Of a stretch of DNA of 64,000 bases, positions 1 through 64,000 are shown piece after piece. Each line of letters begins with the position of its first letter. The first letter of the stretch is position 1. This DNA is from Dehalococcoidia bacterium. GTDB lineage: Bacteria > Chloroflexota > Dehalococcoidia > Plut-88900. The stretch spans positions 2,752,001 to 2,816,000 of the forward strand of contig OZ240219.1 of assembly GCA_965197645.1 (NCBI GenBank). Direction: 5' to 3'. The notes below the pieces were generated by a model. It ran no database searches and was not told where the DNA came from. It saw nothing but the letters and a program-made list of their open reading frames with translations. A program made the translations under genes and the position numbers.

Positions 1-714
1 CGAGTAGTGGGTTATCGTAACCGTGTCGGTGGCCAGCTTTTGTGCCACCGCGTGTCCCATCAGGTCCATCACCTTGTTGATCAGGGACTTGTGGGGCATC
101 GACAGCTCCAGGGGTACGTTGGCTATCCGGCCGGCCAGCGTTCTGACCTCGTTTTCGAGATCGTCAGCCGGGACGGCCTTGAGGATGAGCCCGATCTTCT
201 CGGCCGTGGTCCCGTCGAAGGGGTCCCCGGTCATCATCAAGCGCTTGGCCCACTGAGGCCCCACCAGGTAGGTCCACATGTGGTTCACCACCGACTCGAT
301 GCCCCGAACGTCCGGCGTTCCGAAGGTGGCGTCCTCGGCGGCTATGACTATGTCGCAGGAAAGGGCCAGGTCGGTGCCGCCGGCCAGGCAGTAACCGTGG
401 ACCTGGGCGATGATGGGTTTGCTAAGGTGCCACAGCCGGTTCCACTGGGAGGTGATATGGCGATAGGATAGCAGGTTGGAGGCCAAGTCTTCTTTGCTGC
501 CGTCCCTGGGGGTGATATCGTATCCCGCCGACCAGGCCCTGCCCGCGCCCCTCAGAATCACCACGCTTACGTCGTTGTCCCCGGCGGCCTCTTCTGCCGC
601 GTCCACGATATCGTCGATGAGTCCGGCGCTCAGCGCGTTCAGCTTATCGGGCCGGTTCATCGTGACAGTGGCTATTTTGCCGTCTTTTTCATACAGTACG
701 TTCTCGTAGGCCAT
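1..714 (-). CDS. Enoyl-CoA hydratase/isomerase family protein (3' end outside window)
   Basis: Manual translation from ATG 714: MAYENVLYEKDGKIATVTMNRPDKLNAL...GAGRAWSAGYD...KPIIAQVHGYCLAGG; frame open to the window edge. Confidence 0.9.
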   Translation of the reverse strand, partial: MAYENVLYEKDGKIATVTMNRPDKLNALSAGLIDDIVDAAEEAAGDNDVSVVILRGAGRAWSAGYDITPRDGSKEDLASNLLSYRHITSQWNRLWHLSKPIIAQVHGYCLAGGTDLALSCDIVIAAEDATFGTPDVRGIESVVNHMWTYLVGPQWAKRLMMTGDPFDGTTAEKIGLILKAVPADDLENEVRTLAGRIANVPLELSMPHKSLINKVMDLMGHAVAQKLATDTVTITHYS

Positions 715-875
715 TACTTACCTCTCCAGTCTATGTCCTCTTTTGGGCCACCCGACGATACTAGCCGCTCCAGGGCATGTCAACACCAACTGCCAGCAAG
801 CCGATCTGCTCCAACCTCCTCAGCGCCTTCGATATTGATACAATGCTGACGGGCATATAGAAAGGCCCCAATCAA

Positions 876-2123
876 GTGCGACGATACCTCTACTGCCATT
901 TCCTGCTCCTCTTTGCCGGTCTCATATTTGCCGCCTGCGGTCAGGGTGAAGTCGAACCGGCCCCACCGGGCACGTCACCCTCGGTTACGTCAACTCCAGA
1001 ACCAGAGGAGGCCGCTCCCACCCCCTTGGGGCCCCAGCCCCTGCAGGAGCTGAGTCTGGAGCGCGCCTTCGCCGGAACGACTTTCCGGCGGCCGACGAAC
1101 CTGGTCCAACCCGACGACGGACAGAACAGTATCTTGGTCACCGAGCAAGCGGGGATCATCAGCGCTTTCTCCACCGATCAGGAGGCCGTGAGCGCCCAAA
1201 TCTTCCTAGATATCACAGACCGAGTGACACAGGCAGGCAACGAAGAGGGCCTGCTGGGCCTGGCTTTCGACTCCAACTACAAAGATAACGGCTACTTTTA
1301 TGTCTATTACTCGGCCCTCGGATCCCACCTATCGGTGATATCGCGCTTTTCACTAGACTCCAACGGTACCGGCCGCGCCGATCCGGATACCGAGCTGGTG
1401 ATCCTGCAGATACCCCAGCCCTTTACCAATCACAACGGCGGCCAGCTCACCTTTGGGCCGGACGGATACCTGTACATCGGGCTCGGAGATGGTGGTGGCG
1501 GCGGCGACCCCGGGGGCCACGGCCAGAATACAGAGACGCTGCTGGGCGCCATCCTCCGCATCGACGTCTCCGAATCCACGACCGATAATCCTTATCAAGT
1601 ACCGCCGGACAACCCCTTTGCCGGGGTGGATGGATTTAGAGACGAGATCTGGGCTTACGGGCTCCGCAACCCGTGGCGGTTCTCCTTCGACCCCGTAAAT
1701 GGCTCTCTGTGGGTTGCCGACGTAGGACAGAACAAGTGGGAGGAGATAGACCTGGTTGAGAGGGGTCGGAACTACGGCTGGAACATCATGGAGGCCGAAA
1801 GCTGTTTCTCTCCCAGCTCCGGCTGCGATAAATCGGGCCTGGATCTGCCGGTGTTGGCCTACGGCCACGATGAGGGATGCTCGATAACCGGCGGCTACGT
1901 GTACCGAGGCTCGGCGCTGCCGTCCCTTCAGGGCGCCTACGTCTACGGAGATTACTGCTCGGGCAAGATCTGGGGGCTGAGGTATGACGGCAATTCCGTA
2001 ACCGAGCACAAGCTCCTGGTTGACTCCGATCTGCGCATCGCCTCCTTCGGCGTGGACCTGGCGGGCAATCTGTACGTCCTGTCCCTCAACGACGGCATAC
2101 ACATCCTCGTTCCCGCCGAGTAA
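876..2123 (+). CDS. PQQ-dependent glucose/sorbosone dehydrogenase family lipoprotein
   Basis: Lipobox FAAC; NHNGGQLTFGPDGYLYIGLGDGG and YGLRNPWRFSFD motifs. Confidence 0.9.
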   Translation: MRRYLYCHFLLLFAGLIFAACGQGEVEPAPPGTSPSVTSTPEPEEAAPTPLGPQPLQELSLERAFAGTTFRRPTNLVQPDDGQNSILVTEQAGIISAFSTDQEAVSAQIFLDITDRVTQAGNEEGLLGLAFDSNYKDNGYFYVYYSALGSHLSVISRFSLDSNGTGRADPDTELVILQIPQPFTNHNGGQLTFGPDGYLYIGLGDGGGGGDPGGHGQNTETLLGAILRIDVSESTTDNPYQVPPDNPFAGVDGFRDEIWAYGLRNPWRFSFDPVNGSLWVADVGQNKWEEIDLVERGRNYGWNIMEAESCFSPSSGCDKSGLDLPVLAYGHDEGCSITGGYVYRGSALPSLQGAYVYGDYCSGKIWGLRYDGNSVTEHKLLVDSDLRIASFGVDLAGNLYVLSLNDGIHILVPAE

Positions 2124-2175
2124 TCAGGTGCATTTCCCTATATACTGAGGCCGGTCCGTTAGACGAGGGAGCAGC

Positions 2176-3789
2176 ATGCCCGAAATGACCGGCGGCCAAG
2201 CCCTGGTCCGCTCCATTTACCAAGAGGGTGTCCGGGTGATCTTCGGGCTGCCCGGCGTACAGCTGTACCATGCCCTGGACCCCATCACCGACTATCCCGA
2301 CCTCCGTTTCATTACCACCCGGCACGAGCAGGCCACCACCTACATGGCCGACGGCTACGCCCGTGCCTCTGGGGATATCGGCGCATCGATGATGGTGCCG
2401 GGTCCGGGACTGCAGAACGCCTCGGCGGGGATCGGCAACGCCTACGCCGCCTCGTCCCCGGTCCTCGTCATAGCGGGCCAGATCAACCGCGACCACATCG
2501 GCAAGGACATCGGTATCCTCCACGAGATCAACGACCAGCTTGACACCGTCAGGTCGATAACCAAGTGGAGCGCTCGCGTTCTGGACGCCAGGGATATCCC
2601 CGGCGCCATCCACGAGTGTTTCGTGCAGCTTCGCACGGGCCGGCCCAGGCCGGTGGAGATAGAGATTCCGCCCGAAACCCTGGCCGAGGCAGCCGACGTG
2701 GAGCTGCCCGAGCCGGGCGTGTTTCCTCCCGCTCCCGTCGATGCCGGCGCTGTTCAGGACGCCATCGATCTCCTGTCCAACGCTGAGAGGCCCGTCATCT
2801 GGGCCGGCGGCGGCGTGCACTCCTCCGGCGCCTGGCAGGAGCTGCTGAGCGTGGCGGAACATCTGCAGGCGCCAGTGATCACCACGGCCGAGGGCAGGGG
2901 CGCCATATCCGATCGTCACTACCTGTCGATAGGGGTCACGCGGGGCCGGTCAACGGGACAGGTGATGGACTCGCTGCGGGAGTACTTCACGACCTGCGAC
3001 GTTGTCCTCGCCGTGGGCACCAGGTTCGCCACGGCCGAGTCGCCCGCATCGCAGAAGGTAGTGCAGATCGACGTAGATGAGGACGAGATTGGGCGGAACC
3101 ATTCAAACACCATGGGCATATTGGGCGACGCCAAGGTTGCCCTGGCACAGCTGGGGGCGGCACTACGCAGCTCGATTAAACCCCGACCATCGGTCCGAGA
3201 TGTGACGGAAGCGATTCGGGCTGACCGCCTTGACCCCAATAAGCAGATAGAATCGCTGGGGTCCTACGTTCGGGTGTTGAGAGAAGTCATGCCCGACGAT
3301 GGGGTGCTGGTGCCGGACATGACCCAGGTCGGTTACTACTCCAGGGCCTACTATCCGGTCTACGAACCCAGGACATACTTCACCTCCTCCTACGCCGGGA
3401 ACCTGGGGTTCGCCTATCCCACGGCCCTTGGGGTCAAGGTTGCGAAGCCGGATGTCCCCGTCGTATCGATATCGGGAGACGGCGGCTTTCTATTCAACTC
3501 CCAGGAGATGTCGACCGCTGCCCAGTACAAGATTGGGGCTATCGCCATCGTCTTCAACGACAACGCCTACGGCAACGTCCTCAGGGACCAGAAGACTAGT
3601 TTCGATGGCCGGACGGTGGGTGCGGAGCTTCAGAACCCGGACTTTGTCAGGCTGGCGGAAGCCTATGGGATAACGGGTGTTCTGGCGAGAGGTCCAGAGA
3701 AGCTGGGCGCAGCCCTGCGCCAGGCGATAGACCGGGATGAACCAGCCCTCATCGAGGTCCCCTTGGGACCGATGCCCTCGCCCTTCTAG
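2176..3789 (+). CDS. Thiamine diphosphate-dependent enzyme (acetolactate synthase-like)
   Basis: FGLPG, RHEQ...MADGYAR, GDGGF...N ThDP motif. Confidence 0.9.
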   Translation: MPEMTGGQALVRSIYQEGVRVIFGLPGVQLYHALDPITDYPDLRFITTRHEQATTYMADGYARASGDIGASMMVPGPGLQNASAGIGNAYAASSPVLVIAGQINRDHIGKDIGILHEINDQLDTVRSITKWSARVLDARDIPGAIHECFVQLRTGRPRPVEIEIPPETLAEAADVELPEPGVFPPAPVDAGAVQDAIDLLSNAERPVIWAGGGVHSSGAWQELLSVAEHLQAPVITTAEGRGAISDRHYLSIGVTRGRSTGQVMDSLREYFTTCDVVLAVGTRFATAESPASQKVVQIDVDEDEIGRNHSNTMGILGDAKVALAQLGAALRSSIKPRPSVRDVTEAIRADRLDPNKQIESLGSYVRVLREVMPDDGVLVPDMTQVGYYSRAYYPVYEPRTYFTSSYAGNLGFAYPTALGVKVAKPDVPVVSISGDGGFLFNSQEMSTAAQYKIGAIAIVFNDNAYGNVLRDQKTSFDGRTVGAELQNPDFVRLAEAYGITGVLARGPEKLGAALRQAIDRDEPALIEVPLGPMPSPF

Positions 3790-3790
3790 C

Positions 3791-5323
3791 CTACTTGTTC
3801 CGGTCCTTCAGGATGGCCATCGCCGCGTTGTGCCCCGGCGCGCCGGTGATCTCTCCACCGGGATGAGTGCCCGAGCCGCATAGATACAGGTTGTCCACCG
3901 GAGATCTGTGTGCCGGACGGCGGGAAAAGTACTGGCTGGGGATCATGTCCAGGTGCCTGATGTTGCCATCGGTCATGCCCGTGTGGGTCTGAATGTCCTG
4001 GGGTGTCTGCAATGTCCAGTCCAGCAGGATGTCGCGGAAGTTGGGGGCGTACTGGCTGAAGGTCTCGATCAGATTCTCCGCCACCTCCCGGCCGGCCTCC
4101 TCCCAGGAACCGTCTTTGATCTCGGCCGGATAGTACAGAGTCCAGCTGGACATCACGTGCATCCCACGGGGCGTCAGCGTCGGATCCCAGATAGAGGGGA
4201 TCTGGACGTGCATAATCGGGTGCATGGAAGGTCTGCCGGCCTTGCAGGCGTCCCAGCTGGCCTGAAAGTAGTCGACGCTGGGAATTATCTTGGTGTAGGT
4301 TGCCCGTTTCGGATCGTACCCATCGCCAAGGTAGCGGGAGAAGTCGGGCAGCTCTTTGAGCGCGGCCAGGAACTTCACCGGGTTGGCCTGGGTCCTCAGG
4401 CTCTTGATATGCCCGATGAAATCGGAGTCCAGGTCCGACGAGTCGATGAGGGATAGGTAGGTGGTCTTGGGGTCGGCGTTCGAGATCACTATGTCGCTGC
4501 GCAGCTCTTCCCCACCCGCCAGCCTGACCCCCTGGGCGACTCCACCGTCTATCAAGACCCGCTCCACCTTGGCATCCGTCCTGACGTCGACGCCCTGGGC
4601 CTGGGCAGACCTGGTGACGGCCTCGGCGACCTTGCTCATCCCGCCCACCGGGATGCCGAAGTACTCTTCCTTGTTGAAGCGGCCTATCCACGAGATGGCG
4701 CAGGCCGATAGCATACTGCCGGGAGCGCTGATGTCTCCCATGTCCTGCGCGTTGGCGAACACCGCCTTCACCCTCTCGTCCTCGAAGTACCGGTCCAGCA
4801 GGTCTCTAACGGAGACCGTCAGCATCGTCTCCCACACCTCCTCGTCCCGGGTCCCTCGCACCGACTCGCTGATCTCGGCGTAGGTTGGAGGTTCAGTGAG
4901 GAAGTAGCGGTGGAGTATGCCCCCGGCCCGCTCCCAGAGCGATGTCCATTCCCCGAAAGCCTGCGCGTCGTGCTCCGAGTATCGGCGGATCTCCTCCTGG
5001 GTCTTCCGATCGTCCCGCCAGAGGCTCAGATGGGAGCCGTCCGGGAAGGGATGAAAGCTGGCAGGATCGTAGCTGTACACCCCGTAGCCGTAGTCCTGCA
5101 GCTTCAGGTCCTCGATTATCTTGCCCTGGAATACGTGACAGACGTAGGGGCAGTAAGGAGCGGTGAATCCGGGCGAGATCTCCTCGCTTACTATCGCTCC
5201 GCCGGTCCGGGGCAACCGGTCCAGCACCAGCACTGAGAGACCGCCCCGGGCCAGGTAGTTGGCGCAGATCAGGCCGTTGTGTCCGGCCCCGATGATGATG
5301 GCGTCGTAGCGTTTGTCTGACAT
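3791..5323 (-). CDS. Phytoene dehydrogenase-like FAD oxidoreductase
   Basis: IGAGHNGL FAD motif; C-terminal LYLCGSGTHPGGEITGAPGHNAA. Confidence 0.88.
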   Translation of the reverse strand: MSDKRYDAIIIGAGHNGLICANYLARGGLSVLVLDRLPRTGGAIVSEEISPGFTAPYCPYVCHVFQGKIIEDLKLQDYGYGVYSYDPASFHPFPDGSHLSLWRDDRKTQEEIRRYSEHDAQAFGEWTSLWERAGGILHRYFLTEPPTYAEISESVRGTRDEEVWETMLTVSVRDLLDRYFEDERVKAVFANAQDMGDISAPGSMLSACAISWIGRFNKEEYFGIPVGGMSKVAEAVTRSAQAQGVDVRTDAKVERVLIDGGVAQGVRLAGGEELRSDIVISNADPKTTYLSLIDSSDLDSDFIGHIKSLRTQANPVKFLAALKELPDFSRYLGDGYDPKRATYTKIIPSVDYFQASWDACKAGRPSMHPIMHVQIPSIWDPTLTPRGMHVMSSWTLYYPAEIKDGSWEEAGREVAENLIETFSQYAPNFRDILLDWTLQTPQDIQTHTGMTDGNIRHLDMIPSQYFSRRPAHRSPVDNLYLCGSGTHPGGEITGAPGHNAAMAILKDRNK

Positions 5324-5334
5324 GGCTCGCTCAC

Positions 5335-6501
5335 CTAGGTGTTGTAGGCTCCATCCTGCCAGCCCCAGGACTCTCGCCAGGATCCGTCAAGGCCGTCGAA
5401 GCGGCTGAGCTTGAGCCCCGAGATATCGAAGGAGCACTTGCCTTCGGTTACCAGCTGGGTCACGGCGATCCCGGTGGCCGGGCACAGCCCGTACCCGTGG
5501 GCCGATGCGGTGACCAGCACAAACCCGTCCGGATCGTCCAGCCTATCGATGATGGGGTACTGGTCCGGCGCCTGCTCCACGATGCCCGCCCAGCTCCGAA
5601 GCACCGGCGTGTTCTCGACGCCCGGCAGCAGCTCGGCCAGCCTGCGGGCTATGTTGCGAATGAGGGGTGTGGTGGGCTTGGAGGGCTCGCTTTCCAGGTC
5701 CACCTCGGTCCACTCGTGTGCGCCGCCTCCGAAGATCAGGTTGCCCCGCAGCGTCTGGCGCCCGTACAGCCCATTGCCGGCCAACGCTATCCCAAATCTA
5801 GGCTCGAGGGGGACGGTGCAGATTATCTCCACCCTTGCAGGGGCTACCGGCACCTTCACACCGACCATCTCTGCGATGAGGGCAGTTTGCGGACCGGTGG
5901 CGCATACCACGGTCTCTGTGCTTATGGGCCCCTCCGTCGTATCCACGGATGTAATTTTGCCCTGCTCCATGTTGATACCCGTAACTGCCGTCCTCTCCCT
6001 CAACCTGCCTCCCCTGTCCAGGAACGCCCAACCGTAGGCCTGTACGGTGCGCTGGGTGTTGCCGTGGCCTCCGTTGGGCAAGAGGGCGCCGCCCAGGGCC
6101 TTTTCCGAGATGCCGGGTATCATGTCCTGCACCTGCAGAGCATCTATCATCTCCGCCTTTACGCCGAAATCGGATGCCTCGGACTTTTCCTCGTAGATGT
6201 GGCCCATCTCCTCCTCGGACATGCCGACGTGAAGCCGTCCTTCGTGGACGAACTCTACGGGATAGCCCAGCTCCTCCTCCAGGGTCGGCCATAGCTTCAG
6301 CGACTCGATGGCGATGGGCACGACGGGCGGCTCTCCGATTCGTTCGCTGATCATACCGCCGTTCCTGCCCGAAGCCTCGGACCCCACTGTCCCCTTCTCC
6401 ACCACCACTACGTCCAGGCCAGCCTTGGCGAGATAATAGGCTGAGCTGAGGCCCGATACGCCTCCTCCAACGACCACGACGTCTGCGCTATGGTTAGCCA
6501 T
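5335..6501 (-). CDS. FAD-dependent oxidoreductase, D-amino acid/sarcosine oxidase beta (HcnC-like) family
   Basis: VGGGVSGL, ASGRNGG, HGYGLCPATG; start moved to ATG 6501 (MANHSAD). Confidence 0.88.
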   Translation of the reverse strand: MANHSADVVVVGGGVSGLSSAYYLAKAGLDVVVVEKGTVGSEASGRNGGMISERIGEPPVVPIAIESLKLWPTLEEELGYPVEFVHEGRLHVGMSEEEMGHIYEEKSEASDFGVKAEMIDALQVQDMIPGISEKALGGALLPNGGHGNTQRTVQAYGWAFLDRGGRLRERTAVTGINMEQGKITSVDTTEGPISTETVVCATGPQTALIAEMVGVKVPVAPARVEIICTVPLEPRFGIALAGNGLYGRQTLRGNLIFGGGAHEWTEVDLESEPSKPTTPLIRNIARRLAELLPGVENTPVLRSWAGIVEQAPDQYPIIDRLDDPDGFVLVTASAHGYGLCPATGIAVTQLVTEGKCSFDISGLKLSRFDGLDGSWRESWGWQDGAYNT

Positions 6502-6515
6502 CTTCCTTTCCCGCA

Positions 6516-8024
6516 TCAGCTTCCGCGGTGAAGCTGCTCCATCTGCTCTGTAGGGTATCGGAACCACTTGACCCAGTCTGAGCGTACCTGCTCCGTCTCG
6601 TCCTGAGGCCACATGACCTTCAGAGGTATAGGCCGCACCGGGGCGCGGTAAGAGGGCTGCGGTACCCGGGAGATGTCTTCTCCGGTGGAACGGGCCACCA
6701 GCATCGCCACCTCCTCCCGGCACCTCCTACCCTGGCAGTAGCCCATGCCCGCCCTGGTGACCCTCTTCAGCTGGTTGAGGTCCACGGGGCCGGCGGCATT
6801 CATCGTCTCCATGTTTCTGCGGTCCATCGGTTCCGAGGACCAGTGGAGATAGCCGGGCGGTGATGTATCGATCAGGTCCCTACGGCTGACCTCTTCGCAC
6901 TGGCAGATGGTAGGCTCCATGCCTCCCGCTGCTATGAGAGATGATAACCAGGAATCGACATATTGGGCTTGAGACTCGTCTGCAGGTACATAAACGGGTC
7001 CTGAACTCGATAGGCCCAGCGCTGCGGCGGAGGCCGCCACGCCCTGAGAGATAGCGATATCAGGCTTGGCGACCATGGCCTCGGTGAACCCGCCGCCGTC
7101 GCCGACCACGTACACGTTCTCGATACTGCTCCTCATGTGGCCGTCTCTATCCGGCGCCCAGCCGCCGTGCCCGGCGCGGTAGCTCAGGTCGCAGCCTGTG
7201 ACGTAGGGCAGCTCAACGTTGGGCACCAGGCCTATAGCGAGGCAGACGGTATCACAGTCGATCTCCCGAGCGGTCCCACCAATGGGTCGATGCTCCTCGT
7301 CCACACCGGTAATCACGATCGACTCCACTTCTCGATGGCCCTTGACCTGCACCACAGTATGAGAGACATAGAAGGGTACGCCCCGAGCTTCTATCTCGGA
7401 CCGCAGTGCATCCTCGCCTCGTACCTCGGGGGCCACGTCCACGATGGCGGCAACATCCATGCCGTTGTCCAACGCCAGTTTTGCGGTGGACAGCCCTAGG
7501 TCTCCGGAACCCAAGACCACAATACGTCGCGCCGTCAGGGACTGGTACCGGCTGACCAGCGATTCCACTGCGTTGGCCCCCATTACCCCAACCAGCTCGC
7601 GGCCGGGAAAGGCCAGCGCCAGGTCTCGGGTGCCGGGTGCCAGAATGAGCCGGTCGTATTCCAGCATCCAGGACCGCTCCGCATCGGCCAGGCCCAGAAC
7701 GGGACTATCCAGCTGGCGGCTGTTCTCCTGATTGCGGAAGCTCCCCCAAACTGAGACCCCAAGCTGCACGTCGACGCCATGCTCCTGGGCCTCGTTCAAA
7801 AGCTGGTTGGAAGCCACTACCCGCTGGAGCATCAGGCCCCTGTCCGAGACCGTGGGCATCATGCGCTGACCGTAGAGATAGGGGATGTCCATGCCCATCA
7901 TCGACAGGCTGATCGGGTTCTCATCGATCAGGACGGTGTGAGCACCGGCCCGAGCCGACTCTATCGCCGCCGACGCCCCCGCCCGCCCTCCACCAACCAC
8001 TACCAGCTCCGCTCTATCCATCAT
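6516..8024 (-). CDS. FAD/NAD(P)-dependent oxidoreductase with C-terminal BFD-like [2Fe-2S] domain (HcnB/opine oxidase-like)
   Basis: VGGGRAG; ICQCEEV...KRVTRAGMGYCQGRRC...RAPVRP; start at ATG 8024. Confidence 0.85.
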   Translation of the reverse strand: MMDRAELVVVGGGRAGASAAIESARAGAHTVLIDENPISLSMMGMDIPYLYGQRMMPTVSDRGLMLQRVVASNQLLNEAQEHGVDVQLGVSVWGSFRNQENSRQLDSPVLGLADAERSWMLEYDRLILAPGTRDLALAFPGRELVGVMGANAVESLVSRYQSLTARRIVVLGSGDLGLSTAKLALDNGMDVAAIVDVAPEVRGEDALRSEIEARGVPFYVSHTVVQVKGHREVESIVITGVDEEHRPIGGTAREIDCDTVCLAIGLVPNVELPYVTGCDLSYRAGHGGWAPDRDGHMRSSIENVYVVGDGGGFTEAMVAKPDIAISQGVAASAAALGLSSSGPVYVPADESQAQYVDSWLSSLIAAGGMEPTICQCEEVSRRDLIDTSPPGYLHWSSEPMDRRNMETMNAAGPVDLNQLKRVTRAGMGYCQGRRCREEVAMLVARSTGEDISRVPQPSYRAPVRPIPLKVMWPQDETEQVRSDWVKWFRYPTEQMEQLHRGS

Positions 8025-8037
8025 GCCCCCTTCGATA

Positions 8038-8481
8038 CTAGGAAGATGCTCTACTCGGTACTGAGAGGATGGCCTTCCCCCGGTCCAGGACCCTGTTGCC
8101 TTCCTGGTTTTCGATCCATAGCTCGCATTCCACCAGGGTCTCTTCCTTCTCGGTGCGCTTATCGGCCACCCGGCCCTTGCAGGTGAGATCGTCCCCCGAG
8201 AACACAAACCCGGTATACCGAAAGGCGAGCCGCTTCAGCATGGAGTCTATTCCCGTCCAGTCCAGCACTTGTTGGGCCAGAAAGGCGCCCATCTGCTGGC
8301 CGTCCAGGACCGGGGCTCGCATCCCTATGCTGCTGGCGTAGTCCCTATCGTGGTGGAGCTTGTGAAAGTCCCAGGTCGACGCCCCGTACATCATCATCGA
8401 TACCGAGTCGACGTGTTTCGACAATGAAGGTATCTCGTGCCCGACCTCTACATCCTCGAAGCACAACCCGTTTTCCCGCAT
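8038..8481 (-). CDS. MaoC-like hotdog-fold dehydratase
   Basis: FEDVEVG, STWDFHKLHHD; GDDLTCKGRV. Confidence 0.82.
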   Translation of the reverse strand: MRENGLCFEDVEVGHEIPSLSKHVDSVSMMMYGASTWDFHKLHHDRDYASSIGMRAPVLDGQQMGAFLAQQVLDWTGIDSMLKRLAFRYTGFVFSGDDLTCKGRVADKRTEKEETLVECELWIENQEGNRVLDRGKAILSVPSRASS

Positions 8482-8486
8482 CGGAG

Positions 8487-8984
8487 CTACTTCTCCTCCC
8501 GAAATCTGGCTATCATCGTCTCGTGATTGATGGCCAGCAGCTCCCCCCGCTGATTGGTGTAGGTAATATCGTATTCAAAGAAGTAGAGGGTGCCCGTGCT
8601 TCCCCTCTTTTCGTATACGTCGGTAGTCTTCCAGCGGGCCGTTAGAACGTCGTCAGGACGGAAGGGTTGGAAGAACTCGTAGTCGTTGGCGGCTCGTATC
8701 TCATTTCCGATGGAGAGCCGGTACTGCCGGGCCGGCCCCCCGTTTTCGTCCAGATCGCTCCCCTGATAGTAGATCGTTTCGCATACGAAGGTAGGGGGAG
8801 CGATTATCCCCCCGTAGCGGGTGTTCTTGGCGAACTCCTCATCGGAGTAGAGGGGGTTCTCGTCTCCAATGGCCTGGGCGAAGCACCGGATGGCCGCTCT
8901 GCCTACCTCCTCGGGAGCGGTTATATCCATCTCCCTGCCCAGCATTCTCTCCCGCAACTCAGATATGTCGGGTCTCTCAACCAT
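8487..8984 (-). CDS. MaoC/FAS1-like dehydratase N-terminal hotdog protein
   Basis: FAQAIGDENPLY...GIIAPPTF motif; start at ATG 8984. Confidence 0.85.
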   Translation of the reverse strand: MVERPDISELRERMLGREMDITAPEEVGRAAIRCFAQAIGDENPLYSDEEFAKNTRYGGIIAPPTFVCETIYYQGSDLDENGGPARQYRLSIGNEIRAANDYEFFQPFRPDDVLTARWKTTDVYEKRGSTGTLYFFEYDITYTNQRGELLAINHETMIARFREEK

Positions 8985-9088
8985 AGTTCGTTCTCGAGAA
9001 GAGGGCCAGCCGCGATCGGTACCGTCTGCATCTGCGACGAACAAAGCCGGGATGCAAAGGCCGACTTCCTCGGAGGGTCGGAGGCCTT

Positions 9089-10159
9089 CTAGGCCGCCCC
9101 AGCTTTTCGCATCGCTAGGCCGGCGATCAGGTACATGATCACGTAGACGATGACCCTGTAGGTCACTGCGGACCCGGGAGGTATGCAGATGAAGGACATG
9201 CCGGAGAGGCCCCGTTTGCCGATCTCGTGAGCGATTCTGATCACCTCATACTCGGTCAGGCCTATCGGCTCGGCCAGCTCTCCCAGGATGTCGCCGGACG
9301 CCGGCCCTGCGCCACCGAGAACGTCCATGTCGAAGTGGACGTAAACCCCGGAGGTCCCATCGTAGGCCCGGTCCAGCTCATTGACCACGCCCTCGATGCC
9401 CAGGCCGCTCCTGACCTCCCACGAGGAAATGAAGCGAGCGCCGTCGTTCAGGTACCTGCGGACCGTCTTCGCCTCCTCCAGCATGCCCCGCTCACCGATC
9501 TCCACCAGGTGCCTGGGGTGCATGTTCTCCATGAACTCGTACATCTTGTACTTCCAGCTCCCGCTGCCGGCAATCCGTGGATCGTTGGTGAGGAAGTCTA
9601 TCTCCTGGGAGTCCCAGTGGGTATCCAGGCTTATGCAGCCCACTTCGCCGCCGGTCCGCTCCGCGATGGGCTTGGCGATGGCGTACGATCCCAACGGTGA
9701 GTTCTGGCCGATCACGACGGGGACCGCGCCCACATCGATGCAGTGGCCCACCTTCTCCTCTACCGACGCCTGGGCTTTGAGAATGTTCTCGGGCGATTGG
9801 TCCGCCATCACCTCAGGCGGTATATCCGCGTCCCCGTAATCAACCAGCTTCAGGTGCTCGAAGACGTCCAGATCGAAGTCCTGGATGTACCCGGAGCGAT
9901 AGCGTATAGACTGCTGTCGCACCCGCTTAGGGGCTTCTATCCAGTGCTTCTTGTGCACACCGGCGTACTCTTCAGTCGAGGTGGCCACGTAGGGCGCCCC
10001 GATAACTACGACGTCCGCTCCCTTCAGCTCTTCCGGAGATCGTGCGATGGGCGCCGCCATAAACGAAGGCGTTTCTGGCGCAATCAGCGGCGCATCCCTG
10101 TCAGCGGCGAAGCTGGTCCTAAGAAACTCCTCCCAAGATGGATACTCCATAGAGCACAT
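9089..10159 (-). CDS. Arginase/agmatinase (ureohydrolase) family protein
   Basis: DYGD, DTHWD (DxHxD), HFDMDVL (DxD), EPIGL; start at ATG 10159. Confidence 0.82.
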   Translation of the reverse strand: MCSMEYPSWEEFLRTSFAADRDAPLIAPETPSFMAAPIARSPEELKGADVVVIGAPYVATSTEEYAGVHKKHWIEAPKRVRQQSIRYRSGYIQDFDLDVFEHLKLVDYGDADIPPEVMADQSPENILKAQASVEEKVGHCIDVGAVPVVIGQNSPLGSYAIAKPIAERTGGEVGCISLDTHWDSQEIDFLTNDPRIAGSGSWKYKMYEFMENMHPRHLVEIGERGMLEEAKTVRRYLNDGARFISSWEVRSGLGIEGVVNELDRAYDGTSGVYVHFDMDVLGGAGPASGDILGELAEPIGLTEYEVIRIAHEIGKRGLSGMSFICIPPGSAVTYRVIVYVIMYLIAGLAMRKAGAA

Positions 10160-10236
10160 GGCGCCCCCTTCCCTGAACTGTAGCCCAATTAAACCTTTGA
10201 GCGATTTCCTAGTCAAGAAGGATACAGCGTATCGAC

Positions 10237-10650
10237 CTACTCCGCCAGCCAGGGCATGAGCCAGCCGAACAGGCCCGCGAAAACCGCTCCGAGCCCGTAT
10301 GCTTCCCACCAATCTCTACGGGCCTCCCAAAGCAACGCCAGCACGAGGCCGTTGATGGTCAGGAGAAGAACAAGGATGGTGAAGGCCAGGTTCGGGCTGC
10401 CCAGACCGTCGGCGGGGAAAAGCTGGTTCGCTGCGAAGAGAAACAGTCCCAAGACTGCTCCCACCAGCCCCCAAACGGCGAATCCCATCACGGGCACCAG
10501 CAACCTGAGATTGGCCGGCATCGAGGGTCTGCTGAGGAAGGCCAGGCTTTTGAAAGTTCCCCGGCTGGAGTTGGAAAGCATGATGCCCCAGGCGCTGGTG
10601 AACAACGTCCCCATTACCAGACCGCAGGCTGCCCCGATGACAATCTCCAT
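10237..10650 (-). CDS. Hypothetical membrane protein (about 4 TM)
   Basis: Hydrophobic segments; co-directional with and just downstream of ispE. Confidence 0.65.
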   Translation of the reverse strand: MEIVIGAACGLVMGTLFTSAWGIMLSNSSRGTFKSLAFLSRPSMPANLRLLVPVMGFAVWGLVGAVLGLFLFAANQLFPADGLGSPNLAFTILVLLLTINGLVLALLWEARRDWWEAYGLGAVFAGLFGWLMPWLAE

Positions 10651-10658
10651 AGGCTTTT

Positions 10659-11543
10659 TCAGTCGGGGAGTTCCACCGAAGAATCACATCCCGTCGTCCT
10701 GGTGACGAAGGCATCGATCCCGTGGAGGGCCAGCGCCTCTTGCACGGCTCGGCCCTCCGCCTCGCTCTCCACGAAGGCGTAAATGCTGGGGCCTGACCCG
10801 GAGAGATGCACGGATTCGGCACCCGCTTCTAGAAACCGCTTCCGGTAGCGCTCCAGGCTGGGAAACACCTCGTACAGCACCGGTTCGAAGGCGTTGAACA
10901 GATGGCAAGGCTCGACCCCGCCACCTCTCTGCAGGATACCGGCAAGCTCCCGGGTGGCCTCGCCCGAGCTGTAGCTGTCAGCCGATAATTTCGAGTACAT
11001 CATGGCCGTCTTGTTCTCGATCTTCAGGGCCGGCGACACTAGGACCAGCCACCGCTCTTGCAATGCCGGCAGTTGGGTCAGCGCCTCGCCGCGTCCTTCC
11101 ACCAGGACGGTGCCGCCGAGTATGAAATAGGGTACGTCCGATCCCAGCCGGGCCCCAAGTCCCTGCAGCTCTTCTTGGGTGAGCCCCAAGTGCCACAGAG
11201 CGTTCAAGCCCCTCAGCACCGCCGCTGCGTCGCTGCTGCCTCCCCCCAACCCGGCGGCTTCCGGTATGGTCTTTTCCAAGGTAATCCGGGCGCCACAGTC
11301 AACCCCCGATTCCTTTCGCAGCAGCCGGGCGGCGCGCAGCGCCAGGTTGGAGTCGTTATCCAAGCCGGGAACATCGCAGGTGAAGGCCAGCTCCTTGGCT
11401 CGGGTGAGAGTAATCGTGTCGGAGAGGGCTACAGATTGGATCACCGAGGCTATGTCGTGATAGCCGTCGGAGCGTTTCCCCAGGACCTCCAGGGTGAGGT
11501 TGATCTTGGCGTGGGCTGGGACAGTCACCGAATGATACGACAT
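10659..11543 (-). CDS. ispE: 4-diphosphocytidyl-2-C-methyl-D-erythritol kinase
   Basis: AHAKINLTL, DGYH, IPEAAGLGGGSSDAA, LSGSGPS. Confidence 0.95.
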   Translation of the reverse strand: MSYHSVTVPAHAKINLTLEVLGKRSDGYHDIASVIQSVALSDTITLTRAKELAFTCDVPGLDNDSNLALRAARLLRKESGVDCGARITLEKTIPEAAGLGGGSSDAAAVLRGLNALWHLGLTQEELQGLGARLGSDVPYFILGGTVLVEGRGEALTQLPALQERWLVLVSPALKIENKTAMMYSKLSADSYSSGEATRELAGILQRGGGVEPCHLFNAFEPVLYEVFPSLERYRKRFLEAGAESVHLSGSGPSIYAFVESEAEGRAVQEALALHGIDAFVTRTTGCDSSVELPD

Positions 11544-12367
11544 AGGCTGTCCCACTCCTCGATGACGAGGGTGCCAGCCCTGCGCCGGCCATCTATGCCA
11601 ACCGCTTCCAGGGCCTCCTTGACCTCTTCGATGGGCATGCCGAGGCCGAGGGCCAAGGAGTTGTGAAGCTGTTTGCGGGGCGCAGTGAACCCGGCCCTAG
11701 CCACCCTGAAAAAGGCATCGATGTCCTTGACCATCGGCTCCCGGTACACGTCGATGGCCACCACGGCGGAACCGACCTTGGGTCTGGGTCGGAAGCTGGT
11801 CGGAGGCACCCGGCACACCACCGAGGGTCGGCCGTACACCTGGACGGCCACGCTCAATATGCTCCGCCGACCAGGCCCGGCCACGATGTTTCGGGCCACC
11901 TCTGCCTGTACCATGACAACCATCAGCGAGGGCTTGTTCTCCGCTTCCAGAAACAGGCGAATCGTAGGGCTGGCGATGTAGTAGGGGAGATTTGCCACCA
12001 CTTTGTAGCTGCTCCCCACTAGGCCTTGGATGTCCGTCTCCAGAACGTCGCCGTGAACGACGCTGACGTTGGAATAGCGGCCAAGCTTATCGCCGAGCAG
12101 GGACACCAGGGCCGGGTCCAGCTCTATGGCTGTCACCCTGCCGGCCCTTTCGGCGAGGGCCTGTGTCAAGGTGCCCGTGCCCGGTCCCACCTCCACGATG
12201 GTGTCTTGTGGTCCGATCTTCGCCGCATCCAGGATGCGAGCCAGTACCCTCTTGTCCTTCAGGGTGTACTGGCCGAGGGACTTGCGATGCCGAGGTCTTG
12301 GTTTGGCCGGGAGGCCATTGCCGTCGGGTGCCTGCTTGTCCTGCCGGGCCGATAGGGTGGGAATCAG
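11525..12367 (-). CDS. rsmA: 16S rRNA dimethyladenosine transferase (start approximate)
   Basis: KSLGQ, VEVGPGTG, VANLPYYI, FRPRPKV; longer ORF overlaps the upstream gene, so start set near CTG 12367. Confidence 0.92.
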   Translation of the reverse strand: MIPTLSARQDKQAPDGNGLPAKPRPRHRKSLGQYTLKDKRVLARILDAAKIGPQDTIVEVGPGTGTLTQALAERAGRVTAIELDPALVSLLGDKLGRYSNVSVVHGDVLETDIQGLVGSSYKVVANLPYYIASPTIRLFLEAENKPSLMVVMVQAEVARNIVAGPGRRSILSVAVQVYGRPSVVCRVPPTSFRPRPKVGSAVVAIDVYREPMVKDIDAFFRVARAGFTAPRKQLHNSLALGLGMPIEEVKEALEAVGIDGRRRAGTLVIEEWDSLCRIIR

Positions 12368-12381
12368 GTCCTCTCCACGGC

Positions 12382-13224
12382 TCAGAGCTTGAGCACCTTC
12401 TTGGCGTTGTCCAGCAGAATGCCCGGGCGGGCCTCCTCCCATATCGGCGAAGCCTCGAAGTCTCTGAGCCAGCGCTCGGGAGTGAGGGCCGGGTAGTCGG
12501 AGCCGAACATCACCTTGTGCTTGAGCAGGGTGCTGGCGTACTGGATGAGGTTGGGGGAGAAATACTTGGGGGACCAACCGGAGATATCCATGTAGACGTT
12601 GGGCTTATGGACCAGCACGGCCAGCTGCTCGTCCTGCCAGGGAAAGGCGGGATGGGCCATGATGATGGTGAGGTCGGGAAAATCCGCGGCCACGTCGTCG
12701 ATGTAAGGGATCGGCTTGGTGTACTTGAGACGTATGCCTCCGCCGCCCGGCAGCCCCGCCCCTACTCCCGTGGTGCCGGTGTGGAACATGGCGATCAGGT
12801 CCAGCTCCACCATCTTCTCGTAGATAGGGTAGAAGCGATGTTCGTTGGGATAGAACTCCTGGGTCATGGGCAGGAACTTGATGCCCCGCATGCCCAGCTC
12901 CTTGGCCGCTCTCTCCACCTCCTTCACCGCCATCTTTCCCCGCCACGGGTCCACGCACCCGAACGCGATGAATGTATCGGGATAGTTGTGGGCGAAGCTG
13001 GCGACCCAGTCGTTGCTGTCGCCGCCCTCGCCCTGGGCGCTCTGAGAGTCTTCGGCCAGGACCACAGCCATCATGTCCAGCTTCTGATAGTACTCAGCCA
13101 GCTCCTCCTGGGTCTCGATCTCATCCGGAGACTTGAAGTACTCGGCCATCGCCTTGCTGAACCTGCTCTCCGGGGCGCCGGGCTGTTTGGGTGGGTGAAT
13201 GTGGATATCAATGGCTTTGGGCAC
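12382..13224 (-). CDS. Amidohydrolase family (Amidohydro_2) protein
   Basis: IDIHIH, FHTG, MAHP, FGSDYP; GTG start 13224 with AGGAG RBS. Confidence 0.88.
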   Translation of the reverse strand: MPKAIDIHIHPPKQPGAPESRFSKAMAEYFKSPDEIETQEELAEYYQKLDMMAVVLAEDSQSAQGEGGDSNDWVASFAHNYPDTFIAFGCVDPWRGKMAVKEVERAAKELGMRGIKFLPMTQEFYPNEHRFYPIYEKMVELDLIAMFHTGTTGVGAGLPGGGGIRLKYTKPIPYIDDVAADFPDLTIIMAHPAFPWQDEQLAVLVHKPNVYMDISGWSPKYFSPNLIQYASTLLKHKVMFGSDYPALTPERWLRDFEASPIWEEARPGILLDNAKKVLKL

Positions 13225-13247
13225 AGGACTCTCCTGGCGATAGATTC

Positions 13248-13517
13248 GGCCGTGCACCCCCCATCGACACTACACTATGACTTGCCACTCGGCGATGAGC
13301 TCCGGCCAGGCTCCCCTACGTCACCCAGAATGGACTACTTACCGCTGCTTCCTTCCGGACCTGACGGGGTTTGCGGTATTCTGCCGCGCAGGACCCGACC
13401 TTCAACACCCCTCGATCAAGTGCAACACCATAGAAATAGAAGCCTCAAGGGGGAGTTCGGTCCCGCTGTAGCGGATTGCGGGTTCAGGGCACCGCTAGCT
13501 CCCCACCTAGCACGACC
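13248..13517 (-). ncRNA. ffs: Large (Alu-domain-containing) bacterial signal recognition particle RNA
   Basis: Minus strand has TCAGGTCCGGAAGGAAGCAGC domain IV, 5' GGTCGTGCTAGGTGGGGAGCTAGCGGTGCCCTG Alu-like region and a complementary 3' end GTGCACGGCC. Confidence 0.93.
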
Positions 13518-13524
13518 ACTATCG

Positions 13525-13553
13525 ATGGTAGACCAGCTACGTAGCCTTGTCAA
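13525..13553 (-). promoter_or_regulatory. Sigma70-type promoter for SRP RNA
   Basis: TTGACA-17 nt-TACCAT directly upstream of the SRP RNA 5' end. Confidence 0.7.
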
Positions 13554-13821
13554 CGTAACCGAGGCCCGCTCATCGTCCCGTCCGATTGACCCTCGTCCGT
13601 AGCCTATGTTAGGATTACGCACGGAAAAGCGAGTGTGCTATACGGCTTGTGGACCGGCGATCCGTTAGCATTTTTTGATTAATTTCTTCGTCCCTTGTTC
13701 CCTTCCACAAGCATTCCAGCGCCCGCCCTTTCGGTACTGTCCTATCGGCCTCTTTGCGTCAAGTAGGTCGGGGGCGTAACGCCGCTCGCTTTCCCGAAAT
13801 ACTGGGAAGTGTTGGCAGGCG

Positions 13822-14892
13822 ATGAGAGGCAGCTTGGCAGCCCGCCTGGGCGGGATGGTCATACTCGGGCTGGTGGGGTTCGGCGTAGGGATGTCGGTCA
13901 AAGACATCCGCGTAGCCGAGCCATATGACCCGTGGATCATCCTCGGCTCCAGCCTCTTCGGCACGCTGACCGGATTTCTATTCACTCCCTACACCTTCAT
14001 TCCCCTGTTCAAATGGGCCATCAGGGAGATGATAGCCCTGCCCATCCGGAGCCTGATCGCTGCTGTGGGGGGGCTAGTGATCGGTCTCGTACTCTCGATT
14101 CTGGTCCTCTTCGCCTTCTCCGTGACCGATCTGCCGGACCCGTGGGACAAGATCGTGCCGGTCCTCGTCAGCGTTCCCGTGGCGTTTCTGGGAGTCATGG
14201 TCGCCGTGCTGAGAGAAAAGGAACTTCTGGGCCTTATCTCGCTTCGTCAGGAGACGCTGGCGGGTGTCCCCGGATCCGCCGGCATGGGTGTCGGCCGAAA
14301 CGGGGCCGGTATTCTCATCGATACCAGTGCCATCATCGACGGGCGGATCGCCGATATCACCCACACCGGATTCGTGAATCGGGACCTGGTAATCCCCCGG
14401 TTCGTGCTGGACGAGCTGCAGTACGTGGCGGACTCATCCGATTCGCTCCGCCGAAGCAAGGGGCGCAGGGGACTGGATGTACTCAACCGGCTCCGCAAGG
14501 ACGAAGCGGTAAGCGTGGAGATACTGGACGTTGAGGTCAAGGACGTCAACGGCGTCGATGGCAAGCTGGTGACCTTGGCCAAGCGCTCCGACTATTCTAT
14601 CCTCACCACCGACTTCAATCTGAACAAGGTGGCAGAGCTTCAGGGTGTAGAGGTGCTGAACATCAACGAGCTGGTCAACTCCTTGAAGCCCGCACTCCTC
14701 CCCGGGGAAGAGCTGTCCATCCAGATCACCCAGGAGGGCAAGGAGGAGGGCCAGGGTGTTGGATACCTGGACGATGGCACGATGATCGTCGTCGAGGGCG
14801 GGCGGGACTACCTGGAGACCCAGCAAACCGTGGTGATCACCCGCGTGCTCCAGACCAGCGCCGGCCGGATCATATTCGCTCACCTGAAGTAG
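13822..14892 (+). CDS. Membrane-anchored PIN/TRAM domain protein (YacL-like)
   Basis: N-terminal TMs; IDTSAIIDGRI, TTDFNLNKVA, GKEEGQGVGYLDDGTMIVVE; conserved position before ispD. Confidence 0.92.
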   Translation: MRGSLAARLGGMVILGLVGFGVGMSVKDIRVAEPYDPWIILGSSLFGTLTGFLFTPYTFIPLFKWAIREMIALPIRSLIAAVGGLVIGLVLSILVLFAFSVTDLPDPWDKIVPVLVSVPVAFLGVMVAVLREKELLGLISLRQETLAGVPGSAGMGVGRNGAGILIDTSAIIDGRIADITHTGFVNRDLVIPRFVLDELQYVADSSDSLRRSKGRRGLDVLNRLRKDEAVSVEILDVEVKDVNGVDGKLVTLAKRSDYSILTTDFNLNKVAELQGVEVLNINELVNSLKPALLPGEELSIQITQEGKEEGQGVGYLDDGTMIVVEGGRDYLETQQTVVITRVLQTSAGRIIFAHLK

Positions 14893-14898
14893 GACGCT

Positions 14899-15603
14899 TT
14901 GTCACGCTCCACTACTCCCGAACACGAGCCCGCAGGCGCGGTGATACTGGCAGCCGGTGCCAGCCGGAGAATGGGCGGCCTGGACAAGACCTTCGCCTCT
15001 CTAGCCGGAAAACCGCTCGTACAGCACTCGCTGGACATTTTCCTGGCCTGCAGCGCCGTGGACCGGATAGCGCTGGTATGCTCCCAGGCCAACTTACAGA
15101 GCTGCAAAAAGCTGCTCGAAGGTGGCGGTTACTCCCGAAAGGTCTCCATCTGCGAGGGCGGGGCAAGGCGACAGGACTCCGTAGCGAATGGGCTGGCCGT
15201 CCTGCAGGGTTGTCAGTGGGTGGCGGTACACGATGGAGCAAGGCCATGCCTGCGCCCGGAAACGTTGGAGCAAGGCCTACGCCACGCCCTTGAACACGGC
15301 AGCGCTGTCGCTGCGGTGCCCGTCACCGATACCATCAAGGTTGCCGACAGCGAAGGCAGGGTGGTCGACACTCCGCCCCGGCAGGACCTGTGGGCCGTCC
15401 AGACTCCCCAGATCTTTCGCTATGACGAGCTGGTCGAAGCTTATGAGCGGATCGAAGAGGACGTGACCGACGACGCCTCCCTAATCGAGCGGGCCGGCGG
15501 GACCGTTTCCCTCTACCGGGGATCCTACGACAACATCAAGGTGACCGGCCCCCTGGATATAGAAATTGCAGAGCTGATTCTCAGGAGCAGGCCATGCCGA
15601 TAG
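14899..15603 (+). CDS. ispD: 2-C-methyl-D-erythritol 4-phosphate cytidylyltransferase
   Basis: LAAGASRRMG, GGARRQDSV, VHDGARP, VQTPQ, NIKVT. Confidence 0.95.
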   Translation: MSRSTTPEHEPAGAVILAAGASRRMGGLDKTFASLAGKPLVQHSLDIFLACSAVDRIALVCSQANLQSCKKLLEGGGYSRKVSICEGGARRQDSVANGLAVLQGCQWVAVHDGARPCLRPETLEQGLRHALEHGSAVAAVPVTDTIKVADSEGRVVDTPPRQDLWAVQTPQIFRYDELVEAYERIEEDVTDDASLIERAGGTVSLYRGSYDNIKVTGPLDIEIAELILRSRPCR

Positions 15604-16070
15604 GAATAGGATACGACGTGCACCCCCTGGCCGACGGCCGCAAGCTGGTTCTGGGCGGTGTGGACATCCCCTTCGATAAGGGACTCGAGGGGCACAGCGA
15701 CGGCGACGTGCTGGTCCACGCGGTGATCGATGCCCTGCTGGGCGCCGCGGGCAAGGGCGACATTGGGACGCACTTCCCTTCCACGGAGTCTCAGTACAAA
15801 GGTGCCTCCAGCCTCCACCTGCTGACCAGGGTACGGTGGGAGCAGCTGGGCCCCGAATGGCAGATAGGCAATGTGGATGCTACAATAGTCGCCCAAGAAC
15901 CCAGGCTGGCCCCTTTCGCCAACCGCATGAAATCGCTGCTGGCGCGGGCATTGGAGGTAGCCGAGGGCAAGGTCAACGTGAAGGCTACCTCCACCGACGG
16001 TCTGGGTTTCGCCGGCACCGGAGAAGGAATCGCCGCCTACGCCATAGCGCTCATCGAGGAGAGTGCATGA
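15594..16070 (+). CDS. ispF: 2-C-methyl-D-erythritol 2,4-cyclodiphosphate synthase
   Basis: GIGYDVH, GHSDGDV, DIGTHFP. Confidence 0.96.
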
Positions 16071-17533
16071 AGCTCTACGATACCCTGCGTCGATCCAAAG
16101 AGGAGTTCGTTCCCCAGCACGAACCCATCCAGATGTACGTTTGTGGCGTCACTCCCTACGCCGACTGCCACGTTGGCCACGGCATGAGCTACATCACCTT
16201 CGACGTGCTGCGCCGCTACCTCGAGTGGCAGGGCTACAAGGTGCTCCACGTCCAGAACTTCACCGACGTCGACGATAAGATCATCCAGCGGGCTTCCGAT
16301 AACGGCAGAGACCCCAAGGAGCTGGCCGAGGATCTGATCCAAGAGTATTTCGACGATATGGACTCGCTGAACGTGCAGAGGAGCCACGTCTATCCCCGCG
16401 CCACGGAAGAGGTAGACGGCATCATAAACATGGTAAGCGGCCTGGTGGAAAAGGGCTTCGCCTACCCGATAGATGGGGACGTCTACTACCGTGTACAGAC
16501 GAAGGACGACTACGGCAAGCTGGGCCACCGTTCGCTGGACGGCATGATGTCCGGCTCCCGGGTGGAGATAGACCCCCGCAAAGAGCACCCCATGGATTTC
16601 GCCCTCTGGAAGGCGGCCAAGCCCGGCGAGCCCTCCTGGGACAGCCCGTGGGGAGCGGGTCGGCCGGGGTGGCACATGGAGTGCAGCGCCATGTCGCTCA
16701 GGTACCTGGGCGAGACCCTGGATATACACGGCGGCGGCCAGGACCTCATCTTCCCCCACCATGAGAACGAGATCGCCCAGACCGAGGCCTACACCGGGGT
16801 GAAGCCCTTCGTCAACTTCTGGCTCCATCACGGCCTGCTCCGGCTGGGTGAAGAGAAGATGAGCAAATCGTTGGGCAACCTGGTCACGATCAAGGAGGTG
16901 CTGGCCGAGTACAGTGCCGACGCCCTGCGCCTATTCGTCCTCGGGTCTCACTACCGGAGCCCGCTGACTTACAGTGACGAAGCCCTGGCTGCGGCCCATC
17001 GCGGCGCGACACGCCTGAGGACCGCCTCCCAAGTGGAAAGCACCTCGGATCAGGCTCTTTCGAGCCTGGAACTGGCCCCCTTCAGGGCGCGCTTCACCGA
17101 GGCGATGGACGACGATCTCAATACCGCTCAAGCCGTCGCCGCTCTATTCGAGCTGGCCACCGAGATCAACCGGGGCGCCGACGAAGGGCGCAACGTAGAC
17201 GATGCCGTGGCCCTGCTGAAGGAGCTGACCGGCGTGCTGGGTTTGACCCTCACGGAATCAAAGACCGGCCTCACCCTGGACTCCGCTCCCTTCCAGTCCC
17301 TTCTCGACTTGTTGAACGGCGAGCTGCAACAATCGGGCCTCACCGATCTGGCCGCCGGACCCGATAGCGCTGACTCCGAAGTCGCCCCCATAATCGATCA
17401 GCTCGTCCTCGTCCGGGCTGGGTTGAGGAAGGCGAAGAGGTTTGACCTGGCGGACAAGGTGCGAGACGACCTGAGCGAGCTGGGCGTGACTTTGGAGGAC
17501 TCGGCGCAGGGGACCACCTGGAAGCAACGCTAG
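16067..17533 (+). CDS. cysS: Cysteine--tRNA ligase
   Basis: [30 protein letters not shown]; ATG 16067 overlaps ispF stop. Confidence 0.97.
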
Positions 17534-17534
17534 C

Positions 17535-18362
17535 TCAGCCCCCTCTTGCTATCACTCTAGACCCGACAGACGCCCCCGTCTGCTTGGCCGCACTGCCGTT
17601 GCTTTCGGCTACCTCCAGATAGCCGCTGCTGCCGATCAGGAGCAACAGCCCCTGTCTCTGTTGGTATGACGAGCTAATCCCCTCAATCGTGTTCCCCGCC
17701 ACCTCCAGCAGTACACCGGCTCCCGGCAGGTTCTCTGTTCGCAGGTTGGTGATCAGGTTCCCGAAGGAGTCGACGTGGATGACCTCGCCCCGAACGGACC
17801 CATCATCAGTGTGTAGGGGCGCCGGCCTGGGGAAGACCGTTACCGACGCCACAGGCTCTCCCAGGGCCTCCAGTGGAGCGTCCATCGATAGGTGGGCTGC
17901 CACCGGAGAGAAGATATCCCGACCGTGAAAGGTGTCGCTCACCTCCGGGCGCCAGAACTCGCTGTTGGTGAGAGATACGGCGCGAAACCCATGGGGAATG
18001 GGGCGCCGTAGGACCTGGAGAGATGGAGCCGGATCGCTGCCCTGCATCGCGTCCGCCAGGACGTAGCTGAGCACGCCGTTATCGGGTGCAACGAAGGTGT
18101 ATCCCGAACCGTTCATGGCCAGGCCCTTACGGTCCGTACCCACCCCGGGATCCACCACTACGAGGTGGATGGCGCCGGCGGGGAAGTATCGGTACGTGGT
18201 CCCGAGCACGAAGGCCGCCTCCCTGACGTCCTGGGACGCTATGCTGTGGGAGATGTCGATCAGGGTGGCGTTGGGGTTTATGTCAAGGATAACCCCCTTC
18301 ATGGCGCCGACGTAGCCGTCTTTCAGGCCGAAGTCGGTGGTGAGGGTTATCACCGGGGCCAT
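17535..18362 (-). CDS. SAM hydroxide adenosyltransferase / chlorinase-fluorinase family (DUF62)
   Basis: TLTTDFG, VVDPGVGT, TFHGRDIF, DSFGNLITN. Confidence 0.92.
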   Translation of the reverse strand: MAPVITLTTDFGLKDGYVGAMKGVILDINPNATLIDISHSIASQDVREAAFVLGTTYRYFPAGAIHLVVVDPGVGTDRKGLAMNGSGYTFVAPDNGVLSYVLADAMQGSDPAPSLQVLRRPIPHGFRAVSLTNSEFWRPEVSDTFHGRDIFSPVAAHLSMDAPLEALGEPVASVTVFPRPAPLHTDDGSVRGEVIHVDSFGNLITNLRTENLPGAGVLLEVAGNTIEGISSSYQQRQGLLLLIGSSGYLEVAESNGSAAKQTGASVGSRVIARGG

Positions 18363-18403
18363 CGGGCTACATCCAGACTACGTGGGGGGGTGGGCGAGGG
18401 AGG

Positions 18404-18619
18404 TCAGCCGAACCGTACGCTCAGTGAAGAGATGAGGATGAACGCGACAACCAGAACTATAGTGGCCTGGAAAAGGGTCTTGTCCAGCCCTCGGCGGGTC
18501 CGGAAGCCGGTGCTGCTTCCGCCGAACACGTTGCCCATGCCCTGGCCTTTCACCTGCAGTAGTATCACGCTTATCAAGATAACCGAGATCAGAACCTGAA
18601 TGACGTTGAGTAAAGACAA
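18404..18619 (-). CDS. secG: Preprotein translocase subunit SecG
   Basis: Two TMs, ILLQ.KG.G.G..FGG...RTRRG. Confidence 0.9.
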   Translation of the reverse strand: MSLLNVIQVLISVILISVILLQVKGQGMGNVFGGSSTGFRTRRGLDKTLFQATIVLVVAFILISSLSVRFG

Positions 18620-18637
18620 CTTCTCTTGCTTCTCTCC

Positions 18638-20134
18638 CTATCCCGTTGATTGCAACTGCTCTCTCAGCAATGTGTTGACCACTCCCGGATTCGCACTGCC
18701 CCTGGTGGCTTTCATCACCTGCCCCACCAGGAACCCCAGCGCCTGTTTCTTGCCACCGGCGAAATCGGCAACCGCATCCGGGTTCTCCTCGATCGCCTGG
18801 GCGACTATGCGGCTGAGCTCGTCGGAGTCCGAGATCTGGGCCAGTCCCTTTTCCCCTACTATATCAGCCGCGGCCCTGCCGGTCCGGAACATCTCTTCGA
18901 AGACGTCCTTGGCCATCTTGCCGGAAAGGGTCCCGTCGTCGATTAAGTCCAGCATCTTGGACAGGTTTTCGGGAGTTACCTTGGAACCAGTGATCTCCAT
19001 CCCTTCGGCGTTGAGCAGCCGGGAGAAGTCTCCCAGGAGCCATGTGCTGACAGCCCTGGCACGCTTTGCGTCGCCATCGGATACGGCCACACACTCCTCG
19101 AGGTAATCGGCCATCGGCTTAGCGACAATCAGGATGCCGGCGTCGATGGGGGGCAGGTCGTAATCGGAAACGAACCGCTCCTTACGGGCATCGGGAAGCT
19201 CCGGAAGGCGGGTTCTGATCCCCTCCACCCACTCTCTGCCGACGACCATCGGCGGGAGGTCCGGCTCGGGAAAGTATCGGTAGTCATGGGCGTGTTCCTT
19301 GCTTCGTTGAGATACCGTGACGCCCTTTTCCTCAACCCAGCCCCGGGTCTCCTGGGGTATGCGCTCGCCTTCTCTGAGGAGACGTTCCTGCCGTTCGACC
19401 TCGTAGCTCAGGGCTCGATACACGGCCCGAAAGCTATTCATGTTCTTCACTTCCACCTTGCCGCCCAGCTCCCTGGAACCCCTGGGACGCAGACTGACGT
19501 TGGCATCGCAGCGGAAGCTCCCCTCCTCCATGTTGCCGGTGGAAACCCCCAGATACTGGAGGATGGTACGCAGCTTGACCAGGTACAGACGGGCGTCCTC
19601 GGGCGATCTGAGGTCCGGCTCTCCGACGATCTCCATCAGGGGCATGCCGGACCGGTTGACGTCGACTTGAGAGTAGGGTTCCGATCCATCGCCGTTCTGA
19701 TGCACCAACCGGGCCGTATCCTCTTCCAGGTGGACGCGGGTGATGCCTATCTTCTTGGACTCGCCGTCGGACTGGATCATGAGCCAGCCATTGGTGCAGA
19801 AAGGCTGATCGTACTGGGATATCTGATACCCCTTCATCAGGTCCGGGTAGGGGTAGTTCTTCCGATCGAACTTGGTGAACTCAGCTATATCGCAGTTGAG
19901 GGCCAGGCCGGTCATGATGGTGTAGTCGACGGCCTGCTTGTTGATGACGGGCAGGACACCCGGCATGCCCAGGCACACGGGACAGACGTGGCTGTTGGGA
20001 GGCGAGCTCGAGTAATCGGCGCTGCAGGCGCAGAACATCTTGCTTCGAGTCACCAGCTGGGCGTGCACCTCCAGCCCGACAACTGTTTCGTAGTCGACGG
20101 AGCCTTCGGTCCGGGCAGCCTGCGGCGTGGTCAT
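18638..20134 (-). CDS. gatB: Asp/Glu-tRNA amidotransferase subunit B
   Basis: [43 protein letters not shown]. Confidence 0.97.
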
Positions 20135-20205
20135 GGCTGGCAATCAGTATAGCACCGGCGTTTAAGGGCGACAATGACAACGCTCATTCAGACCAATCAG
20201 AACGG

Positions 20206-20865
20206 TCACTCAGACCACGCCCCCTCGCCGATGAGGGGCACAAACCGGCAGGGGCCAAGGCTGAAGGCCTTGACGCCGCCTCCCCTCTTCACTATCAGCT
20301 TCAGGTCCTGCTCCTCCCGAGTGCCGACGGGCACGACCATGCACCCTCCCTCGGCCAGCTGTTCCATAAGGGACTCCGGTACAGCGGGCGCCGCCGCCGA
20401 TACCACAACGGCATCGTAAGGACCGTATTCGGGGCAACCCAGGACTTGACCGGCAACCTCTACCCTGACGTTTATACAGCCCATGTCTTCGATAACCCTG
20501 GCCGCCCTTTCGGCGTGCTCAGGGACCCGCTCTACACTCACCACCCGGCGAGCCAGCTGCGAAAGCAGAACCGCCTGGTAGCCACTGCCCGTGCCCACCT
20601 CCAGGACTGTCTCCGCGCCCATCAGGCCCAGCGCTTCCAGGGTAGCTGCCACCACGTAGGGCTGGGAGATGGTCTGGCCGTGGCCGATGGGAAGGGGAAT
20701 GTTTTCGTACGCGGCATCTCGCAGATGGGAGGGTACGAACGCCTCTCGGGGTGTCCGAGCGATGGCGGCCAGTACCTGCTCATCCCTGATCGACCGCCGC
20801 AACTCACCGAGGAGCTTTTGAACGGCGCCGGGCTGAAAGACGGTGGGCACCGTTTTTCGGGCCAT
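20206..20865 (-). CDS. pcm: Protein-L-isoaspartate O-methyltransferase
   Basis: LPIGHGQTISQP, LEVGTGSGYQA, CRFVPLIG. Confidence 0.93.
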   Translation of the reverse strand: MARKTVPTVFQPGAVQKLLGELRRSIRDEQVLAAIARTPREAFVPSHLRDAAYENIPLPIGHGQTISQPYVVAATLEALGLMGAETVLEVGTGSGYQAVLLSQLARRVVSVERVPEHAERAARVIEDMGCINVRVEVAGQVLGCPEYGPYDAVVVSAAAPAVPESLMEQLAEGGCMVVPVGTREEQDLKLIVKRGGGVKAFSLGPCRFVPLIGEGAWSE

Positions 20866-20995
20866 CACTGGTCCCCTTTCGAGTTCATGGTAGCAGATGG
20901 CACAGGGCCCAACAACCGAGTTTTCATCGCCGCAAAGGGTACGCAACCGCCAATGCTATAATGGACTCGTCCATCTTGAACGCCAGGATTCCGCA

Positions 20996-21754
20996 ATAGA
21001 CACCGAATACCTCAACCGTATATTGACCCGGGTCCGGGACGGAGCGCTAAGCCCGGAACAGGCGATGGAAGAGCTGAAGTTCCTGCCCTACCAGGACCTG
21101 GGATACGCCAAGATCGACCACCATCGTTCCCTCCGAACGGGAGTCCCCGAGGTGGTGTTGGGAGAGGGCAAGACTCCCGCCCAGGTCGCGGAAATCGCCA
21201 GAGAGCTGGCCGCTCGTGTGGACGTCCTGATGGTCACCCGGGCCACACCGGAGACTTTCGAAGCGGTCCGCGAGCAGGTCCCGGAAGCCGTCTATCGGTC
21301 CGACGCTCGGGCGGTAGTCATGGACAGGCGGAATCCCAGTAAGCCGCTGGTAAAGGGCGTTACCATCGTCAGTGGGGGCACCTCCGACATGCCCGTGGCG
21401 CAGGAGGCCGCCGTGACCGCCGAGCTCATCGGCAGCGAGGTGGAAAGGATCTACGACGTTGGGGTTGCGGGACTGCACCGGCTGTTGGACCAGGTGGAGA
21501 AACTGCAGCAGGCCCGGGTTATCATCGCCGTGGCGGGGATGGAGGGAGCGTTGCCGGGGGTGGTAGCGGGGCTGGTGTCGGCGCCGGTGATTGCACTGCC
21601 GACCAGTATAGGCTACGGAGCGGGCCTCGGCGGCGTAGGAGCGCTCATGACGATGCTGAACGCCTGCGCCCCGGGAATCGCAGTGGTGAACATCGATAAC
21701 GGATTCGGGGCCGGCTACCTAGCATCGATCATAAATCAGGACCGGAAGCGTTAG
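20996..21754 (+). CDS. larB: Nickel pincer cofactor biosynthesis protein LarB (start uncertain)
   Basis: DHHRSLRTGVPEVV, GTSD.PVA.EA, DVGVAGLHRL, VAGMEGAL, VVNIDNGFGAG. Confidence 0.9.
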   Translation: MDTEYLNRILTRVRDGALSPEQAMEELKFLPYQDLGYAKIDHHRSLRTGVPEVVLGEGKTPAQVAEIARELAARVDVLMVTRATPETFEAVREQVPEAVYRSDARAVVMDRRNPSKPLVKGVTIVSGGTSDMPVAQEAAVTAELIGSEVERIYDVGVAGLHRLLDQVEKLQQARVIIAVAGMEGALPGVVAGLVSAPVIALPTSIGYGAGLGGVGALMTMLNACAPGIAVVNIDNGFGAGYLASIINQDRKR

Positions 21755-21856
21755 GAGAGAATGGGTAGGGCTGGCCGCGATAAGAAGGAACGGGCCTCTC
21801 CCGTGCGAAGAAAGCCTTGAGGACAGACTCACGTGGCGGTCGGCCGCATCCGATCC

Positions 21857-22084
21857 TTAGCTGCTCTTCCGGACCTCGAGGACCTCGCCGGGCGCCACGG
21901 CCACTCTACGTACGCTGACTCCGAACTTCAGGAGCCAGTACCAGAGAGTACCCTTGTTGACTCCCAGCTCCTCGGACATCGACGGAAGGCCCATGCGGTT
22001 GTACATCTCCGGCAGGAGCTCCTCCAAGGGCCTATTGTAGCGCTCCTCCACGCTACGCATAAGCTTGCTCTTCCGAGTACTCAT
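21857..22084 (-). CDS. Small putative helix-turn-helix DNA-binding protein
   Basis: MSEELGVNKGTLWYWL HTH-like pattern; GGAGG RBS. Confidence 0.7.
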   Translation of the reverse strand: MSTRKSKLMRSVEERYNRPLEELLPEMYNRMGLPSMSEELGVNKGTLWYWLLKFGVSVRRVAVAPGEVLEVRKSS

Positions 22085-22396
22085 ACTCTCCACCTCCCTA
22101 GGTTAGGAATCATCCTAACACTGCTTCCGAACCTCGTCAAGAGTACATGCGAAACATGTCTAATACCTTACCTAAACCATTTTAGGATTGGTTTTAGACC
22201 AGTTTAGGACCGGCTCTGGTGGTCCGTCCTTGACGCTGTTTTTCCCCCTTTGCTAGACTGGCCTACAGGTAGACCAACGTAGAGGAGTTGCAGGCGAAAC
22301 AGGCGTGGATTAGCTACCACTCTTGCCTTACGATACAGTTTCTCCATTCATTATGTCGAGTGAAAGCCCGGTAACCCCTGCCCTACCGAGGCTACC

Positions 22397-22942
22397 ATGT
22401 CCCCCATCGATCTCATAACGAAAATCAAGGAAGGCCCGATGTTTCTTAAAGGCAAGAACAGCCCGATAACCGTGACGCGACAGAACCACGCCCTGGAGCA
22501 CGCCACCATAGCCCTGATGCTGCAGAAGCTGGGGATCAACACGAGGATAGCGGGACGGGCTACCCACGGCTCCTTCTACCTTTACGGAAGCTTTCCCACC
22601 CAGCTGGTAACCGAGGCGGCCCATCAGGCCCTCGCCCGGCTGCAGCGGGGTGAAGCCGGTCTGGCCGTGTCGCCCTTTTGCGGTACCAACCTGGCCGTAG
22701 CCGGTGTCCTGGCGGGAATCGCCTCCCTCGTCGCAGTGGGAGGGAAGAATCGAGTGCTGAATCTGCCCAGGGTACTCATCGCGGCCCTCGGCGCCGTTAT
22801 CGCTGCTCAACCCCTGGGCCGGCTGGTGCAGAAACGGCTCACCACCGAGGCGGACCTGGACAATCTGCAGATACAACGGATTACCAAGCACGGGTTCGGC
22901 GGCGCTTCATACCACAAGGTGGAGACTTCGATCAGTCCTTAA
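22397..22942 (+). CDS. DUF6391-like membrane protein
   Basis: RQNHALEHATI and LAVSPFCGTN motifs, C-terminal TMs. Confidence 0.7.
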   Translation: MSPIDLITKIKEGPMFLKGKNSPITVTRQNHALEHATIALMLQKLGINTRIAGRATHGSFYLYGSFPTQLVTEAAHQALARLQRGEAGLAVSPFCGTNLAVAGVLAGIASLVAVGGKNRVLNLPRVLIAALGAVIAAQPLGRLVQKRLTTEADLDNLQIQRITKHGFGGASYHKVETSISP

Positions 22943-22979
22943 CATCAGCACTGGGGTTACGGTACAATCCCTTCGTGCT

Positions 22980-23055
22980 GTCCCTGTAGCTCAGTGGATA
23001 GAGCAACTGCCTTCTAAGCAGTAGGTCGTGGGTTCGAATCCCACCGGGGACGCCA
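22980..23055 (+). tRNA. tRNA-Arg (anticodon UCU)
   Basis: GTCCCTG/CGGGGAC acceptor stem, ACTGC-CTTCTAA-GCAGT anticodon arm, GGTTCGAATCC T-loop, encoded CCA. Confidence 0.97.
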
Positions 23056-23061
23056 TTTTGA

Positions 23062-23171
23062 TACGTGTGTGTGTTACAATCCGAGCAACGAGCGGAAACG
23101 GCAACCTGACAGGAGGTACGTGTGTGTGTTACAATCCGAGCAACGAGCGGAAACGGCAACCTGACAGGAGG
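23062..23171 (+). repeat. Perfect 55-bp tandem duplication (23062-23116, 23117-23171)
   Basis: TACGTGTGTGTGTTACAATCCGAGCAACGAGCGGAAACGGCAACCTGACAGGAGG twice in a row. Confidence 0.95.
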
Positions 23172-23176
23172 GTGGT

Positions 23177-23731
23177 ATGACTACAGGCTCTCTCAACAAG
23201 CTGATAGCCCTGGACCCCAGGGGCGATACCGGCCCCGCCGAGTCGATTTCCATGGCCCCCAGGCCCGACTCGCTGGACGGAAAGCGCATCGGCCTGCTCC
23301 ACGATCAGCGGCTCAACGGCGACAATCTTCTGTGGATGGTCGCCGACCTGATCAAAGAGCAGTACGAGACCGGTGAGGTCAACTTCTGGGCCAGGCCCAA
23401 CATATCGGATATCTCCCCACCGGACCTCATGGCGGAGATGGCCGAAAAGGCCGACGTCAGCCTGATAGCGATCGGGGACTGAGGGTCCTGCAGCACGTGC
23501 TGTATGCACGACGCGCTCACCCTCGAAGACATGGGCATCCCCACTGCGGTAATCATAAGCGACCAGTTCATACCGGGCGTGCAGGAGATATCCAAATCTC
23601 GCGGCGCCCCCGATTACCCCTACGTGGTGGTCAAGCACCCCATAGGCAGCCTGGACGAGGATACCCTGAAGGAACGGGCGAAAGACGCCCTGCCCCAGGT
23701 GTTGGATATCCTTCTCAACGGCAACAAGTAA
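23177..23731 (+). CDS. UGSC-motif selenoprotein (UGA 23480-23482 read as Sec)
   Basis: ORFs 23177-23482 and 23504-23731 share a frame; readthrough gives AIGD-U-GSCSTCCMHDA...GIPT. Confidence 0.85.
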
Positions 23732-23823
23732 TCGCGGACTGTGGTTCCGATGAAGCCGTGGTGGAGTCGGAGCCGCTGAATGACTACGGAATGGGAAGTG
23801 CTCCTTCAGCAAGGAGGTTGTAG

Positions 23824-24666
23824 ATGAAGCCCATAGACTACGTGTCGCTACTCGATTCCTACTACCAGAGCCAGGGGTTTCCTTCCTACAAGTGGTCGGT
23901 GTTCCGGACCACGACCTGGGCGCCGTTTGAGAAGCCGCTGAGCCAGGCCAAGGTGGCGCTGCTCTGCTCTTCGGGGATGTCACGCAGGGACCAGGAACCC
24001 TTCGACCGCCAGGCCAGAAGCGAGCTGAGCTACCGCGAGATCCACAAGGACACTCCCTCCGAAGACCTGGTCATAAACTACGACTACTACGACCACAGTG
24101 ACGCCGACCGGGACCCGAACGTCCTACTCCCTCTGGACAGATTTCGAGAGCTGGAGCAGGAGGGGCACATAGGAGAACTGGCGGAAATTAACTACGGACT
24201 CGGCATGGGGAGAATGTACAAGCGTACCGCTCTCCAGACCCAACTGGCCGCCGAGATTGCCAGAAAGGTCAAGCAGGCCAAGGTCGACGTCCTATTCTGT
24301 GTACCTGCCTGACCGCTCGACCACCAGTCCGTTGGACTGCTGGCGAGAGTAGTTGAAGAGGTGGGCGTGAGCACGGTTTACGTAGGATCGGTCAGGGACA
24401 TGATGGCACAGGTGAAACCGCCCCGTCCGGTGTTCGTCAACTTCCCCCTGGGGCACCAGTGTGGCAAGCCCTTCGATAGAGATCTCCAGATGGGCATCAT
24501 CAAGGATGCTCTCGGCACGCTGACCACGCTCGACGAGCCGGGCCGGATGACGGACCTGCCCTACGAGTGGGGCGAGGAGTTCACCTACGAGATGGGCGGA
24601 GGCGAGCTGCCTGCCGATCAGCAACCACCGGGTCGAGAAAAGGCCGCTCAGGGCGTACCCGGCTAA
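23824..24666 (+). CDS. Glycine/betaine/sarcosine/D-proline reductase selenoprotein B-like protein (UGA 24310-24312 = Sec)
   Basis: In-frame readthrough gives VPA-U-PLDHQSVGLLARVVEEVGVSTV...KPPRPVFVNFPLGHQCG; hairpin after UGA. Confidence 0.85.
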
Positions 24667-24955
24667 CTCTTCCCGGCCTGAACCGACGAGTAGTTCGTAA
24701 GCCCCAAGGGTGCCACCTGTGCCCACTAGTCGGAGAATGACCGCTCAGTGTTGCGTTAACATCCAGGGGTCCTTCTGGGACTCTTCATCAGCATCGCTAT
24801 CGCCCAGAGCGAGAATCTCAAGGTGCTGTGCTGGCCGTGTCGGAGAAACGTCCGGCCGGGTTCAGAGTCTGGTAAGATGGTGTTTTCAACACCATCCTCA
24901 CAGCCGTTGACAGACCTCATCGGTACGGCCCCATAATGGGGTGCTAGGAGCGAAC

Positions 24956-26041
24956 ATGGCAGATGCAAACTCTCCGTCCAACGCCTTCGAGCTACCGGAC
25001 ACTATCCAGGCTATTGAGTTCTACTACGAACAGGGCCTCACCGATGGTCTGCCCGTAATCCCACCCACAGAAGAGCGGGTGCTCCAGTTCCTCGATGCGG
25101 CGGGAGTGGAGCCCACCGAAGTCCTGGGCACCAGGCCCAGCCGCAACTGGGTAATCACCGCCGACAAGGTCGCCATCAACGCCATCATGGCCGGCTGCCT
25201 CCCAGAGTATGCCCCCGTAGTGGTGGCCTCGATGAGGGCCTTGATGCGCCCCGAGTTCAACGCCTCCGCCATCTCCGAGACCGCCGGCACCTCCGCTCCG
25301 ATGATCATGGTCAACGGGCCCATCCGCCACGAGCTAGATATCAACTCCCGCTGGAATCTATTCGGGCCCGGCTGGCGCGCCAACGCCACCATCGGCCGCG
25401 CCCTCCGGCTGGTCCTCATCAATGTCTGCAACCAGGTGCCAGGTATCAGGGACAAGTCCACCTTTGGTCATCCGGGGCGGTACACCTCCTGTATCGCCGA
25501 GAACGAGGAGGCCAGCCCATGGCCTCCTCACCACGTCGACAACGGGTACTCCATCGATTCCAATACCGTCAGCCTGTTCCCCGTGTTTCCTCCCATGGAG
25601 ATATACAACCAATCGGACCACCAGCCCGAGCAGGTATTGGAGAGCTTGTGCCACATCATGGCCGCCGATGCCAACTGTGAGGGCGAAGTGCTGCTCATTC
25701 TCAGTCCCCAGCACGCCAAGACCATAGCCGCCACAGGGTGGAGCAAAGACCAGGTGCGGGACTACATGGTAGGCAGGATCGCCGAACTGTATCCCAAACT
25801 GTCCTTGCAGCCCATGCAGAGCGACCCCGGCGCAGACGCCCCGGATCCTGCGGCGGCGGAGGAGCCGGCCCAAGAAGGCGAGAGACCCTGGGCCAACGTC
25901 GGCTACTTGGGCCCCATCCAGTCCGAGGGTATCACCATTCTGGTAGCCGGCGGCGAAGGCGGCGGCCACTCGTCCATACTGCCCAGCTGGGGCTTTGCCA
26001 ACGCCGACGCCCGTTGGGTCATCGAGCCTGTTGTGGTTTGA
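24956..26041 (+). CDS. Conserved protein of the TDGLP family, typically associated with UGSC selenoproteins
   Basis: TDGLPVIPPTEERV, KVAINAIMAGC.PEY, RANATIGRALRL; AGGAG RBS before ATG 24956. Confidence 0.75.
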   Translation: MADANSPSNAFELPDTIQAIEFYYEQGLTDGLPVIPPTEERVLQFLDAAGVEPTEVLGTRPSRNWVITADKVAINAIMAGCLPEYAPVVVASMRALMRPEFNASAISETAGTSAPMIMVNGPIRHELDINSRWNLFGPGWRANATIGRALRLVLINVCNQVPGIRDKSTFGHPGRYTSCIAENEEASPWPPHHVDNGYSIDSNTVSLFPVFPPMEIYNQSDHQPEQVLESLCHIMAADANCEGEVLLILSPQHAKTIAATGWSKDQVRDYMVGRIAELYPKLSLQPMQSDPGADAPDPAAAEEPAQEGERPWANVGYLGPIQSEGITILVAGGEGGGHSSILPSWGFANADARWVIEPVVV

Positions 26042-26044
26042 GCT

Positions 26045-26476
26045 TTGGATTGTCGAACGGTCGTCTATCTACTGTCCTGCGTAGGGCAGAAACAGCCGGC
26101 TCCCGCGCCCGCTAGAGACCTGTACACCTCTCCCTGGTTCCACAAGGCCAGCACTTATGCGGATAGAACGGGTAAGCCTTGGTTCATACTATCCGCCAAG
26201 TATGGCCTAGTTCACCCCGATGAGACGATCGCACCTTACGACCTCACCCTGAACACCATGGCGGTGTCGGGCCGTCGCCAATGGACGAGTAGAGTACTCA
26301 CGCAGTTGGAGCCGCATCTGGACGGCATCGAGTCCGTCGTGTTCCTGGCCGGCCAACGCTACCGCGAGTTCCTGGAGCCATCATTGCAAGATCGTGGTCT
26401 GGTCGTTTCCGTTCCGATGGAGGGCTTAAGAATCGGCGAGCAGCTGAGGTGGTTGACCGAGGAGCTTCATGGCTGA
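26045..26476 (+). CDS. DUF6884-like protein
   Basis: LLSCVGQK...ARDLYTS.WF...WFILSAKYGLV.P...IAPYD.TL...LAG..Y...GL.IGEQL.WL. Confidence 0.75.
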   Translation: MDCRTVVYLLSCVGQKQPAPAPARDLYTSPWFHKASTYADRTGKPWFILSAKYGLVHPDETIAPYDLTLNTMAVSGRRQWTSRVLTQLEPHLDGIESVVFLAGQRYREFLEPSLQDRGLVVSVPMEGLRIGEQLRWLTEELHG

Positions 26477-26603
26477 CCGGCTCAGCGACACGGTCCGCTT
26501 CTATGAGCTTCTCGACCTTCTTGCAAATCGGGCTGGCGGCCCCAGGCTCTTACGAAGTTGCCCCGGTAACTTGCGTCGGCCTCAACAAGGAGAAACCAGA
26601 TGA
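26469..26603 (+). pseudogene. Truncated N-terminus of a probable GIY-YIG-like nuclease partner of DUF6884
   Basis: 44-aa frame MADRLSDTVRFYELLDLLANRAGGPRLLRSCPG... overlapping the DUF6884 stop and cut off at the LLM gene. Confidence 0.45.
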
Positions 26604-27454
26604 ATGTAGGGATGTTCGTGTTTACCACTGATACTTCGCTCGATGTAGCCCAACTTGCCCGGCGGGCCGAGGAGCTGGGATTCGACTCCTTTTGGGTGCC
26701 TGAGCACCCCGCCTTGCCCGCAAAGACCAACACATGGTTTCCCGGATCGTCCGACGGCGCAATCCCAGAGGCCTACTACAGGATGTTAGACCCCCTAGTA
26801 GCCCTGGGTCGAGCGTCGGCGGTTACGGAGCGGATCAAGCTGGGCACGTGCGTCTGCCTCGTGCCGGAACACGAGCCTATATTGCTGGCCAAGCAAATTG
26901 CAACGTTGGACCATCTCTCGGGCGGCCGGTTCATATTCGGTATCGGAGCCGGCTGGCTAAAGGAAGAAACTGAAGTGTTGGGGGGAGATTTCGAGCACCG
27001 CTGGACCCAAACTCGTGAGTACGTTCTGGCAATGAAGGAGCTTTGGACGAAGGAAGAGGCCGAGTATCACGGAAAGTACGTGGACTTCCCTCCCCTTATT
27101 TCCGTTCCAAAGCCGGTCCAGAAACCCCATCCCCCGGTGTATCTGGGCAGCGAAGCGCCCAATGTCTTCAAGAGGACCGTAGCTTGGGGTGACGGATGGA
27201 TGCCAACCGAGGTCAGTCCCGAAGTCGTAAGGAGTGGCCGGGCTGAACTGGATGAGCTCGCCGCCCAAACCGGCCGCGACCCCAACTCTATCAATATCTC
27301 CGTTCTGGACGGAGATATGCAGATCACCGACAGGGAAGCGTTGGCCGCTTTCGAGGAGGCCGGCGCCGACCGGGTGGTGTTTTGGCTGGAGCCGACCGAG
27401 GGGCCTGAGTCCATAGCGAAGATGGAGGCCATCGCCAGCTGGGCCCTCCCCTAG
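26600..27454 (+). CDS. LLM class F420-dependent oxidoreductase
   Basis: AEELGFDSFWVPEH, ATLDHLSGGRFIFGIGAGW, PKPVQKPHPP. Confidence 0.9.
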   Translation: MNVGMFVFTTDTSLDVAQLARRAEELGFDSFWVPEHPALPAKTNTWFPGSSDGAIPEAYYRMLDPLVALGRASAVTERIKLGTCVCLVPEHEPILLAKQIATLDHLSGGRFIFGIGAGWLKEETEVLGGDFEHRWTQTREYVLAMKELWTKEEAEYHGKYVDFPPLISVPKPVQKPHPPVYLGSEAPNVFKRTVAWGDGWMPTEVSPEVVRSGRAELDELAAQTGRDPNSINISVLDGDMQITDREALAAFEEAGADRVVFWLEPTEGPESIAKMEAIASWALP

Positions 27455-28593
27455 GGAACCCCGGCCCCCGCTGATGAATTGCCTGGTGTTGTCGTCGAAG
27501 GCGGCTCAGGCCCAGGGTCAACAGATTCAGCTGTGAGTTGGAAACACGTCCGGCCGATTCCATGGTCCCAAGCCGTATCCGAAAATGCGCGATCTGCTTC
27601 CCTGGATTTGTCGGTATCCGTGGAGAACACCGCGCATAGCTCATAATCCGCGTCACCCAACGCATTGTATTCGTACCGGTCGTTCGACTCCGGATCGTTT
27701 ACCGACCTGATGGAGAATCCGGACCCTGACATGTCGTCAACGCTCCCGGGCAATGTCTCGTTGATAGTCCAATAGATGTTCACGTTTCCGGCAATGTTAG
27801 TCAGATTGGAAACTCTCTCTCGATCAAGCCTAACGTTCCGTTGCCCCTCTGGCGTGCCTAGTAGGAACATCGAATATCCCAGCACCGCCACGACTATTAC
27901 TACCGCTACCACTACTGCACCCAATGGTGCTTTCCGAGCTGATTTCGCGTTACTGTTAGCATCCGCAACCGAGGTCTCGGTACGCTTCATATCCCACATG
28001 TAGAACCCGAATATCCATGTAGTTATCAGGAAGATTACTCCACCTTTCAAAAAGAATCGGAGGGTTGGATCGCCCGTTAGCAGATTGGCCAGCAACGCAA
28101 TGACGTCCCCAAGGATGATGCCCGCCCCAATTACAAGCGTGAGGTAGGTCAGCCACCGTCGCACCAGGGACAACCGCTTGTCAGGGTCCCCCGCCACCCC
28201 TGTGCTCAGCCGTTTCATCAGGAACAGGTACAGCGGGAAGGCAACGATGACCGAGGCTATAGAGGTTGCCTCTCCACCTGATGGAAACCGGTCTCGATAA
28301 TCGAGGGCATCGGGGAATGTGTGGTCGATGAGACCAAACACCAGGTAGCCGAAGCTCGAGGCAGAGACGTACAGGGCAATGAACGAGATCAGATAGAGGA
28401 AGGCTTCGCGAGCATGAACGTACGGAGTCGGCCGAGGCACCGCCAACGGGTAGTCTACGTCGGCGAAGGCCGATAACCCCTTTCTGACCTCATCATCCTG
28501 CCACCCCGCTTGGGCCAATACCTCTCGTATGGCGTCCTTAGACTGTCCTCGCTCCAGCGATTCTTTGATGAATGAGCGAAGTTCGTTGTTCAT
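27451..28593 (-). CDS. DUF5671-like integral membrane protein
   Basis: AREAFLYLISF, VRRWLTYLTL, C-terminal YELCAVF domain. Confidence 0.7.
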   Translation of the reverse strand: MNNELRSFIKESLERGQSKDAIREVLAQAGWQDDEVRKGLSAFADVDYPLAVPRPTPYVHAREAFLYLISFIALYVSASSFGYLVFGLIDHTFPDALDYRDRFPSGGEATSIASVIVAFPLYLFLMKRLSTGVAGDPDKRLSLVRRWLTYLTLVIGAGIILGDVIALLANLLTGDPTLRFFLKGGVIFLITTWIFGFYMWDMKRTETSVADANSNAKSARKAPLGAVVVAVVIVVAVLGYSMFLLGTPEGQRNVRLDRERVSNLTNIAGNVNIYWTINETLPGSVDDMSGSGFSIRSVNDPESNDRYEYNALGDADYELCAVFSTDTDKSREADRAFSDTAWDHGIGRTCFQLTAESVDPGPEPPSTTTPGNSSAGAGVP

Positions 28594-28782
28594 TTCTCTA
28601 ACCCCGACGGCCAGTTGGCCGCGAACTCGCAGAATATTGCCTCATCAGATCACATTCCTCTCTCAGGGCTGTTGCTATTTCTCGAGATTGCCACTGGGCG
28701 GGGCCGTTCGGCCTTCGGCTGAATTGATTGAGGTTATCCCTTTCCCCATCCGCGCGTCCGGGGGTACCCACCCCAGACAACA

Positions 28783-29535
28783 TCACCGCGCTGTGTATCC
28801 ACCGTCGATCATCAGCTCGCTGCCGGTCACGTACGACGACTCGTCCGATGCCAGGAAAAGGGCCCCGTAGGCTATCTCTTCCGGTGCGGCAATCCTGCCC
28901 AATGGGATCTGGGCGAGCTCGTACGCTGCAACCTCCGGGTCGTCCATCATACCGGCTGTCATGGGGGTATCCACCGTTCCGGGATGGACCGAGTTGACCC
29001 GTATGCCTTCCTTGCCGTACTGGACGGCGGTAGACTTGGTCAGTATTCGCACCGCCCCCTTGGAGGCGTTGTACACCGGCTGGACATCGTCCTGGCCGAT
29101 GTTCCCCGAGATTGAAGAGATGTTGATGATGGAGCCTCCGCCAACCTTGCGCATCTCCGGGATGGACGCCTTGGAGCCGAGGAACGCTCCCTTGACGTTC
29201 ACTTCCATGATCTCGTCCCATTGAGAGGAGGTAGTGTCTTCCAGCACTCCCGAGGCCACGATACCGGCGTTGTTGACGAGAATGTCCAGCCTCCCGAAAC
29301 GGGCCACTGTAGCGGATATAGCTTCCCGCCAGTCCGATTCGCTGGTCACATCCAGCTTTACGAACAGGGCCTCTCCCTCCGTCTCGTTGATCTCCGCCTC
29401 CACTCGCCGGCCCTCCTCTTCCAGAACGTCGCCTATCGTCACCTTTGCCCCTTCCCTAGCGAACAATCGGGCCTCTGCGGCCCCCATGCCCCGGGCCCCT
29501 CCACTTATGAGCGCAACCTTCCCCTCGAGTCTCAT
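28783..29535 (-). CDS. Short-chain dehydrogenase/reductase
   Basis: SGGARGMG, NNAG, YNASK. Confidence 0.93.
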   Translation of the reverse strand: MRLEGKVALISGGARGMGAAEARLFAREGAKVTIGDVLEEEGRRVEAEINETEGEALFVKLDVTSESDWREAISATVARFGRLDILVNNAGIVASGVLEDTTSSQWDEIMEVNVKGAFLGSKASIPEMRKVGGGSIINISSISGNIGQDDVQPVYNASKGAVRILTKSTAVQYGKEGIRVNSVHPGTVDTPMTAGMMDDPEVAAYELAQIPLGRIAAPEEIAYGALFLASDESSYVTGSELMIDGGYTAR

Positions 29536-29695
29536 CGTGTCCCTCCAGACTGTCATCTTCAATATAGCACCGTTATTCTAACCGGCCCTCATTGATGGCG
29601 TTCGGAAAGTAGGATACACCAAATTCGGTTTGTGCCATCTCCAACCCGGATATACAATCTGCATAATATTGAAAAAGGAGGGTCGCCAGATCGAG

Positions 29696-30061
29696 ATGTA
29701 TTGGAAAGAGAACGATTCAACGGGCATCAGGACCTACAACATCCATGAAGGAAACGGCGAGATCAGGACCCGGGGCTTCTTCACCGACGTGACCAAGCTT
29801 CCCATCAGGTTCCAGATGTGGGAGCTGGATCCGGGCGTTAGCGAGGGAAGCCACATCCACGAAGGAGAACAAACCCTGGAGGAGATCTACTATTTCCTGC
29901 AGGGAGAGGGTGTAATGTGGGTCGATGGCGAAGATGTGCAGGTGCGGGCCGGTGATGCCATGCTCGTACCACCGGGTGTGGACCACGGATTCCGCAACAC
30001 CGGCAACGAGCCCCTGAAGATAACCATCATCTGGGGAGTCCCCTCAGATACCGTCAATTGA
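29696..30061 (+). CDS. Cupin domain protein
   Basis: HIHE...EEIYYFLQGEG...VPPGVDHGFRN. Confidence 0.88.
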   Translation: MYWKENDSTGIRTYNIHEGNGEIRTRGFFTDVTKLPIRFQMWELDPGVSEGSHIHEGEQTLEEIYYFLQGEGVMWVDGEDVQVRAGDAMLVPPGVDHGFRNTGNEPLKITIIWGVPSDTVN

Positions 30062-30399
30062 TGTATACTGGTGGCCGATAGGAGGGAGTAACTACAACCT
30101 TGCGAGGGCCAAATGAGATTTTCCATTCCCTCGACCGCGCCGGTCTCTGCCGGTGTGAAAGCTCCGGTTTCTTTTGCACCACTACGTCATTTATGTCGAG
30201 CAGCGCAGACCCAATGTGGACTATAGGGGCAGTTATGTCGAGCACAGCGACCAAGATGACTCGGACTTTGCCATTGGTAGTGTCGTAGAGACAGCTCAAA
30301 TCAAGACCATCCCTGGCTCCTGAAGTTTTCTCCACTACCGGAACGGGGCCCATCGACGATCATCCAGGCTAGCAGCACCTAGTTGAAAGGGGAAAGACC

Positions 30400-31812
30400 A
30401 TGATCGAGATAGGTATCTTCCAGAACGGCGCCTCGGACCTCAAGACCACCGTTACGGCGGACAACGTCGTGGTAAACGAAGGCTCTCTGAAAGAGGTCCA
30501 CGAAAGCTACCAGAGGGTACAGGTCGCCCAGATACGCCAGGGGATACTAGCCGAGCAGCTCGGCTTCGACTACTGGTTCATGACCGAGCACCACTTCATG
30601 CCCGAAGGCCCCGAGTTCAGCCCCAACCCCCTTCTCGCCGAGACCGCCATAGCGGCCAACACCAAGCGGATCCGCCTGGCCCAGATGGCCAACATTCTTC
30701 CCTGGTGGCACCCCATCCGGATCGCCGAGCAAGCGGCCATGCTGGACGTGATCAGCGGCGGACGGCTGGAGTTCGGCATAGGCCGGGGATACCAGCCGCG
30801 AGAGGCCGAGGTTTTCGGCCGGCCCTTCGGCTCCACTGTACAGGACCAGGAGCGCAACCGGGCCTACTACCACGAGGCCTACGAACTCATCCTCAAGGCG
30901 TGGACCGAACCCTCCTTCTCTCACCACGGCCAGTTCTTCACCGTCCCGCCCACCTATACCAAGTGGCACCACAAGAGCACCATGGCCTACTTCAACCTTC
31001 CCCAGACCGGCTATCCCCTCGATTCCGTTCTGGACGTAGGCCCCGAGGACGTGTACGCCACCGGCGGCCCTTCCGTCCTCTCCTCTACGACTACGCTAAA
31101 CGAGATAAGCGTCTTCCCCCAGCCCATCCAGAAGCCTCACCCCCAGATTTGGGAGCCGCTGACCAGCGAGCGTTCCATCAAATGGGCCGTCCAGCACGGA
31201 GTGAATGGGTTCGCCGTGCCCGAGGCCACCGAAATGCTGAAGAAGCAGCTGAACAGCTACTATGAGGAGGCGGAGAGGTGCGGCTGGCCCGATAGGCTCA
31301 ATCGAGGCCAATGGAAGTTCGGTTGGGACGCCGAGAAGCACCGAGGTTTCGGGCACAACATATACATGCACATCGTTACCCCTGGCCCCGGTGAGCAGGA
31401 AAGGGTGGAGCGGTATAAGAACTTCCTCCAGATGCACTGGGACTACTTCGGCGCCTTCGGCCTAGCGGCTGGATTCGTAAACCCCTCCTCCCCCGACTAC
31501 GACCCCAACATGCGGGTCACCCCCGACGTGCTGATCGAAAGGGGCGCTGCCATCGTCGGCACACCCGAGCACTGCATCGAGGAGATCATGAACTACAAGG
31601 AGGAGTGCGGCTACGAGGACCTGCTCTTCGTGGCATGGCTCGAAGCCGCCGGCTTCACCGGCGAGGAGATAGAAGAGCAGATGCACATCTTCGCCTCGGA
31701 GGTGGTGCCTACCCTCAAGCGGGAATGCGGTGGCGGCCCATCGCTGCCGGAGTCAACCGTCCAGCTGGTCCCCAACGGTGTGCCTTCGACCACTCCGGTC
31801 GTGGGTTCGTAG
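30400..31812 (+). CDS. LLM class flavin-dependent oxidoreductase
   Basis: TEHHF, HPIRIAEQAAMLDVISGGRLEFGIGRGY, PQPIQKPHP. Confidence 0.9.
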   Translation: MIEIGIFQNGASDLKTTVTADNVVVNEGSLKEVHESYQRVQVAQIRQGILAEQLGFDYWFMTEHHFMPEGPEFSPNPLLAETAIAANTKRIRLAQMANILPWWHPIRIAEQAAMLDVISGGRLEFGIGRGYQPREAEVFGRPFGSTVQDQERNRAYYHEAYELILKAWTEPSFSHHGQFFTVPPTYTKWHHKSTMAYFNLPQTGYPLDSVLDVGPEDVYATGGPSVLSSTTTLNEISVFPQPIQKPHPQIWEPLTSERSIKWAVQHGVNGFAVPEATEMLKKQLNSYYEEAERCGWPDRLNRGQWKFGWDAEKHRGFGHNIYMHIVTPGPGEQERVERYKNFLQMHWDYFGAFGLAAGFVNPSSPDYDPNMRVTPDVLIERGAAIVGTPEHCIEEIMNYKEECGYEDLLFVAWLEAAGFTGEEIEEQMHIFASEVVPTLKRECGGGPSLPESTVQLVPNGVPSTTPVVGS

Positions 31813-31839
31813 CCCTACCAGCCCTGGAGTGCAGAAAAT

Positions 31840-31872
31840 AGAACACCGCCCCCTATTCGGGGGCGGTGTTCT
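31840..31872 (+). terminator. Intrinsic terminator hairpin
   Basis: AGAACACCGCCCCC-TATTC-GGGGGCGGTGTTCT perfect 14-bp stem after the LLM gene. Confidence 0.8.
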
Positions 31873-32004
31873 GTATTTCCACCTCAAACCATAGCCTGAA
31901 CTCGACCGGCGGTTCTCTACTGCCTCCACAGGATCCATGACCCGGGTCCTAACAGCGCGGTATCTAACCTATCGCCGCGCCTGAAGGCGGGACCTGATAC
32001 CCTC

Positions 32005-32146
32005 AGCTTGTTTCGGTAGGACGGAAGTTTTTGTCCCAGCCACCCACCCTCGGATCGTTCGGTGGATAAGGGGGCACATCCCCCTAGCCCCCTGCCAGAG
32101 GGAAGTTTCCCTCTGGACTCCCTCTATATGGCTCCTGGGACAGGCA
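32005..32146. repeat. MITE-like dispersed repeat, copy 1
   Basis: Shares TGTCCCA.CC.CCC..CCTCGGA...GGGGGCACA...GCCAGAG.GAA...CTGGACTCCCTC core with copies at 34811 and 50915. Confidence 0.75.
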
Positions 32147-32169
32147 GCCCTCCCCAGGTAGGCTGGTTG

Positions 32170-32285
32170 AACATGGGGTGTGCAGAGGGGCGAAGCCCTT
32201 TTGCCGGGAGTCTGAGGGTGTCCCTCAGAAATCATTTCTTTTTCTGCCCCCTTCCTGGCCAGGAAGGGGCCAGGGGGATGGTCGC
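32170..32285. repeat. Palindromic intergenic element related (inverted) to the adjacent repeat core
   Basis: GGGGTGTGCAGAGGGGCGAAGCCCTTTTGCCGGGAGTCTGAGGGTGTCCCTCAG resembles the reverse complement of the core; CCCCTTCCTGGCCAGGAAGGGG palindrome. Confidence 0.55.
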
Positions 32286-32309
32286 GAAAAGGGCAGCTGG
32301 GGCGGTCAG

Positions 32310-32753
32310 CTAGCGGGCCCAGGCGACGGCGTGGCCGACGATGACCGGCAGCTTGTCCTGGTTGGTGCAGAGGAGATTCATCTCGTAACGGACGTCTTCC
32401 TCCTCCTTGCTCTTATCGACGATCTCCAGGTCGATGCTCAACCGGTTGCCGGGAAACACCGGCTTGACGTACTTGGTGAAGAGGGTGCCACCCGCCAAGT
32501 AGCCGTCGCCGAAGAACTCGGTCAGATAGCGAGCTATCTCCGAGGTGGTCTGGGACCCATCGGCGATAACGTCCGGCAACCCGACGCTGCGGGCGAACTC
32601 GGGGTCGGTGTGGATGTTGGGCGGAAGCTTCGCTTTGCCGTGCTCCACGTCCGACAGGTTCAGATGAAAGGCAGTGATGTTCTCCCTTGTAATCTCGAAA
32701 GCCGGCGCCGGCAGCTTGTAACCCACCTGCAGGTCTTTTGTCGCTTGGGTCAT
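32310..32753 (-). CDS. MaoC family dehydratase
   Basis: NIHTDPEFARSVGLPDVIADG, KYVKPVFPG. Confidence 0.85.
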   Translation of the reverse strand: MTQATKDLQVGYKLPAPAFEITRENITAFHLNLSDVEHGKAKLPPNIHTDPEFARSVGLPDVIADGSQTTSEIARYLTEFFGDGYLAGGTLFTKYVKPVFPGNRLSIDLEIVDKSKEEEDVRYEMNLLCTNQDKLPVIVGHAVAWAR

Positions 32754-33154
32754 CGTTCTCCTACCTTCCTGTAGGTATCCAGCCCTTCCTGACTGTACCG
32801 GGCCACCTCTTCGCCGGCGGCATCATTGAACGTGAACTCGGAGACGGTGTACTCTCGCTCCCTCTTCACGTATCTCTTGATGAGCCGCCCGGTCACCGCC
32901 AGCTTCTCTCCGATCCTGACCGGGCGGAAAGTGGTCAGATCGAAAGTCGACTGCACTGCGTCGTCGCCCTTTTTGGACGGGGTTTCCGATTTCCATCTCA
33001 GCATCATCGTCAGGCCGAAGAGCATGGCTGGAGGCACGTAATCTACAGCTTCGTCGTACGTAGCCCCGGCCCATCGCTGGACCATCTCCGGCGTAACCGT
33101 GATCTCTACCGGGCCCACCTCTTTCAGAGGCGGGCCGTTGGAACTGCTACTCAT
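32750..33154 (-). CDS. Hotdog-fold protein (MaoC partner)
   Basis: RPVRIGEKL.VTG.L...YVKREREY; 4-bp overlap with the next MaoC gene. Confidence 0.7.
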   Translation of the reverse strand: MSSSSNGPPLKEVGPVEITVTPEMVQRWAGATYDEAVDYVPPAMLFGLTMMLRWKSETPSKKGDDAVQSTFDLTTFRPVRIGEKLAVTGRLIKRYVKREREYTVSEFTFNDAAGEEVARYSQEGLDTYRKVGER

Positions 33155-33198
33155 TGTTTATGTAAACTCCTTCATCTATCTACTTCCCCTTTACGCCT

Positions 33199-34761
33199 CT
33201 ACATCTCCTCGGGTTCCAGAAACATCCCAATCTCGCTCATGCTGACACCGTCTACGGCGATCTCCGGGGCATACACCACCTCGTCGGCGGCCCAGACCAG
33301 GGTGCCCTTTTGCTCCCCGGTAACGCCTATGACGTTATTCAAGATATTGTTGATGTTGTCGTTGATCCTTATGGTGTTGGGCTTGACAGGAGCGGTGATC
33401 TCGCCGTTCTCGATCAGGTAGGAATCGGCTACCACGGTGCAGGTGAAGTCACCGGCTGCGAGGGCGTTGATGGGGTAAGTGTACCAGATGCGCCCCACGT
33501 ATATGCCGTTTCCAACCCGGCGGGCCAACTCCTCGATGTTGCAGGGTTCCGACCCCTCGACGATTACGTTAGTGGCGAAGATGCCCGGCTGTGATTCGAA
33601 GCTCCTTCCTCCTCCTCGCCCGAACCGGAACCCGTTGCGGGGCGCCATGGCGGAGGCATACTCAGCCGGATCGACGCCCAGCTTCTCGGCTCCCTTCGGG
33701 TCTCCCAGTATCCGCTGGGTCTCGTAATGGTTCGACATCAGCCCAACCAGCACACCGTCCTTGATCAGGTCGGTCCTGCCTGTGGGGACGCCTTCGCAGG
33801 TGATGTTCTTGGTCCCCATCAGGCCCGGAGCGAACCCATCGTCGTAGATGTTGAGCTGCTCCGAGGCCACCTTCTGTCCCAGCATGCCCATGAACGGCGA
33901 GCTCAGGGAGTAGAAAGTTCCGGTACTTACGCTGGGCAGCACGAGGTTGTTTATCAGATCGGTCACCGGCTGACGGCCGAAGATCACTTTGTGCTTGCCG
34001 CTGGGCACTCGCTGCCCGCCCATGGCATCTATGGAGTTGCGAGCAGCCGACTCGCCCGCTGCGCCGATGAAATCGGTCAGCTTGGTATCGGCGGACCATC
34101 CCGTGCCCTTGGAATCGGCCCCCTCCACCATCGCCGTCACGAAGGACATCATCAGGGTAGATTCATCGGACTGGACCCTGGGCATGAGTGTAGAGCCGAT
34201 GGCGATGCGCTCCTGAAGAATGGTCACGTCGCCGCCGATGATGAGGCCCATATCCTTGACCTTGTACCGCTCCCTCGCGGCAAGCAGCAGGCTCTCCGAG
34301 CTCTGGAACGTGTCCAACGCCCGCTCTATGGTCGTCCACCCGACGTCCACCAGGTCCTCGTCCTTGATGTTCATCAGGCTGGGGTCGTGGTACTTGGGGC
34401 GCCTGGCAGCGCCGTCCATCTGCCGGGGCAGGGACACGAACTCCGGGTCCCGTACAGCGCCTTTGCGGGCCTTCTCCAACGCCCTCTGTGCCCCTTCGAC
34501 GGACAGGTTGCTCGGCTCACTCCCGAACCCAATCTTGACCCCGTCCTGGGACTTGAAGACCGCCCGAATGCCCAAGCCGTAGGCCTCGCTGGACTTAGGC
34601 TCCTCAAGCCCGTTGCAGGGTATGTGAGAGGTGTAGTTGAGGCGGGTGGTCAGGTTGCCGTTACAGGCCACGAACACCTCGGCGTCCTGAACGTCGCCGA
34701 CGCCCTGCAGGTACTCGAGAGCCTCACGGACCGACCTCGTAAGGTCTTTCAGCGGTTTCAA
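33199..34761 (-). CDS. pmbA: TldE/PmbA family protein
   Basis: Downstream of tldD; CEGVPT..T.LIKDGVLVG, AGDFT, YLIENGEI; lacks HExxxH. Confidence 0.8.
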   Translation of the reverse strand: MKPLKDLTRSVREALEYLQGVGDVQDAEVFVACNGNLTTRLNYTSHIPCNGLEEPKSSEAYGLGIRAVFKSQDGVKIGFGSEPSNLSVEGAQRALEKARKGAVRDPEFVSLPRQMDGAARRPKYHDPSLMNIKDEDLVDVGWTTIERALDTFQSSESLLLAARERYKVKDMGLIIGGDVTILQERIAIGSTLMPRVQSDESTLMMSFVTAMVEGADSKGTGWSADTKLTDFIGAAGESAARNSIDAMGGQRVPSGKHKVIFGRQPVTDLINNLVLPSVSTGTFYSLSSPFMGMLGQKVASEQLNIYDDGFAPGLMGTKNITCEGVPTGRTDLIKDGVLVGLMSNHYETQRILGDPKGAEKLGVDPAEYASAMAPRNGFRFGRGGGRSFESQPGIFATNVIVEGSEPCNIEELARRVGNGIYVGRIWYTYPINALAAGDFTCTVVADSYLIENGEITAPVKPNTIRINDNINNILNNVIGVTGEQKGTLVWAADEVVYAPEIAVDGVSMSEIGMFLEPEEM

Positions 34762-34810
34762 CTAGCTAGAGTCCTCTTTGTTGTTTCGGCATCGAGCCAG
34801 TGTTATCTGG

Positions 34811-34951
34811 AGCCTGTCCCAGAAGAACAGATGTCTTTGTCCCAGCCGCCCACCCTCGGATGTTTTTGTAGATGGGGGCACATCTCCCATACCCCCTGCC
34901 AGAGAGAAATTTCCCTCTGGACTCCCTCAATACGGTATTCCGAGATATGCC
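34811..34951. repeat. MITE-like dispersed repeat, copy 2
   Basis: Starts AGCCTGTCCCAG and has the same core as copies 1 and 3; between tldD and pmbA. Confidence 0.75.
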
Positions 34952-34974
34952 CATCTAGGAAGGCTACCCGCAGG

Positions 34975-36540
34975 CTAGCTGCCCGTTATCTTGGCCCTGC
35001 TCCGCAGGGTCGGGCCGCCGTTGCCCAGCTTCTTCACCTGCATCGGCTGGCCCTTGCCACAGTTGGGTATCGGGTAGAGGCGGAAGTCGTTGCCCACGCC
35101 GTCCACGTTCATGAAGAAATCACGACTATCGGCGGTTATGCCACCGTTTCGATACAGCTGTCCCAACTCGCCGTTTTTGATCTCGTAGGTCTTCATAGCC
35201 GAGATGCGGAAATTCTCCCTGGACTCGGCAATCGAGGGGATGCGATGCCCCGCCATGTAGTAGCCGTGCTCCACGTCGCGGATCATTTCTTGGGGGTCCT
35301 GCTGGCCCGGCCCAAACACGGTGTTGGACATGCGGATCAGGGGCACCAGAGCTGCATCGGTGGCCTTGTACGATCCGTTGGGCTCCTCGCCCAGTATCGC
35401 CGCCGATTGCCGGCTGTTCATGAATCCCTCGAACACACCCTGGTTGATGTGCACTACTTTCTTCGCCTGCGTGCCCTCGTGGTCGTACTTGTAGTGGCCG
35501 TAGCCGGGCAGCGTGGGGTCCGAGTAGGCGTTGACCATGGGAGAGGCCACCTGTCGGCCGATCTGGTTATCGTCCAGGCCCTTGAACAGCCAGGTGCGCC
35601 CCGCGTAGGCCGTCTCCATCTTCAGCGCCCGGTCGCCCTCCACCGGATGGCCCACGATCTCGTGGACCAGGAGGGTGTTGTAGTGAGGGTCGGTAACGAC
35701 CACCACGTCCTCGTCGCTTGTCTTCAGGGGTTCGGCGTTGGCCAGCTCCACCGTGTCGCGGGCCAGATCGAGGGAGAAGGTCATCAGGTCTGGGTTCTGT
35801 ATGTACTCATCCTGGAAACCCTTTTCTAACACTTCCCAACCCCGCTGATGGCCGATGAAGTCGTAGAGCTCCTGGCTGCCGCTTTCGCTCTGCGCCACCA
35901 CGTAGCTCATCCCCTGGGTCATGGCGAAGGTCTGGTCGATGTTGGCCCCCTCCGAGCTGCAAAACAGCTCCCGATCAAGGGAGGTCAGCCCGAACACGAA
36001 GTTGAACATCACCTGGGAGTCCGAGTCGCCTACTGCCTTGGAGGTATCGGTAACGCATCTCACCACGTCGCCCAGGGGCACGGCCCTCGGGTCGGACTCG
36101 TATATCGCAGGAACGGTATCCTGGAACACATTGGTCGGAGCCAGCTGGGAGTCGTACAGACTGTCCGCCAGCACCGAGTACCGCCCTTTCGCCAGGTGTT
36201 TCCGCTCCGCATTGGCCATGGCCCTGCGATAGGCGTGTCTGACACCCGCTTTGAGCAATTTGTGCAGATTGTCCAGATCGGCACTGCCCAGCTGCTGGCC
36301 GAAGTAGCCGGGCGCCGCAATCCTGTCGCCCGCCAGGACCCTCACGCCGAAGGAGATGCCGTAGTCCTCGGCGCTGTTCTTCTCCACCCCGTTCTCGGCC
36401 ACTGCCCCTTTTCCTTCGCTCACCTCCAGCCTGATATCGGCATATCGAAGGCCTCTCTGCTTCTTCGCATAGCTGGTGGCAACGTCGTATACCAGGGGTT
36501 TTATGTCGTCGACAATGTCTACGGAGACCGTGGTAGCCAT
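34975..36540 (-). CDS. tldD: TldD family metalloprotease
   Basis: HEIVGHPVEGDR, IRMSNT, CGKGQP. Confidence 0.9.
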   Translation of the reverse strand: MATTVSVDIVDDIKPLVYDVATSYAKKQRGLRYADIRLEVSEGKGAVAENGVEKNSAEDYGISFGVRVLAGDRIAAPGYFGQQLGSADLDNLHKLLKAGVRHAYRRAMANAERKHLAKGRYSVLADSLYDSQLAPTNVFQDTVPAIYESDPRAVPLGDVVRCVTDTSKAVGDSDSQVMFNFVFGLTSLDRELFCSSEGANIDQTFAMTQGMSYVVAQSESGSQELYDFIGHQRGWEVLEKGFQDEYIQNPDLMTFSLDLARDTVELANAEPLKTSDEDVVVVTDPHYNTLLVHEIVGHPVEGDRALKMETAYAGRTWLFKGLDDNQIGRQVASPMVNAYSDPTLPGYGHYKYDHEGTQAKKVVHINQGVFEGFMNSRQSAAILGEEPNGSYKATDAALVPLIRMSNTVFGPGQQDPQEMIRDVEHGYYMAGHRIPSIAESRENFRISAMKTYEIKNGELGQLYRNGGITADSRDFFMNVDGVGNDFRLYPIPNCGKGQPMQVKKLGNGGPTLRSRAKITGS

Positions 36541-36625
36541 GGGGGTAGTCCTTCTAGATGGGGAGGTGGGCTAATTGTACCAAAGTCTGTGGCCACTTTC
36601 GAACGGTCGGGTGCTAGAATGTGAC

Positions 36626-36778
36626 ATGGCTCAAGCGCCCGACGATGCGCAGGAAGAGATCAGGATGGAGCAGCAGCGCATCGATGCCTGCGATATCTGC
36701 GGCGCCACCACCGACGAGGTGCACTGCAAGGTAATATGCCCCAACTGCGGTTACACTAGGGACTGCTCCGATCCCTGA
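36626..36778 (+). CDS. Small zinc-ribbon protein (CxxC...CxxC)
   Basis: CDICG...HCKVICPNCGYTRDCSDP; TGCTAGAAT extended -10 just before ATG 36626 suggests a leaderless start. Confidence 0.75.
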   Translation: MAQAPDDAQEEIRMEQQRIDACDICGATTDEVHCKVICPNCGYTRDCSDP

Positions 36779-36807
36779 TCCGGTCAGCCGGCGCCAACTC
36801 ACAACAA

Positions 36808-36832
36808 AGGGCCTGGCTCATTGCCAGGCCCT
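36808..36832. terminator. Hairpin terminator between convergent genes
   Basis: AGGGCCTGGC-TCATT-GCCAGGCCCT. Confidence 0.7.
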
Positions 36833-36859
36833 ATCGGTTAACGGAGCCGTTTCCTACTG

Positions 36860-37108
36860 CTAGTCCTTGAAATAGTTGATGTTGATATCGTAGTACTGGG
36901 CCCAGTACCCCGGCACTTCCGATTCCTCGAAGATGGCGGTCACCGGACAAACGGGCTCGCATGCAGCACAGTCGATGCACTCATCGGGGTCTATGTACAG
37001 CATGTCCTCCCCCTCGCCATCGGGAGGGATGATACAGTCCACGGGACAGACCTCGACACAGGACAGATCTTTAACACCGATGCAGGGCTCAGCGATGATG
37101 TAAGTCAT
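36860..37108 (-). CDS. Dicluster ferredoxin
   Basis: [18 protein letters not shown] and [12 protein letters not shown]. Confidence 0.93.
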
Positions 37109-37238
37109 CTAGGAAGGGCCTCCAAAGTACTCAGATTCCAGCCTCGTCTTGATCTTTCTCGTGCTGTAGGACACGGCGAGTTATTTTAATACGTAATCCA
37201 ACAATAGACAAACTGCTTTTGCAGCATTTCCAACCGGG

Positions 37239-38930
37239 CTACCCGGTCACCGCTCCCCGGGACGCCGACGATGCCAGCTTGGCGTACTTGGCCAGCACCC
37301 CGGTAGTGTAGTTTGGCGGCATTGGCTTCCACTCCCGCAGGCGCCGGTCCATCTCACCCGCATCCACGTCCAGGTCCAGGCGACGGTTGGGTATATCGAA
37401 GATGATGGTATCGCCTTCCTCGACTACCGCCATCGGTCCGCCGACGGCAGCCTCCGGCGCCACATGTCCCACCATCAACCCCCGTGTAGCTCCCGAGAAC
37501 CGGCCATCGGTAATGAGGGCCACGTCTTCGCCCAGGCCCTGACCCACAATGGCCGCTGTCACCTGGAGCATCTCCCGCATCCCCGGACCCCCTTTAGGGC
37601 CTTCGTACCGCAGGACTACGATGTCGCCGGCTTCGATCTCTCTGCGTTGGACCGCTTCGAAGGCGTCCTGCTCGCGATTGAAAACCCGGGCCCTGCCCCT
37701 GTGCACGTGCTGCAGATGCTCGACCTTCGATAGCTTTACCACCGAACCCTCGGGTGCCAGGTTGCCCTTCAGGATTACCAGCGAGCCGTGGGAGCTGAGA
37801 GGACTCTCGACGGTGTGAACGATGTCCCGGCTGCCGTCGTCCTGAACGGAGGCCAGGTTCTCTGCGATGGTCTTGCCGGTAACGGTCAGGGCGTCCCCGT
37901 GGAGAAGGCCCGCGTCCAGGAGCCGCTTCATCACCAACGGCACGCCGCCGGCCCGGTTCAGGTCCGCCATCACGTACCTTCCACCCGGTTTCATATCGGC
38001 GATATAGGGGACCCGTTCCGCTATCCGATCGAAATCTTCGATGTCCAGCTTGACCTGCGCCTCGTGGGCGATGGCCAGGAGATGCAGGACCACGTTGGTC
38101 GAACCACCCATGGCCACGGCAACCGCTATCCCATTCTCGAACGCCTCACGGGTAAGGATGTCCCGGGGCCTGATCCCCTTCTCCAGTACAGACATCACCG
38201 CCGCGCCCGCCCGCTCCGACGCGTCCAGTATCTCTCCTTCGACGGAGGGCAGAGATGAGGTGGCCGGCAACGCCAAGCCCATAGCCTCGATGGTCGATGA
38301 CATGGTGTTGGCGGTAAACATCCCCGCGCAGGAGCCGGCTCCCGGACAGGCCGCACATTCGATCTCCCTCAGCTCATCGTCGTCGATGCTGCCCTTGGCA
38401 TGGGCCCCGATGGCCTCGAAGACGTCCTGGATGTTTATGTCTTTGCCCTTGTAGCTGCCCGGCAGGATAGTACCGCCGTAGACGAACACCGATGGGATGT
38501 TCAACCTCGCTACTGCCATTACCGTGCCGGGCATGTTCTTATCGCAACCGGCCACGGTGACCAGTCCGTCGAAATACTCCGCGTGGGAGACCATCTCTAT
38601 AGAGTCGGCGATTATCTCCCGACTGACCAGCGAGGCCTTCATGCCTTCGGTGCCCATGGAGATGCCGTCGCTGACGGTGGGGGCGCCAAACACGAAGGGG
38701 GTGCCGGCGGCGTTCCTGACCCCTTCCCGGACCTTCTGCACCAGGCCGTCCAGGTGAACATTACACGGCGTAATGTCGCTGGCCAGGTTGGCTATGCCGA
38801 TGAACGGCTGCGCCAGCTCTTCGTCGCCCACTCCCACGGCTCTGAGCATCGCCCTGGCGGCTGCCCTGTCGGGGCCTTCCATTACCTGACGGCTCCGGTG
38901 CTTTACGTCCATTTTGGTGTCTGTAGTCAT
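37239..38930 (-). CDS. ilvD: Dihydroxy-acid dehydratase
   Basis: [49 protein letters not shown]. Confidence 0.96.
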
Positions 38931-39202
38931 GGCGCTCCTCCAGACCAAACGGATTGTTTATCGCCTGGAATCGTCTCTGATTTGGTCTCATAGTAACATA
39001 GAAAAAAACAGGTTGACGATTTTCCCCAGTCACTTAGAATGGGTCTGCGTCCCTTTGGGGAAGGGGCGAGTCCGTCCGGTACACGTCCTTATCTATCTTT
39101 CGGGGTCGATTCGCTACGACAACCTAAGTCCCCGCTCTGGACCAAGGCCTGCGGGGGCGAGTTCCGAGAAACAGAATGAGTACGCTGCACAGGAGGTGCA
39201 CA

Positions 39203-40009
39203 ATGACCTACGAGACCATAACCGTCGAGAGGGAGGACCGGGTGGTCAGGCTGACGCTGAACAGGCCCGACAAGCTCAACGCCATCAACGCCCAGATGGA
39301 AAGTGAGCTCTCCCAGGTAATCCCGGAGCTCGACCGGGACGATGAGATCGGAGCAGTGGTTGTGACCGGCGCAGGCCGGGCCTTTTGCGCCGGGGGAGAC
39401 GTATCCCAGCTGCCGGGTAACGTATCCAAGCAGGACCAGGGGTCTCCTAACGTGGACGACATTCGCCGGGGTTTCCGGGGCGCACAGTCGGTGGTCCTGG
39501 GCCTGCAGAGGATGCAGAAGCCGGTCATAGGGATGATGAACGGCGTGGCGGCGGGAGCCGGATTCGATATGGCCTGCGCCTGCGACATTCGCATCGGTAC
39601 GCCAAAGTCCCGCTTCATGTCCGCCTTCGTGCGGGTGGGCCTGTTCCCGGGATGGGGAGGCCTGTGGCTGTACGCAAAAGTCCTGGGCGTTCCCAAGGCC
39701 GCGGAGCTCCTCTTCACCGGCGATTTCCTGGAAGCCGAGGAGGCCCATCGGTTGGGCATGCTGAACAAGCTGGTCGCCGAGGAGGAGCTGGAGGAGGTAA
39801 CCATGGAGATGGCGAGGAAGATCGCCGATGGCCCTCCCATCTCCCTGCGTCTGTCCAAGCTGATGCTCTACAAATGCCTGGAGATGGACCTGGAAACGGC
39901 GATGCAGATGTCGGCGGCGCTGGAGACGATAACCCTCACCTCGGAAGACCACCGCGAGGGTGTAGCCGCCTTCCGAGAAAAGCGAAAGGCCGCCTACGAA
40001 GGGACGTAG
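39203..40009 (+). CDS. Enoyl-CoA hydratase/isomerase family protein
   Basis: LNRPDKLNA, GAGRAFCAGGD, NGVAAGAG; AGGAGG RBS. Confidence 0.92.
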   Translation: MTYETITVEREDRVVRLTLNRPDKLNAINAQMESELSQVIPELDRDDEIGAVVVTGAGRAFCAGGDVSQLPGNVSKQDQGSPNVDDIRRGFRGAQSVVLGLQRMQKPVIGMMNGVAAGAGFDMACACDIRIGTPKSRFMSAFVRVGLFPGWGGLWLYAKVLGVPKAAELLFTGDFLEAEEAHRLGMLNKLVAEEELEEVTMEMARKIADGPPISLRLSKLMLYKCLEMDLETAMQMSAALETITLTSEDHREGVAAFREKRKAAYEGT

Positions 40010-40076
40010 CCCCTCCGTCTAACGGCGAGCCGAAGGGACCGGCACCTTCTCTGGCCCTCGCCGGCCAGACCTGGCT

Positions 40077-40115
40077 AGATTGCCACGCCCCGACTTCGTC
40101 GGGTCTCGCAATGAC
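40077..40115. repeat. REP-like palindromic element
   Basis: AGATTGCCACG-CCCCGACTTCGTCGGG-TCTCGCAATGAC between convergent genes. Confidence 0.55.
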
Positions 40116-40213
40116 GAGGCCGTTGTTGCGAGCGACGGGGTAGTAGGTCCTGAGTGGGTTTGGGGGACTTCGCCCCGTCTTCTCTCCTGTTATGGGTGCA
40201 GGGCGTCGCCCTG

Positions 40214-41413
40214 CTAGGCCGCCTTCTCGAAGATGGCGGCCAGCCCTTGCCCTCCCCCCACGCACATCGTCTCCAGACCGTAGCGTACCTCCCGCCGCCT
40301 CATTTCGTGAAGCAGGGTAGCCAGAATTCGGGCTCCGGTAGCCGCTATCGGATGGCCCAGCGAGATGCCGGACCCGTTGACGTTCACTATCTCGTCGTCG
40401 GGTAGGTCCCAGCCCTGGAACACGGCCAGCACCTGGGCGGCGAAGGCCTCGTTCAGCTCTATCAGACCGATGTCGCTCCAGTTGAGGCCCGTCTTCTCGA
40501 ACAGCTTCTTGACCGCGGGCACCGGCCCGATGCCCATATATCTCGGGTCCACCCCAGCCGAGGCCCATCCACGCAGGTAGGCCATCGGCTCCAGGCCCAG
40601 CTCGTCCAGCTTGTCGGCGCCCACCACCATGCAAACGGAGGCGGCATCGTTCTGGCTGCTGGCGTTGCCCGCCGTCACCGTGCCGTCCTTGTTCACCGGC
40701 CGAAGCTTGCCCAGCCGCTCCAGAGTGGTCTCCTTCCGAGGCCCTTCATCGGTATCGAACATTACCGGGTCGCCCTTGCGCTGGGGTATGGGCACCCCGA
40801 CGATCTCTTCCTCGAACTTTCCCTCTTCAGATGCGGTAGCCGCCCTCTGGTGGCTCCGCAGGGCCAGCTTGTCCTGCTCCTCGCGAGGGATCTCGTACTG
40901 CTGGGCGAGGTTCTCCGCCGTGTCCACCATGCTAGATATCCGCCCGAACCTATCATCGGGGGACATGGTCTCTCGGCCTCTCACCAGCCGGTCGTGGAAA
41001 GGCATCGAACCGAACCGGCCACCCCACCGGGCATCGGTTACGTAGTACTCGGCGGTGCTCATGCTCTCCACCCCACCGGCGATGACCACGTCGGCGTTTT
41101 CCGTTTGCACCAGCATGGAGGCGTTGAGGATAGCCTGGAGCCCAGAGGAGCAGCGGCGGTCGAGCTGATATCCGGTAACCTCGATGGGCAGGCCGGCCTT
41201 GAGCGAGCAGAGCCTGCCGATGGCCGGATTCTCGCCGCTGGGATAGCTGTGGCCCAGCACAACCTCGTCCACCTTTTCGCCGTCCAGGCCGGTGCGCTTC
41301 AGCACCTCTTCGATCACGATGGTGCCCAGCTCCTCGGCGGGAATGTCCTTGAGCGAACCTCCAAACCTGCCTACTGCGGTCCGCACAGGCGAGACTATGG
41401 CTACTTCACGCAT
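40214..41413 (-). CDS. Thiolase (acetyl-CoA C-acyltransferase)
   Basis: RCSSGL, NEAFA, GHPIAATG, CVGGGQG. Confidence 0.95.
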   Translation of the reverse strand: MREVAIVSPVRTAVGRFGGSLKDIPAEELGTIVIEEVLKRTGLDGEKVDEVVLGHSYPSGENPAIGRLCSLKAGLPIEVTGYQLDRRCSSGLQAILNASMLVQTENADVVIAGGVESMSTAEYYVTDARWGGRFGSMPFHDRLVRGRETMSPDDRFGRISSMVDTAENLAQQYEIPREEQDKLALRSHQRAATASEEGKFEEEIVGVPIPQRKGDPVMFDTDEGPRKETTLERLGKLRPVNKDGTVTAGNASSQNDAASVCMVVGADKLDELGLEPMAYLRGWASAGVDPRYMGIGPVPAVKKLFEKTGLNWSDIGLIELNEAFAAQVLAVFQGWDLPDDEIVNVNGSGISLGHPIAATGARILATLLHEMRRREVRYGLETMCVGGGQGLAAIFEKAA

Positions 41414-41470
41414 GGCTGGGTACCCTCCTGAAACCGGATGACGCCCGAAACTAGATGACGCCTCTGCCCG

Positions 41471-42286
41471 CTAGCCCACCGGCGCAGTGCGGGTATATTC
41501 AGCCAGATATCCGGGCCTGTACTGCCGATCTTCCCAGTTAGGATCGTCCTCGTCCCAGACGTAGGGAAGGGTGACAATCGAGCCTGGAGTGTCCATGGTC
41601 GTCAGCGCAGCGAAAGCGTCCCGTATTATGCTGCGCTGGAGCTCGGGCTCGTTGGGTTTTCCCGTCTGATGGCCCATGGGATAGTTGACGAAAACGGCCC
41701 GGGGAGGTTTAACGGCCTTCGTAATATCCAGGCCGGACGACATCGTGAGAGTTGGGATCCCCGCCTCTTCGATTACCCTGGAGATCAGTCCTACGGACTG
41801 ATGGCAGACCGGTCAGGCAGGCACCAGGTAGACAAGGTCGGCTTTCAGATCCTGCACGTGCTCCAGCAGCTGCGGCGCAAGACGCTGTTGCACCCTCCTC
41901 ACCGAGTAGATGCCGCCCATGAAGCTGAAGGCTCGTTCCGCCAGGCTCCCGAACAGTCCCTCCTCCTCCAACTCTCTCATCCGTTCCAGCGGGAACACGC
42001 AGTTGGGGTCTTTTACGGCGTCATCGATCTGATACCCGAAGTGGGACACACTCATATCCGATACGGCCGTGTCCCTGGGGATCTCGCGGAACGATGCATC
42101 GTTCTTGAAATGGAAGGGTTCCTGGTCACGATGGTAAACCCCGCCCGAGCTCATCAGCACCACCTTGCTCTCCTGGAGCGGCTTGGTGAGGGGCGTCCAT
42201 GGGATATCCTCGTTGTGCACCCAGCGATAGGGAGCTGTATCGGGGTAAAGCTCTCTGGTCCTCGGGATGTAGTCTATAGGGGACAT
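41471..42286 (-). CDS. GrdB/PrdB-like reductase selenoprotein B (UGA 41815-41813 = Sec)
   Basis: In-frame readthrough gives LVPA-U-PVCHQSVGLISRVIEEAGIPTL...KPPRAVFVNYPMGH; 8-bp hairpin after UGA. Confidence 0.88.
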
Positions 42287-42349
42287 CTCTTACTCCTCGT
42301 TCGATAAGCTAGTTAACAATACTACACTATCCACCGGCCCGGAGTCATT

Positions 42350-42976
42350 TCATTTCTCGGCTCTACCTCTCACCACGTAGACCGGGTCCGTATAGAAGCT
42401 CTCACGCCGGCCTATGTCCAACAGCGTTACATCGCTCCACTTCTCCGATGCACCAAAGTATTGCTCGATCAATCGACCCCTCTGCTCATCGTCTAGCGCC
42501 TTCCACACCGCGACGGCCTTGGTGGGAAACATCCGGTTGGAGTAGATCACCTGGAACCAACCATTGGGACGAAGGACCCGGTGCACCTCTCCGAAGACCT
42601 CCACCGGCCTCGTCATGTACTGGATGGAGACCGTCACCACCGCCGCATCGAAGCTGCCGGTCCGGAAGGGAAGCGCCCTATCCTTCCGGTTCAGGTCGTG
42701 GACAACCCGGTCGTCGAGCTGCGGGTTCTCCGCCATCTCCTTGCCGTTCAACCCCAGGCCCACCAGGCTTTCTACCGGGTGGCCCTCCGGCATGTGGGAC
42801 CGCCAGCTGCTCATCAGATCGAGGACCCGGCCGTTTTGAGGCAGGCTCTCAGACAGGTATTCCCCTATAGCGGCGATGGCATGATCGTCGATATGGACCA
42901 CCATGCGGGGCTCAATATAGAAGAGTGTATCGTTCCTCTCGTCTTCGCGACGGAACCACCGCTCGTCAAAGGTCAT
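42350..42976 (-). CDS. SAM-dependent methyltransferase
   Basis: FY.EPRMVVHID, LDLMSSWRSH, SNRMFPTKAV. Confidence 0.88.
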   Translation of the reverse strand: MTFDERWFRREDERNDTLFYIEPRMVVHIDDHAIAAIGEYLSESLPQNGRVLDLMSSWRSHMPEGHPVESLVGLGLNGKEMAENPQLDDRVVHDLNRKDRALPFRTGSFDAAVVTVSIQYMTRPVEVFGEVHRVLRPNGWFQVIYSNRMFPTKAVAVWKALDDEQRGRLIEQYFGASEKWSDVTLLDIGRRESFYTDPVYVVRGRAEK

Positions 42977-42985
42977 CGCACCGCC

Positions 42986-43651
42986 CTAGTAGCTCTTCCA
43001 AGCCTCTTCAATATCCGACGAGTCGACCACCCACACCAACCGCTCCAGAAACTTCATGGCGTCATCGTGGAGATCGGGTTGCCTGGCGCCGACCAGGTCG
43101 CGGGGCACGATAGGAAAGAAACCGACGCTTACGGCGTGCCATGCCGTCGGCAGTATCCCCACCTCGGTGGCGATGCCGGTATGAATGATCGTCTTTATGC
43201 CGTTGGACCGGAGTATCAGCTCGAAGTTGCTGTTGATGAAGGTGTTGGTGCGGTACTTGTTGATGACTATTTCGCCTTCCCGCGGCGCCAGCTCGTCGAT
43301 AGTCTGGCATCCCCAGGTGCCGATCACCCCAGGATTGGCATGGTCCTGCTCCGTCGGATCGCTGACCATGGCCCACCGCTTGCTGGTCATGGGATCGTCG
43401 TAGGAGCCCAGGTCCGGGAGGTCCGTGTAGCTGGTGTACATCACCTTCACGCCGTGCTCTCTGGCAGTGTCCACGAACTCGATCATCGGTTGGAGGATCC
43501 GGGACACGTCCAGCTTCTCGCCGGCCTTGAAGAAAGCCCCGTCCTCCGCCAGAAAATCGTTCTGCATGTCGTGGACCATCACCACCGTATGAGCGGGATT
43601 CACCATCTCCTGGACCGTTTCGAATATCTCTCTGCCCTTGAGGTTATACAT
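42986..43651 (-). CDS. Isochorismatase-like hydrolase
   Basis: HDMQNDF, INKYR.N.F, TGIATEVG. Confidence 0.85.
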   Translation of the reverse strand: MYNLKGREIFETVQEMVNPAHTVVMVHDMQNDFLAEDGAFFKAGEKLDVSRILQPMIEFVDTAREHGVKVMYTSYTDLPDLGSYDDPMTSKRWAMVSDPTEQDHANPGVIGTWGCQTIDELAPREGEIVINKYRTNTFINSNFELILRSNGIKTIIHTGIATEVGILPTAWHAVSVGFFPIVPRDLVGARQPDLHDDAMKFLERLVWVVDSSDIEEAWKSY

Positions 43652-43666
43652 GCCTTGATTTGCTCC

Positions 43667-44740
43667 TTACTCCCACCGGAACGCCCTGGCGGCCAGGGCG
43701 AAGGCCAATACCGTCCACACGCCCAGCCCCAGGAAGTCCCAGCCTATGCCGGCGATGCTTTCCCCTTGCACTGCCACCTCTCTCACTCCGTGGACCAGGT
43801 AGGTCAGCGGCAGATATTGCACCACCGCCTCCACAGGCCCGGGCAAAATGTCGATGGGGAAAAACACGCCGGAGAGAAACATCATAGGCAGGGCTATCAC
43901 ATTGGTCAACGGCGCCCCCACCTCCTCCGATTTAGCGTATCCGGAGATTGCAAAACCCATCGACAGGAACAGTACGCCGCCCACCACGGCCAGCAGCAAC
44001 AACACCCCGACGTTCCCCTCTACGTTCAGGTCGAAGACCAGCACGGCAACTCCCAGCAGTACGACCGTCTGAAGTATCGAAGCAATGAGCCGGGTCAGCA
44101 CCTGACCGGTGAGGAATTGGTGAGGCCTTATAGGTGTTGCCTTGAGCCTGCGCAGGACCCCCTGGTTTTTGTACTGGATGAATGTAAATGTGACCCCGAA
44201 TATCCCCGTCTGCATCACAGACATGGCTATGACCCCCGGTACCAGGAAGTCCACGTAGTCCAGCCCGCGGCTGCTCACCGTCTCGCCTTCAAAGGTGAAG
44301 AGCCGCTCCGTCCCCGTCAGGTCCAGGTTCATCTGCTCCAGAAGGCTCCTCACTATCGAGGCGCCGACACGAGCTTGCTCCAGCCTCGCATCGTTGAAGT
44401 ACCCCTGGACGGTGGTCAACGAGCCCGCCTCCCCGAACCCGGCGGGCAGCACCGCCACCAGGTGCCGGTCGCCCTCCTCCAGCATGGCTATCTCCGTCTG
44501 CCTGGAACCATGGGAAAGATCGATTATGTCCAGTTCCTCCAGCTCTAATATGAACGTGGCCGACGCCTCGTTGCCGGCCTCGTCGACTATCCCCAACTCC
44601 ACCTCCGAAAAGGAGCCGAAGTCCACCAGCCCGAAGATCACGATGAAGATCAGTGGGAACAGCAACGTCCAGAACAACGCCTGGGGGTTGCGGAAATATA
44701 TCTTGAAGGAGGCTATCGTTAGCGAAAGGGTGGGCTGCAA
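43667..44740 (-). CDS. ABC-2 type transporter permease
   Basis: YVDFLVPG, GVLRRLKATP, MFLSGVFFP. Confidence 0.92.
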   Translation of the reverse strand: MQPTLSLTIASFKIYFRNPQALFWTLLFPLIFIVIFGLVDFGSFSEVELGIVDEAGNEASATFILELEELDIIDLSHGSRQTEIAMLEEGDRHLVAVLPAGFGEAGSLTTVQGYFNDARLEQARVGASIVRSLLEQMNLDLTGTERLFTFEGETVSSRGLDYVDFLVPGVIAMSVMQTGIFGVTFTFIQYKNQGVLRRLKATPIRPHQFLTGQVLTRLIASILQTVVLLGVAVLVFDLNVEGNVGVLLLLAVVGGVLFLSMGFAISGYAKSEEVGAPLTNVIALPMMFLSGVFFPIDILPGPVEAVVQYLPLTYLVHGVREVAVQGESIAGIGWDFLGLGVWTVLAFALAARAFRWE

Positions 44741-44741
44741 G

Positions 44742-45500
44742 CTATCCCTCTCGCAAGCTCTTGCCCGTCAGATCGATGAACACGTCTTCCAGGTTTGCAC
44801 CTCTGAACGCCCTCGTCTTGTTGAAGCCCCTGTCCAGCAACTCGTCGATGAGGGCGTCGGGGCTTTTCATCGCCACTATCCGGCCCTCATCCATAATCGC
44901 CACCCTATCGCACAGCTCCTCGGCCTCCTCCATGTAGTGGGTGGTCAGAAGAACGGTCTTGCCGTCCTCCCGAAACCTCTTGATCAGGTCCCACATGTGC
45001 CTTCGAGACTGGGGGTCGAGACCGGTGGTGGGCTCGTCAAGGAACATCACCAACGGGTCGTTGACCAGCGCCGTAGCTATGGACAACCTCTGTTTCTGGC
45101 CGCCCGAGAGCTGTCGGTACTGAGACCTGGCCTTATCTCCCAGCTCCACCTGCCCCAGGATCGCTGCCGCGTCGACTCTATGCCCGTACATGTCGCCGAA
45201 CAGCTTCACCAGCTCCAGCAAGTTAAGCCTATCGAAGAAGGCCGCCGACTGCAGCTGCACACCGATGATCCCCTTCACCCCGTGGGGGTCTATCGCTACG
45301 TCGATGCCGTTTATCAGCGCTTCCCCCGAGTCCGCATCCCGCATCCCCTCCAGGATCTCCACCGTGGTGGTCTTGCCCGCGCCATTGGGGCCCAGGATGC
45401 CGAACACCTCGCCCTGTCCCACCTCGAAGGACACGCCGTCCACCGCGGTGAGCGAACCGTATCGCTTGACCAGCTCCGTCACTTGAATCATAGGCTCCAT
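44742..45500 (-). CDS. ABC transporter ATP-binding protein
   Basis: GPNGAGKTT, LSGGQ, FLDEPTTGLDP, TTHYMEEAE. Confidence 0.95.
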   Translation of the reverse strand: MEPMIQVTELVKRYGSLTAVDGVSFEVGQGEVFGILGPNGAGKTTTVEILEGMRDADSGEALINGIDVAIDPHGVKGIIGVQLQSAAFFDRLNLLELVKLFGDMYGHRVDAAAILGQVELGDKARSQYRQLSGGQKQRLSIATALVNDPLVMFLDEPTTGLDPQSRRHMWDLIKRFREDGKTVLLTTHYMEEAEELCDRVAIMDEGRIVAMKSPDALIDELLDRGFNKTRAFRGANLEDVFIDLTGKSLREG

Positions 45501-45613
45501 ACGCCGGAGAAATATATCATAAGTACCCATCTCCGATGGGCCGCTCAATCTTCCGCTTGCAATCGGCACTATCGAAAAGTAGAGTAGACAAAACGAGTGG
45601 GCGGGTGAAGCAC

Positions 45614-46060
45614 ATGCCTATCGAGCGGGTGGGACACGTGGTCCTGAAGATGAGAGACCTGGACAAGGCGAAGCAGTTTTACGGGGGCGTCCTGGGCATG
45701 CAGATAGCCGACGATGAGGACTTCGGAGTCTTCTTTCGCTTCAACGATTACCACCACGATATCGCCGTATTCAAGGTGCCGGATGACGCCGAGCTTCCCA
45801 AGGAGGACCAGGTGGGTCTGGCCCACGTAGCGCTGGTGGCCGACAGCCTGGAAACGGTAAAGGGGATGTATCGTCGCCTGAAGGAGCAGGGCGTCGAGGT
45901 CACAGGGACGACGGACCACGGCGTTACCAAGAGCCTCTACTGCAAAGACCCCGAGGGCAACGAGATTGAGATCTACTGCGAGGTGCCGGAGGTAAGCTGG
46001 CAGGACGCAGGGACGGTCGCCGTCGATGAACCGCTGGACCTGGAGTCGGTCAAGGCCTAG
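45614..46060 (+). CDS. VOC/glyoxalase family protein
   Basis: GHVVL, HHDIA, HVAL, DPEGNEIE. Confidence 0.88.
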   Translation: MPIERVGHVVLKMRDLDKAKQFYGGVLGMQIADDEDFGVFFRFNDYHHDIAVFKVPDDAELPKEDQVGLAHVALVADSLETVKGMYRRLKEQGVEVTGTTDHGVTKSLYCKDPEGNEIEIYCEVPEVSWQDAGTVAVDEPLDLESVKA

Positions 46061-46126
46061 CCGTCTGGATCAGGCCTCACTCCCCGGGGTCTTTCACCAC
46101 CGTACAGTTGCCTACGCACCCGCCCG

Positions 46127-47290
46127 TCAGTGGACGATGATCTCTCGGGGGGCGTGGGTTATCAGCTCCGGCCCATCGTCGTGGATGATGGCCTGCTCGC
46201 CCAGCGCCATCGTCAGCCCGGCTTCCCGGTCCACCAGCACCATGTGGGTGAAGAAGGTCATGTTCGGCTCCAGGACCAGCGGATTGTCCCGGATGATCAT
46301 CGGGTGCTCCATCCAGGTGGGCGGCCAGGTTGCTCCCATGGTGTAACCGCAGGCGTTCAGTATGGCGTGACCGAGACCCCGCCGGGTGAAGGTATCGGCG
46401 TGGGCAGCGAACATGTCTCCCACCGTGTTTCCCGGTTTCATCGCCCCCTGGATGGCGCCCAGGGCCTCGATGCAGGCCTCCAGCATCCTTTCGTAGCGCG
46501 GATCGATATTGGGGCCGGTGAGCACTATCGCCATGCTGGCCGCGTGGTAGTGCCGGTATCCGGTTGCGATCTCATAGGTAACCTGGTCGTTCTCACCTAT
46601 CTTGCCCCGGCCGGTGGCATAACGGCCCAACAACGCCTTTTCCCCGGCTCCCGTCACCCACCTCGATGCAGGCGGGTCGCCGTCCATCCTCCAGTTCAGG
46701 CCATGCATCTCGGCGAGGATATCCCCCTCGTTGGCTCCTGCTACCGTCCCATCGATGCCTATCTGCAGCACGGCGTCGCAGATCTCACCCGCTTTACGAA
46801 GGTAGTCTATCTCCTGGGGACTCTTCACCACCCGCAGCAGGCGTATCAGGTCCGATACGTCCACCAGCTCGCAGAACTCGTCCAGGGCGTCCTGCAGCTC
46901 CCTGTACATCCGGGCGGTAAGTCCGTAGGTATCGTACTGGATGCCGATGCGCTTGCCCCGCATTCCGTGGCTCTCCAGCATGTCCCGCACCGCGTTCACC
47001 GGCGGATTATCGGGACTGTCCACCCAAAGCTGCACGTCCTCGCAGATGGAGGAGTACTTGATGCTGCTCAGGTCCGCCGACCTCGAAACATGGGTCAGCT
47101 GCCCATCGACACCGATGAACATGTTGTGAAATATGACGAACCCGTCCGTGTCCAGGCCGCACAGCCAGTACATGTCTTCGATCTTGAACAAGAGCATGCC
47201 GTCCAGGTCCCGTTTGGCCAACTCTTCCCTGACCCGCTTCTGGCGCTCCTCGAACTCCTGGAGCGAGAAATGGATGTGCGGCTCGGCCAT
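46127..47290 (-). CDS. M24 family hydrolase (ectoine hydrolase/creatinase-like)
   Basis: FS..EF..RQ..VR, LRVVKSPQEI, GYTMGATWPPTWME, LEPNMTFF. Confidence 0.82.
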   Translation of the reverse strand: MAEPHIHFSLQEFEERQKRVREELAKRDLDGMLLFKIEDMYWLCGLDTDGFVIFHNMFIGVDGQLTHVSRSADLSSIKYSSICEDVQLWVDSPDNPPVNAVRDMLESHGMRGKRIGIQYDTYGLTARMYRELQDALDEFCELVDVSDLIRLLRVVKSPQEIDYLRKAGEICDAVLQIGIDGTVAGANEGDILAEMHGLNWRMDGDPPASRWVTGAGEKALLGRYATGRGKIGENDQVTYEIATGYRHYHAASMAIVLTGPNIDPRYERMLEACIEALGAIQGAMKPGNTVGDMFAAHADTFTRRGLGHAILNACGYTMGATWPPTWMEHPMIIRDNPLVLEPNMTFFTHMVLVDREAGLTMALGEQAIIHDDGPELITHAPREIIVH

Positions 47291-47294
47291 CTGT

Positions 47295-47864
47295 CTACCC
47301 TTCCCTTTCCAGCGCTTCCTTGACCTCACGGTAGGCGACCTTAGTCACCCGGTCCGTGATCTGCGGCTTGATGCCCGTGTCCTCCACCTTCATGGTAACG
47401 AACGTAGGCCCCGTCATCTCCAGGATATCCGCCATACGAAGGGCCAGCTCCTCCAGATCATCGAACTCGAGGGTATTGGGATATCCCGCCGACCTGGCCA
47501 GTCCCGCAAAAGAGAGCCTGTCTACCCCCGGCACCGGCTGCCCGCCGCTGAGGCCGTAGATATCGTTCTGATAGAGAAAGTGGACCAGGTTGGGCGGCGA
47601 CTGGTTCGCTATGGTCACCAGCGACCCCAGGTTCATCAGAAGACTGCCGTCCGAGTCCACTACGATCACCTTCCTGTTGGGCTGGGCCAGCGCCAAGCCC
47701 AGTCCTATGGATGAGGCCTTGCTCATGGAGTTGATCAGCGGCAGGTGAAGCTCCTGTTTGTCGGAGATCGAGTCCCACAGGGTGTAGGGCGTCTCGGTAG
47801 TGACGACCAGAGCGTCTCCCTGGTGGCGGGCAATGAGCTTCAGCGCCTCGATGCCGGGTATCAT
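47295..47864 (-). CDS. Sulfopyruvate/phosphonopyruvate decarboxylase beta subunit-like (ThDP-binding)
   Basis: SMSKASSIGLGLALAQP, DSDGSLLMNLG, N.IY..SGGQP. Confidence 0.82.
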   Translation of the reverse strand: MIPGIEALKLIARHQGDALVVTTETPYTLWDSISDKQELHLPLINSMSKASSIGLGLALAQPNRKVIVVDSDGSLLMNLGSLVTIANQSPPNLVHFLYQNDIYGLSGGQPVPGVDRLSFAGLARSAGYPNTLEFDDLEELALRMADILEMTGPTFVTMKVEDTGIKPQITDRVTKVAYREVKEALEREG

Positions 47865-48370
47865 TCCTGCTGGTATTCGGCGCCGATCAGGGCGGCCACC
47901 GGCCTCGATATTCGTTGTGCTTCGTGATAGGCCTGGGATATCTTCGGGACGTCTTCGTCGGTCTCGACAAGGTGGTAGTCGATCCCCCACGCTTTGAGTA
48001 TAGGTTCCAGGTAGGTGGCCGCCGAGTCCACGATGGGCCCCTCTCGCCTCCAGCCCCTGTACCCGACCAGCAGCAGCAGGGGAAGACCCACCTCCAACGC
48101 CAGTCCTCGTATCGCATCCCCGGACTCGTAAAGTCCGGTGCTCTGCATGAGGCACGCCGGTCTCTGACCCCCCAGCAGCAGTCCCATGGCGATGGGCACG
48201 GCCTCCCCCTCTCGGCACACCTGCACCAGTTTCACCGACGTGTCTGCGGCCACGGTGTCGTAGAGAAACCGGCTCTCCGTATCGGGAAGCCACACGATGT
48301 GACTTATCTCCAGCTTCTTGAGCTCTTCCAGTACGCGGGCCGGTGTGAGAACTTTTCGCTCGGTGGTCAT
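47861..48370 (-). CDS. Sulfopyruvate decarboxylase alpha subunit-like
   Basis: WLPD, CREGEAV.IA.G, LMQSTG, VGYRG; overlaps the beta subunit start. Confidence 0.82.
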   Translation of the reverse strand: MTTERKVLTPARVLEELKKLEISHIVWLPDTESRFLYDTVAADTSVKLVQVCREGEAVPIAMGLLLGGQRPACLMQSTGLYESGDAIRGLALEVGLPLLLLVGYRGWRREGPIVDSAATYLEPILKAWGIDYHLVETDEDVPKISQAYHEAQRISRPVAALIGAEYQQE

Positions 48371-49368
48371 AGCCGGTACACCCTCACCGCGGTGTCGTGG
48401 AACAGCGAGCCCAGCTCAGACGCCGAGAACCCCTTCGCCACCCGCTTGAAGGCGTTCCAGAGGACGGTGTAGGAGCCCGATACCTTGTCCACCGGAAAGT
48501 TGCTTTCGAACATACACCGTTCGGGACCGAACTTCTCGACGCAGAAGAGGTAGTAGGGAGACATGGCCTCAGCCATCTCCTCAGAGGCAGGCGGTGCGCT
48601 GCGCTTATGCCAAGCGAAGCCGCACATGGACATGCCCAGCCCACCCAGCTTTACCGTGACGTTGGGACATTCGGCCAGCTCCGAGATGCCGCGGACCCAC
48701 TCTTGATACACCTCTTCCCGCTTGCCAACGTAGGGCCCGATGCCAAGCAACCCTCCTACGTGGTTGAGAATGATCGAGACGTCCGGGAACGACTTCGCCA
48801 GGTCGGCCAGCTCCGAGAGTTGGGTGTGGTACAACCACGCCTCGTAGCTCAACCCGTAGCTCTGGAGACAAGCGAATCCCTCCCGGTACTTGGAGTCCAG
48901 CAGCAGCCCCTGGGGAGCGTTTCGGTACCTGCGTATGTCGGGACTGGCGTCCCATGGACAGGCGTGCCGAATTCCGCGGAACCTGCCCTCGCTGGCGGCG
49001 ACGTGGGCCTCCAGTACCGGCGCGACCGATTCTCCCAACGTGAAATCGGCGAAGCCGACAATACCGGCGCATACATCGATGCTATTGTCCGACCGGCCGG
49101 CGTTCTCGCTGGCGACGGCTGCCACGAACTCGGTCTCGCCGACGGGCTGCATCTCCACCGGGCCCGACTGACGGTACATGGCCTGACACTCGACGAACAC
49201 CGTCTTTACAACGTTATGGCCGCCCCCTATGTCCTGCAGTAGCTCATCGAGGAGGTATCGGTCGCCATTTATGTCCCACAGGTGATGGTGAGGATCGCAG
49301 ATGGCAAGGTCCGGGTCTATGGGGTCTTCGATGGTCAGCCCGAGCCAGTCTTCCCTTGCGTTTGCCAT
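48367..49368 (-). CDS. Amidohydrolase family protein
   Basis: DPHHHLW, ILNHVGG, MFESNFPVD. Confidence 0.88.
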   Translation of the reverse strand: MANAREDWLGLTIEDPIDPDLAICDPHHHLWDINGDRYLLDELLQDIGGGHNVVKTVFVECQAMYRQSGPVEMQPVGETEFVAAVASENAGRSDNSIDVCAGIVGFADFTLGESVAPVLEAHVAASEGRFRGIRHACPWDASPDIRRYRNAPQGLLLDSKYREGFACLQSYGLSYEAWLYHTQLSELADLAKSFPDVSIILNHVGGLLGIGPYVGKREEVYQEWVRGISELAECPNVTVKLGGLGMSMCGFAWHKRSAPPASEEMAEAMSPYYLFCVEKFGPERCMFESNFPVDKVSGSYTVLWNAFKRVAKGFSASELGSLFHDTAVRVYRL

Positions 49369-49411
49369 ATCGGTCCTTCAGATCCCCTGCACTCGGCTCC
49401 AGGTTTCCTCG

Positions 49412-50899
49412 CTACTCTCTTATACGCAGAGTAGACACCTCGCCCGAATCTATATCGGCCACCCGGATGGCGTGATTGTTCGTGTCCGCTATGTAGAGCT
49501 TTCCATCGGCGGCGCTTATGCCACCCGGCTCGTGGAAGGTCACCGCGTCCTCGTACCCGTCGCCGTGCCCAACCTCTCCCGTGCCAAGCAACGTAGTGAC
49601 CTCCCGGGTTTCGGGGGCCAGCCGCTTGATCTTGTTGTTGTAGGTGTCGGTCAGGTAGACAGCCCCATCGTGATGGGCGACACACTGGACGTGCTGCAGC
49701 CGCGCCGAGGCCCCGTCTCCATCGATGTCCCCAAACTCGAACAGCCCCTCCCCCACCAGGGTCGTCACGTTGCCCCTGGGATCCAGGTCGGCCATCCGTA
49801 CCGAGCTGGTCTCGCTATCGGCAAAGTAGAGCATGCTGCCATCGGTGGTGATGCCCGTCGGCTGTGCCAGCATGGCCGAGTCCAGCGGGCCGTCGGAGAT
49901 GCTTTCCCTTCCGTTGCCGGCGTAGGGCCCTACTCGGCCCTTTTCCAGGTCCATCGCCCAGAGCTGGTGAAAGCCCGCCATCGCTATGTAGAGGGTCCCG
50001 TTCAACTGGGTCAGTGCCCACGGCGAGTTGAGGGCCGTCGATGATGCCTCGCCTCCCCCGTGGAAGAACCGTGCCTGCTCGCCCACACCGGCGATGGTCT
50101 CCACCATCTTGCCTTCAATGTCCACTTTGCGGATGGCGTGGTTCTCCGTGTCGGCGACGAACAGGGCGCCGTTGCTGGCGGCCATTCCGTGGGGGTGGTC
50201 GAACCGGGCCGTCTCGAAAGACCCGTCCAGAAGCCCTTCCTCCCCCTCGCCGATGACGTCCTGAATGCGTCCTTCCATATCCGTGACTAGCAGCCGGTTG
50301 TGGCCCGTATCGGCGATGAAGATCCTGCCCAAGGCGGGGTCTGCCAGCACCTTCTCGGGGAAGGAGAGCCACGCCCCCTCTTCCTGCTTCGCCCCGACGA
50401 CGCCGGGCAGAGGCGATCTGTCCAACGTGCCCCGCTCCTCAAACTCCCGGACGATATTTGAGACCAGGTTATCGAACGCCTCGTAGGTGATCTCGCCCTC
50501 GTGCTTGCCCAGCACGTTGCCTTCGGGATCGATGATGAAGAGGCTGGGCCAGGCCCGGGCGGCGTACTGGCTCCATATCATGAAGTCTCTATCGTTGATA
50601 ACGGGATGCTCGATGCCGTACCGCATCACCGCCTTGGCCACGTTGTCAGTCTCCTGTTCGGAGGTGAACTTGGCCGAGTGGACCCCGATGACCACGAGCT
50701 CTTGGGAGTACTTTCGCTCCAGTTTCCGCAACTGCGGAAATATGTGCATGCAGTTGATTCAGCAGTATGTCCAGAAGTCCAGGATGACCACTTTCCCGCG
50801 GAGCTCTTCCAGGCTCAGGGGCCGGTCCACGTTGATCCAGTCCAGGTCCATGGGAAATGCGGGGGCATTTACGGTGCCTACCAGCGTCTGTTGCGCCAT
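49412..50899 (-). CDS. Thioredoxin-like plus NHL-repeat protein (NHLRC2-like), selenoprotein (UGA 50761-50759 = Sec47)
   Basis: ATG 50899: MAQQTLVG...[25 protein letters not shown]...IGVHSAKF, followed by NHL repeats; the homologous motif is normally WTYCCINC. Confidence 0.88.
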
Positions 50900-50914
50900 T
50901 CCTAGTTCCTCTCC

Positions 50915-51058
50915 AGGCCTGTCTCAAAATGACGGATGTCTGTGTCCCAACCGCCCGACCTCGGACGGTCTCATAACTGGGGGCACACACACCCGGACCC
51001 CTTGCCAGAGGGAAGCCTCTTTCTGGACTCCCTCAACGCAGGGTTTCGGGACAGGCCT
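50915..51058. repeat. MITE-like dispersed repeat, copy 3 with intact terminal inverted repeats
   Basis: AGGCCTGTCTCAAA ... TTCGGGACAGGCCT ends (12/14 complementary) around the shared core. Confidence 0.78.
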
Positions 51059-51094
51059 CTCTATGTTATCAACCACTTTCAGATCTGCAAGCTG

Positions 51095-52225
51095 CTACAC
51101 CTCAAGCGTTATCCGGTCTCTGTACAGGTCCATCGAGTTGTCCCACAGGATCTTCCGCTTCGCATCCTCGGGGATGGGCCGCCCCAACAGCTCGTTTACC
51201 GCACCCGGGAAGGGGGCGTCGGGGTGGGGGTAGTCCGTGTTGAAGATTATGTTACTACCCTCCAGATAGTCGACCACCAGGGGCAACGTGCCTTCATCGG
51301 CGTCGCACGATACCGAGCATTGACGGTAGAAGTAGTCGCTGGGCTTCATCGACACCGAGGCCCCGTGCATGAAACGGGCCTGCCTGCCGGTGCCGTGGTC
51401 GTCCAGGCGGGCCAGCCAGTAGGGCACCCAGCCTGCGTTGGCCTCGTAGAACCCGCACCGCAGGTTGGGATAGCGCTCCAGCACGTCGCCGAAGATCAGG
51501 TCGGCCAGGGACAACATCAGGTCCACGGGGAAGGAGATGGCGTGGGCCACAGTCTTCATCTCCCCCTGGTACTGGCCAAAGAGGGAGTCCTGGGAGCCTC
51601 CGCCGTGGAAGGCGGCGGGCAGGCCTTCGCTCTCCAGCAGCTGCCACAGGCCCTCGAATTTATCGTCGCACCACTTCTGGCCCTCTCCCAAATCTATGAA
51701 CCCCGCCAGGGTCACCGCCGCCACTGCCGGATTGGAAGCTATGCGGTTCACCTCTCGCAGAGCCTCCCCGCCGTCACCCGGGCTTGCCAGCGCCACGAAC
51801 GATACTCTGCCCGAAGAGTCGCTGCAGAAGTCGGTGGCCCAGTTGTTGTAGGCCCGTACTAGGGCCGCCTGCAGATTGATGTCCTTTATGGAGTTGGATG
51901 TGGCAAGAGCCCCGTTGGTGGGGAAGCAGACCTGAATGTCCACTCCTTCGTCGTCCATATGGTCCAGGCGGCTGGGCATGCTCCACCAGCTGCGGTACGC
52001 CTCGCCGTAGCGCTCCTCCATATCGACGTAGCACTCCTCGCCAAAGGTGCTTTCGTAGCCCTCGGGAAAGATCTCGCAGGGGGCGTAGTTGTGGAGCGAC
52101 CTGCTGACGTGTCCGTTGACCTTGGGCGCCCTATCCTTGAAGGCGGGCTCGGTGTAGTTGTCCCACATATCCATGGGCTCGAGCATGTGGCCGTCGCCGT
52201 CGATGATCTTGAATCCGTTCTTCAT
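51095..52225 (-). CDS. Amidohydrolase family protein
   Basis: IDGDGH, AYNNW, FHGG, EANAGW, NTDYPHPD. Confidence 0.88.
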   Translation of the reverse strand: MKNGFKIIDGDGHMLEPMDMWDNYTEPAFKDRAPKVNGHVSRSLHNYAPCEIFPEGYESTFGEECYVDMEERYGEAYRSWWSMPSRLDHMDDEGVDIQVCFPTNGALATSNSIKDINLQAALVRAYNNWATDFCSDSSGRVSFVALASPGDGGEALREVNRIASNPAVAAVTLAGFIDLGEGQKWCDDKFEGLWQLLESEGLPAAFHGGGSQDSLFGQYQGEMKTVAHAISFPVDLMLSLADLIFGDVLERYPNLRCGFYEANAGWVPYWLARLDDHGTGRQARFMHGASVSMKPSDYFYRQCSVSCDADEGTLPLVVDYLEGSNIIFNTDYPHPDAPFPGAVNELLGRPIPEDAKRKILWDNSMDLYRDRITLEV

Positions 52226-52283
52226 AGTTCGCCTCGATTACCTACTACTTGGGGAGCCTATCTCTTCACCGGGGAAACTGTGT

Positions 52284-53267
52284 CTAGTTCGCTACCACGC
52301 GGATTACCCAGACGCCGGGAAGGCCATCCATCATCAGGCTCCAGCTATCGCCGCCATCCTCGCTCCGGTAGATCTCGCCATCGGTGTTGCCGGCATAGAC
52401 CACGTCGGGATTGTTGGGGTCAATGGTCAGGCCCCGCACCATGCCGTGGAACATATCTGGCAGGCCGTTGGTGAGAGGTTCCCACGTATCCCCCGCATCG
52501 TTGCTGCGGTAGATTATCGCCTCGGCGCCGGTGGGACGGCTGAAGCTGGGGGGCGGATCGCTGGCGGCTGCAGTGAACACCACCTGCGGATCGTCCGGCC
52601 TGACCACCACCGGATGAGTGTAATCGTTATTGATCCCTTCGAAAGCAAACTTCCAGGTCTTGGCCCGGTCCGTAGAACGATAGAAGCCCTCCCCCGTGGT
52701 GGAGTAGACGATGTCCGGATTGCCCGGATTGCCCAGCAGGTAGTGAACGTCCTCGTAGATGCCCTCGCCGTACTCCTCCCACGTATCGCCGCCGTCCAGG
52801 CTGCGGAGAATTCCTCCCACCTCGACACCGGCGAACACCGTCTGAGGATCTCCCGCCACAAAGCTGAACGTCCTGACGTGAGCAACGAAGGGCGGCGCCG
52901 GGAAGGACCAGTTGGAGTAGTTGGGGACCTCCTTGACCTCGGTCAGCTCCTGCCAGCTGTTGCCGCCGTCCAAGCTGCGGAAGACGCCGGCGGGTTCGGT
53001 GCCGGCGAACAGCACCGATGGATCGTGGGGCGAGACCGCCAGCCCGCGGACATCAGCCTCCAGGGTCCTGCTCCACGAGTTCAAAGCGCCCTCCGATTTG
53101 TACACCCCGTCCCGCGGCAGACCGGTGTACAGCCTGCCACTCTCGGTAAGCTCCAGCTTCTCGATGAACTTGTCCTCCAGCCCCGAGTCTGTCGTCTCCC
53201 ACGAGCCGTTGCCGCCCTCCAGGGCCAAGATGCCGGACTCGGTGCCTATGTACAGCTTTGTACCCAT
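52284..53267 (-). CDS. BNR/YVTN beta-propeller repeat protein
   Basis: Repeated SxDGGxxW Asp-box motifs; AGTEPAGVFRS. Confidence 0.85.
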   Translation of the reverse strand: MGTKLYIGTESGILALEGGNGSWETTDSGLEDKFIEKLELTESGRLYTGLPRDGVYKSEGALNSWSRTLEADVRGLAVSPHDPSVLFAGTEPAGVFRSLDGGNSWQELTEVKEVPNYSNWSFPAPPFVAHVRTFSFVAGDPQTVFAGVEVGGILRSLDGGDTWEEYGEGIYEDVHYLLGNPGNPDIVYSTTGEGFYRSTDRAKTWKFAFEGINNDYTHPVVVRPDDPQVVFTAAASDPPPSFSRPTGAEAIIYRSNDAGDTWEPLTNGLPDMFHGMVRGLTIDPNNPDVVYAGNTDGEIYRSEDGGDSWSLMMDGLPGVWVIRVVAN

Positions 53268-53403
53268 ACCTTCGCTCCCTCCCTTATCCATCTGCGTCTC
53301 CACGGAGTCCTGGGGAATTTCTAACATTATATAGTATTAGCGCCGTACACTTTTCCAGTAGAGGCCTGAATTCCATCCCAAAGACCGGGTGAGCGCCGAC
53401 CAC

Positions 53404-53454
53404 TTGACCTGTCGGTCTGCGAACCTTAAACTAACGATAGTTAGTTGTAAGGTT
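53404..53454 (+). promoter_or_regulatory. Promoter with an overlapping palindromic operator
   Basis: TTGACC-17-TAAACT overlapped by AACCTTA-AACTAAC-GATA-GTTAGTT-G-TAAGGTT inverted repeat. Confidence 0.6.
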
Positions 53455-53499
53455 AGTCTGTAGAGAAACCACCGAAACGCAACACGAGGGAGAAGAGGC

Positions 53500-53844
53500 A
53501 TGATCACGGTAACACCCGTAGCTCTTGGCAAGATCAAGGAGTTCATGGTAGAGCAGGACGAGGCGGAAGCATCCCTCAGGGTGATGATAGCCGGGATGGG
53601 CTGCGGCGGACCTCAGTACATGATGAGCTTGGACGACGAGACCAAGGAAGAAGACCTCCAAGTCCAGCACGACGGCATCACTATCATCGTCGACCCTCAG
53701 AGCGCCCCAATGCTCGAGGGCTCGGAGATCGACTTCGTCGAGTCTCTGGACAAGTCCGGCTTTACGGTCAACAACCCCAACTTCGAGATGCCTGCCGGTG
53801 GTGGCGGCTGCGGAGGTAACTGCTCCTGCGGACGCGGCGGCTAG
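53500..53844 (+). CDS. HesB/IscA-type Fe-S cluster assembly protein
   Basis: GCGGPQY, IDFVE...GF.V.NPN, C-terminal CSCG. Confidence 0.9.
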   Translation: MITVTPVALGKIKEFMVEQDEAEASLRVMIAGMGCGGPQYMMSLDDETKEEDLQVQHDGITIIVDPQSAPMLEGSEIDFVESLDKSGFTVNNPNFEMPAGGGGCGGNCSCGRGG

Positions 53845-53867
53845 ACCCGTTTCCTCCAAACGACTTC

Positions 53868-53902
53868 AAAGGGCCGGCCCGATGTAATCGGGCCGGCCCT
53901 TT
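53868..53902. terminator. Bidirectional intrinsic terminator
   Basis: AAAGGGCCGGCCCGAT-GTA-ATCGGGCCGGCCCTTT between convergent genes. Confidence 0.85.
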
Positions 53903-53921
53903 AGCTTTCCAACGAGCTCGA

Positions 53922-54419
53922 CTACAGACTGCCGCCCATGAAGTCCAGCGCCAGCTGCAACGCTCTATCGGCAGTGCGGTTCATGTTTCCCACCCGGTCC
54001 GTCGAGTTCCAGTTCTCCTCGATGACGAACTCCCGACCGTCACGGCTGGCCAGGGCTATTGTTACCTCACCGGGCATCTTGCCGCTCCGCCCGCCCGTAG
54101 GCCCCGCCCATCCCGACTCTGCCAGGGCGATGTCGCTATCCGTAAAGGTGCGCACGCCTCTGGCCAGGGCCTTGACCACGTTGGGCCCGCCCGGCCCTTC
54201 CTCGTCCATCAGGCTGCTCGAAACCCCACCGATATCCTTCCATAGGGCCATGCTCTCGTAGCAGATGATGCCGCCTACGAAGAACCTGGAGGCGCCCGGC
54301 ACCGAGATCAGCTTGCTTCCCAGCAGTCCTCCCGTGTCCACCTCCCCGACGCTGACCGTCCAGCCCCTCTCCAACAGCTGTTGCGCTACCGCTTCTGCCA
54401 GGTCCGGCTTTCCCGTCAT
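53922..54419 (-). CDS. CinA C-terminal (PncC-like) domain protein
   Basis: E..TGGL...L.SVPGAS.FF.GG..CY; SG.AGPTGG...PG.V.IA. Confidence 0.8.
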   Translation of the reverse strand: MTGKPDLAEAVAQQLLERGWTVSVGEVDTGGLLGSKLISVPGASRFFVGGIICYESMALWKDIGGVSSSLMDEEGPGGPNVVKALARGVRTFTDSDIALAESGWAGPTGGRSGKMPGEVTIALASRDGREFVIEENWNSTDRVGNMNRTADRALQLALDFMGGSL

Positions 54420-54443
54420 GGCGATGGTCCTTCGGCTCCAGCG

Positions 54444-56462
54444 TTACGGCTGGACCCGTTTGCGTTTGTTGGATATGTAGTCGACCAGGATATACTCGCC
54501 GAGCCGCTCCGGCGTGGTGTAGAAGGCCCGGCCCTTGTTGATCTTCGTTACCTGGTTGACGAAATCCATCAGATAGTAGCTGGTGTCCAGCATGAAGATG
54601 TTTAGCGTGATGGCATCACGAGTGACCCGTTTGACCTCCCGGAGAGTGGCCTGGACCGTTTCCATGCTGGGGGGATACCAGAAGAAGGCCTGGTTGTCTT
54701 CCAGGTGGGCCGTGGGTTCGCCGTCGGTGACCATTATTATCTGCTTGTTATCGCACTTTCGCTTGGCCAAGAGCTTCCGAGCCAGCATCAGGGCGTGATG
54801 CATGTTGGTGCCGGGATAGTCTCCAGCGCAGTCGACTTCGGGTAGCATCTCGGCCTTCAGCTCCTGGGCGTACGCCGCGAACCCGATTATGTAGAAATCG
54901 TCCCGGGGGAACTGGGTAGTTATCAGGCTCTGCAGAGCCAGGGCCACCTTCTTGGCTCCAAACCAAGCGCCGCTTATGTCCATCGAGCGGCTCTGGTCCA
55001 GCAGCAGTACCGTAGCGCTGCGTGTGACGTGCTCCGGGCGGTAGATCTCCAGGTCCTCCGGGAGGAGCTTCACCGGCACCCCGGCACCTCCCCTCTCGAC
55101 CGCGTTGAGTAGGGTCTTTTGCATATGAATAGAGAAGGGGTCTCCGTACTCGTAGGTCTTGGTCTCGTCTATGTCCTCAACCGCCAGACCCCGATTGCGT
55201 ATGTCGTGGGCCCCTTGCCTGTCTTTTTTCAAGTTCTGGAATATGTCTCGAAGGGCCTTCTGACCTATGCGTCGCAGCCCCTTGGGAGTCAGCTCCAGCC
55301 GGTTGCCTCTGTGACGGATGTATCCCGCCTCCTCCAGCTCCTTCACCAGGTTTTCCAGCGCCTCGATCTCCTGTCTAGCCTCATCTCCTAGGACCTGCTG
55401 GATCTTCTCCGTATCGATCCCCTCCAGGGCACGGCTACGCATCGCCTGTTCCAGCTGCTTCTCCAGCGATTCCACATCCTGGAGCTGCTCCATCAGCTTC
55501 ATCGCCTCTTCCCAGGAGACCTGCTCTTCTCCCTGGAAGGGGTACAGGTCTCGAAACTCCTCCGAGGGGAACAGTGACTCCAAGTTCATTGCCATTTCGC
55601 CCAGCAGGTCCCGAAGCTCGTTGTCCAGTATTTGAGACTCCAACAGGTCCTGCAGGGACTGCTGCATCTCCGGCGAGAGGCTGTCCATCAAAGACTGCAT
55701 CTGGCCTATCTGTCTCTGGAGCTGCTCTATGAAGTCCTCCAGGTTATCGGGAGCTCCGGGGAAGAACTGGCCGTACCGCTGCATAAAGCCCTGGTAGTCG
55801 GGATCGAGGCCCATGCGCTGTTGCTCCATCATCTCGTTCAGCGCCTGGAGCATGTCTTTCATGGCGTCGAGCTGCTCCGGAGTCATCTGCTTGAGCCGCT
55901 CCTCCATGTCCTTGACGTAAGGCTCCAGCATTCGCTGGCGGAGCATATCGAGGAGCTCTTGGAACTCCTGGCGCGCCTCGTCATCGACGAAATCGTAGTC
56001 GCTCAGTGCTTTGACGGTGCCACCGAAGCTGTCCGGCAGATCGTCGAGGAACTGTTGCTTCTTCGATACCATATCTTCGAGCAGCTTCTTGAGGCTATCG
56101 CCGTCTTCTACGTCAGCCGGCGCCTCCTTGGAGGCGTCATCCATCCTCTTCTCCAGCCCCTCCCGCTCCTTCTGTACTATCGAGTCCAGCTTGTCCTTCA
56201 GCTCATCGAACATCGAGTCCAGGTTGTATTGGCCCAGCTGCTGGTCCCGCTTCTGCTTGAGGCGCTTCAGCAGGTCTTTCAGTCCGGCCATGCGCTGACC
56301 CTGGCGGGTGGTCATGCCCCGCTCCATCATTCGTCTCATGGCGGTCTGCAGATCGCCGTAAGTGAGCAGGTCCTGCTCCAATGCGTCAAGCAGCTCCTCC
56401 GGGGCTATCTGGAAGGGTTCACTGCTGCCGTCCCAACGTGAGTATCTGTAGCTAATGACCAT
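54444..56462 (-). CDS. VWA domain-containing protein (partner of chelatase-like AAA+ ATPase)
   Basis: YRYSRWDG N-terminus; MIDAS DQSRSM, TNM, TDGEPT. Confidence 0.88.
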   Translation of the reverse strand: MVISYRYSRWDGSSEPFQIAPEELLDALEQDLLTYGDLQTAMRRMMERGMTTRQGQRMAGLKDLLKRLKQKRDQQLGQYNLDSMFDELKDKLDSIVQKEREGLEKRMDDASKEAPADVEDGDSLKKLLEDMVSKKQQFLDDLPDSFGGTVKALSDYDFVDDEARQEFQELLDMLRQRMLEPYVKDMEERLKQMTPEQLDAMKDMLQALNEMMEQQRMGLDPDYQGFMQRYGQFFPGAPDNLEDFIEQLQRQIGQMQSLMDSLSPEMQQSLQDLLESQILDNELRDLLGEMAMNLESLFPSEEFRDLYPFQGEEQVSWEEAMKLMEQLQDVESLEKQLEQAMRSRALEGIDTEKIQQVLGDEARQEIEALENLVKELEEAGYIRHRGNRLELTPKGLRRIGQKALRDIFQNLKKDRQGAHDIRNRGLAVEDIDETKTYEYGDPFSIHMQKTLLNAVERGGAGVPVKLLPEDLEIYRPEHVTRSATVLLLDQSRSMDISGAWFGAKKVALALQSLITTQFPRDDFYIIGFAAYAQELKAEMLPEVDCAGDYPGTNMHHALMLARKLLAKRKCDNKQIIMVTDGEPTAHLEDNQAFFWYPPSMETVQATLREVKRVTRDAITLNIFMLDTSYYLMDFVNQVTKINKGRAFYTTPERLGEYILVDYISNKRKRVQP

Positions 56463-56585
56463 CTTGTCCTCTGGCCGTCTGCTCAGGCGTCCACTTCGTC
56501 GAGCCGTCCCTTGCAGGATACCACAGACCACCGACTTGAAGTCCGTCTCCCCGCTATTTGTTGCGCTGTCCGGTCCCAGCCGGCT

Positions 56586-57509
56586 TTACGTCCTCAAGCT
56601 TGCCACGGTGGCCTCGAGACCCTCTGCCAGGTGCATCCGGGGCCTCCATCCCAGCTCCCGCTCGGCTTTCGAGCAGTCGAGGTAGGTCCTCATCACCTCC
56701 CCGTCTCTGGGCGGGGCGTAGTAGGGTTCTTGCGCGAAACCGGTGATTCGCTTCAGAAGTTGAAAAATGGAGTTAACCGTCGTACCCACTCCGGTGCCGA
56801 TGTTGTAGGCCTGACCGTCGCCCTTCTCCATACACCGCAGACAGGCGTCCACCACGTCCTCTACGTATACGAAGTCCCGCTCCTGGTCACCGGTGCCGAA
56901 GATAGTAACCCTCTCTTGTTTGAGCAGCAGCTCGGTGAAGATGGCCACCACGCCGGCCTCTCCGTGAGGGTCCTGTCTCGGGCCGTAGACGTTGGCAAAT
57001 CGCAGGGTGGTGTACCTCAGCCCGGACAGCCGGTTGTAGGTGGGCAGATACAGCTCGACGGCCAGCTTGGAAATGCCGTAGGGCGACATGGGGTTCAACG
57101 GGTGCGATTCGGCACAGGGCAACGTTCGGGGCTCGCCGTAAATCGCTCCGCCGCTGGATATGTTGATGAGCTTCTCCACCTCGTTGTTCCGGCAGTGGTC
57201 CAACAGATGGAGCGATCCGATCAAGTTAACGTCCGCGTCCTGGGTCGGCTGGCCCATGGATACGGCTATGCTGGTCTGGGCCGCAAAGTGGAAGACGAAC
57301 CGAGGCTGCTCTTCCTGGAACACCCGGCCGAGCCTCGGGTCCCGGATATCCAGGTCTATTAGCTGGGCCTCTCCGTTGACGTTGTCCTGCTTACCCACGA
57401 CCAGGTTGTCTACCGCCAGAACCTGGAACCCTCGCTCGACCAGAAGGTCCACCATATGGGAGCCTATGAAACCAGCCCCACCGGTCACCATAACCTTGTC
57501 GCCAGCCAT
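56586..57509 (-). CDS. NAD-dependent epimerase (UDP-glucose 4-epimerase-like)
   Basis: TGGAGFIG, YGISK, NVYGPRQDP.GEAGVV. Confidence 0.92.
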   Translation of the reverse strand: MAGDKVMVTGGAGFIGSHMVDLLVERGFQVLAVDNLVVGKQDNVNGEAQLIDLDIRDPRLGRVFQEEQPRFVFHFAAQTSIAVSMGQPTQDADVNLIGSLHLLDHCRNNEVEKLINISSGGAIYGEPRTLPCAESHPLNPMSPYGISKLAVELYLPTYNRLSGLRYTTLRFANVYGPRQDPHGEAGVVAIFTELLLKQERVTIFGTGDQERDFVYVEDVVDACLRCMEKGDGQAYNIGTGVGTTVNSIFQLLKRITGFAQEPYYAPPRDGEVMRTYLDCSKAERELGWRPRMHLAEGLEATVASLRT

Positions 57510-57715
57510 CTCGATTACGCCTCCAGCCGACCTTAGCCACTAGCCTTACGAACTGAGGCCGATTTTATCACCTCTCACAACTGGAATGGGTGAGGATGTT
57601 GGACGTTTACTTGGACACCTACTATCATTGGCGCAGCGTTGTTCAGGGGGACCTGAGTTCTTCAGGTGCTCCAGCGTTTTTCGGGACTGTAAGGGAGTTT
57701 TCGGAATAGGTCGTA

Positions 57716-58921
57716 ATGAGTGTAGCCGCACCCGGGCGTCGTAAATTCTTCTTTTTGTTCGCGCTGCCCGCAGGTCATGCCAGCGTCGACTGGCTGGGTT
57801 CCGGAATGTTCCTTCTGGCCCCTGCCATCGCCTTTCACGGCTCGGAAATCAGCCCGGTCCAGATAGGGCTTCTCTTCACCATACGCACCGTCGTCTCCAG
57901 CATGGCCTACATCCCGGCAGGGCTGATGGGCGACAGCATGCGCCGACAAGGCCCTACCATGTTGACCACGTTCTGGTGGGTGGGTCTTGCAGGAGTGGGC
58001 GCCGCCTTTGCCCCCAACTACTGGCTGCTGGTCCTGGCGCTGACCTTCAGCACCTGTGGCAGCACCTTCTGGCACCCCTTCGCCATGGGGTCTATGGCCC
58101 AGCAGATGCCGGAACGCAGGGCCACAGCCATGGCGGTCCACGGCGCGGGCGGCACCGTTGCCGAAGTCTTCGCTCCCCTGCTGATCGGCTTTCTCCTCGC
58201 AACCACGGGGTGGCGGGAAACGTTGTTCATCAACGCTCTGTTTCCTCTCTTGGCCGGCATCGCCCTCATCCAGCTGCGCTCCCTGACCCGAACCGATGGC
58301 GAGACCAGCATATCCATGAAGGACTTCAAGCAGCTGGCCCGGTTCGCCAAGCGACCGGTAGCCCTGGGTATCCTGCTCGCCATGGTGTTGTTCAACATGT
58401 CCACAATAGCTTTCATGAGCATGACGCCCCTCTACCTGAAAGAGGTAAAGCTGTTCTCCTCCGTAGAGGCGGGCATAACCTTAGCGGCTCTGCTGCTTGC
58501 AGGAACCATCGGTTCCCTGCCCATCGGAGCGCTGTCGGACCGCCTGGGTAGAAGACCCGTCGGGCTGGTGGGCCTAGGCATCGGAGGCGCCGCCCTGTGG
58601 GCCGTGACGTTGGCGCCGGGAAACGTCCTGATGGTCGGTGCGATGCTGGTAGCCGGATTCTGCATGATCTCGATGCGGGCGATACTAACGGCCGCGGCCC
58701 TGGACGTAATGCGCCAGCGAGAAGCCACTGTTATCGGGTTCCTATTCGCCATCGGCGAGGGGGTGGGGGCCGTGGGCAGCGTTATCGCCGGAGTCATAGG
58801 GGCCGTCAGTTTGAGCTGGGCGCTGGTCTTCGCCGCTATCCTCGCCTTTGGCGCTGCGGCTGTTATGGGAGCAGTCCCGTTGAACCGGACATCCATGAAA
58901 CCCATTCCTCCAACCCGGTAG
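57716..58921 (+). CDS. Major facilitator superfamily transporter
   Basis: About 12 hydrophobic segments; GALSDRLGRR motif. Confidence 0.88.
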   Translation: MSVAAPGRRKFFFLFALPAGHASVDWLGSGMFLLAPAIAFHGSEISPVQIGLLFTIRTVVSSMAYIPAGLMGDSMRRQGPTMLTTFWWVGLAGVGAAFAPNYWLLVLALTFSTCGSTFWHPFAMGSMAQQMPERRATAMAVHGAGGTVAEVFAPLLIGFLLATTGWRETLFINALFPLLAGIALIQLRSLTRTDGETSISMKDFKQLARFAKRPVALGILLAMVLFNMSTIAFMSMTPLYLKEVKLFSSVEAGITLAALLLAGTIGSLPIGALSDRLGRRPVGLVGLGIGGAALWAVTLAPGNVLMVGAMLVAGFCMISMRAILTAAALDVMRQREATVIGFLFAIGEGVGAVGSVIAGVIGAVSLSWALVFAAILAFGAAAVMGAVPLNRTSMKPIPPTR

Positions 58922-59008
58922 GTCGCATACTACGCCTTCCGCCGTTTGCATTCCCACCCCTGATCTCATATATTGGGCGTCGGGCCCGACCCAGTCGATA
59001 CCTTACCC

Positions 59009-60049
59009 ATGACCTCAACCGGAGAAAGTACAGGCACGGCTCCGAATATCGTCGTTATCGGCGGTGGCACCGGTAACTACGTCGTGCTCAAAGGCCTCAA
59101 GCAACACACACCCAACCTCACCGCTATTGTCGCCATGAGCGATAGTGGAGGAAGCTCCGGACGCCTGCGGGACGAGCTGGGTCATCTGCCCCCCGGCGAC
59201 CTGAGACAGTGCCTGGTTGCCCTGGCCCCGGACAGCCACTCTGACCTCATCCTTCGCCAGCTGTTCGACTATCGCTTCGACCGGGGCACAGGCCTGGAGG
59301 GCCACAGCTTCGGCAACCTGTTCCTAGCCGCGCTAACAGAGATTTCCGGCAGCATCGCCGACGCCATCCTGGAGGCCGGCAGAATGCTCAATATCAAGGG
59401 CAGGGTCTTGCCGGTGACCCTGACCAAGACCAACCTTCACGCCAAGCTGGTTGATGGCTCCGAGGTGATCGGAGAAGCCAGCATCGACGTCCGGCGGGAG
59501 AAAGTCGGCGTCCGAATCGACTACGTTTACCTGAGTCCCAAGGCCTACATACATCCTCCGGCCATCACGGCTATCCAGGAGGCGGACCTGGTAATCATGG
59601 GCCCTGGAGACCTGTACACCAGCATCATCCCCAATCTGCTCGTCGACGGTCTCAGTGACGCCATCCGCCACTCCAATGCCCAGGTGGTGCACGTATGTAA
59701 CCTGATGACCAAGCCCGGCGAGTCCGATTCCTTCAAGGCCTCCGACTTTGTGAAGGAGGTCACGGAGTACATGGGCGCCGGCGCCCGCATCGATCACCTG
59801 CTTCTCAATACCGCTCCCATGCCGCAGAAGCTGGTGGACCGGTACAAACGAGCCGATGCCTACCCCGTGGAAGCGGACATCGACGAGTGCCGGGCCATCG
59901 TGCCCAACATCGTCCAGCTGCCGATGCTCGCTTCAGGGGCCACCCTGCGCCACGACTCCTATGCCCTCGCTCAAGCGATCATGGAGATAGCAGGGTCGGC
60001 GTCCTTCCGATCGAAGGACGCCACCGGGGCCGAGCTGGCCGCCGGTTAG
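59009..60049 (+). CDS. YvcK/CofD family protein (gluconeogenesis factor)
   Basis: IGGGTG, DSGGSSGRLR, PPGDLR, GHSFGNL, GPGDLYTSIIPNL, RHD. Confidence 0.92.
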   Translation: MTSTGESTGTAPNIVVIGGGTGNYVVLKGLKQHTPNLTAIVAMSDSGGSSGRLRDELGHLPPGDLRQCLVALAPDSHSDLILRQLFDYRFDRGTGLEGHSFGNLFLAALTEISGSIADAILEAGRMLNIKGRVLPVTLTKTNLHAKLVDGSEVIGEASIDVRREKVGVRIDYVYLSPKAYIHPPAITAIQEADLVIMGPGDLYTSIIPNLLVDGLSDAIRHSNAQVVHVCNLMTKPGESDSFKASDFVKEVTEYMGAGARIDHLLLNTAPMPQKLVDRYKRADAYPVEADIDECRAIVPNIVQLPMLASGATLRHDSYALAQAIMEIAGSASFRSKDATGAELAAG

Positions 60050-60082
60050 CTCACCCCCCGCCCGGTCTGTTTGCCCTGCCAC

Positions 60083-60106
60083 CCACCCCGGATTGCATCC
60101 GTAGGC
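60083..60106. repeat. 24-bp REP-like sequence, copy 1 (copy 2 at 63656-63679)
   Basis: CCACCCCGGATTGCATCCGTAGGC identical at both sites. Confidence 0.8.
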
Positions 60107-60168
60107 GTCATGCCCCCTACCTCAAGAAGGGTCTTACTTACGAGGAAATCAATCGTGTATACTTCCAA

Positions 60169-60318
60169 ATGAGTCGCCTGCAGCACAGGATTAATCGTTG
60201 CCGCTGATCCAGCGGTGACCTTTGCCGAGGTTGGCTCTACGCTCGGTGCTGAGTCAGTATCCATGATTCCACTGGCACCATTTCCGAGGAAAGCGAAATT
60301 CAGTTGCAGGCGACTCAT
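60169..60318 (+). ncRNA. Retron msr-msd ncRNA
   Basis: Perfect 14-bp inverted repeat ATGAGTCGCCTGCA (60169-60182) / TGCAGGCGACTCAT (60305-60318); G60183 follows the 5' arm; internal hairpin CCGCTG-ATC-CAGCGG; ends 5 nt before the RT ATG. Confidence 0.85.
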
Positions 60319-60323
60319 ATTTT

Positions 60324-61916
60324 ATGTTTGACGCACAAAACATCAAGCCAGCACTAACTCGAAGCTCCGACCAATTTCAGGAGCTATTTTGGACCCTCAA
60401 ACGGCCTGAAGACATAGCTGACATGCTCGAAGTCTCCTATCGTGATCTCAACTATTGGATCTATCGCACCCCTGAACCGAGACGATACAGTGCATTTCTT
60501 GTTCCCAAAAAGAGTGGAGGGTCGCGCAGGATTGATATACCCAACACCAATATCAAGATATTGCAAAAGAAATTGAACCAGGTGTTGCGGTCAGTCTATC
60601 GTACCAAGCCGAGTGTGCATGGATTCGTAGTGGGGAAGAGCGTACGGTCTAACGCCCAGCAACATGTAGGGAAGCGTTGGGTATTCAATATCGATCTTCA
60701 AGACTTCTTCCCCTCGATCAACTTCGGACGAGTACGGGGCATGTTCATGGGTAAGCCGTACCACCTGCCCGAGAAAGTGGCAACCGTATTAGCCCATCTT
60801 TGTTGCTTCCAGGGCCATCTTCCGCAAGGTGCTCCCACGTCTCCGGTCATCAGCAACATGATCTGTGCCCAGATGGATAGCCAGTTGCAGCAACTAGCTC
60901 AGAGGAATGGCTCAATTTACACTCGATACGCCGATGACATAACGTTCTCTACTAATTGGAACAGGGTTCCGCTGGAGATATCCGCCACCAACAGCGTAAA
61001 TCAGATAATCCCAGGAGATAAACTCCGCCAGACAGTCGAGCAAAACGGTTTTTCAATAAACAGCAGGAAGGTGTGGTTGCGCGGCCGACACCGTCGGCAA
61101 GTAGTGACAGGTGTTACGGTCAACGATTACCCGAATTTGCCGCGGAAATTCACGAATCAGATACGGGCGATGTTATACGCATGGAGGGAACATGGGCTAT
61201 GTGCGGCCCAAGAACATTGGGCGAAAAAGCACTCTACCAAGCATCGAGTTTCTTGGCGAACCTATCATCAATTCAAGCGAGCTCTAAAGGGTAAGATTGA
61301 GTATTTGGGGATGATAAAGGGTCAAGATTCCCACACCTATCTTAAGTTTCTTGACCAATTGGGTGACTTGGACATCACCCTTACTCACGGAAAAGGAACA
61401 CCGTTACGGCAGCTCCTTCGACGTTATGACCAGTTATCGATTGAGAATGAATTGATTAGCCACCAGGCCCGAGGCTATTGTCTTGAAGAGATTATGAATG
61501 GTTTGTTTGAGCTGTCCGGGATTCTGGTTAAGGCCAGCTTCACCAGGAACGCAGGCGGTGAACAGATCGATGGGGCATTCGAGTTCGGAGGCTGGTACTA
61601 CTTGGTCGAGTGCCGATGGCGGTCCAAGAAAGCAAGTAAGAGTGATGTAGACGGGCTACGGGGCAAGTTAGATCTGTCCGGCGCTCAGACAATGGGTTTG
61701 TTCATTTCGGTAAACGGATGGTCTCAACATGTCGTGAATCTGCTCAAACAGACTCCAGATAAGAAAGTGTTGTTAATGAACGGGGACGATATTCGTGCGG
61801 TGTTAAAGAAAGACATTTCTTTTGGTTCCCTGCTTCAGGCTAAAGTCGAAGCACTGAATCTTCAATCCGAGCCCTTTGTTGGTGTCGCCGACATCCTCTC
61901 GAAGGAGTCTCTTTAG
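60324..61916 (+). CDS. Retron reverse transcriptase fused to a C-terminal Mrr-like PD-(D/E)XK endonuclease domain
   Basis: PKKSGG.R.I, NAQQH (region X), DLQDFFPSI, LPQGAPTSP, YADD (aa 202-205), VTG (aa 261-263); C-terminal RGYCLEE...EQIDG...LVECRW...GLFISVNGW. Confidence 0.92.
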   Translation: MFDAQNIKPALTRSSDQFQELFWTLKRPEDIADMLEVSYRDLNYWIYRTPEPRRYSAFLVPKKSGGSRRIDIPNTNIKILQKKLNQVLRSVYRTKPSVHGFVVGKSVRSNAQQHVGKRWVFNIDLQDFFPSINFGRVRGMFMGKPYHLPEKVATVLAHLCCFQGHLPQGAPTSPVISNMICAQMDSQLQQLAQRNGSIYTRYADDITFSTNWNRVPLEISATNSVNQIIPGDKLRQTVEQNGFSINSRKVWLRGRHRRQVVTGVTVNDYPNLPRKFTNQIRAMLYAWREHGLCAAQEHWAKKHSTKHRVSWRTYHQFKRALKGKIEYLGMIKGQDSHTYLKFLDQLGDLDITLTHGKGTPLRQLLRRYDQLSIENELISHQARGYCLEEIMNGLFELSGILVKASFTRNAGGEQIDGAFEFGGWYYLVECRWRSKKASKSDVDGLRGKLDLSGAQTMGLFISVNGWSQHVVNLLKQTPDKKVLLMNGDDIRAVLKKDISFGSLLQAKVEALNLQSEPFVGVADILSKESL

Positions 61917-62079
61917 TAGGCTCTAAACATTGGCCAACTTTTCAAATTTGTGACATTGTTCGCCCACGTTGACGCAGATTGCTCAATTCGATTACCGACC
62001 ACAACCCACCGGAACCGGGGGACTTGTTATGAGCGCTAACGCATCTCAGCCGAGCCCTCACTAGGCTAGCTCACCCAAG

Positions 62080-63474
62080 CTAGGCCGTATAGCGGTACCC
62101 GGTCTTTTCCTGCTTGCTCTTGTTGAGACTCCGGTTCAGATGGAGCCCCTCCAGAACAAACTCGATGGCCGAGGCCGCCGATGCAGATTCCTTATCGCAT
62201 CCCAGGCGCTTCACCGCCTCGTCGACTCCATCCAGGGATCTGAGCGATCGAGCGAAGGACCGGGACGCCTTGAATTCCGAGGTCTCAAAGGTAAATCCGG
62301 TCTCGAATTTTTGGACCACCTCAGCGAAGTCCTCTTTGGCGAAGTACCTGTTGAAGACGTTGGCCGCGGCCCTCTTGATCAGCTCCTCCAGAATCTGCTC
62401 GGCCCGCTCCTCTTCCACCGTCTCCAGCTCCAGTTTCCCGATGGTCGAGGACGCAATGTAGGGCAGATCGGACATCCTGGGCGCCACGACCCTCTCCTTG
62501 TTTCTGATGGAGCGGCGCACTGCGTTTCCCACTATGCTTTCGTAGTTGGCCGTAGAGATCCGAACGCTGACCCCCGAGCGCTGGTTGATATCGGGGCTGT
62601 TCCGGGCCAGGTTTGTGATCTCGGCGATGATCTCCTTCATGAACTGGGGGATCACAGTGGTGCGCCCATCGTCGAACTTCGTGCGCTCCATGTCCATGAT
62701 CTCTATCTCGACGTCCGGGCTCAGGGGGTAGTGGGTCCTGATCTGCGCTCCGTACCTGTCCTTCAGGGGAGTGATGATCCGGCCCCGGTTGGTATAGTCT
62801 TCCGGGTTGGCGCTGGAGACGACGTATACATCGAGGGGCAGCCTCACCCGGTATCCCTTGATCTGTATGTCCCGCTCCTCCATCAGGTTGAACAGGCCCA
62901 CCTGGATACGCTCGGCCAGGTCCGGCAGCTCGTTAATGCAGAATATCCCGCGGTTGGTCCTGGGGATCAGGCCGAAGTGGATCGTCAGCTCATCGGAGAG
63001 GTACCTTCCCTCCGCCACTTTAATGGGGTCGATCTCGCCGATCAGGTCGGCGACGGTGATGTCCGGAGTTGCCAGCTTCTCGCCGTACCGTTCGTCGCGC
63101 GGAAGCCAGTCTATCTCCGTCTCGTCGCCCTGCTGCTCGACCTTGTCGATACACGGCCTGCATATGGGAGCGAAGGGATTGTCGCTTATCTCGCAACCCT
63201 TGATAACGGGGACCTCCTCATCGAGAAGGCCCACCAGCGCCCGGATAATCCGGCTCTTGGCCTGGCCCCGTTCCCCCAGTAAGATTATGTCCTGGCCGGC
63301 CAGGATGGCATTCTCTATCAACGGGATGACGGTCTCATCGTATCCCATGATCCCGGGAAAGACCGGCTCATCGTTTTCCAATCTGGTGATGAGGTTCTTC
63401 CTCAGCTCCTCGCGCACCGTCAGGACCGGATACGACTCCTTTTTCAGATCACCGATGGTCTTCATCTTCGCCAT
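62080..63474 (-). CDS. Magnesium chelatase-like AAA+ ATPase
   Basis: GERGQAKS Walker A, INELPDL, SANPEDYTNRGRIITPLKDR. Confidence 0.9.
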   Translation of the reverse strand: MAKMKTIGDLKKESYPVLTVREELRKNLITRLENDEPVFPGIMGYDETVIPLIENAILAGQDIILLGERGQAKSRIIRALVGLLDEEVPVIKGCEISDNPFAPICRPCIDKVEQQGDETEIDWLPRDERYGEKLATPDITVADLIGEIDPIKVAEGRYLSDELTIHFGLIPRTNRGIFCINELPDLAERIQVGLFNLMEERDIQIKGYRVRLPLDVYVVSSANPEDYTNRGRIITPLKDRYGAQIRTHYPLSPDVEIEIMDMERTKFDDGRTTVIPQFMKEIIAEITNLARNSPDINQRSGVSVRISTANYESIVGNAVRRSIRNKERVVAPRMSDLPYIASSTIGKLELETVEEERAEQILEELIKRAAANVFNRYFAKEDFAEVVQKFETGFTFETSEFKASRSFARSLRSLDGVDEAVKRLGCDKESASAASAIEFVLEGLHLNRSLNKSKQEKTGYRYTA

Positions 63475-63655
63475 TGCCGACTCCTCAGCTTGTAGAAAGC
63501 TAATCGGGGCTTTGAATTAGTTAACGAATGGGGGAGGATTTCGGGCGCTTCCGAACTTGTCCGATGCCCGGCGTCCACGTCCCATGTTCCCAAAAACCCG
63601 ACTTGCCTGTCAAGGAGAATGGCCCGCTCAACCCCAGGTTGGTTTTCCCTCCCGA

Positions 63656-63679
63656 CCACCCCGGATTGCATCCGTAGGC
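63656..63679. repeat. 24-bp REP-like sequence, copy 2
   Basis: Identical to 60083-60106. Confidence 0.8.
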
Positions 63680-63793
63680 TCTCCGTCCCCGCGGGTTCGT
63701 TTTGTACCATGGACTCCAGTATCGGGGCGGCGCCAGGCCGGAGATGAGCTCGCTTGCGCTCTCCTCCAATATGCGGTTAGTCTAGCTTCTATC

Positions 63794-64000
63794 ATGGCTG
63801 AATCGCAGCCACTCACAGTTCGCCTGACCGATATCGGCCCCGGTGGCGCCGCCCTGGGACGGAAAGATGGCCGGGTCGTCTTGGCGCCTTACGGCATACC
63901 CGGCGAGACCGTGTGCCTCAAGATTACCCGGTCCAAGGGAGACCGCCTCGAAGGCACAGTAACCCAGGTCCTCCAGCCGTCTCCTCACCGCATCTCCCCA
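63794..64000 (+). CDS. rlmD: TRAM-domain RNA (uracil-5-)-methyltransferase RlmD family, N-terminal part
   Basis: Manual translation MAESQPLTVRLTDIGPGGAALGRKDGRVVLAPYGIPGETV...VLQPSPHRISP; open to the window edge. Confidence 0.72.
   Translation, partial: MAESQPLTVRLTDIGPGGAALGRKDGRVVLAPYGIPGETVCLKITRSKGDRLEGTVTQVLQPSPHRISP

Follow-up and report, generated by a model that had tools for sequence, protein, structure and literature searches.

A retron-lineage reverse transcriptase fused to a predicted Mrr-like nuclease domain in a Dehalococcoidia bacterium

The locus and its edges

The window, a 64,000-nt stretch of contig OZ240219.1 from a Dehalococcoidia bacterium, contains a gene for a 530-aa protein in which a retron reverse transcriptase (RT) is joined to a C-terminal Mrr-like domain; a candidate retron ncRNA lies directly upstream (Table 1). 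We refer to this combination as RT-Mrr. An earlier note, made from the sequence alone, had proposed a single-gene retron with the nuclease as its effector and had remarked that the region is richer in AT than its surroundings. The GC content is indeed 0.47–0.52 over about positions 60200–62000, against 0.60–0.62 in the flanks.

Table 1. Features of the RT-Mrr locus, in window coordinates
Feature	Position	Strand	Basis
Left 10-bp direct repeat TAGCTCACCC, overlapping the yvcK stop codon; left insertion edge	60047..60056	.	
Inserted unit of ~2 kb (ncRNA and RT-nuclease gene), AT-richer	60057..62066	.	GC drop, empty sites in relatives, contig comparison
Retron-type ncRNA, msr-msd candidate (156 nt)	60166..60321	+	covariance model R1, folding, covariation
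a1 arm of terminal inverted repeat	60169..60184	+	inverted repeat; covariation in helix 1
Near-invariant msr hairpin TTGCCGCTG-ATC-CAGCGGTGA	60198..60218	+	helix 3, 99.1% paired over 12 sequences
Variable hairpin, candidate msd stem-loop, presumed msDNA template	60242..60288	+	per-sequence folds, helix 5
a2 arm of terminal inverted repeat	60303..60318	+	inverted repeat
RT-nuclease fusion gene (530 aa)	60324..61916	+	ORF list, Pfam, PADLOC, homologue search
Retron RT domain (aa 23-351)	60390..61376	+	PADLOC, PDB sequence match, Foldseek
YADD motif of RT (aa 202-205)	60927-60938	+	invariant in family alignment
PD-(D/E)XK / Mrr_cat nuclease core (aa 384-492)	61473..61799	+	Pfam, structure model, Foldseek, VIA-align
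D416, putative catalytic residue	61569-61571	+	invariant
E429, putative catalytic residue	61608-61610	+	invariant
R431, putative catalytic residue (third motif position)	61614-61616	+	K or R in family
Right 10-bp direct repeat TAGCTCACCC, 3 nt before the stop codon of the convergent AAA+ gene	62067..62076	.	

The locus has a YvcK/CofD-like gene and an AAA+ gene as its only neighbours. At the corresponding loci of nine relatives, these two genes are convergent and nearly abut in every case, and an RT search there gave no match, leaving the site empty. The neighbours thus adjoin in relatives that lack the element, in line with the statement of the earlier note that no separate effector gene is present. 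When flanking ORFs were compared over 14 family loci, none was in common except within one syntenic pair. These comparisons support an RT-Mrr locus with neither a separate effector gene nor a conserved partner. The 3.2-Mb genome holds a single RT and a single copy of the nuclease module. A promoter and terminator scan of the + strand in front of the ncRNA gave nothing, in particular no sigma-70-like promoter, and its counts did not exceed those in shuffled sequences.

The element was acquired horizontally as a ~2-kb unit. Family elements keep a GC content of ~0.5 inside hosts of 0.60–0.67, and contigs from a second study differ from the window at only 2 positions inside the unit vs 17 and 18 positions in the ~0.5-kb flanks (~3%). 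Contigs of four public runs reveal the presence of the element and strain differences; none of them joins across an empty site. The unit is bordered by two copies of TAGCTCACCC, and the native yvcK end of the nearest relative, GGCTAGCTCA, resembles the right copy. Because a repeat at least as long occurs in 19 of 200 shuffles, the 10-bp repeat is weak evidence of insertion. The other 13 family loci have no flanking repeat clearly beyond chance, and we rejected the flanking repeats as target-site duplications since they do not exceed chance in the family.

The upstream RNA and the reverse transcriptase

The RNA has the layout of a retron ncRNA: a1 and a2 arms surround an msr hairpin and an msd-like hairpin on the same strand as the RT. 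The arms contain a perfect inverted repeat (60169-60182 / 60305-60318), which reaches 16 bp if extended with one G-U pair, and the ATG of the RT-nuclease gene lies 5 nt past the end of a2. The 158-nt ncRNA stretch folds with a minimum free energy of -69.8 kcal/mol (z = -6.2 relative to 200 shuffles), and covariance model R1 scores the window ncRNA at 136.6 bits. Together with the covariation described below, these data substantiate the structured ncRNA that the earlier note had placed directly upstream of the gene.

The consensus structure has compensatory changes in 17 of its 30 pairs over 12 loci. In the alignment, 95.8% of cells are paired, compared to 36–47% with slid partners, and the observed score is reached by none of 500 shuffles. 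Both sides have changed in 12 of the 13 pairs of helix 1 (a1/a2); since the ends of the alignment were set by the inverted repeats themselves, the pair counts favour this helix. Helix 5, in the candidate msd hairpin, is 85% paired and has one compensatory pair, carried by the window. The base of this candidate stem is conserved, reading CTCGG...CCGAG in the window and CTCGC...GCGAG in most relatives.

The arrangement recurs across the family. Among 13 distinct loci with enough upstream DNA, 11 have a best inverted repeat of 12–16 bp, differing in sequence, with 116–139 nt between the arms and the end of a2 15–45 nt before the start codon. R1 also picks out the RNA in front of the RT in three family members outside its training set (L005, L142, and L003) and matches upstream of protease- and TIR-type RTs; it has no match at any of 12 stand-alone nuclease loci. 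An Rfam search of 59500–62500 at a permissive threshold returned no family, only a chance snoRNA-like match (E 7.8).

Retron RTs are defined by NAxxH (region X), YxDD, and VTG (region Y). The window protein has all three at the residues given in the earlier note, and in an alignment of 24 family sequences N110 and H114 of NAQQH, YADD at 202–205, and VTG at 261–263 are invariant. Pfam RVT_1 matches aa 60–251 (E 4.6e-20). The best solved relative is retron Eco2/Ec67, both by sequence (PDB, E 2.2e-82) and by fold, Eco2 structures being the top Foldseek matches (E 1.4e-28). The RT is of retron lineage with its catalytic motifs intact; a tree and the PADLOC models, checks of the kind proposed in the earlier note, place it inside a retron clade.

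Three PADLOC models of single-gene retrons score highest: RT-Protease_XI (441 bits, E 1.1e-132), RT-TIR_XII (433 bits, E 3.9e-130), and RT-Toprim_I-C (388 bits, E 2e-116), with the remaining retron types at or below 270 bits. All matches to the single-gene types are limited to protein residues ~20–352; they cover only model positions 6–322 of 510 for type XI and ~3–313 of 529 for type I-C, and only the RT part for type XII. Likewise, NCBIfam Retron_TIR (367.6 bits, cut-off 600) and retron_Ec67_fus (338.4 bits, cut-off 450) fall below their cut-offs and match the RT part only.

The C-terminal domain and its family

The C-terminal ~170 aa are confidently predicted to adopt a PD-(D/E)XK nuclease fold. 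Pfam Mrr_cat matches aa 384–492 with 24.0 bits (cut-off 21); a scan restricted to the C-terminus gives 26.7 bits. The model of the domain (pLDDT 87.8, pTM 0.84) shows an alpha-beta-beta-beta-alpha-beta core, and the same order of secondary-structure elements is present in the full-length model. Foldseek matches the C-terminal model to MspJI, Cdn1, EndoMS, HindIII, and AF1548, and VIA-align to N.BspD6I (Z 11.5), the small subunit of R.BspD6I (10.8), FokI (10.0), and AF1548 (9.4); LlaBIII is also among the best structural matches. Restriction-type nucleases therefore top the matches of two independent aligners, at 8–15% identity to the solved enzymes in the structural alignments. The reading of the domain as Mrr-like is upheld by the Pfam score and these matches, and the Foldseek search that the earlier note had suggested did return PD-(D/E)XK nucleases. 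Among solved proteins, only the CRISPR-associated nuclease Cdn1 matches the nuclease module significantly by sequence (E 2.7e-5), with D and E-C-K in register. PADLOC matches to the module are faint (PDC-S02, E 5e-4; CARF_PDDEXK, E 0.05). A homodimer prediction for the domain (two copies, alignment A4) scored 0.00 against a mark of 0.42 and returned no verdict.

Residues of the putative active site are strongly conserved. R383 and G384 (RGY), Q414 and D416 (EQIDG), E429 and C430 (LVECRW), and G465 and W466 (NGW) are invariant in the 24-sequence alignment, and D416 and E429 are kept in 24/24 RT fusions and 45/45 module sequences. The third motif position is R in 12 and K in 12 of the RT fusions and R in 39 and K in 6 of the module sequences. 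In the window protein the motif reads D...E-x-R, and the canonical E-x-K is absent. R at the third catalytic position is unusual among PD-(D/E)XK enzymes. Because R occupies this position here and predominates in the module family, nuclease activity of the predicted domain is not assured.

The linker between the RT and the nuclease is modelled as helical, with helices at aa 274–373 of the AlphaFold model, matching the helical linker of the earlier note. The full-length model has a mean pLDDT of 85.2 and a pTM of 0.62, and the arrangement of the domains within it is uncertain.

The fusion is widespread in metagenomes and not unique to the window locus. A search for homologues with the same fusion, also suggested earlier, found that 112 of the 120 best matches cover at least 89% of the query at 49–72% identity, and the RT-Mrr family exceeds 100 clusters at 90% identity. 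In a careful tree, 14 of 15 RT-Mrr rows fall in one clade (support 100/92). Sister fusions in the same RT clade carry a TIR, protease, TOPRIM, or Schlafen-type domain in the C-terminal slot; Trypsin_2 is found in 16 other RTs of the clade, and its C-terminal partners include Mrr_cat, Schlafen/AlbA_2, and several long C-termini without a Pfam match. Six-frame searches of three relatives of the RT (L006, L007, L008), placed within or next to the RT-Mrr clade, revealed no hidden nuclease module, the match in L006 being confined to 30 residues of the linker.

The nuclease module is commoner on non-RT proteins than on RTs and occurs C-terminal to many unrelated N-terminal domains. Its family comprises 1713 representatives at E <= 1e-10, which are single proteins of ~300 aa. 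In neighbourhoods of stand-alone nucleases, one protein family is common to only 5 of 26 loci, in varying position. We found no description of this stand-alone family.

Relation to known retrons and a proposed mechanism

RT-Mrr is probably an unclassified single-gene retron type, an effector-domain swap in an RT clade known for such swaps. Mestre 2020 and the 2021 FEMS review name the same four RT fusions (Toprim, TIR, protease, and DUF3800), and the available part of the 2026 Eco2 paper (PMC12916289) gives types I-C, VII-A1, XI, and XII as RT fusions. We found no description of an RT-Mrr fusion in the literature searched, in which the classifications were covered by their main text. Thus, the new architecture put forward in the earlier note holds in that the fusion is unnamed in the main classification texts, but it belongs to a widespread family and is not peculiar to this locus. 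The suggestion of the earlier note that RT-PD-(D/E)XK fusions already exist in retron classifications finds no support in those main texts.

As in Eco2/Ec67 (type I-C), the ncRNA of RT-Mrr lies directly upstream of a gene for a single protein that begins with a retron RT and continues through a helical linker to a C-terminal nuclease domain. The effector is TOPRIM there, and the predicted effector here is PD-(D/E)XK/Mrr_cat; Pfam finds no TOPRIM domain in the fusion protein. The best-scoring RT models are those of types XI (RT-trypsin-like protease) and XII (RT-TIR), which belong to RT clade 8 of Mestre et al. 2020. These types have the same single-gene layout and the same kind of ncRNA. However, PADLOC matches of the fusion protein to them end at model position ~322–333 of 475–510, Pfam finds neither Trypsin_2 nor a TIR domain in it, and RT-Mrr proteins stand apart as their own supported subclade. 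Mrr / type IV and type IIS nucleases (Mrr_cat, FokI, BspD6I, AF1548) have the same fold, with D...E-x-K/R on strands 2 and 3; in RT-Mrr there is no DNA-recognition domain, an RT is attached, and R replaces K in the window. PD-(D/E)XK domains also serve as the regulated killing module of nucleotide-activated immune effectors such as Cdn1, Can1/Can2, Card1, Cap4, and Avs nucleases, and Can2, Card1, and Avs4 are in the fold-match lists of the C-terminal domain. Those effectors are governed by CARF/SAVED or STAND domains; RT-Mrr would instead be governed by its RT and msDNA.

Eco2 is the sole RT-effector fusion with a worked-out mechanism (PMC12916289). It forms a trimer whose TOPRIM domains are caged by msDNA; once DenB, a nuclease of the phage, has degraded this msDNA, the released domain cleaves tRNA, although a DNase had been expected from it. 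We consider it probable that RT-Mrr is a single-gene retron that fits none of the 13 published types and has an msDNA-caged nuclease freed by phage. Its msDNA synthesis, caging, trigger, substrate, and abortive outcome are modelled on Eco2. The ncRNA would be co-transcribed with the RT-nuclease gene, and the RT domain would make msDNA on the msd hairpin template, with the priming guanosine adjoining the a1/a2 stem. The RNA-DNA hybrid would remain bound to the protein and keep the C-terminal PD-(D/E)XK domain inactive. Phage infection may then disturb or degrade the msDNA and free the nuclease domains, which would cut nucleic acid, most likely DNA, so that the infection is stopped and the cell is lost.

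An alternative that differs only in the substrate is that the freed domain of the same retron cuts RNA, e.g. tRNA, and defends through translational shutdown as Eco2 does. We regard this as unlikely: the closest characterised relative, Eco2, does cut tRNA in spite of its expected DNase domain (PMC12916289), and the R-for-K motif sets the active site apart from that of a textbook DNA restriction enzyme, but the best structural matches (BspD6I, FokI, AF1548, LlaBIII, HindIII, MspJI) are DNA-cleaving or restriction-type folds. The same motif bears on a somewhat less likely reading, in which the domain is catalytically dead and instead helps to bind nucleic acid or to form oligomers, for instance so as to hold msDNA, with toxicity or defence arising otherwise or not at all. 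Like 39 of the 45 module sequences, the window protein has R in place of the canonical K, and its Mrr_cat score barely exceeds the cut-off. Arguing for activity, D416 and E429 are invariant in both sets, the third position varies only between K and R, which preserves its positive charge, and the module sits in the C-terminal, effector position behind many unrelated N-terminal domains.

It is improbable that the nuclease serves the cycle of the element itself, trimming the ncRNA or msDNA during maturation instead of killing the cell. A census preprint, PMC10849725, describes some msDNAs as nuclease-processed in vivo, and the locus has no other effector. Yet the sister C-terminal domains (TIR, protease, TOPRIM, Schlafen-type) are of effector type and not processing factors, and the module is also found without any RT. 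R2-type retrotransposons likewise combine an RT with a C-terminal restriction-like endonuclease. A self-mobile element of this type, inserting as a ~2-kb unit by target-primed reverse transcription, would fit the clean insertion between two genes with TAGCTCACCC at both sides, the near-identity of the island in a diverged strain, and the R2 structures that appear low in the fold-match lists. We nevertheless judge it the least probable of these readings: there is one copy per genome, the length of the 10-bp repeat is matched by 19/200 shuffles with none clear at the other 13 family loci, the RT belongs to a retron clade in which the other RTs have TIR or protease domains, and the ncRNA has the retron a1/a2 layout.

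The preferred reading, an msDNA-caged nuclease freed by phage, can be extended to a broader proposal, which we hold tentatively. RT-Mrr could be a functional antiphage system and the fourteenth retron type, in which msDNA cages a FokI/Mrr-like DNA nuclease and its loss licenses indiscriminate DNA cutting. The same R/K-variant module might then be the killing domain of the larger family of ~300-aa proteins, behind unknown N-terminal sensors, and the effector may have been borrowed from or donated to that second immune family.

Retron systems reach their most compact form in single-protein retrons, which are wanted for mechanistic work and as genome-editing tools. An RT joined to a restriction-type nuclease would offer a second, independent case in which to ask if cis-linked nucleases are caged by msDNA as a rule, and that test would involve a DNA-cutting effector instead of an RNA-cutting one. 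C-terminal partners in this RT clade go beyond the three that were listed in 2020, so software that names retrons from the RT alone will probably mislabel such genes. Through the shared nuclease module, retrons are linked to many uncharacterised proteins of ~300 aa, whose genes are candidates for stand-alone defence.

The fusion protein and its two domains

The 530-aa open reading frame described in the earlier note is present, and each of the retron RT and Mrr motifs named there was found at its assigned residue. Pfam places RVT_1 at residues 60–251 (E 4.6e-20), and N110/H114, Y202–D205, V261–G263, R383–G384, Q414/D416, E429–C430, and G465–W466 are invariant in 24 aligned full-length relatives (50–72% identity). 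The top PADLOC models are three single-gene retron types, RT-Protease_XI (E 1.1e-132, 441.6 bits), RT-TIR_XII (432.9 bits), and RT-Toprim_I-C (387.9 bits); their matches are confined to residues ~20–352, the RT part of those models, and the remaining PADLOC retron RT models score at most 270 bits. NCBIfam models of the TIR and Ec67 fusions also match the RT part, under cut-off (367.6 vs 600 and 338.4 vs 450). By family profile, the nearest solved protein is retron Ec67 (Eco2, the type I-C RT-TOPRIM retron; E 2.2e-82), followed by Ec86 (3e-45). Foldseek with a full-length AlphaFold model (mean pLDDT 85.2, pTM 0.62) retrieves Eco2 cryo-EM structures first (E 1.4e-28) and then other retron RTs.

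The proposed Mrr-like C-terminal domain is recognized by Pfam as Mrr_cat at residues 384–492: it scores 24.0 bits, above the curated cut-off (21), and a scan limited to the C-terminal 187 residues raises this to 26.7 bits. Residues 344–530 give a confident predicted model (built on 45 sequences; pLDDT 87.8, pTM 0.84), in which a helix, three strands, a helix, and a strand follow in the order of the PD-(D/E)XK core. Restriction-type nucleases lead the Foldseek matches of this model: MspJI (E 8.8e-5), Cdn1, EndoMS, HindIII, AF1548, EcoT38I, AspBHI, and FokI. A second, independent aligner leads with N.BspD6I (Z 11.5), the R.BspD6I small subunit (10.8), and the FokI cleavage domain (10.0), followed by Mrr-like AF1548 (9.4) and the LlaBIII nuclease (8.5); the other entries at Z of at least 8.0, HindIII (8.2), EcoT38I (8.0), and VC1899 (8.0), are likewise restriction-type folds. 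The sole significant sequence match among solved proteins is Cdn1 (E 2.7e-5), whose D and E-C-K align to D416 and E429-C-R431. D416 and E429 are invariant in 24/24 RT fusions and 45/45 sequences of the nuclease module; the third motif position, R in the window protein, is R or K (12 vs 12 in the RT fusions, 39 vs 6 in the module sequences). Thus, the predicted fold is secure, and the domain is probably, though not certainly, catalytically competent.

Features of the element and its flanks (window coordinates)
Feature	Position	Strand	Remark
YvcK/CofD-like gene	58973-60049	+	left flank
10-bp direct repeat TAGCTCACCC	60047-60056 and 62067-62076		brackets insertion
Perfect 14-nt inverted repeat	60169-60182 / 60305-60318		extends to 16 bp with one G-U pair
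Near-invariant hairpin	60198-60218		inside ncRNA terminal helix
RT-nuclease fusion ORF	60324-61916	+	530 aa
AAA+ ATPase gene (MoxR/ChlI-like)	62080-63474	-	right flank

The RT-Mrr family and its upstream RNA

A search for homologues with the same fusion recovered a family, hereafter RT-Mrr: 112 of the best 120 of 6275 matches in a 5.8-billion-protein collection have at least 89% query coverage at 49–72% identity, and 38 of those 120 carry a precomputed PF04471 annotation. Their source names are merely 'reverse transcriptase domain-containing protein' or 'RNA-directed DNA polymerase'. The best 80 RT loci from species-representative genomes include four intact members (a Dehalococcoidia MAG, an unclassified bacterium MAG, a Syntrophorhabdales MAG, and an uncultured bacterium) and a frameshifted one from a Chloroflexota MAG. 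A decayed member, L003:3887-5560, is frameshifted after about residue 300, and its nuclease module continues in another frame.

In a maximum-likelihood tree of 63 RT domains, 14 of the 15 RT-Mrr rows fall in one 16-row clade (ultrafast bootstrap 100, SH-aLRT 92), which lies within a set of protease fusions, RT-only forms, and RTs with Pfam-less C-termini. The other two rows of the clade are L006, whose C-terminus diverges past the linker and is truncated where the contig stops, and L008 (1464-2753), a decayed member with a short 430-aa form lacking the module. The fifteenth RT-Mrr row, L134, lies just outside, beside L007. Elsewhere in the tree, the TIR fusions form a monophyletic group (100/96). 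The tree omits loci with a broken ORF or no YxDD (L003, L025, L032, L044, L063, L070, L074, and others), five with YxDD but unscanned ORFs (L027, L042, L059, L068, L077), and near-duplicates.

Other RTs of the wider retron clade carry different C-termini. L020:3956-5569, from a Chloroflexota MAG, ends in Schlafen/AlbA_2 (PF04326, E 2.5e-12), a fusion absent from those given in the retron main texts searched; R1, a covariance model of the ncRNA, matches just upstream of it (46.4 bits). Ten RTs (L007, L012, L014, L015, L022, L030, L045, L056, L064, L072) extend 360–430 residues past YADD, and none of these extensions matches Pfam at E <= 0.001; L023, also without a Pfam match over 251 residues past YADD, belongs with L014, L022, and L030 to a cyanobacterial clade that is well supported. 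Judged from sequence, these C-termini are possible further effector domains. RT-only forms of ~365 aa (L009, L010, L013, L016, L021, L024, L028) have R1 matches upstream and are mostly cyanobacterial, one on a Nostoc plasmid.

The claim of a structured ncRNA upstream of the RT is upheld by an inverted repeat, a stable fold, covariation, and covariance-model matches. In the window, the repeat ends 5 nt ahead of the RT start codon, and the 158 nt that it encloses have a folding energy of -69.8 kcal/mol (z = -6.2). Among RT-fused relatives drawn from species-representative genomes and metagenome contigs, 11/13 distinct loci with enough upstream DNA have a best inverted repeat of 12–16 bp that differs in sequence each time, with arms spaced 116–139 nt apart and the 3' arm stopping 15–45 nt before the start codon. 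The consensus structure from 12 aligned regions has 30 pairs, 17 with compensatory double changes; the alignment ends were set by the repeats themselves, which favors the terminal helix in these counts. Pairing holds in 95.8% of cells vs 36–47% with partners slid by 1–3 columns, and 0/500 shuffles reached the observed covariation score.

The terminal helix encloses a short conserved helix, the near-invariant hairpin, and a sequence-variable segment of 45–70 nt. This segment forms a hairpin in most members, with CTCGC/GCGAG conserved at the base of its stem; the window has the compensatory version CTCGG/CCGAG there. As read from sequence, this layout is that of an msr-msd gene. As an independent check, R1, built from the 12 sequences, matches immediately upstream of the RT in three members outside the training set, L005 (115 bits), L142 (95 bits), and L003 (73 bits; frameshifted), and upstream of ~30 further same-clade RTs, protease and TIR fusions among them. 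It matches at 0/12 loci bearing the nuclease module without an RT. No Rfam family matches the window ncRNA.

Insertion site and possible exchange between strains

The AT-richness noted earlier corresponds to a GC content of 0.47–0.52 over the element vs 0.60–0.62 in its flanks; element GC is near 0.5 in several hosts of 0.60–0.67 GC. The flanking yvcK and AAA+ genes are convergent and nearly abut in 9/9 loci from related same-family genomes, where the RT has no match; in the window, the gap between them is 2030 nt. The AAA+ ATPase is conserved beside yvcK in relatives and is therefore host backbone outside the element. A vWA-domain protein (695 aa; 54444-56531, minus strand) lies a few kb from this ATPase, across the element. 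We place little weight on the flanking direct repeat because a repeat of such length occurs in 19/200 shuffles and other family loci lack one clearly beyond chance.

No separate effector gene accompanies the fusion, as claimed: the flanks are yvcK and AAA+, and 14 family loci share no flanking ORF, apart from the syntenic relatives L001 and L084. In L001, a Dehalococcoidia MAG, three paralogous ORFs of ~270 to ~460 aa (1062-2450, 5598-6812, 8748-9566, all on the minus strand) flank the RT-Mrr gene, as they do in L084; they are 30–37% identical to the L084 orthologue.

A diverged strain, seen in a second study's contigs (depth about 8), bears the element at the same site. The strains differ at 17 positions in 557 nt on the left and 18 in 524 nt on the right vs 2 in the ~2-kb unit, suggesting that the unit recently passed between strains by transfer or recombination. 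Over 59500-62600, the low-divergence tract runs from about 59924 to 62169.

The nuclease module, its possible action, and its place among fusion retrons

A metagenome scan with the C-terminal alignment returned 295 relatives, and RT fusions make up 12 of the 80 loci kept. Most non-RT loci are ORFs of ~310–350 aa with the same module (~50% identical) behind unrelated N-termini. Among L083–L160 (e.g. L095:3554-4495, L121:3551-4477), ~300–350-aa proteins of one large family combine a helical ~140-aa N-terminus and a coiled coil with the module; this N-terminal part matches no Pfam or PADLOC family, and no broadly conserved neighbor of these genes was found. In L117:2525-4519 and L119, a 665-aa open frame places the module behind an 'integrase repeat unit' array (INT_rpt, PF14882). 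A profile search of 1.84 billion representatives yielded 3005 proteins at E <= 0.001, 1713 at E <= 1e-10, and 114 at E <= 1e-30; the best 150 are mostly ~300 aa, and 20 scanned proteins of at least 388 aa comprise 15 RT fusions and five with other Pfam-less N-termini. Within the window's phylum, 8/201 sampled genomes have the module, and the window's genome alone has it in a frame of RT-fusion length. Its occurrence on many unrelated N-termini argues that the module is a mobile C-terminal domain of putative effector type, with the retron one of several hosts.

Eco2 is the only RT-effector fusion with a mechanism worked out. According to the Eco2 study (PMC12916289), a trimer on branched msDNA cages the TOPRIM domains, and when DenB, a phage nuclease, degrades the msDNA, the freed nuclease cuts tRNA. 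Its authors suggest a like mechanism for other fusion retrons (PMC12916289). By analogy, msDNA would hold the PD-(D/E)XK domains of RT-Mrr inactive, and its loss or alteration on infection would free them to cut nucleic acid. Likeness to the FokI and BspD6I cleavage domains favors DNA as a target that is cut non-specifically. By analogy with FokI, such cutting may require pairing of nuclease domains; a homodimer prediction for the C-terminal domain gave no verdict on pairing.

Four rival readings are each less probable. RNA, as in Eco2, could be the substrate of the freed domain. A catalytically dead domain would sit less easily with invariant D416 and E429, and the R at the third position leaves room for it. 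The nuclease might instead work in msDNA processing. The unit might also be an R2-like mobile element; against this, the 3.2-Mb one-contig genome holds no second RT or second copy of the module.

Mestre et al. (2020) list RT fusions to Toprim, TIR, and a trypsin-like protease in RT clade 8 and to DUF3800 in clade 4; their main text contains none of the terms 'Mrr', 'restriction endonuclease', and 'PF04471'. A 2021 FEMS review gives TOPRIM, DUF3800, peptidase, and TIR, and the 2026 Eco2 paper (PMC12916289) gives types I-C, VII-A1, XI, and XII as fusions. Full-text searches of the literature found no description of an RT-Mrr retron; classification supplements may list it as unclassified or under another label. 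Because the fusion is absent from these lists, RT-Mrr is, relative to the main texts of the classifications, an RT clade 8 retron with a fourth, unlisted, putative effector domain. Such a retron is plausible rather than startling, since the clade is known to swap C-terminal domains.
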